Shown here: positions 1 to 13,560 of the stretch, piece after piece
Layout: each line of letters starts with the position of its first letter
Numbering within the stretch: the first letter of the stretch is position 1
The notes under the pieces: model-generated
The model's database searches: none
What the model was told of the DNA's origin: nothing
Seen by the model: the letters and a program-made list of their open reading frames with translations, nothing else
Translations under genes and position numbers: made by a program
DNA from: Fibrobacterota bacterium
Lineage (GTDB): Bacteria > Fibrobacterota > Fibrobacteria > UBA11236
Length of the DNA stretch: 13,560 nt
Direction of reading: 5' to 3'
Assembly (NCBI GenBank): GCA_043753995.1
Contig: JAYUVP010000087.1
Location: 1 to 13,560 of the forward strand

Positions 1-241
1 GTCGATTTACAGGGCTTCGATTCCACTTCTGAATTCTTCGTTCAGAGGCGAAATTCCCGCTCCTTTTTCCTCGCTCATTTCAACTCTCAAAGAGTCTCGC
101 GCCGCTGGGGCTGCGAGCCGTTTTCTTCGTGACCGGCTTGTCTTTCGACCGCCGCGTCATTCTCAAAACGGGAGAGCAAACTTATCTACTTGAATCGGAA
201 GTGGCAAGGGTTTTAAGGCAACATTTTTGAAAGACTTACAA

Positions 242-338
242 CTATTAACAGAGAGTGCACAATTGTGGATAAGTTACCCACAGTGACTCTCAAAGTTTTG
301 AAAAACAGGCCAAATTCCTTAGCGCTGCATGTGGATAA
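242..338. promoter_or_regulatory. DnaA-box cluster (candidate oriC or DnaA-binding locus)
   Basis: TGTGGATAA (reverse complement of consensus TTATCCACA) at 264-272 and 330-338; TTACCCACA (1 mismatch) at 274-282, back-to-back with the first; degenerate CTATTAACA at 242-250; AT-rich tract at about 205-250; no convincing ORF in 1-318. Confidence 0.55.
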
Positions 339-1182
339 AACGTGGATTTCCGGACCAGTCTTTTTCTGGACCGCTAAAAACCCAATTCATGCCGGCGATT
401 TTTTCCATCAAGATGGGGATTTGGGGGGGCGAAGATTCGATCCAGAGGTGTCCGCCGGGTTTTAAACGGGGGAAAGCCTGCTGAATGAGGAGCCAAGGCA
501 GCTCCCAACCCTGTTCGCCGCCATACAAGGCCAAATCGGGATCCCAGTCGCGCACCTCGGGTTGAAGGCTAGGCTTTTCGTGACGGCCTATATACGGAGG
601 ATTGGAGATGATGAGGTCGAATTGGATGTCGGGGGGAAGGGGCTGAAATAGCGAGCCTGCATAGAACAGCTGAAAGGGAAGGTTTTGGTTTCGGGCATTT
701 TCGCAGCAGAGTTCAAGCGCGGGGGGTGACGCCTCGGTTCCGTAAACTTGCAGGTTACTGCGCTCTTTGAGGAGGCTGAGAGCGATGGCGCCGGTGCCGA
801 GTCCGATATCGAGGGCGATGAGGCCGTCACCGGGTGGCAAGCTGCGCAGGGCCAGGTCGACAAGCACTTCGGTTTCGGGGCGCGGGATGAGGGCGCGGGA
901 ATCGACTTTGAGTTGCAATTCGCGAAAGGGCCAGTTGCCGAGCAAATGCTGTAGGGGCTCGCGCAAGCCGCGGCGACGGACGAGGTCGCGGCATTTTGTG
1001 AGTTCGGGTTCGGTGAGCGGTCGATCGAAGTTGAGATAGAGGTCGAGGCGTTTCATGTGGAGCGCATGGGCTAAAAGAATTTGCGCGTCGAGGCGGGCAT
1101 TGGGTATGCCCTTTTGTTTAAAGTAGTCGGCGGTCTTATTGAGGACTTCGAGTACGGTGGACGTCGCAGCGGGATCACTCAC
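319..1182 (-). CDS. prmC: Release factor glutamine N5-methyltransferase PrmC (HemK)
   Basis: 287 aa; N-terminal '[11 protein letters not shown]', '[13 protein letters not shown]', '[12 protein letters not shown]', SAM-binding '[12 protein letters not shown]', catalytic 'SNPPY'. GTG start overlaps the prfA stop (GTGA), giving the canonical prfA-prmC pair. Confidence 0.97.
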
Positions 1183-2270
1183 ATTAAATCCTGACGCTCT
1201 AAGGCGCGAAGCTTCTCGGCATTGGCTTCCATGCCGAGGGCGTCGATGAGTTCCTCGATGGCGCCATGCATGACGGCGTCGAGCTTATAAAGGGTGAGTC
1301 CGACGCGATGATCGGTGACGCGGCCCTGCGGGAAATTGTAGGTGCGGATTTTGGCGCTGCGATCGCCGGTGCCAACCTGGGCCTTGCGCGTGGCGGCCTC
1401 TTTGGCTTCTTGCTCGCTCAGCCTTTTGTCGAGCAATTTGGACTTGAGCACATTCATGGCCTTGGCGCGATTCTTGTGCTGGCTGCGTTCGTCCTGGCAG
1501 GCGACGACAATGCCGCTGGCGATATGGGTGATGCGCACGGCGGAATCGGTTTTGTTGATGTGCTGCCCACCGGAGCCTCCGGCGCGGAAGGTGTCGACGC
1601 GAATGTCTTCGTCCTTGATGACGATGTCATCGACTTCGTCGGCGACGGGCATGATGACCACGGTGGCGGCCGATGTATGCACGCGGCCTTGGGTTTCGGT
1701 GTCAGGCACGCGCTGCACGCGATGCACGCCGCTTTCGTATTTGAGCGTGCCATAGGCTCCGGGGCCGGAAACTTCGGCGACCACTTCTTTATAGCCGCCC
1801 ATGGTGCCCTCGTTTTCATCGAGCACGGTGAAGCGCCAGCGCCTGGACTCGCAGAAATACTTGTACATGCGGAAGAGGTCGCCCGCGAAGAGGCTGGCCT
1901 CGTCACCACCCGTGCCAGCGCGTATTTCGATGATGGCATCGCGCTCGTCGGTTTTCTCTTTGGGGATCAGGGCGAACTTGAGATCTTGCTCAAGGCCGGG
2001 CATGGCTTCGTCGAGGCGCTTGACTTCGTCTTGTGCCAAGGATTGCATTTCGGGATCGGAGCCGTCGTCGGAGGCTTTTTTCCAATCGGCGCGCTCTTGC
2101 GTGGCGTCGAGATAGGCATGCGCCTTGGTGACGCTGTCGGCGAGGTCCTTGAGCTGTTTATTGAGTGCGACCATTTTTTGCATGTCATTGAGCTGGTCGG
2201 GCCTTTGCAGGGCGCTTTCCATCTCTTGATTGCGTTCGATGAGTTTGCGGGCTTGAGCGTGTAAGTCCAT
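1179..2270 (-). CDS. prfA: Peptide chain release factor 1
   Basis: 363 aa; '[11 protein letters not shown]', '[16 protein letters not shown]' (RF1-type PxT tripeptide), '[16 protein letters not shown]' (GGQ), '[14 protein letters not shown]'. No frameshift. Confidence 0.98.
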
Positions 2271-2349
2271 GGGGCGGGAAAGGTACCAAGGCGCTGGGGA
2301 TGCTGTGGGGTGGCTTTGCTACGAGGCTCCTATCCCCTGGGGCATTGCG

Positions 2350-2460
2350 GGCGCGGCTGATGTTCGGGCCAGATTTGGGCTCGCGGTCCTCGGCTTTGGC
2401 ATTGCCCTGGAGTCTATATCCTGCGGAGCGAGCCCAAATCTGGCCGCTCACCGCCGCGCC
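2350..2460. repeat. Long inverted repeat / hairpin element
   Basis: Perfect 18-bp inverted repeat GGCCAGATTTGGGCTCGC (2367-2384) / GCGAGCCCAAATCTGGCC (2428-2445), extended by GGCGCGGC (2350-2357) / GCCGCGCC (2453-2460). Confidence 0.8.
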
Positions 2461-2486
2461 GGCATTGTTCCGCGGGGGTGGCGATT

Positions 2487-2531
2487 CGAGGGAAGCCCCT
2501 CGCGCGTTGCCGCGCCTTGGGGCTTTCCTCG
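2487..2531. repeat. Stem-loop with GNRA tetraloop on the minus strand
   Basis: CGAGGGAAGCCCC (2487-2499) pairs with GGGGCTTTCCTCG (2519-2531) with one non-Watson-Crick position; inner GCGCG-TTGC-CGCGC reads CGCG-GCAA-CGCG on the minus strand. Confidence 0.7.
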
Positions 2532-2544
2532 CTGGTATCGGGCG

Positions 2545-2890
2545 GGGAAATCCTGCGGGGCAATACGGCAGGGCATTCTGCGGAGCTGTCTAGCAGGGGG
2601 ATCTTGGGGAATCACACAGGGAAATGCTGCGAAGCTGTCAAACAGGGGAGCTACAGGGGGGCGAGGGAAATGCGGTGACGCGAGTCTGCGGGGTAATGCT
2701 ACGAAGCTGTTTGGCGGAGGGCAGGGAAAAGCAGCGGAGTGGTCTAACTAGGAATAAAGAGAAATGTGTGGGGGCGATCTCGCAGAGCATTGTCTCGCGG
2801 AGGCGTTCCAAGGGAGAGCCTTTGGAGAATGCTACGGAGAAAGCGCACTAGGGGGCAAGAAATAGATTGTGGCAATGATTCGCGGAAATC
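2545..2890 (+). repeat. Degenerate direct-repeat array, core GGG(A/C)AATGCT(G/A)CG(G/A)AG
   Basis: Copies near 2545 (gggaaatcctgcgggg), 2571 (gggcattctgcggagctgtc), 2619 (gggaaatgctgcgaagctgtc), 2666 (gggaaatgcggtg), 2691 (gggtaatgctacgaagctgtt), 2724 (gggaaaagcagcggag), 2824 (ggagaatgctacggag), 2871 (ggcaatgattcgcgg). Spacing is irregular. Confidence 0.6.
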
Positions 2891-2899
2891 GTGCTTTGC

Positions 2900-2952
2900 G
2901 AACTTGCAGTGTGTGGTAAGGGTTGAGTTAATTTGGTTGCGCTCTACGTTTG
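2900..2952 (+). promoter_or_regulatory. Candidate promoter(s) of the lipoprotein-sigma operon
   Basis: TTG (2923-2925)-N19-TACGTTTG (2945-2952) matches the Bacteroidota housekeeping TTG-N19-TAnnTTTG pattern, 12 nt before ATG 2965. An overlapping GAAC (2900-2903)-N18-GTTG (2922-2925) resembles generic ECF promoters. Both motifs are short. Confidence 0.3.
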
Positions 2953-2964
2953 AAAGCTCTCGAA

Positions 2965-5283
2965 ATGACGATTCGCAAATTGGCTGGCTTGGCTTTGCTA
3001 GTAACGCTTTGGGCGGGATGCTTTCGCGATGAGGGAATTGTGGATGTCACCAAGCCGGGAAATATTGCTCCGCTGGCGAAGTTTCGCGGGCGGGCTTATA
3101 ACGAGGGCGACACGACCTTGCCCTCCAATCGATTGCTGGAGCTTGTTCATCCGACCATTGCCTTGGTCTATCACTATATAGGTACCAGGGAAAATATTCG
3201 CACCATGACCGAAGGCGTGGTGGCGACTTCACCGCCTTTTGCATTTCAAATCGAGATGAAACAGGCTCCGCCATCCAGCATTCAGCACGATGATGAGGTC
3301 GCCGTTGGATTGTTTTGGCTTTTTTCCGATCGCAATGGGAATGGCAAATTCGATCGCGGTACGCATCCTGAATACGCCAAGAAATTGCAGGAAATCGATT
3401 CTCTGACTCACCTTTATTATCAAGTGAACGATTCTCTGTTGGCTATTAGCGAAATCCATCTTGAAGGCGTGGCTGTGGAGGAAACCACTTTGGTGGGAGC
3501 ACAAGGCCTCACTCTGATTCGGAACGGAATCAAGGTCGACACGGTTTGGCCAGCCATGCCGGCTTTTTCGACCACGGCCATGGATGCACCATTTGCACGT
3601 CAAAAGGTTGTTTTGGCCCAAGACAGGTGGGAGAAGTTTTTTGATTTGAGGAAAAGGTCTAATTCCATAAGCTATTCGGCCATACCCAATGCAGACTATT
3701 CGCTCGAAATGGTGATGCGATATTCCAGGCGACTATTTCCGAAGTCCGGTATGGAAAGCAAATTCAATCAAGGCGTGATTGACTTGGCATTACTTTCGAC
3801 CAAAAAGTCGGTCTTAGCTACGAAATATCAAGGCGAAGCCTTTCAAAAAGGATGGCTCGATTATCCCTATACCGGATTTGAAGAACCGGGCGCCGATTGG
3901 GGTGCAGGGAGAAGCCGAGATCAATTTGTCTTTTTCTTTCCAACATGGAAATCCATTGATATAATGAGGCGCGCAGAAAAAAGCAGTTCTTTCAAAATCG
4001 CGAATGTTCATCAAATCGTACCGGGCTATAATTTGATGGAATGCGATGATCAATACAATTGTCGACGATTGGATGAGAGCGCCGAGATTAAAATCTACAT
4101 GGGGAAATCCGAACTTTATTTCAATCCGCCTTCTGTAACCAAGCCCTTTGCCTTACCCACAGTCGATTCGACGCTATGGATTAAAAACGTTGACGTTGAG
4201 GGGACTTATCCATTTCAGCCGGGTATTGATTTCTCGGTCCAAAAAGTTGGTGCCGATTTTTGGTTGGATGCGGCATTATTCGGAATGACTCGGCTGCAAA
4301 TGGTGGACAGCGTGCGCGGAGTTGGTATGGGTCTCGCTATGCAAATCCAATTCGTGTCAAATGAAAAGCATGAAGTCGAAAAAATGATTTTGGATTGGAA
4401 AGGCGAACGCTATGTCGCGGTGAAAACATCTAACCGAATCAGCGCAGGTAGATCGGAAAACGTGACAAACCATGCTCAAGCACAGGAAAGTGAATTAAGT
4501 ACTGGCATCACGGTATCCCTGAAGCAAAGCTATCGGTGGTATGGACTGGACACTTTGAAATTTTCGGAAGCATCCTCCAAATCGGTTTGGCTGAGTGGCA
4601 AGGGCATTCCGAAGCAAAAATTCGTGGCGGTTGATTCAAACACTTTGATTTCTCAATTCAGCGGCATTGAATTGAAATGGCGGCGCAAATCGGATCAAAT
4701 GGAAGGGGAATGGTATTTATTGACGGGCGGTACAGAATATCGCATTCCACCGATTTTCTTAATGGGCACCCAAAACGATACTGCGGGTCTGGGCGCATAC
4801 GGTTTGATACAGGATGTACAGGGAACAGCAAGAGAAACCTTTGTCGATTTTCAGGGTAAACCAAGATTTTCTTGTGCCGAGGATTCGCTTTATTTGGTCA
4901 ATGGTGATTCCGGATTACGACGCAATCTGCCGGTTCAGCGAAACGATCAAATTGCTTTGGAAGGGGACGGCGAATTTGAGATTGAAGTTCCCGTGGATAG
5001 TTCCTCTGATAGCCTTAGCATAACCCTTGATTTCTGTGGAGCAAAAAACTCGGGCAAACAAGCAGCCTTAATGCGCGTGCTTTGGAAATCCGATTCGGCT
5101 GATTCGTGGTCGGAGATGATGCCCAGTTTTTGGCTTCCGGCCCTTTCGAATGGGTCTCGCAAAATGCACCTCCACTTCGCCACTCCCTTGGGTCGAATAT
5201 TGGGGTTCAAGTTTGAAAATTTGAGCCAACCAGGAATAACTCCTCTCTTGTCTCTCGATCGTTATCGAATTTATTCAAAATGA
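2965..5283 (+). CDS. Large multidomain lipoprotein of unknown function with a Ca-binding-like loop and two DUF3471-like repeats
   Basis: ORF track starts at TTG 2950; ATG 2965 gives MTIRKLAGLALLVTLWAG-C (basic N-region, hydrophobic core, lipobox). 'FSDRNGNGKFD' is a Dx[DN]x[DN]G-like loop. Two approx. 80-aa beta-rich segments ('VEGTYPFQPGIDFSV...GERYVAVK' and 'LKQSYRWYGLDTLKF...GTEYRIP') resemble DUF3471 by eye. Stop overlaps the sigma start (ATGA). Confidence 0.8.
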   Translation: MTIRKLAGLALLVTLWAGCFRDEGIVDVTKPGNIAPLAKFRGRAYNEGDTTLPSNRLLELVHPTIALVYHYIGTRENIRTMTEGVVATSPPFAFQIEMKQAPPSSIQHDDEVAVGLFWLFSDRNGNGKFDRGTHPEYAKKLQEIDSLTHLYYQVNDSLLAISEIHLEGVAVEETTLVGAQGLTLIRNGIKVDTVWPAMPAFSTTAMDAPFARQKVVLAQDRWEKFFDLRKRSNSISYSAIPNADYSLEMVMRYSRRLFPKSGMESKFNQGVIDLALLSTKKSVLATKYQGEAFQKGWLDYPYTGFEEPGADWGAGRSRDQFVFFFPTWKSIDIMRRAEKSSSFKIANVHQIVPGYNLMECDDQYNCRRLDESAEIKIYMGKSELYFNPPSVTKPFALPTVDSTLWIKNVDVEGTYPFQPGIDFSVQKVGADFWLDAALFGMTRLQMVDSVRGVGMGLAMQIQFVSNEKHEVEKMILDWKGERYVAVKTSNRISAGRSENVTNHAQAQESELSTGITVSLKQSYRWYGLDTLKFSEASSKSVWLSGKGIPKQKFVAVDSNTLISQFSGIELKWRRKSDQMEGEWYLLTGGTEYRIPPIFLMGTQNDTAGLGAYGLIQDVQGTARETFVDFQGKPRFSCAEDSLYLVNGDSGLRRNLPVQRNDQIALEGDGEFEIEVPVDSSSDSLSITLDFCGAKNSGKQAALMRVLWKSDSADSWSEMMPSFWLPALSNGSRKMHLHFATPLGRILGFKFENLSQPGITPLLSLDRYRIYSK

Positions 5284-5840
5284 ATGCGCCATTGATCCCA
5301 AGCCTAGAAGAGGTTTTCAAATCGCATTCGAGCATGGTCTATCGCATTTGCCGACGTTATGTCAAAGGTGAGGAAGATGCTCAGGATTTGGCGCAAGACG
5401 TTTTTTTAAAGCTTCATGATAAACTGGCATCGTTTCAGGGGCATTCTTCGCTGACGACCTGGCTTTATCGCGTAACCGCCAATATTTGCATGGATCATAT
5501 TCGGTCGAGAAAATTTCAAGGTATGCTGGATATTGACGACTTGGATGAAATCGTCACACATAACCTTTCGGCTTCGGGAAATGCCGAATTGGCTAAAATC
5601 GACCTGGAAAGGTTATTGAAGCATGTGCAACCCAAAACCCGCGAACTTTTATTTTTGGTGCTGGCCGAAGGGCTAAGCTATACCGAAGCAGGGGAAATGG
5701 TCGGCATGGAAAAATCAGCCGTGGCGAAACAAGTCACCCGGTTTTTGGCCAGCCGAAGCGGCAAGGTGCAAGCAGGAAAACCAGGCATTTTTAGCGCAAT
5801 AATCACCATTGTCCACGCTACCCTGATCGGACGCGTCTAA
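5280..5840 (+). CDS. ECF-type RNA polymerase sigma-70 factor
   Basis: 186 aa; region 2 'VYRICRRYV..EEDAQDLAQDVFLKL...FQGHSSLTTWLYRVTANICMDHIR'; region 4 'RELLFLVLAEGLSYTEAGEMVGM..SAV'; no region 3. Confidence 0.95.
   Translation: MNAPLIPSLEEVFKSHSSMVYRICRRYVKGEEDAQDLAQDVFLKLHDKLASFQGHSSLTTWLYRVTANICMDHIRSRKFQGMLDIDDLDEIVTHNLSASGNAELAKIDLERLLKHVQPKTRELLFLVLAEGLSYTEAGEMVGMEKSAVAKQVTRFLASRSGKVQAGKPGIFSAIITIVHATLIGRV
5809..5840 (+). promoter_or_regulatory. Candidate ECF promoter, copy 1 (TTGTCCACG-N16-CGTCTAA), overlapping the 3' end of the sigma gene
   Basis: TTGTCCACG 5809-5817 and CGTCTAA 5834-5840; the same elements and spacing recur at 8251-8282; 5 nt upstream of anti-sigma ATG 5846. Confidence 0.65.
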
Positions 5841-5845
5841 ATCGT

Positions 5846-6649
5846 ATGCTCAAGTCGCGCCCGCCATCGAATTCTCCCGAAGAGCCAATGAATTCCGGAT
5901 TCTCTTTATTTCAAATTGAGCGCTTTCTTTTGGGAGAGCTTTCCCCTGCCGAGCAAGGCGAAATCACCCGTGCCGCAGAAGGCAATCCGAAGCTGGCAGC
6001 CTATATTCAAAGGGCTCGGGTGTGGACCGAAGAGTCTAAGCAATTGAAGCTTCCACCTAGCCCGGTAGCTCGTAAGCGGGGCGACTGGGAATGGCTTGCG
6101 GGGATGAAAAATCGCTTGCAGGGATGGGTGAGCGCCTGGGAAAGGCCAGCCTGGGCCATGCCTGGATTAGCCATGGCCTCGGTGATTTTGGTGATCGGTG
6201 TTTTTTCGATCACCACCTTTCAGGGCAATCCTAATAATTCCGTGAAAACCTTGAGCCCCAAGGGTGGCCTTGGCGCCGATATGTCCATCGAGCATAAAAC
6301 GGTGAGCTTTACTGCAGGTTCGGATATCGCTGTAAGTCCAGGGGATACCTTGCGGATTTCCTATCGCAGCTCGGATTCCCTGTTTTTCCAGCTTTGGAAT
6401 AAAGATTCGCATGGTGAATTTAGCCGCTTGCATCAAGCCGAGGGAGAGTCCCTGCCCGCTTCGGCCAAGTGGAAGCATAGTGGAAAAAGTTTGGTCTTGG
6501 ATCAGGGTGAAAGCCCTCGCCAACTCGTGCTGATTTGGGCTGGCTCCAAGTCCGAGCTTTTTGATTTGGGAAAAAGATTAAGCGATGGTGGGAAAATCCC
6601 AGAAGACAAACGCGCTGTATTTCATATACACTCCACTAAGACTCAATGA
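5846..6649 (+). CDS. Putative transmembrane anti-sigma factor with a C-terminal DUF4384-like periplasmic domain
   Basis: Immediately follows the ECF gene. N-terminal 'IERFLLGELSPAEQ' is typical of anti-sigma domains but lacks the HxxxCxxC zinc ligands. One TM helix 'WAMPGLAMASVILVIGVFSITTF' (about 6152-6220), linker 'TLSPKGG', then 'VSPGDTLRISYRSSDSLFFQLWNKDSHG' (DUF4384-like by eye). Alternative start ATG 5888. Confidence 0.8.
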   Translation: MLKSRPPSNSPEEPMNSGFSLFQIERFLLGELSPAEQGEITRAAEGNPKLAAYIQRARVWTEESKQLKLPPSPVARKRGDWEWLAGMKNRLQGWVSAWERPAWAMPGLAMASVILVIGVFSITTFQGNPNNSVKTLSPKGGLGADMSIEHKTVSFTAGSDIAVSPGDTLRISYRSSDSLFFQLWNKDSHGEFSRLHQAEGESLPASAKWKHSGKSLVLDQGESPRQLVLIWAGSKSELFDLGKRLSDGGKIPEDKRAVFHIHSTKTQ

Positions 6650-8235
6650 AAGTCGCTTTTTTCATAGGACTTTTTCTAGTAGCCTGGGTGTCGGCGAATA
6701 TTTCCTCGCCCATCGAAAGATACGCCATCGTCATCGGTAATAATCGCGGCCTGCCCAAGGAGAGGCCATTGAAATACGCAGCCAAGGATGCTGCAGAAAT
6801 GGCCCGAGCTTTGATTCGCGGCCAGGCCTTTGAAGATGACCGAGTATATTGCTTGCAAAATCAGCCACTTGAAAACATTCGTAATTCTATTTCGGAACTT
6901 CGTGGGCGTTTATTCGAAATCAAAAAAACCGGTAAAAAGACGTTGGTGATGGTGTATTTCAGCGGCCATGGCAGTAAAGGGGGACTGCATATCGAGGGTC
7001 GGCTGTGGAATCGGGAAGACTTTGTGGCCGCCTTCGACGAAATTCAAGGCGATTTAAAAATCTTGATCTTGGATGCTTGCGAATCAGGAGACTTTTTGCG
7101 CAGCAAAGGCATGAAATTAATTGATGAACGAATCATCGAACAAGAGGATTTACTGGGTACGCATGGCCGAATTCTTTTAAGCGCCTCCGCCAAGGGTGAA
7201 GCCGCCCAGGAAAGCGAAGATTATCGCGGCGCCGTTTTCACCCATCATTTGCTGAACGGAATTCGTGGCCTCGCAGATTATGACCAAGACGGGCAGATTC
7301 GCTTGCTCGAAGCTTTCGACTATGCCCAAACCGCCACGAGAAAAGAAAACAATTTCGGTGAAAGCGCTATGCAATCACCATCTTTTGATTTCGACGTAGT
7401 CGGCGAGAACGATCCCGTATTGGCCCGAATGGAAAAGAAAGACGTCCAGGTGCAATTCGTGGGATTAGATGCGGGCACCTTACGCGTCTTCGCCTATCCT
7501 TACAAGGAGGTGGCCTATCATCTTTATCTCACGGGAAGAAAAACTGCCAATATATCCATTCCCTCCGGACGCTATCTCTTTGCGGTGGGGGAAGCAGAAA
7601 AGTGGCTAGTGGCTGAATCAGATCTGCGTTGGGGGGCGCAAACTCAAATCCGAGCAGAAAGTTTTCGCCAAAAGCCTCGTCCGTTCTTTTCGCCGAAAGG
7701 TGGTGTGCCCGCCACGCTTTGGCAAGAACAGGTTGTTTTGCCATCCTTGCGGAGAGTCGCGGCCGTCGATCCTATCAACTTGTTTGAACTTGCTTATTCT
7801 CTGGGGCAAGCGGCGCATGATTTGACGCTCACGGTTGGATATGGCAAAGGCCGCGAAAGCCTGAGCACATGGGGCCTAAGCCAGCAAATGACGCAGTATC
7901 GCTTAGGATTGGGCAGCGCTTGGCCGATTTTCACGCGCTGGGGTTTTCAAACTTCGCTTGGCGCAGAAGCTTCGGTGAATATTGTGCAGCAGCGTGTGCA
8001 TGATAGTCGCCTGGACAATACTGACCTCGCTAGCGGCGGGCTTCGCAGCGATGCCGAGCGAAGCGCCTTGGTTTACGGTATCAGTTTGCCTGTTGGCGCA
8101 AGCTTTGATTTGCCCTGGCGAATGCGCCTGGCTGGGTCTTGGGGACCCGCGGCCTATACTTACAGGGAAGCGGCCGAAGGCCGCGTTTACAAGCTCCGCC
8201 CCGAGTTTAGGCTCGGCGGCGGACTGCGGTTTTAA
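6646..8235 (+). CDS. Exported caspase-family (peptidase C14) protease with a C-terminal outer-membrane beta-barrel-like domain
   Basis: Signal peptide MKVAFFIGLFLVAWVSA; 'RYAIVIGNN', 'LKYAAKDA', 'YFSGHG' (His108, 6967-6969), 'ILDACESG' (Cys145, 7078-7080), 'AAQESEDYRGAVFTHHLLNGIRGLADYDQDGQIRLLEAFDY'; amphipathic beta-strands ending in 'EFRLGGGLRF' with terminal Phe. ATGA overlap with the anti-sigma gene. Confidence 0.92.
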   Translation: MKVAFFIGLFLVAWVSANISSPIERYAIVIGNNRGLPKERPLKYAAKDAAEMARALIRGQAFEDDRVYCLQNQPLENIRNSISELRGRLFEIKKTGKKTLVMVYFSGHGSKGGLHIEGRLWNREDFVAAFDEIQGDLKILILDACESGDFLRSKGMKLIDERIIEQEDLLGTHGRILLSASAKGEAAQESEDYRGAVFTHHLLNGIRGLADYDQDGQIRLLEAFDYAQTATRKENNFGESAMQSPSFDFDVVGENDPVLARMEKKDVQVQFVGLDAGTLRVFAYPYKEVAYHLYLTGRKTANISIPSGRYLFAVGEAEKWLVAESDLRWGAQTQIRAESFRQKPRPFFSPKGGVPATLWQEQVVLPSLRRVAAVDPINLFELAYSLGQAAHDLTLTVGYGKGRESLSTWGLSQQMTQYRLGLGSAWPIFTRWGFQTSLGAEASVNIVQQRVHDSRLDNTDLASGGLRSDAERSALVYGISLPVGASFDLPWRMRLAGSWGPAAYTYREAAEGRVYKLRPEFRLGGGLRF

Positions 8236-8250
8236 AGCGCGAAAAGATTT

Positions 8251-8282
8251 TTGTCCACGATGGCGGGGTCGGCGCCGTCTAA
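8251..8282 (+). promoter_or_regulatory. Candidate ECF promoter, copy 2 (TTGTCCACG-N16-CGTCTAA)
   Basis: TTGTCCACG 8251-8259 and CGTCTAA 8276-8282; intergenic, just after the caspase stop; TCGG sits at the same spacer position as in copy 1. Confidence 0.65.
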
Positions 8283-8369
8283 TCCTTTACAACCCGCGTG
8301 ACGGACCGAAGGTGTTTCCGACAAAAACCTGCTTTTGGTAATGCCCGCCAGAACATCCACGAGAGACGT

Positions 8370-9242
8370 ATGACAAATATTTTTCGACTTCTGTCAATCG
8401 CTCTGACCTTTAATGCCTTGACCCATGTTGCTCACTCAGCATCGAATCAATGCTACTATAGCAGAGAACATTTTCTTGGGATGGGGAGCACATACACCCT
8501 CGACTCCACCGTCATCATTAAAAGAAAAAATCAGGAACTTGTAAGTCGTATTGCTTTTACATATAAAATAAACGAAGACACTATTTATTCCTCCTATAAA
8601 GTAACCCGCCCCGATGATTCAATACTTGTTGATTTGGCCGGTTCATTTGCTTTCAAAAACCGAGTATGGCTTTTTACAGACACGTCAGACCACGATACCA
8701 ATCTTATCGTGAATACCACCGCCACGTATTTTAATGATAAATACAAAATAGACTCTATCGTTGAAATGCGTATTTCCAGTACGGCAGAGTTGGATGAAAA
8801 AGAAATTCATTACAATACTGATTCGGCCCAAGTCCAATACAAAATTTATCCAAATCGCCCTCCAATTATAGATTCCACAGTATTTAATCAAGCCGGCCTT
8901 GTTAAATATTCCATTGAGGGTGACTCCATTCACGCGATTGACACATGCATTTCATTAGATACCATTTGCGTTTGTCATGGTGACAGACAAGATCGCCGTT
9001 TGGAATATCAAGTCATCAATGATCAAATTCAGTATGAACTTGAATTTTTTGTTGGGTATGAATCAGAAATACGTCACTTCTGGAGCAACAAGCAATCGAG
9101 CATTCATGGGTTGAATTCAAAGAGACGCGCCGTAACGCAATTCGACAGAACAAAGCGATTTACTCTCGATGGACGACAAGTTTACATCTCCAATGTGCCC
9201 CGTATCCCTAAATCACTCACTTGGCCACGAAAAGCTCAATGA
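8370..9242 (+). CDS. Secreted hypothetical protein with a basic C-terminal 'FTLDGR' tail
   Basis: ORF is open from GTG 8298; ATG 8370 gives a signal peptide (MTNIFRLLSIALTFNALTHVAHS-A). Beta-rich D/T/Y body; Lys/Arg-rich C-terminus containing FTLDGRQV; AT-rich codon usage. Confidence 0.75.
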   Translation: MTNIFRLLSIALTFNALTHVAHSASNQCYYSREHFLGMGSTYTLDSTVIIKRKNQELVSRIAFTYKINEDTIYSSYKVTRPDDSILVDLAGSFAFKNRVWLFTDTSDHDTNLIVNTTATYFNDKYKIDSIVEMRISSTAELDEKEIHYNTDSAQVQYKIYPNRPPIIDSTVFNQAGLVKYSIEGDSIHAIDTCISLDTICVCHGDRQDRRLEYQVINDQIQYELEFFVGYESEIRHFWSNKQSSIHGLNSKRRAVTQFDRTKRFTLDGRQVYISNVPRIPKSLTWPRKAQ

Positions 9243-9886
9243 CAAATCAATTGCGTTTCGGAAATGGGCGCGACTTTTCACAGATTAAAAGTTTAATAGC
9301 AACACTTACGCTATTCCTTGCTTCCAGCCTTTGGGCCGAAGGTATTAGCTCACAACTTAATTTTACGATTGGACCCGCTTTTGGAATTGCCCATGCCGTC
9401 GATGGAAAGCATGGTGGCATGGCTGCGGGAATCGTGTTTTTGGCATCCACCAGTCACCTTGAGATGGGCTCGTCCATTCAATTCATTGGTGAAATAACCA
9501 ACCCATTGAGCCATCACAAAACCGATCCTTCCGAGAGATATCTGAGCACTGAGTTTATTTCAGGACTAAAGCTTCCGATAAATAAAGTGATTTTTTCTGG
9601 AGGGCTTGGAGGCGGACTGCTTTGGGGTAAAGCACGCACTGAACTTTTTCGTAGCGATACGAATTGTGTGATGGGATTCTTTTCCATAGAATGCTTGGAT
9701 ACACCAGAAGTCACTAATCGTTACTATTCTCAAAATATCAGTACGATTTCCGTTTCTCCCTATGCTCGCGTAGATTTTCAACTAAAGCGATTTTTCGGAT
9801 TAGGAGTGATGTATAAAGCAATTTTAAATGATAAACAAGGTCTTGGCGTGTTTTCGATTTTATGGTATTATGGTAATAGGCAATAG
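9239..9886 (+). CDS. Hypothetical exported protein, probable small outer-membrane beta-barrel
   Basis: ATG 9239 overlaps the upstream stop (ATGA). Hydrophobic segment 'LIATLTLFLASSLWA-E'; alternating Gly/aromatic strands ('VIFSGGLGGGLLWG', 'FFGLGVMYK', 'FSILWYYG'). Confidence 0.65.
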   Translation: MTNQLRFGNGRDFSQIKSLIATLTLFLASSLWAEGISSQLNFTIGPAFGIAHAVDGKHGGMAAGIVFLASTSHLEMGSSIQFIGEITNPLSHHKTDPSERYLSTEFISGLKLPINKVIFSGGLGGGLLWGKARTELFRSDTNCVMGFFSIECLDTPEVTNRYYSQNISTISVSPYARVDFQLKRFFGLGVMYKAILNDKQGLGVFSILWYYGNRQ

Positions 9887-10400
9887 TGTCATAGTTGATT
9901 TAAGGAAAAAATCTGCTCATTATGCCCTCGGATTCTTGCTCACTATCTGCGGATGCGATGTCATTGATCCTCAGGATCATGGGCCTATCGATACCCAATA
10001 TTTATGGCAAGCTTGGGAAACCACGGGTTGGCATGGAGACCTGAGGGATTTTCCAGCAGGCACAGTAATCGTGGAGCGATATCACAACGATTCGACAGCA
10101 TTTGAAAATACAGGAACTGGGCCAGAATATCATATCCCGCGATATTGCAGACTTTATCACTGCAATCCTGATAACCCTGACACCTGCGTCTGGTACCACG
10201 ACAACTATTTTCATATTGAATCGGATACAGTATTGAATTTTTCTATTCCAACCATTAATGATAAGCGCACCATTTTAAGGTTGACGGACTCGAACTTCAC
10301 TTACCTCGATCGATCAATGCGCGCCCACTTTATCCCAAGCAAACGCGTTTTGGCAGACACCAATGGCGGCGATTTGACCATTCATTCCTCCGGTGAGTGA
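9870..10400 (+). CDS. Hypothetical lipoprotein, lipocalin-like
   Basis: ORF is open from 9828; ATG 9870 is the nearer start. 'RKKSAHYALGFLLTICG-C' lipobox; 'YLWQAWET' and 'TILRLTDSNFTY' resemble the GxW and ILxLTxxxL motifs of bacterial lipocalin-like domains. Start uncertain. Confidence 0.65.
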   Translation: MVIGNSVIVDLRKKSAHYALGFLLTICGCDVIDPQDHGPIDTQYLWQAWETTGWHGDLRDFPAGTVIVERYHNDSTAFENTGTGPEYHIPRYCRLYHCNPDNPDTCVWYHDNYFHIESDTVLNFSIPTINDKRTILRLTDSNFTYLDRSMRAHFIPSKRVLADTNGGDLTIHSSGE

Positions 10401-10428
10401 AAGGCCCGCGAAGTAACTCCGGTGGGGA

Positions 10429-10544
10429 GGTCGAGGCCGACAAGGCGGAAGCGGCGGTGGTGGACTGCGGAGAAAGACCCGTCACCGACGCGTTACGTGG
10501 GCAGGCCGAGACCGGGGGAGGCGGAGCCTCGCCCCGAAAAAAAA
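10429..10544. other. GC-rich multi-stem palindromic element between convergent genes
   Basis: GGTC-GA-GGCC (10429-10438) / GGCC-GA-GACC (10504-10513); inner CGGTGGTGG / CCGTCACCG; then hairpin CGGGGGAGGC-GGA-GCCTCGCCCCG (10513-10536) followed by A8. Confidence 0.5.
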
Positions 10545-10568
10545 GCTGCGAAGAAAAATAAGATGTGC

Positions 10569-11843
10569 CTATAAAGCTACGCGCTTCTTCTTCTCCGCCC
10601 GCCCGTCCAAACGCCGGTCGGGCATCAGGCCTAGGGCTTCCAAGCCATAGCGGTTGCGGAGGGAGCTGCGGCGCTGGGGCAGAATGACGCTCCCCGTGGC
10701 GCCATCCTTAAAGGTAACGCGAAAGAGACTGCCATTCGACGTGCCGCGGTTGATATAGTACATGACGCCATCCGCTCCGAATTTGATGTCGACGGGGGCA
10801 CCCGCTTCGGTAGCGAAATCGGAGACGGTTGTTGGATTTTCAATGTCCAATACTTTTATCCAACTGGTATTGTAGTCGGCGAAGAAGAATTTGCGATGAA
10901 AGCTGGATGGGAAATTGCGGGTTCCGGTGAACCCTGTGCCGGTGGGGGTATAGAAAGAGGCCGCGATAATGCAGCCGCTTTTATAGGCATGGATGGCGGG
11001 TTTGAATGTGCCGACTATGCCTGTGGTATTGGTCGGCACGGTATAGCCTTCGGCGCGTCCATAGCCATAATTGTGGCCTGCCGATAATTCATTCACTTCT
11101 TCGGAGGCATCACCAACTTCACAACCGAACATACGGCCTGTGACCTTGTCGATGGAAAAGGTGAAGGTATTGCGCATGCCTGCGGTGTATATCGCCTGGG
11201 CCTTGCCTGTGGTTTGGGTCATGAAGGGATTATCGGAGGGTATGCTGCCGTCCTCATTGAGGCGCAGGATTTTTCCGAGGACCATGGTCATGTCCAGGGC
11301 GCTGTTCATGGCGCGATTGCCCGAGGAGACATAAAGCTTGCCGTCATTGCCGAAATGAATGGCGCCGCCATCGTGATTGTCGCCGGTGCCGGTCGGGATT
11401 TCGAAAATCACTTGCTCGCCGTCGACACCACCCACCGCGGTATCCCCGTCGGCCTTGAAGCGGCTCACGCGATTGGTTTTGGCGGGTAGGGTGTAATAGA
11501 CATAGACCCAATTGGAGTCCGGGAATTTAGGATGAAAGGTGACACCCAATAATCCCTGTTCGCTAGATGTCGAGACGCTCAGCTTGAGGAAAGGCTTGGT
11601 GAGCAATTGGTTGTTTTTATACACGCGCAAGGAGCCGCTTTTGCTGCATATGAAAATTCGGCCGTCGGGGGCGATTTCCATGGCTGTGCCATCCAGGTTG
11701 GTGGCTAGGGAGGTTTCCGTAAAGCTCTTGTCGGTGAAGGTGGCTGCCGACGTCAAAACAAAGGTCCCTATCAGAATCGCAAAGGCCATTTTCAAGGCAG
11801 CGGGTGGGGTACTTGGCATGATGGACTCCAGGAAAGTTTTCAT
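10569..11843 (-). CDS. PQQ-dependent sugar dehydrogenase (glucose/sorbosone dehydrogenase family, beta-propeller), secreted
   Basis: 'MEIAPDGRIFI', 'SEQGLLGVTFHPKF', 'NHDGGAIHFGNDGKLYVSSG', 'GKILRLNEDGSIPSDNPF', 'GMRNTFTFSID', 'GHNYGY', 'FFADY', 'PVDIKFGADGVMYY'. The ORF-track start at 11942 lies in a terminator; ATG 11843 or 11819 precedes the signal peptide ('MAFAILIGTFVLTSAA'). Confidence 0.9.
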   Translation of the reverse strand: MKTFLESIMPSTPPAALKMAFAILIGTFVLTSAATFTDKSFTETSLATNLDGTAMEIAPDGRIFICSKSGSLRVYKNNQLLTKPFLKLSVSTSSEQGLLGVTFHPKFPDSNWVYVYYTLPAKTNRVSRFKADGDTAVGGVDGEQVIFEIPTGTGDNHDGGAIHFGNDGKLYVSSGNRAMNSALDMTMVLGKILRLNEDGSIPSDNPFMTQTTGKAQAIYTAGMRNTFTFSIDKVTGRMFGCEVGDASEEVNELSAGHNYGYGRAEGYTVPTNTTGIVGTFKPAIHAYKSGCIIAASFYTPTGTGFTGTRNFPSSFHRKFFFADYNTSWIKVLDIENPTTVSDFATEAGAPVDIKFGADGVMYYINRGTSNGSLFRVTFKDGATGSVILPQRRSSLRNRYGLEALGLMPDRRLDGRAEKKKRVAL

Positions 11844-11932
11844 ATCACTATAGCGCAAAAGGGTTTTGAGTTGCTGGCGCTTTTCGGCGGGACTTGAGCT
11901 GATTTCGGCACCTGATGACTCACCGTCTGGGC

Positions 11933-11965
11933 AAAAAAACACCCACCGTCCTTACGGACGGTGGG
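11933..11965 (-). terminator. Rho-independent terminator
   Basis: Minus strand reads CCCACCGTCC-GTAA-GGACGGTGGG-TGTTTTTTT: perfect 10-bp stem, GNRA loop, U7 tail. Confidence 0.85.
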
Positions 11966-12032
11966 CTCGTTTCGGTAACGGCGCTTGGGGAGGAGAAGTG
12001 AGGAGGGAAGGCGCCGCCCCGTTCCGACTCTC
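11933..12032 (-). ncRNA. Candidate approx. 100-nt small RNA with an anti-Shine-Dalgarno (CCUCC) loop
   Basis: Minus strand: stem (TCGGAACG..CGGCGC / GCGCCGTTACCGA) encloses the pyrimidine loop CTTCCCTCCTCACTTCTCCTCCCC, followed directly by the terminator; CGTCTAA lies 5 nt upstream (12038-12044). Confidence 0.45.
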
Positions 12033-12116
12033 ACAAGTTAGACGGTATCCCCAGCAAAACCCAGGGGTAGATATGTTTTCAAATTCAGCCCCCTGATTGC
12101 GGGCCACTTGGCTATT

Positions 12117-12452
12117 TCACGCAAATACGCGAAGCGAGCGGCAATAATCGCGTAAAATCGAGAGCCCACCGGTATAGCCCAAATCTCGCAGCTCCATATA
12201 GAGCCGCATGATTTTGCCCTGGGGATTGGCCTCAATGCGGGCATTTACCAGGGGAATATAGGGTTGCAGCTTGCGGCTGCCGGAGGGACGGCCTCGGCGT
12301 TTTCCCGGTTGAAACACGCGTTGATGCACGTGATTGTAAACCGTCCGACGGGAATAGCCCGTGGTGGCGGCAATGCGGGTTTGGGTCCAGCCTTGGCGAT
12401 GCAATTCCAAAATGCTCTGATGATGCTCGGGGAGCTCTGTTTGCGGGTTCAT
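12117..12452 (-). pseudogene. IS21-family IstA transposase N-terminal (HTH) fragment, or a domesticated HTH protein
   Basis: 111 aa; 'ILELHRQGWTQTRIAATTGYSRRTVYNHV' HTH and 'RKLQPYIPLV...RLYMELRDLGYTGGLSILRDYCRSLR' match the IstA N-terminus. The ORF stops before the DDE domain; no istB and no terminal repeats seen. Confidence 0.75.
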
Positions 12453-12570
12453 ACCGATAAGACGAAAAATGTTGTGTACATGTCTCCGCTTTTTCGATTT
12501 TTTTTCTTTCCGTCGAAGTTTGCCCTAAGCCGGGGGCTGAAGGGAGTAGCGAGCTTGTTATTGTTGTCTC

Positions 12571-13233
12571 ATGACTTTGCCCTGCAAGCTTGCTCCGAGC
12601 ATTTTAAACGCTGATTTTTCCCGCCTGGGAGAGGCGGTGACCGCCGTGGAGAAAGGCGGCGCCGACTTATTGCATTTCGATGTGATGGACGGCCATTTCG
12701 TCCCCAATATGTCCTTTGGGCCCGTGGTATTGCAGGCCCTGAAGCCGCGTACTCGCCTGCCACTGGACTGCCATCTCATGGTGCGCGATCCCGAGCGCTT
12801 TGTGGAATGGTTTGCCGATGCGGGTGCTGACTCCATTACGGTGCATGCCGAATCGACCGTGCATCTCGACTCTTTGTTGCGACGAATACGTCAGCGCGGT
12901 TGCCGTGTGGGCGTGAGCCTGAACCCCGCCACACCGCTATCCGTTTTAGAATGGGTATTACCTGATATCGACATGGTTTTGCTGATGTCGGTGAATCCGG
13001 GCTTCGGTGGGCAAAAGTTCATCCCTTATAGCTTAGAGCGGGCCAAGCAACTGCGCGCCATGTGCGAGGCTCGGGGACTTCAGACCGATATTCAAATGGA
13101 CGGTGGTATCAATTTGAATAATCTCGGTGACTTACGAAATGCTGGCGTGAATGTTTTTGTCGTGGGAACGGCGATTTTCCACAGCGAGAATCCGGTCGCA
13201 GCCACCCAGGCATTCAAGGCTGCCTTGGTTTGA
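12571..13233 (+). CDS. rpe: Ribulose-phosphate 3-epimerase
   Basis: 220 aa; 'LAPSILNADF', 'HFDVMDGHFVPNMSFG', 'DCHLMV', 'LMSVNPGFGGQKFI', 'MDGGIN'. Confidence 0.98.
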   Translation: MTLPCKLAPSILNADFSRLGEAVTAVEKGGADLLHFDVMDGHFVPNMSFGPVVLQALKPRTRLPLDCHLMVRDPERFVEWFADAGADSITVHAESTVHLDSLLRRIRQRGCRVGVSLNPATPLSVLEWVLPDIDMVLLMSVNPGFGGQKFIPYSLERAKQLRAMCEARGLQTDIQMDGGINLNNLGDLRNAGVNVFVVGTAIFHSENPVAATQAFKAALV

Positions 13234-13237
13234 TTGG

Positions 13238-13560
13238 CTAATCAGAAAAGGGTGCCGTATTCAAGATCAATCCAAAGTTCAACCAGAGCTTGGAATTGTC
13301 CAAATCCCCTGCTTGATACAAAGGCAGGGAAATCCCCGTTTGGAATTGCCCTTTCACGGCTTTATAGCCAGCCCGAAAGGTGAATGCCGGCTCTAGAAAA
13401 AAGCCCCAATGCTGGCCGGGATAGACCAAGGGTATTTCATTGCCGTCCCATGCCTTAAAATCAAAATATCGAAATCCGGAAACTCGCAAGGACCCGGCGC
13501 GATCAAAGATTCGACCTCGCTTTCCCCAATGGCCTTGTAAAAAAATTTCATAATACTGGC
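13238..13560 (-). CDS. C-terminal part of a hypothetical protein (outer-membrane beta-strand-like), truncated by the window edge
   Basis: Frame stays open from 13558 (QYYEIFLQGHWGKRGRIFDRAGSLRVSGFRYF...FFLEPAFTFRAGYKAVKGQFQTGIS...LWLNFGLILN...) to the stop at 13238; convergent with rpe, 4-nt gap. Confidence 0.7.
   Translation of the reverse strand, partial: QYYEIFLQGHWGKRGRIFDRAGSLRVSGFRYFDFKAWDGNEIPLVYPGQHWGFFLEPAFTFRAGYKAVKGQFQTGISLPLYQAGDLDNSKLWLNFGLILNTAPFSD

Follow-up and report, generated by a model that had tools for sequence, protein, structure and literature searches.

The stretch of DNA analysed here (the window) is an entire 13.5-kb contig from an uncultured Fibrobacteria genome. 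Reading of its open reading frames revealed a four-gene operon on the + strand, to which all coordinates below refer, comprising genes for a lipoprotein (2965-5283, 772 aa, ATG start within a frame that opens at TTG 2950), an ECF-type sigma factor (5280-5840, 186 aa), a predicted single-pass anti-sigma factor (5846-6649, 267 aa) and a secreted C14 caspase-like protease with a predicted C-terminal outer-membrane anchor (6646-8235, 529 aa). The arrangement described in the earlier note was reproduced when the coordinates were re-read directly from the sequence: all four genes are co-oriented, the lipoprotein and sigma genes share an ATGA overlap (5280-5283), as do the anti-sigma and caspase genes (6646-6649), and the sigma and anti-sigma genes are separated by a 5-nt gap (5841-5845). 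These overlaps and the short gap suggest translational coupling, which we count in favour of a sigma switch operated by the caspase. A regular-expression search yielded a weak candidate promoter (2904..2934; TTGCAG, 18-nt spacer, TTAATT) about 30 nt 5' of the lipoprotein start. A clearer TTG(C/A)AG-N17-TAGAT motif ('CAAAGGTTAGAT') was found immediately 5' of the first gene in the related modules L029, L030, L031, L033 and L038, irrespective of whether that gene encoded a lipoprotein or the sigma factor.

Protein components of the operon

Profile searches left the assignment of the ECF sigma factor (5280-5840) intact, with matches to Sigma70_r2 (1.1e-18) and Sigma70_r4_2 (7e-6) in Pfam and to TIGR02937 in NCBIfam (88 bits vs a cut-off of 42.9), all above cut-off. 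The protein encoded from 5846 was expected to carry one transmembrane helix and an extracytoplasmic domain. Indeed, its sequence contains one hydrophobic stretch (residues ~101-127), and the AF2 model (pLDDT 80.9) exhibited a helical N-terminal domain (21-98), a transmembrane helix (108-123), a flexible linker and a DUF4384-like beta-sandwich (145-263), the last of which is predicted to be periplasmic. Among the 93 family members, 64 matched the NCBIfam model NF052375 ('anti-sigma factor'), which, together with the modelled domain layout, argues that the 5846 protein is an anti-sigma factor. The proposed DUF4384 assignment stood for relatives (29/93 with E<=0.01, the best match having 1.9e-6; one paralogue matched with E 0.0037, which does not reach the cut-off) and did not extend to the window's own protein, which matched no family in Pfam or NCBIfam. 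ECF25-type anti-sigma factors with DUF4384 are listed in the supplement of PMC7826278, the part covered here making no mention of a caspase. The gene-caller version of the anti-sigma factor (P0001, 253 aa) begins at Met15; we favour the longer form starting at 5846 because homologues with 58% identity keep the N-terminal extension. At E<=1e-3, the anti-sigma family comprised 4453 representatives.

The caspase matched Peptidase_C14 in Pfam (1.2e-13, 51.7 bits vs a cut-off of 21.4) and begins with a signal-peptide-like N-terminus (MKVAFFIGLFLVAWVSA), in line with the secretion claimed for it. Its AF2 model (pLDDT 86.9) contains a caspase/metacaspase-fold catalytic domain (6709..7437, residues 22-264), for which Arabidopsis metacaspase 4 was the best fold match (6w8r; Z 21.5, rmsd 2.7, 209 aligned residues; VIA-align). 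The predicted dyad of His108 (6967-6969, motif YFSGHGS) and Cys145 (7078-7080, motif LDACESG) was intact and invariant in 58/58 homologues. The DxDxDG loop noted earlier turned out to be part of a complete 12-residue EF-hand-type loop, D211-E222 (7276-7311): positions 1 and 12 as well as V/I at position 8 were kept in all 58 homologues, D/N at position 3 in 56 and D/N at position 5 in 57. A middle beta-sandwich (7381..7677, residues 246-344 by AF2 secondary structure) showed no profile similarity to the anti-sigma sandwich in hhalign.

The C-terminal part (7717..8232, residues 358-529) had been described as barrel-like and ending in Phe. Fold comparison (VIA-align) identified it as an eight-stranded OmpA-like outer-membrane beta-barrel, matching 3dzm (Z 16.8), the OprF barrel 4rlc (Z 16.5, rmsd 2.1), NspA (Z 15.8), OmpW (15.7) and OmpA (15.4). 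The terminal Phe was present in 49/58 homologues, and Pfam OMP_b-brl was matched by two of them. Both ends of OmpA/OprF/NspA-type barrels face the periplasm. The caspase should thus face the periplasm as well and would share this compartment with the DUF4384-like domain of the anti-sigma factor.

A barrel protein with a periplasmic domain, paired with an inner-membrane anti-sigma factor and an ECF sigma factor, is also the scheme of FecA/FecR/FecI, where the outer-membrane barrel carries a periplasmic N-terminal domain. This parallel to cell-surface signalling invites a reading, which we consider distinctly unlikely, of a trans-envelope sensor complex without anti-sigma cleavage: the periplasmic part of the caspase would dock on the DUF4384-like domain, much as FecA-type transducers use their signalling domain to dock on FecR-type anti-sigma factors, and the substrate of proteolysis would be an incoming signal protein or the lipoprotein, whose conservation with the window-type triad fits such a role. 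However, the fold matches point to an 8-stranded barrel without a channel or plug for ligand uptake, in place of a TonB-dependent 22-stranded transducer with its plug; a FecR domain is likewise missing, and the periplasmic domain is a protease whose catalytic dyad is invariant.

Conservation of the triad and its surroundings

A lack of co-occurrence in other genomes had been named beforehand as grounds for refutation, but the genes were found together in related as well as in distant loci. The same genome holds four paralogous sigma/anti-sigma/caspase triads (C87, C82, C355 and C240). In 17 of 19 related loci retrieved with the anti-sigma factor, the order sigma, anti-sigma, caspase was kept with the caspase directly downstream, the two exceptions being a cut contig and an inserted lipoprotein gene; the sigma gene lay upstream of the anti-sigma gene in 18/19. 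Metagenome loci found with a distant (~20%-identical) anti-sigma factor contained the caspase in 20/27 cases and the sigma factor in 25/27, while the seven loci lacking the caspase had <=202 bp downstream or were cut. The triad was recovered from at least 15 genomes besides this one. Across the phylum, the anti-sigma profile matched 194/251 genomes, a tally that takes in the unpublished genome G021, and in one large genus (g16) the module was near-universal and single-copy (74/76). The core unit therefore consists of sigma factor, anti-sigma factor and caspase in a strongly conserved order.

The genes around this core differ: the window has a lipoprotein, the C82 triad is accompanied by a 909-aa CarboxypepD_reg-repeat protein, and the C355 triad by unknown proteins. 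The lipoprotein of the window (lipobox LWAG-C19) matched no Pfam, NCBIfam or PADLOC family and gave no Atlas lead. Its homologues adjoin window-type triads in 8/10 Fibrobacteria loci, suggesting that it represents a lineage-specific fourth conserved gene of the module. In 11 sequences of 23-65% identity, a DxNxNxxxD loop (122-130) was invariant along with Cys19, C360 and C366.

ECF operons commonly hold regulon members beside sigma and anti-sigma genes. The caspase could in the same way be an output of an autoregulated operon and not its activator. Inactivation of the anti-sigma factor would then fall to a general site-1 protease or to a conformational signal, and the caspase would act on envelope proteins other than the anti-sigma factor, be it in quality control, in processing of the lipoprotein or of surface proteins, or in regulated autolysis. 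The variable accessory genes would fit a variable substrate set, whereas the fixed position directly after the anti-sigma gene, in a family of thousands, is not expected of a mere regulon member. We regard this explanation as possible but somewhat improbable. In its favour, such operons were placed in the context of cell death by Asplund-Samuelsson et al. (2012, PMC3501461), who reported that four metacaspase operons of Myxococcus xanthus have a sigma-70-family factor in common and that the same layout is found again in Anaeromyxobacter, Haliangium, Sorangium, Ralstonia and Fibrobacter, a gene association that is the same as the one observed here. The myxobacterial neighbourhoods mentioned in the earlier note were thereby matched, and the association itself is not new; the anti-sigma factor, DUF4384-like domain, outer-membrane barrel, cleavage motif and mechanism are not described in the part of that article covered here.

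Caspase-family control of ECF sigma factors also has precedents in defence. In DdvS/DdvA of M. xanthus, an ECF sigma factor is likewise held by a single-pass anti-sigma factor, and for the periplasmic CHAT domain of DdvA, a caspase-superfamily His-Cys protease, self-directed site-1 cleavage at the juxtamembrane linker was proposed, with RseP as the subsequent site-2 protease (PMC11506125). The DdvA TPR-CHAT part is fused to the anti-sigma factor and works in trans between the partners of a dimer, whereas the caspase here is encoded apart from the anti-sigma factor, as a C14 protein that has its own barrel, its model matching DdvA with a Z of only 9.9, against 21.5 for metacaspase 4. In type III-E craspase (Cas7-11/Csx29, Csx30, Csx31, RpoE), a caspase-family protease similarly cleaves an anti-sigma-like protein and modulates an ECF-type sigma factor, and some Csx30 C-terminal domains are DUF4384 (bioRxiv 10.1101/2022.08.17.504292); that system is cytoplasmic, RNA-guided and of the TPR-CHAT type. 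An anti-phage or abortive-infection role akin to either, to which a weak PADLOC 'caspase' match (E 2e-4) might point, appears very remote. DdvA controls a CBASS/CRISPR island, but neither cas, CBASS nor any other known defence gene was found in the 13.5-kb window with Pfam and PADLOC, as already noticed for cas. In addition, the flanks are the housekeeping genes prmC, prfA and rpe, the near-universal, single-copy occurrence in g16 is unlike that of patchy defence islands, and the protease and its substrate site are predicted to be periplasmic, not cytoplasmic.

Lys-Gly motifs as candidate cleavage sites

Orthocaspases cleave after basic residues (PMC6426788), and three conserved Lys-Gly motifs were found in the operon, all in or beside segments with pLDDT <50 in the AF2 models. 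In the anti-sigma factor, Lys139-Gly140 (6260..6265) is a candidate site-1 cleavage site in the predicted periplasmic linker; residues 138-140 have pLDDT <50 and lie five residues ahead of the first strand. Both K and G were conserved in 93/93 sequences of alignment A4, and P3 was Arg in 77/93; in the window the site reads S-P-K-G. In the caspase, Lys154-Gly155 (7105..7110; R152-x-K154-G155) belongs to the loop that follows the catalytic Cys, borders a low-confidence loop (157-167) and represents a candidate autoprocessing site (R152 56/58, K154 57/58, G155 58/58). A candidate self-release site, Lys351-Gly352 (7696..7701), is situated in the sandwich-barrel linker, where residues 352-356 have pLDDT <50; K351 is K in 54/58 homologues and R in the other four, G352 was kept in 58/58 and G353 in 46/58. 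The latter site and that of the anti-sigma factor have matching contexts in the window (FSPKGG and LSPKGG). Three Chitinophagaceae caspases without a linked sigma factor lacked R-x-K-G, and the K-G motif does not belong to the DUF4384 repeat as such, since the repeats of P0087 lack it.

The shared K-G, mostly R-x-K-G, fits a basic-P1 protease that would cut both itself and the anti-sigma factor. Because the motif is common to both proteins, it provides a concrete candidate site for the earlier proposal that the caspase is a dedicated site-1 protease. An invariant shared motif is not expected if the caspase were merely an output of the operon, and a sensor complex would leave the conserved K-G in a flexible anti-sigma segment unexplained. 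The inconsistent co-variation at P3 speaks for the output explanation: among 34 distinct cognate pairs, P3 Arg was shared in 17, absent from both partners in two and discordant in 15, so that consistent co-variation of anti-sigma factor and caspase does not go beyond K-G. Against site-1 cleavage stands also that the window's own anti-sigma factor has no P3 Arg. In relatives with long linkers, the motif keeps its place beside the beta-sandwich, and 70-100 residues separate it from the membrane; an RseP-type protease would then be faced with a long stub after cleavage. Alternatively, the anti-sigma motif may cap the sandwich domain structurally, and the caspase R-x-K-G may form a loop of structural or active-site importance in place of a processing site.

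A caspase-driven sigma switch as the preferred reading

In the E. coli sigmaE/RseA/DegS/RseP system, an ECF sigma factor is freed from a single-pass anti-sigma factor by periplasmic site-1 and subsequent M50 site-2 cleavage. The components here would follow the same scheme, and a candidate RseP-type M50 site-2 protease is present in the same genome (G000:C109, E 1.4e-65). DegS, a serine protease equipped with a PDZ sensor, is anchored in the inner membrane and encoded elsewhere than sigma and anti-sigma, whereas the candidate site-1 protease here is an operon-encoded cysteine protease with a predicted outer-membrane tether.

Taken with the conserved gene order, the folds and the shared motifs, this suggests that the caspase probably activates the sigma factor through cleavage of the anti-sigma factor. 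In the resting state, the sigma factor would be held at the inner membrane by the helical N-terminal domain of the anti-sigma factor. An envelope signal, perhaps with the lipoprotein as intermediary or with Ca2+ acting at the EF-hand-type loop, would activate the caspase, whose maturation would involve self-cleavage behind the Lys of the R-x-K|G loop beside the catalytic Cys. It may also cut itself at K351|G352, at the sandwich-barrel junction, leading to release from the outer membrane. Unless this putative release occurs, the tethered enzyme might fail to get to a site only ~12-16 residues away from the inner membrane, which counts against the scheme. Site-1 cleavage of the anti-sigma factor would then occur after the invariant Lys139 of K|G, just ahead of the DUF4384-like domain, and the RseP-type M50 protease would remove the remaining stub, thereby freeing the sigma factor for its presumed output regulon. 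We assign a probability of about one half to the reading that these loci represent a widespread envelope signalling module, built from an ECF sigma factor, a DUF4384-like single-pass anti-sigma factor and a barrel-tethered, periplasm-facing C14 (orthocaspase/metacaspase-like) protease, in which the caspase would drive anti-sigma cleavage.

Gene organization and distribution of the module

The 5.2-Mb source genome (356 contigs, 97% complete), which the names of close homologues put among uncultured Fibrobacteria, contributes the window as one entire contig, on which ORF reading placed four co-oriented genes on the plus strand: a lipoprotein gene (2965–5283), an ECF sigma factor gene (5280–5840, also supported by Pfam and NCBIfam), one for an anti-sigma factor bound to the membrane (5846–6649) and a caspase gene (6646–8235, also supported by Pfam). 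The sequence reading agreed with the arrangement claimed in the earlier note, namely ATGA overlaps at 5280 and at 6646, and 5 nt between the sigma and anti-sigma genes. The module is flanked by housekeeping genes (prmC, prfA, rpe and a PQQ-type dehydrogenase gene). Between the dehydrogenase gene and rpe, a 111-aa helix-turn-helix protein (HTH_23/HTH_29) is encoded on the minus strand (12117–12452). The roughly 680 bp separating prfA from the lipoprotein gene (2271–2950, G+C ∼0.58–0.61) contained no credible gene and no Rfam match; a 160-aa ORF (2269–2751) was without family and of odd composition. Downstream of the module, three more plus-strand ORFs for exported proteins of 314, 221 and 190 aa were found (8298–10400), the first with a signal-like N-terminus and the last with a lipobox (LTICGC). 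This stretch has a clearly lower G+C content (0.41–0.46) than the module (∼0.5); its ORFs had no family match in Pfam, NCBIfam or PADLOC and no homologues beside related modules.

Rfam families were absent from the window, and generic sigma-70 promoter and terminator scans performed at or below chance. Motif comparison revealed an element resembling a promoter, TTG(C/A)AG-N17-TAGAT with a conserved CAAAGGTTAGAT, upstream of the first gene of the module, be it the lipoprotein or the sigma gene, at five related loci (L029:1155, L030:3478, L031:3464, L033:717 and L038:1163). The corresponding element in the window (2904–2934) is degenerate, and the motif is rare in its genome (GTTAGATA occurs 13 times). 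Among the data sets listed for the locus, two were of DNA, both from one sediment study, and none of RNA. As stated before, no cas genes are present: Pfam and PADLOC detected neither cas genes nor any PADLOC system or defence gene within the 13.5-kb window, the sole hit being a weak ‘caspase’ match in PADLOC. Against this background we regard the idea that the four genes form a defence module as very improbable.

The genome carries four paralogous sigma/anti-sigma/caspase triads (contigs C87 [the window], C82, C355 and C240) and one sigma-less caspase. The latter, an orphan paralogue of 772 aa on contig C234 (25593–27911, minus strand), keeps a TRLKGG loop, has no adjacent sigma gene and adjoins a TonB-dependent-receptor-like gene with a Plug domain. 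When the anti-sigma factor alone was used as query, it was found in 15 of 61 relatives. Across 19 loci of other genomes the co-occurrence expected from the earlier note was borne out: the caspase gene lay directly downstream in 17 and the sigma gene upstream in 18, with contig ends truncating L019 and L020. Within the phylum, a family profile matched 194 of 251 genomes (128 of the 169 high-quality ones; the 251-genome tallies include the genome G021). The family was present in single copy in 74/76 genomes of one genus, and relatives of the source genome showed up to ten matches. A metagenome scan with two anti-sigma factors ∼20% identical to that of the window yielded 27 loci with the caspase gene directly downstream in 20, the other seven having at most 202 bp left or being cut, and with a sigma gene in 25. 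Searches with single proteins (the caspase in genome_contigs, the anti-sigma relative P0096 in metagenome_contigs) found nothing. Two anti-sigma relatives, considered here as proteins, bear the source names Myxococcales and Rectinemataceae.

Lipoprotein genes recur in this neighbourhood as well. Among ten Fibrobacteria MAG loci with wider flanks, eight of which are the same places as in the 19-locus set judging by identical motif contexts, eight contained a homologue of the window lipoprotein (phmmer 1e-15 to 1e-99), either 5′ of the sigma gene or directly 3′ of the caspase gene; the other two loci were cut upstream. The lipoprotein was missing from the other three triads of the genome, whose neighbours differ, and we thus consider the triad as the core and the lipoprotein as a subtype-specific component. 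Two further arrangements were observed. Overlapping parts of one MAG contig (L031/L034) carry tandem modules, the first comprising lipoprotein, sigma and anti-sigma, then a 178-aa caspase remnant in which the N-terminus and a terminal GHQF survive; it is followed by a complete sigma/anti-sigma/caspase/lipoprotein set and, further on, by a caspase and a lipoprotein without sigma. Locus L026 (1474–3711) shows the order sigma, anti-sigma with an HxxxCxxC zinc motif, 432-aa lipoprotein and an ORF with a caspase-like start at the locus edge.

Domain architecture of the encoded proteins

The sigma factor (186 aa) scored above the cut-offs for Sigma70_r2 (67 bits) and Sigma70_r4_2 (26 bits) in Pfam and for TIGR02937 in NCBIfam (88 bits, cut-off 42.9), so that its assignment as an ECF sigma factor was borne out. 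Containing only regions σ2 and σ4 within the ∼170–200 aa typical of the class, it belongs to the ECF (group IV) sigma factors; the best NCBIfam equivalogs all remained far under their cut-offs. An extra hydrophobic C-terminal tail (residues 157–186, window 5748–5837, …GIFSAIITIVHATLIGRV) is absent from the three paralogues in the genome.

The AlphaFold2 model of the anti-sigma factor (pLDDT 80.9) displayed helices at residues 21–28, 34–46, 48–66 and 78–98, a TM helix at 108–123, a low-confidence linker (126–134 and 138–140) and a β-sandwich (145–263), and therefore points to a single-pass anti-sigma factor with a DUF4384-like periplasmic domain. With a predicted N-terminal helical domain, one TM helix and a gene directly 3′ of the sigma gene, the protein has the layout of class I membrane anti-sigma factors. 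The anatomy proposed earlier, one TM helix followed by an extracytoplasmic domain, thus stood in the model, and the DUF4384 label came from the relatives. The window protein had no match to DUF4384 (PF14326) at E ≤ 1, while 29 of 93 family members matched at E ≤ 0.01; the paralogue on contig C82 reached E 0.0037 (17.7 bits, cut-off 27 bits). Likewise, the window protein found no family in Pfam or NCBIfam, NF052375 included, while 64 of the 93 aligned members matched NF052375 (‘anti-sigma factor’) and 44 matched NF010501. A profile built from the window protein and five relatives retrieved 4453 representative proteins at E ≤ 1e-3; most have 250–300 aa and align over their full length. In PDB sequences, neither a profile nor a single-sequence search found anything for the anti-sigma factor. 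One relative (P0096) alone bears the NCBI name ‘ActD-like’, and a search of the literature on ActD found nothing. Four others (P0091, P0103, P0119 and P0122) possess low-complexity periplasmic linkers of 70–100 residues.

The caspase was modelled from 58 homologues (pLDDT 86.9) and consists of three parts: a caspase-fold domain (residues 22–264), a β-sandwich (246–344) and an eight-stranded barrel (358–529). In fold comparison the catalytic domain came closest to Arabidopsis metacaspase 4 (209 residues aligned at rmsd 2.7, Z 21.5), with caspases, legumain and MALT1 ranking next, and searches of PDB sequences with profile and single sequence gave only metacaspase matches to the N-terminal part. 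The protein belongs to Peptidase C14 (PF00656, 51.7 bits, cut-off 21.4) and has the caspase fold with a His–Cys dyad; His108 and Cys145, located where the earlier note had placed them, are invariant in all 58 homologues. Asp48 and Asp143, the latter within D-A-C145, are likewise invariant and sit where metacaspases place the aspartates of the S1 pocket. The reported DxDxDG loop proved to be a complete EF-hand-type loop (D211–E222) with every liganding position conserved, which suggests that the caspase may be under Ca2+ control. Such control is common among metacaspases.

The C-terminal part superimposed on TtoA, the OprF barrel, NspA, OmpW and OmpA (Z 15.4–16.8). A C-terminal Phe is present in the window protein and 49 of 58 homologues, two of the 58 matched OMP_b-brl in Pfam, and the N-terminus is hydrophobic. 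These features upheld the proposed barrel and define it as a predicted OmpA-like eight-stranded outer-membrane barrel, with a signal-peptide-like N-terminus and an aromatic C-terminal residue. Both ends of OmpA-type barrels face the periplasm, and to our knowledge an eight-stranded barrel offers no translocation pore; we therefore infer that the caspase domain hangs from the outer membrane into the periplasm.

The lipoprotein (772 aa) starts with a signal peptide and a lipobox, MTIRKLAGLALLVTLWAG-C19, as read from the sequence. The Cys is invariant in 11/11 homologues, marking the protein as a probable bacterial lipoprotein. An ESM Atlas search gave no usable match (best 0.77). The family keeps a Ca2+-loop-like DxNxNxxxD (DRNGNGKFD, residues 122–130, window 3328–3354) and a Cys pair, C360/C366 (window 4042–4062).

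A shared K-G motif and the proposed relay

In the alignment of 93 anti-sigma factors, Lys139 and Gly140 were the only columns without variation (93/93); they lie within the consensus [DE]-x-[TIV]-R-[LI]-K-G, where the P3 residue is Arg in 77 sequences. A corresponding R-x-K-G occurs in the caspases nine residues past the catalytic Cys (R152 in 56/58, K154 in 57/58 and G155 in 58/58) and borders a low-confidence loop (157–167). This position presumably corresponds to the intersubunit linker that is cut during caspase maturation. A second caspase site, K/R-G-G, is conserved in 58/58 both at K/R and at G and lies at the junction of sandwich and barrel, in a low-confidence linker (352–356). In the window, LSPKGG stands in the anti-sigma factor and FSPKGG at the second site of the caspase. 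The R-x-K-G motif is no inherent part of DUF4384 repeats, being absent from those of P0087, and was missing from three Chitinophagaceae caspases without sigma. Aligning the two families with hhalign revealed no common domain, and only 13 columns, which surround the K-G motifs, were aligned (E 0.41). Orthocaspases cleave after basic residues (PMC6426788). It is chiefly this common motif that newly supports an enzyme–substrate relation between caspase and anti-sigma factor, and it marks K139–G140 as a candidate site-1 cleavage site. We favour the earlier proposal of regulated proteolysis, in which the caspase would serve as a dedicated site-1 protease of the anti-sigma factor, with a probability of about 0.5. 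The site-2 cut would then fall to an M50 protease, and one is available in the genome (PF02163, E 1.4e-65; contig C109, 2283–3515, minus strand).

Co-variation between the partners was sought in 34 distinct cognate pairs: P3 was Arg in both proteins in 17, in neither in two and discordant in 15, so no consistent pattern emerged, and P2 was identical in only five of 19 pairs (about three expected by our own estimate). The caspase could instead be an output of the regulon, a reading that we consider rather unlikely. In long-linker anti-sigma relatives the R-x-K-G lies directly before the β-sandwich, 70–100 residues from the membrane, and could thus be a structural domain cap; equally, the sandwich could dock and present the motif. 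A sensor complex of the cell-surface-signalling type, operating without cleavage, we consider quite improbable. Prediction of the complex of caspase 21–529 and anti-sigma 128–267 (score 0.01, mark 0.32) was counted neither for nor against cleavage.

Extending the site-1 protease reading, a self-contained periplasmic relay can be outlined, which as a whole we regard as unlikely. An envelope or Ca2+ signal would trigger the outer-membrane-anchored orthocaspase, which would mature through a cut in its own R-x-K|G loop and leave its barrel via a cut at K351|G352. Once freed, the caspase would cleave its cognate anti-sigma factor, whose DUF4384-like domain would present the same K|G motif for the cut. 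Several mutually insulated copies might operate in one cell (four in this genome; as many as ten matches to the anti-sigma factor in relatives).

Relation to known systems and significance

The association of sigma and metacaspase genes is already known: Asplund-Samuelsson et al. noted sigma-70/metacaspase operons in 2012 in Myxococcus, other Deltaproteobacteria, Ralstonia and Fibrobacter, the passages cited giving no anti-sigma factor, motif or mechanism (PMC3501461). The supplement of PMC7826278, in the part cited, lists ECF25 anti-sigma factors that carry DUF4384. The closest mechanistic precedent is DdvA, whose periplasmic CHAT domain is, in the part cited, proposed to self-cleave before RseP acts (PMC11506125); there the protease is fused to the anti-sigma factor, whereas the window encodes a separate C14 protein. 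Craspase with Csx30 can be viewed as the counterpart in the cytoplasm, and the tails of some Csx30 proteins are DUF4384 according to the preprint section cited (bioRxiv 10.1101/2022.08.17.504292). The type III CRISPR sets (craspase and CalpL/T/S) are linked to cas genes and use a cytoplasmic CHAT or Lon-SAVED protease, whereas the window encodes a secreted C14 protease with a predicted outer-membrane barrel and no cas gene within the 13.5-kb contig, which places it outside these sets. In the literature searched we found no proposal that a separate C14 protease activates an ECF sigma factor, no link between a C14 protease and an anti-sigma factor outside CRISPR and DdvA, and no defined physiological substrate for a bacterial caspase homologue in this context.

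Beyond the known triad, the window shows a 772-aa lipoprotein as conserved partner, as well as a subtype whose anti-sigma site copies the second K-G site of the caspase (SPKGG) and not the R-x-K-G loop. Bacterial caspase homologues are abundant, and ECF sigma factors rank among the major signalling classes, often with an unknown activating protease. The module offers a candidate pair, a dedicated protease and, in the adjacent gene product, a putative scissile bond (K139|G140), and is compact enough for reconstitution. If the caspase indeed acts on the anti-sigma factor, a mechanism would become available for anti-sigma/caspase pairs in their thousands, the profile counting 4453 representatives, and caspase-controlled sigma release, as in craspase and as proposed for DdvA, would become a general CRISPR-independent principle. 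The relay, if true, would provide the first defined physiological substrate for bacterial caspase homologues and a new protease class in ECF sigma control.

Follow-up and report, generated by a model that had tools for sequence, protein, structure and literature searches.

In C. glutamicum, the sigma factor gene of the sigH-rshA pair is transcribed from housekeeping promoters, and a separate sigma-dependent promoter, PrshA, lies just 5' of the anti-sigma gene. According to the available part of that study (PMC3489674), PrshA makes the inhibitor only and was proposed to give a fast shut-off; the message is monocistronic, the anti-sigma factor is a soluble zinc protein and the promoter motif is GGAA/GTT. 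For DdvS/DdvA of Myxococcus xanthus, the accessible text (PMC11506125, PMC6061681) describes an ECF sigma factor, a single-pass anti-sigma factor and a promoter that recurs locally in several copies, with cGT at -10, and proposes a periplasmic caspase-clan protease as the site-1 protease on the juxtamembrane linker, with RseP acting at site 2. The same text places a TPR-CHAT domain within DdvA itself and a promoter ahead of the DdvS operon; the -35 is AAc, and DdvS depends on CarD-CarG and directs CRISPR/CBASS genes. In Haliangium ochraceum, a sigma factor and a Peptidase C14 protease are encoded together with a small partner in the PCc-sigma/PCi/PCk/PCaspase cluster, which is linked to a type III-B CRISPR system with SAVED-CHAT and to a kinase; in the portion of the report at hand (10.1101/2023.06.23.546230), PCi is a protease inhibitor and PCaspase cuts the products of its neighbours. 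Another bacterial caspase cuts at Arg-Gly, as given in an extract of 10.1101/2025.11.14.688446. Among the ECF groups covered in the available section of PMC7826278, single-pass anti-sigma factors at position +1 and a -10 of the form CGTCT(A) are listed for ECF21, ECF35, ECF105 and ECF116, and DUF4384 anti-sigma factors for ECF25, which includes a Fibrobacteres subgroup. Within that section, TGTCC is given for ECF250 only, with another -10, so that no group pairs it with CGTCTAA, and a caspase neighbour is mentioned for none.

Here we analysed a window of 13,560 nt, the whole stretch of contig JAYUVP010000087.1 of a Fibrobacterota bacterium from position 1, which carries a module of lipoprotein, ECF sigma factor, anti-sigma-like protein and caspase-barrel genes that recurs across the phylum. 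A bipartite motif, TTGTCCACG-N16-CGTCTAA, is very likely the cognate -35/-10 promoter of the sigma factor encoded at 5280..5840, judging from its placement, conservation and fit to the protein. This promoter wiring is already known in kind, and PrshA is a clear precedent: both loci have a separate sigma-dependent promoter, here a predicted one, ahead of the anti-sigma gene and, as we propose here, a housekeeping-driven sigma gene. In contrast to the PrshA system, the anti-sigma factor is probably a membrane protein, the motif is TGTCC/CGTCTAA, and the same promoter would also serve an exported protease and cargo genes. The likeness to the described parts of DdvS/DdvA extends to the proposed protease step, but the caspase homologue is encoded by a C14 gene of its own and ends in an outer-membrane barrel; the anti-sigma factor has no TPR-CHAT fusion, the 267-aa membrane protein having no CHAT or TPR match. 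The promoter position, -35, CarD-CarG dependence and CRISPR/CBASS control described for DdvS were not seen here, and no window ORF suggested an adjacent CRISPR-Cas or CBASS target. Unlike the PCaspase cluster as far as it is described, the window ORFs include no SAVED-CHAT, PCk-type kinase or type III CRISPR gene, and the caspase has a signal peptide and a barrel.

Both copies of the motif lie on the + strand exactly where the initial annotation had read them, at 5809-5840 and 8251-8282, giving two matches in the window against none in each of 200 dinucleotide shuffles. In copy 1 (5809..5840), the -35 element TTGTCCACG occupies 5809-5817 and the -10 element CGTCTAA occupies 5834-5840, with a predicted +1 at about 5846-5847 from the usual ECF spacing. 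Copy 2 (8251..8282) lies between the caspase stop (8235) and three exported-protein genes and has a predicted +1 at about 8288-8289. The two copies had been correctly described as preceding the anti-sigma/caspase and envelope genes; what had been overlooked is the overlap of copy 1 with the sigma ORF: the copy spans the final 11 codons, and its closing TAA is the sigma stop codon. Three exact copies are present in the 5.2-Mb genome (G000), all with a spacer of 16 nt, and the third (G000:C55(-)10437) lies ahead of a lipoprotein gene on another contig. The TCGG reported earlier as the only likeness between the window spacers is indeed shared, but it is missing from the C55 copy and from all 21 other sigma-end spacers; it was rejected as a part of the motif and, by this comparison, is a chance resemblance. 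The absence of a full copy upstream of the lipoprotein gene held as well, the 300 nt before that gene having no -10 pattern of the CGTCTAA class. The orientation of the bipartite layout is fixed, its place is just 5' of genes, and the spacer is 15-17 nt in orthologues.

The sigma factor (5280..5840, + strand, 186 aa) belongs to the ECF (group 4) class, with Sigma70_r2 (PF04542), r4_2 (PF08281) and TIGR02937 above cut-off; no NCBIfam subfamily reached cut-off among the 25 matches shown. Its Asp72 aligns with the position of RpoE-Asn84. Asp at this position favours CG at -13/-12 (0.62 of 16 dinucleotides; PMC7776599 Dataset S3), and the CG of CGTC in the -10 element is therefore predicted from region 2 (PMC7776599). 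The -35 element varies with the sigma-4 helix, which reads EKSAVAKQVTRF in the window sigma: across relatives, AVAK/AVTK helices pair with GTC[CT] and AITKR/AISRR helices with GTTAC, a covariation confounded by kinship because the relatives are not independent and most of the GTC[CT] group falls in a single clade. Among the 15 ECF-like ORFs of the genome, two others of which are incomplete at this helix, only the window sigma carries AVAK. Where a module has two copies of the motif (L200, L102 and L108), both share the same -35. The published single-residue table is nearly uninformative for Arg171=Ala and Ser172=Lys and does not predict the -35.

Conservation beside orthologous sigma genes, which had been set beforehand as a test, was found in the same two places and independently of reading frame, and this supports the earlier proposal that the motif is the likely promoter of the neighbouring sigma factor. 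Of 24 lipoprotein-bearing modules, 20 have the -10 pattern no more than 240 nt from the end of the sigma core, with ~1.6 expected from local rates; 19 of the 20 are credible sigma-end sites, the match in L101 having no -35, and 5/24 modules are without one. Among modules fetched after the motif had been defined, 8/9 have the sigma-end -10. An unprimed k-mer count that left out the window and two near-copies returned CGTCTAA as its top word (10/21 windows, 0.41 expected). The same -10 pattern is present in 2/40 sigma/caspase modules without the lipoprotein, most of which differ in region-2 or region-4 residues, so that promoters of other sequence are possible there. The 21 sigma-end sites are spread over frames 0, 1 and 2 (6, 9 and 6 sites) and end between 97 nt before and 83 nt after the sigma stop. 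Sites in all three frames at shifting positions point to a constraint on the DNA rather than on the protein, and the C-terminal tail of the sigma factor, in whose coding sequence copy 1 lies, lacks conservation at the protein level. The initial annotation had favoured feedback from an internal promoter over upstream autoregulation. This preference fits the window and most relatives but not the sub-clade of L101, L113, L144 and L154, whose site is located inside the lipoprotein gene, 5' of the sigma gene. The second place, 3' of the caspase gene, carries a bipartite site in 8/25 modules having a caspase and enough sequence; a clear site is missing in the other 17/25, among them L150 and L198, which have a co-directional exported-looking gene.

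The motif is absent from the junctions of the paralogous sigma/anti-sigma/caspase modules of the same genome (C82, C240 and C355, and C234 with a caspase alone), an absence that is silent on promoters of other sequence, the region-2 or region-4 residues of C82, C240 and C355 being different. The search of genome contigs with the sigma factor returned distant ECFs only (80 loci kept, 25-42% identity), which were left out of the comparison. For the metagenome scan the caspase alignment was used, the anti-sigma alignment being too diverse, and gave 41 loci, six of this module type.

The genome-wide occurrence of the motif had escaped the initial annotation. With a matrix built from 18 sites outside this genome, both window copies and that on C55 ranked joint first in the 5.2 Mb at 24.9 bits, a test that is partly circular as the 18 sites were chosen by an upstream GTC, a criterion that derives from the motif of the window. 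Matches above 20 bits numbered 8, barely above the 1-6 of column-permuted matrices, and those above 16 bits numbered 27 against 16-109. Of the four best remote sites, three fall in no called gene and are 49-109 nt 5' of a same-strand start (background 4.7%), and the genes behind them are all lipoprotein-like, one being a GDSL lipase; the fourth site (C295) has no called gene downstream. The regulon thus probably includes three remote exported-protein genes, and three or four intergenic copies of the motif were counted beyond the two of the window. Outside the module loci, the motif showed no excess in relatives: 40 genomes gave 13 matches and the reversed control 10, and those inspected lay mostly in coding DNA. 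Remote one-mismatch matches in relatives were treated as chance.

The module begins with a conserved lipoprotein of 772 aa with no assigned function (2965..5283, + strand), in which Cys19 is invariant and which overlaps the sigma start in an ATGA. It matched no Pfam or NCBIfam family at cut-off, its best Atlas match was only 0.77, and its model (pLDDT 76) had no convincing fold match, with TM-scores <0.15. Upstream of the lipoprotein-sigma pair, TAGATT (2863..2868, + strand) is a possible housekeeping-type -10 that is weak in the window, having no TTG -35 at 17 nt and being missed by the consensus scan. In the regions upstream of orthologous lipoprotein genes, TAGAT occurs in 13/20 against 2.4 expected, often as TTGxxx-N17-TAGATA. 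Scans of the window for sigma-70 promoters and terminators gave no more matches than shuffled sequence (6 against 9.2, and 10 against 10.7).

The gene at 5846..6649 (+ strand; start 5846 or 5888) encodes a probable single-pass anti-sigma factor of 267 aa, so assigned from its position, its topology and its distant homologues. The protein has an N-terminal helical domain, a TM helix at about 104-122 by hydropathy and a C-terminal DUF4384-like domain, with no Pfam match of its own and no zf-HC2 zinc ligands; among 40 homologues scanned, 11 reached the zf-HC2 cut-off, one the DUF4384 cut-off and five matched DUF4384 more weakly. Just outside the TM helix, Lys139-Gly140 (6260..6265, + strand) is a candidate cleavage site. 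It is invariant in 16/16, and among 149 aligned homologues, 141 of which have a residue there, Lys was found in 138/141 and Gly in 139/141, the two best-conserved columns of the alignment. The exported caspase-like protease (6646..8235, + strand) matches Peptidase C14 (PF00656) above cut-off and consists of a signal helix, a His108-Cys145 dyad, an Ig-like beta domain, a Lys351-Gly-Gly linker and, in the model, an outer-membrane-type beta-barrel ending in Phe; H108, C145 and Lys351-Gly-Gly are invariant in 13/13. In the model, residues 23-263 superimposed on metacaspase 4 (6w8r; Z 19.5, rmsd 2.9, 205 aligned) and residues 358-529 on the OprF barrel (4rlc; Z 16.1, rmsd 2.2, 131 aligned).

Copy 2 is followed by three cargo genes on the + strand. 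Gene 1 (8370..9242) has a signal peptide and no assigned function and is lineage-specific: as a query it found no match in 38 other genomes of the order, and its Atlas look-alikes were unnamed. Gene 2 (9239..9886), which overlaps gene 1 in an ATGA, has a signal peptide and no family, and gene 3 (9828..10400) is lipoprotein-like, with an uncertain start codon and a lipobox-like LLTICGC read from the sequence. The cargo in the modules of relatives likewise consists of exported proteins.

For the protease step only, it is possible, if doubtful, that the promoter is real but that the caspase is itself the output, as an envelope-remodelling or cell-death effector, and that the membrane protein is an inhibitor or partner like PCi rather than an anti-sigma factor to be destroyed. 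The available part of the Haliangium report describes PCi as both inhibiting PCaspase and being cut by it (10.1101/2023.06.23.546230), the window's membrane protein lacks zinc ligands and a Pfam match, and caspase and membrane protein would be co-induced from one predicted promoter. This reading is at odds with the zf-HC2 anti-sigma domain in distant homologues of the membrane protein and with the DUF4384 anti-sigma factors noted for ECF25 in the available section of PMC7826278. In addition, the window caspase differs from PCaspase, as far as that protein is described, in being exported and anchored by a barrel, and no CRISPR, CBASS, SAVED-CHAT or kinase gene was found among the window ORFs.

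That the promoters are read mainly by another sigma factor with a CGTCTAA -10, for instance the conserved orphan C257, and that the module is a target of a wider envelope regulon, is improbable. The region-2 Asp is shared by four other ECFs of this genome (C257, C82, C355 and C314), and across the order GTTAC-N17-CGTCTAA is in excess (39 genomes gave 32 matches and the control 10), which indicates a second regulon that shares this -10. However, that regulon uses GTTAC, paired with AITKR-type helices such as that of C257, whereas the TGTCCAC of the window goes with the AVAK clade, and relatives have no excess of TGTCC away from module loci.

Very little speaks for boxes that bind a non-sigma regulator such as DnaA or act at the RNA level. 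TTGTCCACG is two bases away from the DnaA box consensus TTATCCACA, and true DnaA boxes are present at 264-272 and 330-338. Against this, the boxes have a fixed orientation, a 15-17 nt spacer, an ECF-type CGTC and a placement just 5' of start codons, the -35 varies with the sigma-4 helix, and CGTCT(AA) is the predicted -10 of ECF21, ECF35, ECF105 and ECF116 in the part of PMC7826278 at hand. A duplication or insertion scar, the alternative named in the initial annotation, or a by-product of sigma coding with no regulatory role is largely refuted: although the copies flank exactly the anti-sigma/caspase pair, 2442 nt apart and 72% alike across their 32 nt, with copy 1 inside a coding sequence, a third exact copy with an unrelated spacer lies on C55, the motif is conserved phylum-wide with unrelated spacers and in all three frames, and the tail of the sigma protein shows no conservation.

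With the motif as the cognate promoter of the module's own sigma factor, the lipoprotein and the sigma factor would be made from the upstream housekeeping-type promoter, and the sigma factor would be held by the single-pass anti-sigma factor. An envelope signal, perhaps relayed by the lipoprotein, would activate the outer-membrane-anchored caspase-like protease. The protease may free itself from its barrel at Lys351-Gly, a step we put forward tentatively, and would then cut the anti-sigma factor at Lys139-Gly beside the membrane, for which the chances appear about even. An RseP-type second cut would release the sigma factor. The free sigma factor would fire copy 1, making more anti-sigma factor and protease and no more sigma factor; as copy 1 would restock inhibitor and protease but not the sigma factor, the response would be capped and quickly shut off. 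It would also fire copy 2 and the remote copies, giving exported proteins and lipoproteins that vary between species. Taken as a whole, we offer as a speculative model a CRISPR-independent trans-envelope cascade, in which a barrel-tethered caspase would release itself at a Lys-Gly linker, act as site-1 protease on the Lys-Gly of the anti-sigma factor and be restocked with its substrate from a promoter at the sigma 3' end. The post-caspase promoter would be a socket for varied exported cargo, and co-diversification of sigma-4 helix and -35 would let several switches share one -10 per cell without cross-talk.

A literature search with most subscription papers outside its scope found nothing on this module and no ECF/anti-sigma study for the phylum. 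The motif supplies a promoter class for the Fibrobacterota, and promoter searches confined to upstream regions would miss sigma factors with such internal promoters. For most bacterial caspase homologues, neither a substrate nor an output is known; this module offers together a candidate substrate bond (Lys-Gly of the anti-sigma factor), an output that can be read (a defined promoter) and a regulon. The proposal made for DdvA, that a caspase-clan protease is the site-1 protease of an anti-sigma factor, thereby becomes testable in a split system.

The conserved module of the window comprises genes for a 772-aa lipoprotein (2965-5283), an ECF sigma factor (5280-5840), a single-pass membrane protein (5846-6649) and a Peptidase C14 protein, the caspase-barrel protein (6646-8235). 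It is followed by three exported-looking cargo ORFs (8370-10400) and, on the reverse strand, by a convergent gene for an exported glucose/sorbosone dehydrogenase-family protein (10569-11819) and a short IS21-like transposase fragment (12117-12452). Within the order, the lipoprotein was found in 13 of 39 genomes; within the phylum, relatives of the caspase occurred in 218 of 296, mostly as more distant paralogue types. Between prfA and the lipoprotein gene lies a long gap with a perfect 18-bp inverted repeat (2367-2445) and degenerate direct repeats of 24-27 nt (2550-2750). Two perfect matches to the DnaA-box consensus (264-272 and 330-338) lie near the window start, and such a pair could perhaps mark an origin or a dnaA-type promoter; the window held three such matches against 0.93 expected, a number reached in 17 of 200 shuffles. 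The Fibrobacter family TIGR02147 had 31 matches in the genome, which, with the taxa of the Atlas matches, points to a probable member of the Fibrobacterota.

The coordinates that the initial annotation assigned to the two copies of a bipartite motif, a TGTCC-type -35 box separated by 16 nt from a CGTCTAA -10 element, were correct (5809-5840 and 8251-8282, both on the forward strand), and the pattern matched twice in the window and never in 200 shuffles. Copy 1 lies within the final 11 sigma codons, its last three bases being the stop codon of that ORF; copy 2 begins 15 nt after the caspase stop. A scan of the genome (5.2 Mb, 356 contigs) returned three exact copies and one with a single mismatch, all with the 16-nt spacer. 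The TCGG noted in both window spacers was indeed common to them, and was missing from the copy on contig C55 and from 21 other sigma-end spacers compared. It is very likely that the motif is the cognate promoter of the module's sigma, as predicted from these data and those below.

Conservation was analyzed for 64 distinct sigmas, each with an anti-sigma-like or caspase gene downstream, in the 240 nt that start where the sigma core ends. The -10 pattern was found in 20 of 24 lipoprotein-bearing modules, where local background rates total ∼1.6, and in 2 of 40 modules outside this set, most of which differ in specificity residues; because these genomes are related to one another, some as near-copies, the counts overstate independence. 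The match in module L101 lacked a -35 and looks like chance, so that the motif was kept beside orthologous sigma genes at 19 credible sites. Among lipoprotein modules fetched once the motif was already defined, eight of nine had the site. An unprimed k-mer count that left out the window and two near-copies gave CGTCTAA as the top word (10 of 21 windows; 0.41 expected). The sites ended between 97 nt before and 83 nt after the sigma stop (n = 21) and were spread over the reading frames as 6/9/6, and alignment of the sigma tails revealed no conservation at the protein level.

Several loci deserve separate mention. In L117 (6878-7590) the sigma gene is split over two frames, by a frameshift or an assembly error, and the sigma-end motif is intact. 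A related genome (G011:C320; L103 and L142) clusters three lipoprotein genes with several sigma, anti-sigma and caspase genes in two gene orders; one caspase is truncated, and the second sigma, whose region-2 specificity position is occupied by Ala, lacks a sigma-end site. In the window's own genome (G000), the same broad family is represented by three more sigma/anti-sigma-like/caspase modules (C82, C240, C355) and by one caspase that stands alone (C234); the C240 sigma clusters with sigmas from five modules of the phylum's largest family.

Asp72 of the window sigma presumably corresponds to Asn84 of RpoE. Asp at this position favours CG at -13/-12 (0.62; PMC7776599, Dataset S3). Because four other ECFs of the genome carry the same region-2 Asp, the -10 does not single out the window sigma. 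A related class, GTTAC-N17-CGTCTAA, was enriched across the order (32 versus 10 control matches, 39 genomes) and is probably read by a conserved orphan sigma, and cross-talk between that sigma and the window motif may occur. Two such sites on C261 (16006-16034 and 16452-16480, forward strand) stand about 30 nt and about 16 nt ahead of two tandem small membrane-protein ORFs; they are probably part of the regulon of an orphan ECF, that on C257 or C299. For assigning the window motif to the window sigma, the -35 appears to discriminate better than the -10. It is common to the copies of one module and follows the sigma-4 helix, AVAK/AVTK occurring with GTC[CT] and AITKR/AISRR with GTTAC, a pairing sampled mostly within one clade for the GTC group. 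The AVAK helix was seen in the window sigma alone among 15 ECF-like ORFs of the genome. The published single-residue table (PMC7776599) gives no prediction of this -35. Away from module loci the TGTCC form showed no excess, with 13 versus 10 control matches (22 in 41 genomes, less 6 in the window's genome and 3 beside orthologous sigmas).

As initially annotated, the lipoprotein gene of the window has no site of the motif class in its upstream 300 nt. Upstream of orthologous lipoprotein genes TAGAT occurred in 13 of 20 cases (2.4 expected), often as TTGxxx-N17-TAGATA, which is predicted to be a promoter of housekeeping-like type. In the window itself, the TAGATT at 2863 lacks a good -35, and a consensus promoter scan upstream of its lipoprotein gene found nothing. 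A sub-clade of four modules (L101:7189, L113:6451, L144, oriented 5728, and L154:4016) lacks the motif at the sigma 3' end and carries it in the lipoprotein ORF, 520 nt before the stop. These modules have possibly switched to sigma autoregulation. As the motif lies in one frame in all four, protein-level conservation could have kept it there.

Transcription from copy 1 is predicted to begin at ATG 5846 or beside it, and this ATG as start codon is backed by the two closest homologues, both of which lack a Met at 5888; the anti-sigma message may therefore be leaderless. At a DdvS promoter, as described in PMC6061681, the +1 overlaps the annotated ATG and the true start lies later, and by analogy 5888 is a possible start of the membrane protein.

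A full site followed the caspase gene in 8 of 25 modules. G013:C42, from a related genome, has the same layout as the window, with an additional third site ahead of the next cargo gene; in L150 and L198 the caspase is followed by a co-directional exported-looking gene without a full site. Downstream of copy 2, an ACCCGC...AGG-like stretch (8290-8320), with similar stretches after the post-caspase site in L101 and L119, is a possible common 5' leader element. A matrix of 18 sites from other genomes, chosen by an upstream GTC (a rule derived from the window motif), placed C55 and both window copies jointly first (24.9 bits), followed by C247, C295 and C65. Matches above 20 bits numbered 8 versus 1-6 for permuted matrices, a count barely above background. 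Under a crude gene model, three of the four remote sites are intergenic and 49-109 nt upstream of a same-strand start (background 4.7%), and no called gene follows the C295 site. The three genes behind remote sites look lipoprotein-like, one being a GDSL lipase. On C55 (9743-13325, reverse strand) four lipoprotein-like genes, of which three or more are clear paralogues, stand in tandem with the exact motif upstream of the last gene only. Cargo genes vary from relative to relative, and a search of 38 other genomes of the order returned no cargo gene 1. The regulon is predicted to be small and species-specific, and to consist of exported proteins.

In the caspase model (pLDDT 71.5), a signal helix is followed by a domain like that of metacaspases (Z 19.5), then by a beta domain and finally by an OprF-like barrel (Z 16.1); H108 and C145 were invariant. 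OprF-type barrels hold their N-terminus in the periplasm, and the protease should therefore face the outer part of the anti-sigma. The membrane protein is a putative anti-sigma by position, topology and the domains of distant homologues above the profile-search cut-off (zf-HC2 in 11 of 40, DUF4384 in 1 of 40). Its family's best-conserved pair, Lys139-Gly140 (138/141 and 139/141), is on the outer side, ∼17 residues from the membrane. Lys-Gly is invariant at two positions of the caspase, 154 and 351; residue 351 belongs to the poorly ordered linker that precedes the barrel. Arg-Gly cleavage is reported for a bacterial caspase in 10.1101/2025.11.14.688446.

In the proposed mechanism, a signal would activate the protease, which would perhaps also release itself, and the protease would cut the anti-sigma at Lys139. 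An RseP-type second cut would free the sigma, which would transcribe from copies 1 and 2. Since inhibitor and protease would be amplified and the sigma gene would not, output would be capped and would end once the protease calms. The wiring is like that of PrshA of C. glutamicum as described in PMC3489674, and the protease logic resembles the model proposed for DdvS/DdvA in PMC11506125; the module is a member of neither of these systems nor of the SAVED-CHAT/PCaspase cascade. Several ECF groups have a predicted CGTCT-type -10 in the PMC7826278 supplement, and TGTCC paired with CGTCTAA is absent from the group descriptions compared. No paper on the module was found in the literature searched.

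Follow-up and report, generated by a model that had tools for sequence, protein, structure and literature searches.

Sigma/anti-sigma pair and C14 protease in one locus

In a Fibrobacterota bacterium, a caspase-family (C14) protease is encoded directly after an ECF sigma/anti-sigma pair, which raises the question of whether the protease and the anti-sigma factor share a cleavage signal, and whether cleavage at that signal could switch on the sigma factor. The original prediction took a pentapeptide common to both proteins, SPKGG, to be such a cleavage code. We analysed a stretch of 13,560 nt (the window), in which a lipoprotein, o777, an ECF sigma factor, an anti-sigma factor and a C14 protease are all encoded on the + strand:

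2950..5283, + strand: o777, large predicted lipoprotein (from translation)
5280..5840, + strand: ECF-type sigma-70 family sigma factor, 186 aa (from Pfam and NCBIfam)
5846..6649, + strand: single-pass anti-sigma factor, 267 aa from the first ATG (from translation and the AlphaFold2 (AF2) model)
6646..8235, + strand: secreted C14 metacaspase-like protease, 529 aa (from Pfam, the AF2 model and VIA-align)

By sequence, and with folds and topology that are predicted, the genes o777-sigma-anti-sigma-protease are an envelope-signalling module. The sigma factor was assigned by Pfam (Sigma70_r2, 1.1e-18, with Sigma70_r4_2 also above its cut-off) and by NCBIfam (TIGR02937, sigma70-ECF, 88.2 bits, cut-off 42.9). 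Its gene runs to 5840, and the co-oriented anti-sigma gene follows directly 3', from 5846. In the loci that we fetched, a homologous anti-sigma gene lies directly 5' of the caspase gene in 42 of 53 unique caspase ORFs, with gaps between the two ranging from -25 to +154 nt, and this order includes paralogues at ~25-30% identity. A sigma gene is also present in 38 of these 42 loci (38/53 caspase loci), and in the remaining four the upstream sequence was too short to judge. An apparent anti-sigma-caspase fusion in one locus (L032) was rejected, the long frame being an overlapping upstream extension and the anti-sigma a separate ORF in another frame.

The conserved fourth gene of the module is o777, whose homologues adjoin sigma/anti-sigma/caspase genes at 18 unique related loci, in upstream, downstream or divergent positions. 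Its likely start is the ATG at 2965, its translation carries the lipobox L-W-A-G-C24, and its stop overlaps the start of the sigma gene. It matched no Pfam or NCBIfam family, with Cap15 appearing in Pfam only below threshold (E 0.04); its best protein-atlas score of 0.77 serves as a lead only, and no conserved Lys-Gly (K-G) was found among its homologues. When 2200-8500 was scanned for sigma-70-type promoters and terminators, the counts were not above those of shuffles. Elsewhere in the genome there is an M50 (RseP-type) site-2 protease (PF02163, 221.1 bits, contig C109), which is permissive evidence only for a site-1/site-2 cascade, since the family is near-universal (14/14 control genomes).

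A Lys-Gly dipeptide is the common element

Translation places SPKGG in the anti-sigma factor as S137-P-K-G-G141 (6254-6268, agc ccc aag ggt ggc) and in the protease as S349-P-K-G-G353 (7690-7704, tcg ccg aaa ggt ggt), with four of the five codons differing between the two copies, as had been read from the sequence. The AF2 models agree that both copies sit in linkers, and a related RSKG does put K154 nine residues past the catalytic C145. The idea that the pentapeptide is a conserved unit failed, with S and P varying freely and the 5-mer match lying at chance level: the anti-sigma factor and the caspase shared at least one 5-mer in 12.2% of 20,000 shuffles (P = 0.12), and among 12 window proteins such a match occurs in 9 of 66 pairs.

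Conservation of the motif in homologues had been named beforehand as a refuting test, and when it was run the K-G core proved to be conserved. Among 15 anti-sigma orthologues (15-59% identity) the only invariant columns are S20, K139 and G140. At the same site, 40 unique caspase-linked anti-sigma homologues that cover it have K at P1 in 39 cases and R in one, and G at P1' in all 40. A library of 1.84 billion proteins yielded 2310 homologues of the anti-sigma factor at E up to 1e-3, 92 of them at E up to 1e-30. Within the best 150 of the 2310, six of which do not cover the K-G site, we counted K in 144/144 and G in 143/144, and K139 and G140 are the two best-conserved columns, the next reaching 92% and 91%.

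Pure coincidence with no functional motif draws on the chance-level 5-mer statistics and on the lack of conservation of S and P. We consider it extremely improbable, given the near-invariance of K-G in the anti-sigma homologues and its presence in 14/14 orthologues at both caspase sites. The alignments refute coincidence for the K-G core and leave it standing for nothing beyond the flanking S-P and the second G. When the anti-sigma and caspase alignments were compared profile to profile, no homology emerged (probability 0.2%), so the motif is not a leftover of a common domain. Judged from the alignments, the common element is the Lys-Gly dipeptide and not SPKGG, and its K-G core is conserved far beyond chance.

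Position of the dipeptide in the anti-sigma factor

The following features of the anti-sigma factor were located in the window:

6161..6220, + strand: predicted TM helix, residues 106-125 (hydrophobic helix, AF2 model)
6254..6268, + strand: S137-P-K-G-G141, with the core K139-G140 at 6260-6265 and the proposed scissile bond K139|G140 (homologue alignments)
6275..6634, + strand: periplasmic Ig-like beta-sandwich, residues 144-263 (AF2 model)

The recorded gene call of this protein begins at M15. In the AF2 model it consists of an N-terminal helical part, predicted to bind the sigma factor and containing three helices at 21-66, followed by the TM helix and the periplasmic beta-sandwich. K139 sits between a disordered segment (127-135, pLDDT below 50) and the first sandwich strand at 144, and the K-G is thereby found 14 residues outside the TM helix, on the periplasmic side and just before the beta-sandwich. 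The anti-sigma factor of the window matched no Pfam family, zf-HC2 being matched by one of the 15 aligned homologues (6.9e-7), and its periplasmic domain corresponds to no known family in Pfam or NCBIfam. In Foldseek the sandwich retrieved only generic Ig-like, RhoGDI-like and carbohydrate-binding-like sandwiches (E ~2e-4, TM 0.3-0.5).

Fold, active site and Lys-Gly sites of the protease

Four features of the protease bear on its activity and its possible processing:

6967..6969, + strand: catalytic His108 (S-G-H-G), codon cat (invariant in 14/14 orthologues)
7072..7080, + strand: D143-A-C145, with C145 the catalytic Cys (D143 and C145 invariant in 14/14 orthologues)
7105..7110, + strand: K154-G155, proposed autoprocessing site at the p20-p10 linker position (invariant in 14/14)
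7690..7704, + strand: S349-P-K-G-G353, with the core K351-G352(-G353) at 7696-7704, proposed release site (alignments)

The protein is laid out as a signal peptide, a caspase domain (~22-262), a middle beta-sandwich (~266-344), a flexible linker and an outer-membrane (OM) barrel (~357-529), and Pfam detects Peptidase_C14 (PF00656, 1.2e-13, 51.7 bits against a cut-off of 21.4) over residues 25-211. That the protease is metacaspase-like was upheld by both sequence and fold. Among solved structures the closest in sequence are metacaspases 9, 1 and 4 (E 5e-5 to 2e-3). The best structural match in VIA-align is AtMC4 (Z 20.5, rmsd 2.8 over 209 aligned residues), MALT1 (Z 18.9) and caspase-8 (Z 18.8) match as well, and Foldseek returned caspases at E ~1e-7. 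Legumain-type ligases and GPI transamidase matched the fold almost as well as the proteases did (Z 17.8-19.3). Against the NCBIfam family of EACC1-associated caspases (NF047832) the protease scored 53.5 bits, under the 140-bit cut-off.

The His-Cys dyad, H108 in SGHG and C145 in DACESG, is invariant in 14/14 orthologues, nearly all of the 53 wider homologues have it too, and several further acidic residues besides D143 are invariant among the 14 orthologues. As described in PMC5756287, caspase-3 has Gln161 and a basic pocket whereas other C14 members have an acidic pocket, and the characterised non-caspase C14 enzymes all cut after Arg or Lys. D143 occupies the position of the caspase Gln, an equivalence drawn by motif position, and would give the protease an acidic S1 pocket; an Asp where Asp-specific caspases have Gln makes a basic P1 plausible for this enzyme.

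According to the AF2 model, the C-terminus is a small 8-stranded OM beta-barrel of the OmpA-N/OprF-N/OmpW/NspA type. It shows eight strand elements between 362 and 528, and over 357-529 it matches the N-terminal barrel of OprF (Z 16.8, rmsd 2.2 over 133 aligned residues). OmpW (Z 15.9) and NspA (Z 15.8) match as well, and the C-terminal F529 is invariant in the 14 orthologues. A signal peptide together with an OprF/OmpW-like barrel would place the protease module in the periplasm, the same compartment as the anti-sigma site.

K154-G155 opens the disordered loop that leads from the Cys-bearing strand to the one after it (153-172, pLDDT below 50), and in the wider caspase set this post-Cys site has K in 46/51 and G in 50/51. 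At the second site, K351 and G352 are invariant in 14/14 caspase orthologues and G353 is at least 90% conserved, and the wider set has K in 35, R in 6 and G in all of 41 sequences, the [KR]-G being retained even where the C-terminal domains differ. The surrounding residues 349-359 have pLDDT below 50 and lie between the end of the middle beta domain (~344) and the barrel strands, which begin at 362. All three K-G sites are, in the models, in or beside low-confidence loops.

A cleavage model and its alternatives

Conservation of K-G in these linkers suggests that the protease cuts there and thereby switches on the sigma factor. We place at about even chances the proposal, built on alignments and predicted structures, that the ECF sigma/anti-sigma pair has in this caspase its own dedicated, Lys-specific site-1 protease. 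Such a protease would be specific for Lys and would cleave K|G, processing itself at K154, which would activate it, and at K351, which would release it from its OM tether. As the site-1 enzyme it would then take off the periplasmic domain of the anti-sigma factor at K139, and the short stub that remains would become the substrate of an RseP-type site-2 protease, so that the sigma factor would be freed. The restraint that holds the protease off its substrate is not supplied by operon co-expression, and this counts against the cleavage model.

Loci in which the module is incomplete provide natural contrasts. A clade of orphan anti-sigma paralogues, flanked by hemB and gyrB/parE-like genes, has neither a sigma nor a caspase gene next to it; it retains G-G, and S, A, V, Q, N or E replaces K, a basic residue being found in 0/17. 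Since the Gly survives in this clade, at least the G may be structural. The orphans have neither sigma nor caspase, so a link of the Lys to the caspase is not separable here from a link to sigma signalling, and as one clade they represent a single evolutionary event. Among caspases, Myxococcota homologues with no anti-sigma neighbour (L059-L062) have no post-Cys Lys, and three paralogues (L003, L019, L041) have no anti-sigma upstream, yet retain the post-Cys K-G. One locus (L083, in the unpublished genome G021) has an anti-sigma with K-G and a sigma gene, with no caspase within ~3 kb.

These cases bear on the explanation that K-G is kept for reasons unrelated to the protease, for instance because it starts or caps the beta-sandwich or is cut by a housekeeping protease of the envelope. 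The caspase would then be an output of sigma-factor activity, or would act in the envelope on other substrates. The G-G of the caspase-less orphans and the K-G of L083 are in its favour, as is the position of K139 only four residues before the first strand, and ECF operons often contain regulon members. We nevertheless find this explanation doubtful, as it gives no account of the same invariant dipeptide in two disordered loops of the protease, of the loss of Lys exactly in the clade that has no module, or of the anti-sigma-caspase order in 42/53 loci.

We also compared the residues flanking the anti-sigma K-G with those at the caspase sites. No co-variation with the caspase linker site was seen (P = 0.41). 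Against the post-Cys site we obtained P = 0.003, a value that is uncorrected for shared ancestry and confined to distant paralogues: close orthologues gave P = 0.65, and distant paralogues P = 0.0014, uncorrected for phylogeny. Arg in place of Lys is rare in the anti-sigma factor (1/40; 0/144) as against 6/41 at the caspase linker, and its near-absence at K139 might have a reason other than a protease P1. The interpretation of the motif as a cleavage code is supported in part, by the conservation of K-G and the metacaspase-like nature of the protease; the pentapeptide as a unit and the co-variation with the linker site did not survive.

The same comparisons enter into a further explanation, in which K-G is a docking or pseudosubstrate motif and not a scissile bond, and occupies the active-site cleft or another surface of the caspase fold. 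The anti-sigma linker and the protease loops would keep the protease inactive or tethered to the anti-sigma factor, signalling would run through binding and release or through cleavage of the protease's own loops only, and another protease would remove the anti-sigma domain. Docking is consistent with the same conservation and loop location as cleavage and with a Lys that is stricter in the anti-sigma factor than at the caspase linker, and the resemblance of the anti-sigma flanks to the cognate post-Cys loop in distant paralogues, with its phylogenetically uncorrected P value, is expected if the two compete for one site. We regard docking as unlikely: the invariant His-Cys dyad and acidic residues argue for an active enzyme, and active C14 enzymes, as described in PMC5756287, normally cut the basic-P1 sequences that they bind. 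A complex prediction for protease 21-348 with anti-sigma 126-267, run without controls, scored 0.01 (mark 0.32) and is no evidence on binding in either direction.

A spatial switch that responds to the state of the envelope is another possible reading of the three invariant Lys-Gly sites, one that we think quite improbable. The OM tether is ~10 residues long and the substrate bond lies ~14 residues above the inner membrane, and the protease would meet its substrate only after releasing itself at K351 or when the membranes come near each other. In a bolder variant, to which the same low probability applies, the enzyme would act by transpeptidation: through the Lys-Gly bond, or through the side chain of the Lys, it would link proteins covalently instead of simply cutting them; this variant stems from the closeness of the fold to legumain-type ligases and GPI transamidase, together with an anti-sigma Lys that is essentially never Arg.

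Comparison with known systems

Regulated proteolysis is a textbook route to the activation of ECF sigma factors, and to our knowledge the site-1 protease is known for few families only. PrsW and RasP act on RsiW in the way that DegS and RseP act on RseA. In the latter system, site-1 cleavage is followed by the M50 site-2 protease (as described in PMC10028731). Under the cleavage model, the module would share with RseA and RsiW a single-pass anti-sigma that holds an ECF sigma and a juxtamembrane cut followed by an M50 step. Unlike in those systems, the candidate site-1 enzyme here is neither a serine protease nor a metalloprotease. It belongs to the C14 cysteine proteases of clan CD, is encoded within the operon and is predicted to be OM-anchored, and the proposed K|G is invariant family-wide. 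In FecA/FecR/FecI, an OM barrel, an inner-membrane anti-sigma and an ECF sigma are co-encoded and constitute a trans-envelope relay. The module similarly encodes an OM barrel protein, an anti-sigma and an ECF sigma together; it differs in having no TonB-dependent transducer and no FecR domain in Pfam, and its OM partner is a predicted 8-stranded barrel that bears a protease.

MALT1 prefers Gly at P1'. With metacaspases, orthocaspases and MALT1 the protease has in common the fold, the His-Cys dyad, the D-x-C signature and a predicted post-Cys processing loop, whereas the signal peptide, the middle beta-sandwich, the C-terminal OM barrel and the coupling to a sigma/anti-sigma pair set it apart. 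Autoprocessing of C14 enzymes between p20 and p10 and their Arg/Lys specificity are described in PMC5756287.

Two systems join a caspase-family protease to an ECF or ECF-like sigma factor. The anti-sigma factor DdvA of Myxococcus xanthus has a periplasmic CHAT domain that is proposed to cut its own linker, the flexible segment joining the TM helix to the periplasmic domain, before the RseP step (PMC11506125). DdvA/DdvS resembles the present module in coupling a periplasmic caspase-family His-Cys domain to an ECF sigma/anti-sigma pair. In DdvA, as described there, the anti-sigma itself carries the CHAT domain as a fusion, with TPR repeats ahead of it, and any action of that domain would be in trans, inside a dimer. 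The protease of the window is instead a smaller C14 protein with an OM barrel and a gene of its own (6646-8235), Pfam gave no TPR or CHAT matches, and the anti-sigma has a beta-sandwich of ~120 residues only. The accessible portion of the DdvA description (PMC11506125) gives no conserved cleavage motif. In Craspase (Cas7-11-Csx29), the TPR-CHAT protease Csx29 cleaves Csx30 and frees the ECF-like CASP-sigma, as established in vitro and by ChIP (PMC10028731). A caspase-family protease there cuts a flexible loop of a sigma inhibitor, which is what we propose for the present module. Craspase, in the same description, is cytoplasmic, RNA-activated and CRISPR-linked, with no strict site sequence, in contrast to a predicted periplasmic module with an invariant K-G in a window without CRISPR genes. 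In the open-access literature that was searched, we came across no account of a C14 caspase gene lying 3' of ECF sigma and anti-sigma genes and accompanied by a conserved K-G.

Significance

Across the whole anti-sigma family (2310 matches), the best-conserved feature, as read from the best 150, is a Lys-Gly in a juxtamembrane flexible linker, and the anti-sigma genes adjoin that of a secreted metacaspase-like enzyme which has the same Lys-Gly in two processing-type loops. If the cleavage model is true, this enzyme would be the first dedicated, operon-encoded, periplasmic C14 site-1 protease, and bacterial 'orthocaspases' would gain a defined physiological substrate and a recognisable cleavage code. 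The link between the caspase family and sigma factors, found in Craspase and proposed for DdvA, would then extend to envelope signalling in Fibrobacterota and some other phyla.

Gene layout and distribution of the module

We found, in this DNA from an uncultured, environmental member of the Fibrobacterota, four genes on the + strand whose neighbouring starts and stops overlap or almost touch:

2950-5283, + strand: 777-codon ORF (o777), no Pfam match
5280-5840, + strand: ECF sigma factor (Pfam Sigma70_r2 at 1.1e-18, and Sigma70_r4_2)
5846-6649, + strand: anti-sigma factor of 267 residues, no Pfam match
6646-8235, + strand: caspase of 529 residues (Pfam Peptidase_C14 over residues 25-211, 51.7 bits against a cut-off of 21.4)

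The N-terminus of o777 reads as a lipoprotein signal, with the lipobox Cys at residue 24 of the printed translation, and the likely start is the ATG at 2965. Its near-invariant residues are few, the conserved Cys pair C365 and C371 being among them, and Pfam and NCBIfam searches found no known family from which to read its function; as a conserved part of the module, the predicted lipoprotein is a candidate for a sensing or regulatory role. On the 3' side of the caspase gene, three more + strand ORFs of 314, 221 and 190 codons occupy 8298-10400, the first having a signal-like N-terminus. None of them has a Pfam match, the first has no NCBIfam match either, and none was seen adjoining the module in any related locus that we checked. 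The housekeeping flank at 319-2270 (- strand) consists of a prmC-like methyltransferase and a peptide chain release factor (PCRF/RF-1), and Pfam also identifies a GSDH-family dehydrogenase (10569-11942) and a ribulose-phosphate 3-epimerase (12571-13233).

By the labels of their genomes, the relatives belong to Fibrobacterota (Fibrobacteres/Fibrobacteria MAGs), apart from a few distant matches whose MAGs carry the labels Proteobacteria, Deltaproteobacteria and Myxococcota. Caspase matches at E up to 1e-20 were detected in 46 of 61 related genomes, often several per genome, and five are found in the window's own genome. Across all fetched loci there are 53 unique caspase ORFs, 42 of which have an anti-sigma homologue directly upstream, with a gap of -25 to +154 nt; the sigma gene is also present in 38 of these 42 loci, and in the other four less than 1 kb of upstream sequence is available. 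The 11 caspase ORFs with no anti-sigma upstream are L041 (a copy without its N-terminus), L003, L019 (from G021, a related genome flagged as unpublished), L025 (for which only 293 nt upstream are available) and seven distant homologues. A homologue of o777 travels with the module in 18 unique loci, lying upstream, downstream or divergent.

The four other caspase paralogues of the own genome (L002-L005, on contigs C82, C234, C240 and C355) show 25-30% identity over the protease module, span 542-776 codons and differ in their C-terminal parts. An anti-sigma homologue precedes three of them, two of these also having a sigma match, and the copy on C234 has neither. On one public contig (L037 and L041) the module is duplicated in tandem, with an upstream anti-sigma and a short, 213-codon caspase fragment followed by a full module, and ~10 kb beyond it a caspase without its first ~70 residues and then a further o777 homologue. 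In L016/L043 the match to the sigma gene (about 100-542 of L016) is split between two frames, covering query 9-63 in one and 62-155 in the other, which points to either a frameshift or an error in sequencing.

A conserved K-G element in the anti-sigma and the caspase

The original prediction held that a pentapeptide common to the anti-sigma and the caspase, SPKGG, is a cleavage code of the protease. Translation confirmed it at residues 137-141 of the anti-sigma (6254-6268) and 349-353 of the caspase (7690-7704), with four of the five codons differing, and likewise confirmed the related RSKG, whose K154 lies nine residues past C145 of the caspase. At least one common 5-mer arose in 12.2% of 20,000 shuffles of the two proteins, and 9 of the 66 pairs among 12 window proteins have one; common 4-mers number six against a mean of 2.15 expected (P = 0.03). 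Since the 5-mer match alone is no more than chance, the case rests on homologues. There the S and P are unconserved at either site, so the pentapeptide does not stand as a meaningful identity, and whatever the window's anti-sigma and linker sites have in common beyond K-G(-G) is most reasonably put down to coincidence. The chance identity nevertheless points to a very strongly conserved K-G element common to the anti-sigma and the neighbouring protease. The K-G-G-L of the anti-sigma also recurs in the caspase at K111-L114 (6973-6984), right after the catalytic His (GHGSKGGL); this copy looks coincidental because it is unconserved in orthologues.

Upon aligning 15 anti-sigma orthologues (15-59% identical to the window protein), S20, K139 and G140 were the only invariant columns. 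Among 42 unique caspase-adjoining anti-sigma homologues, 40 of which cover the site, the residue before the proposed scissile bond (P1) is K in 39 and R in one, and the residue after it (P1') is G in all 40; the flanks vary, with A, S, I or P at P2 and R at P3 in 18. Searching 1.84 billion representative proteins with a profile returned 2310 anti-sigma homologues at E up to 1e-3, 92 of them at E up to 1e-30. Within the best 150 of the 2310 matches, a set that overlaps the profile-building sequences and carries no genome context, 144 span the site, with K in 144/144 and G in 143/144; K139 and G140 are the top conserved columns, followed by S20 (92%) and D167 (91%).

In 14 caspase orthologues (27-38% identical), K154, G155, K351 and G352 are invariant, as are H108, D143 and C145, and G353 is kept in at least 90%. 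The wider set of 53 caspases has K in 46 and G in 50 of 51 sequences at the post-Cys site, with R at P3 in 38 of 51. At the linker site, where the middle domain ends, 35 of 41 sequences carry K and the other six R, and G is present in 41/41, a count that takes in paralogues with quite different C-terminal parts. At the level of the K-G core, the predicted conservation in homologues was thus borne out in both proteins.

Anti-sigma and caspase copies outside the module

As a contrast we sampled 20 regions with an anti-sigma match and no caspase match on record. Two lack coverage of the site, two have K-G (L074 and L083), and 16 form a group of weaker homologues (25-41 bits; L068-L082, L084 and L087 among the orphan loci) lying between a hemB-like (ALAD) gene and gyrB/parE-like genes, neighbours that were Pfam-checked on three upstream ORFs and one downstream ORF. 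The own-genome copy (contig C37:7975-8730) was read as well. In all 17 copies the Lys is replaced by S, A, V, Q, N or E, followed by G-G, so that none is basic, and no copy has a sigma or caspase match. This shows the Lys of the site to go with the signalling module, and retention of the Gly suggests for that residue a role that is at least in part structural. A structural role for K-G is a live alternative to cleavage; the contrast counts as a single event because the group is one clade, and this clade is without sigma as well as without caspase. Of the two K-G regions, L074 carries a sigma gene together with an incomplete caspase where the contig ends. In L083, which like L071 belongs to the unpublished genome G021, a sigma gene is present and no caspase lies within about 3 kb, making this region an exception to the cleavage model. 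Among caspases with no anti-sigma, the post-Cys Lys is absent in Myxococcota homologues (L059-L062) and kept in three Fibrobacterota paralogues (L003, L019 and L041).

Next, we investigated whether the flanks (six positions: P5-P2, P2', P3') of the anti-sigma site co-vary with those of the two caspase sites of the same locus, using 5000 pairing permutations.

Co-variation of site flanks
Anti-sigma vs post-Cys site, all (n=39): P 0.003
Anti-sigma vs post-Cys site, distant paralogues (n=18): P 0.0014
Anti-sigma vs post-Cys site, close orthologues (n=21): P 0.65
Anti-sigma vs linker site, all (n=36): P 0.41

In the distant paralogues both the anti-sigma and the post-Cys sites read roughly [TL]-R-x-K-G. 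The expectation of co-varying linkers thus found a hint at the post-Cys site, and only a hint because the permutation ignores shared ancestry, and none at the linker site.

Predicted structure and specificity

The caspase model (mean pLDDT 76.6) has the following parts:

N-terminal hydrophobic helix, signal peptide
Caspase-fold domain
Residues about 266-344: beta-sandwich
Residues 362 to 528: eight long strands

The anti-sigma model (mean pLDDT 80.4) comprises:

Residues 21-66: N-terminal helices
Residues 106-125: hydrophobic helix
Residues 127-135: disordered stretch
Residues 144 to 263: beta-sandwich

Stretches of the caspase with pLDDT <50 include 153-172 and 349-359, and each of its K-G sites is therefore predicted to stand at the start of a flexible loop; the model places loop 153-172 between the catalytic-Cys strand and the next strand, the position of the p20-p10 linker. 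By VIA-align the best fold match is Arabidopsis metacaspase 4 (Z 20.5, rmsd 2.8, 209 aligned residues), with legumain-type enzymes, MALT1, caspases and GPI transamidase ranking next. By sequence, the solved structures related to it are limited to metacaspases 9, 1 and 4 (E 5e-5 to 2e-3). Residues 357-529 match small outer-membrane barrels (OprF N-domain, Z 16.8; OmpW, 15.9; NspA, 15.8), and the final residue, F529, is invariant. The anti-sigma sandwich resembles generic Ig-like domains only, and the zf-HC2 anti-sigma model is matched by one of 15 homologues. From this topology, the protease module and K139 are both predicted to be periplasmic.

The nucleophile motif is D-A-C-E-S-G, with D143 invariant. 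According to PMC5756287, Asp-specific caspases carry Gln at the equivalent position (Gln161 of caspase-3), whereas the pocket is acidic in every other characterised C14 enzyme, and these cleave after Arg or Lys. Because D143 sits where the Asp-specific enzymes carry Gln, a basic P1 is plausible for the window's protease.

A putative regulated-proteolysis relay

The most economical reading of the gene arrangement, folds, catalytic residues and conserved motif would be a regulated-proteolysis relay, and we give about even credence to cleavage as the best available explanation; K-G as a docking or pseudosubstrate element is a live alternative for the same conservation. In the relay, a Lys-specific C14 protease would be tethered in the periplasm at the outer membrane via its own barrel, and an inferred signal would set off events probably in this order: maturation at K154, self-release at K351 and removal of the anti-sigma periplasmic domain at K139. 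The stub would then be cleaved by the genome's M50 protease (a match of 221 bits), freeing the sigma factor.

Caspase-family enzymes are already tied to ECF-type sigma control. Csx29 (TPR-CHAT) cuts Csx30 and relieves CASP-sigma inhibition (PMC10028731); for the periplasmic TPR-CHAT domain of the Myxococcus anti-sigma DdvA, cutting of the membrane-adjoining linker ahead of RseP has been proposed (PMC11506125); CHAT proteins lie near ECF54 sigma genes (PMC8999054); and ECF sigma genes are among EACC2-caspase neighbourhoods (PMC8195603). Our search of one open-access paper library found no description of the sigma/anti-sigma/C14 arrangement; subscription papers and ECF classification supplements may list it as genomic context. 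In contrast to Csx29, DdvA, ECF54-CHAT and EACC2, the module here combines a small anti-sigma with a protease that is a protein of its own, a secreted C14 enzyme of metacaspase type anchored by a barrel. The site proposed for cleavage is a dipeptide invariant throughout the family and found again in loops of the enzyme itself.
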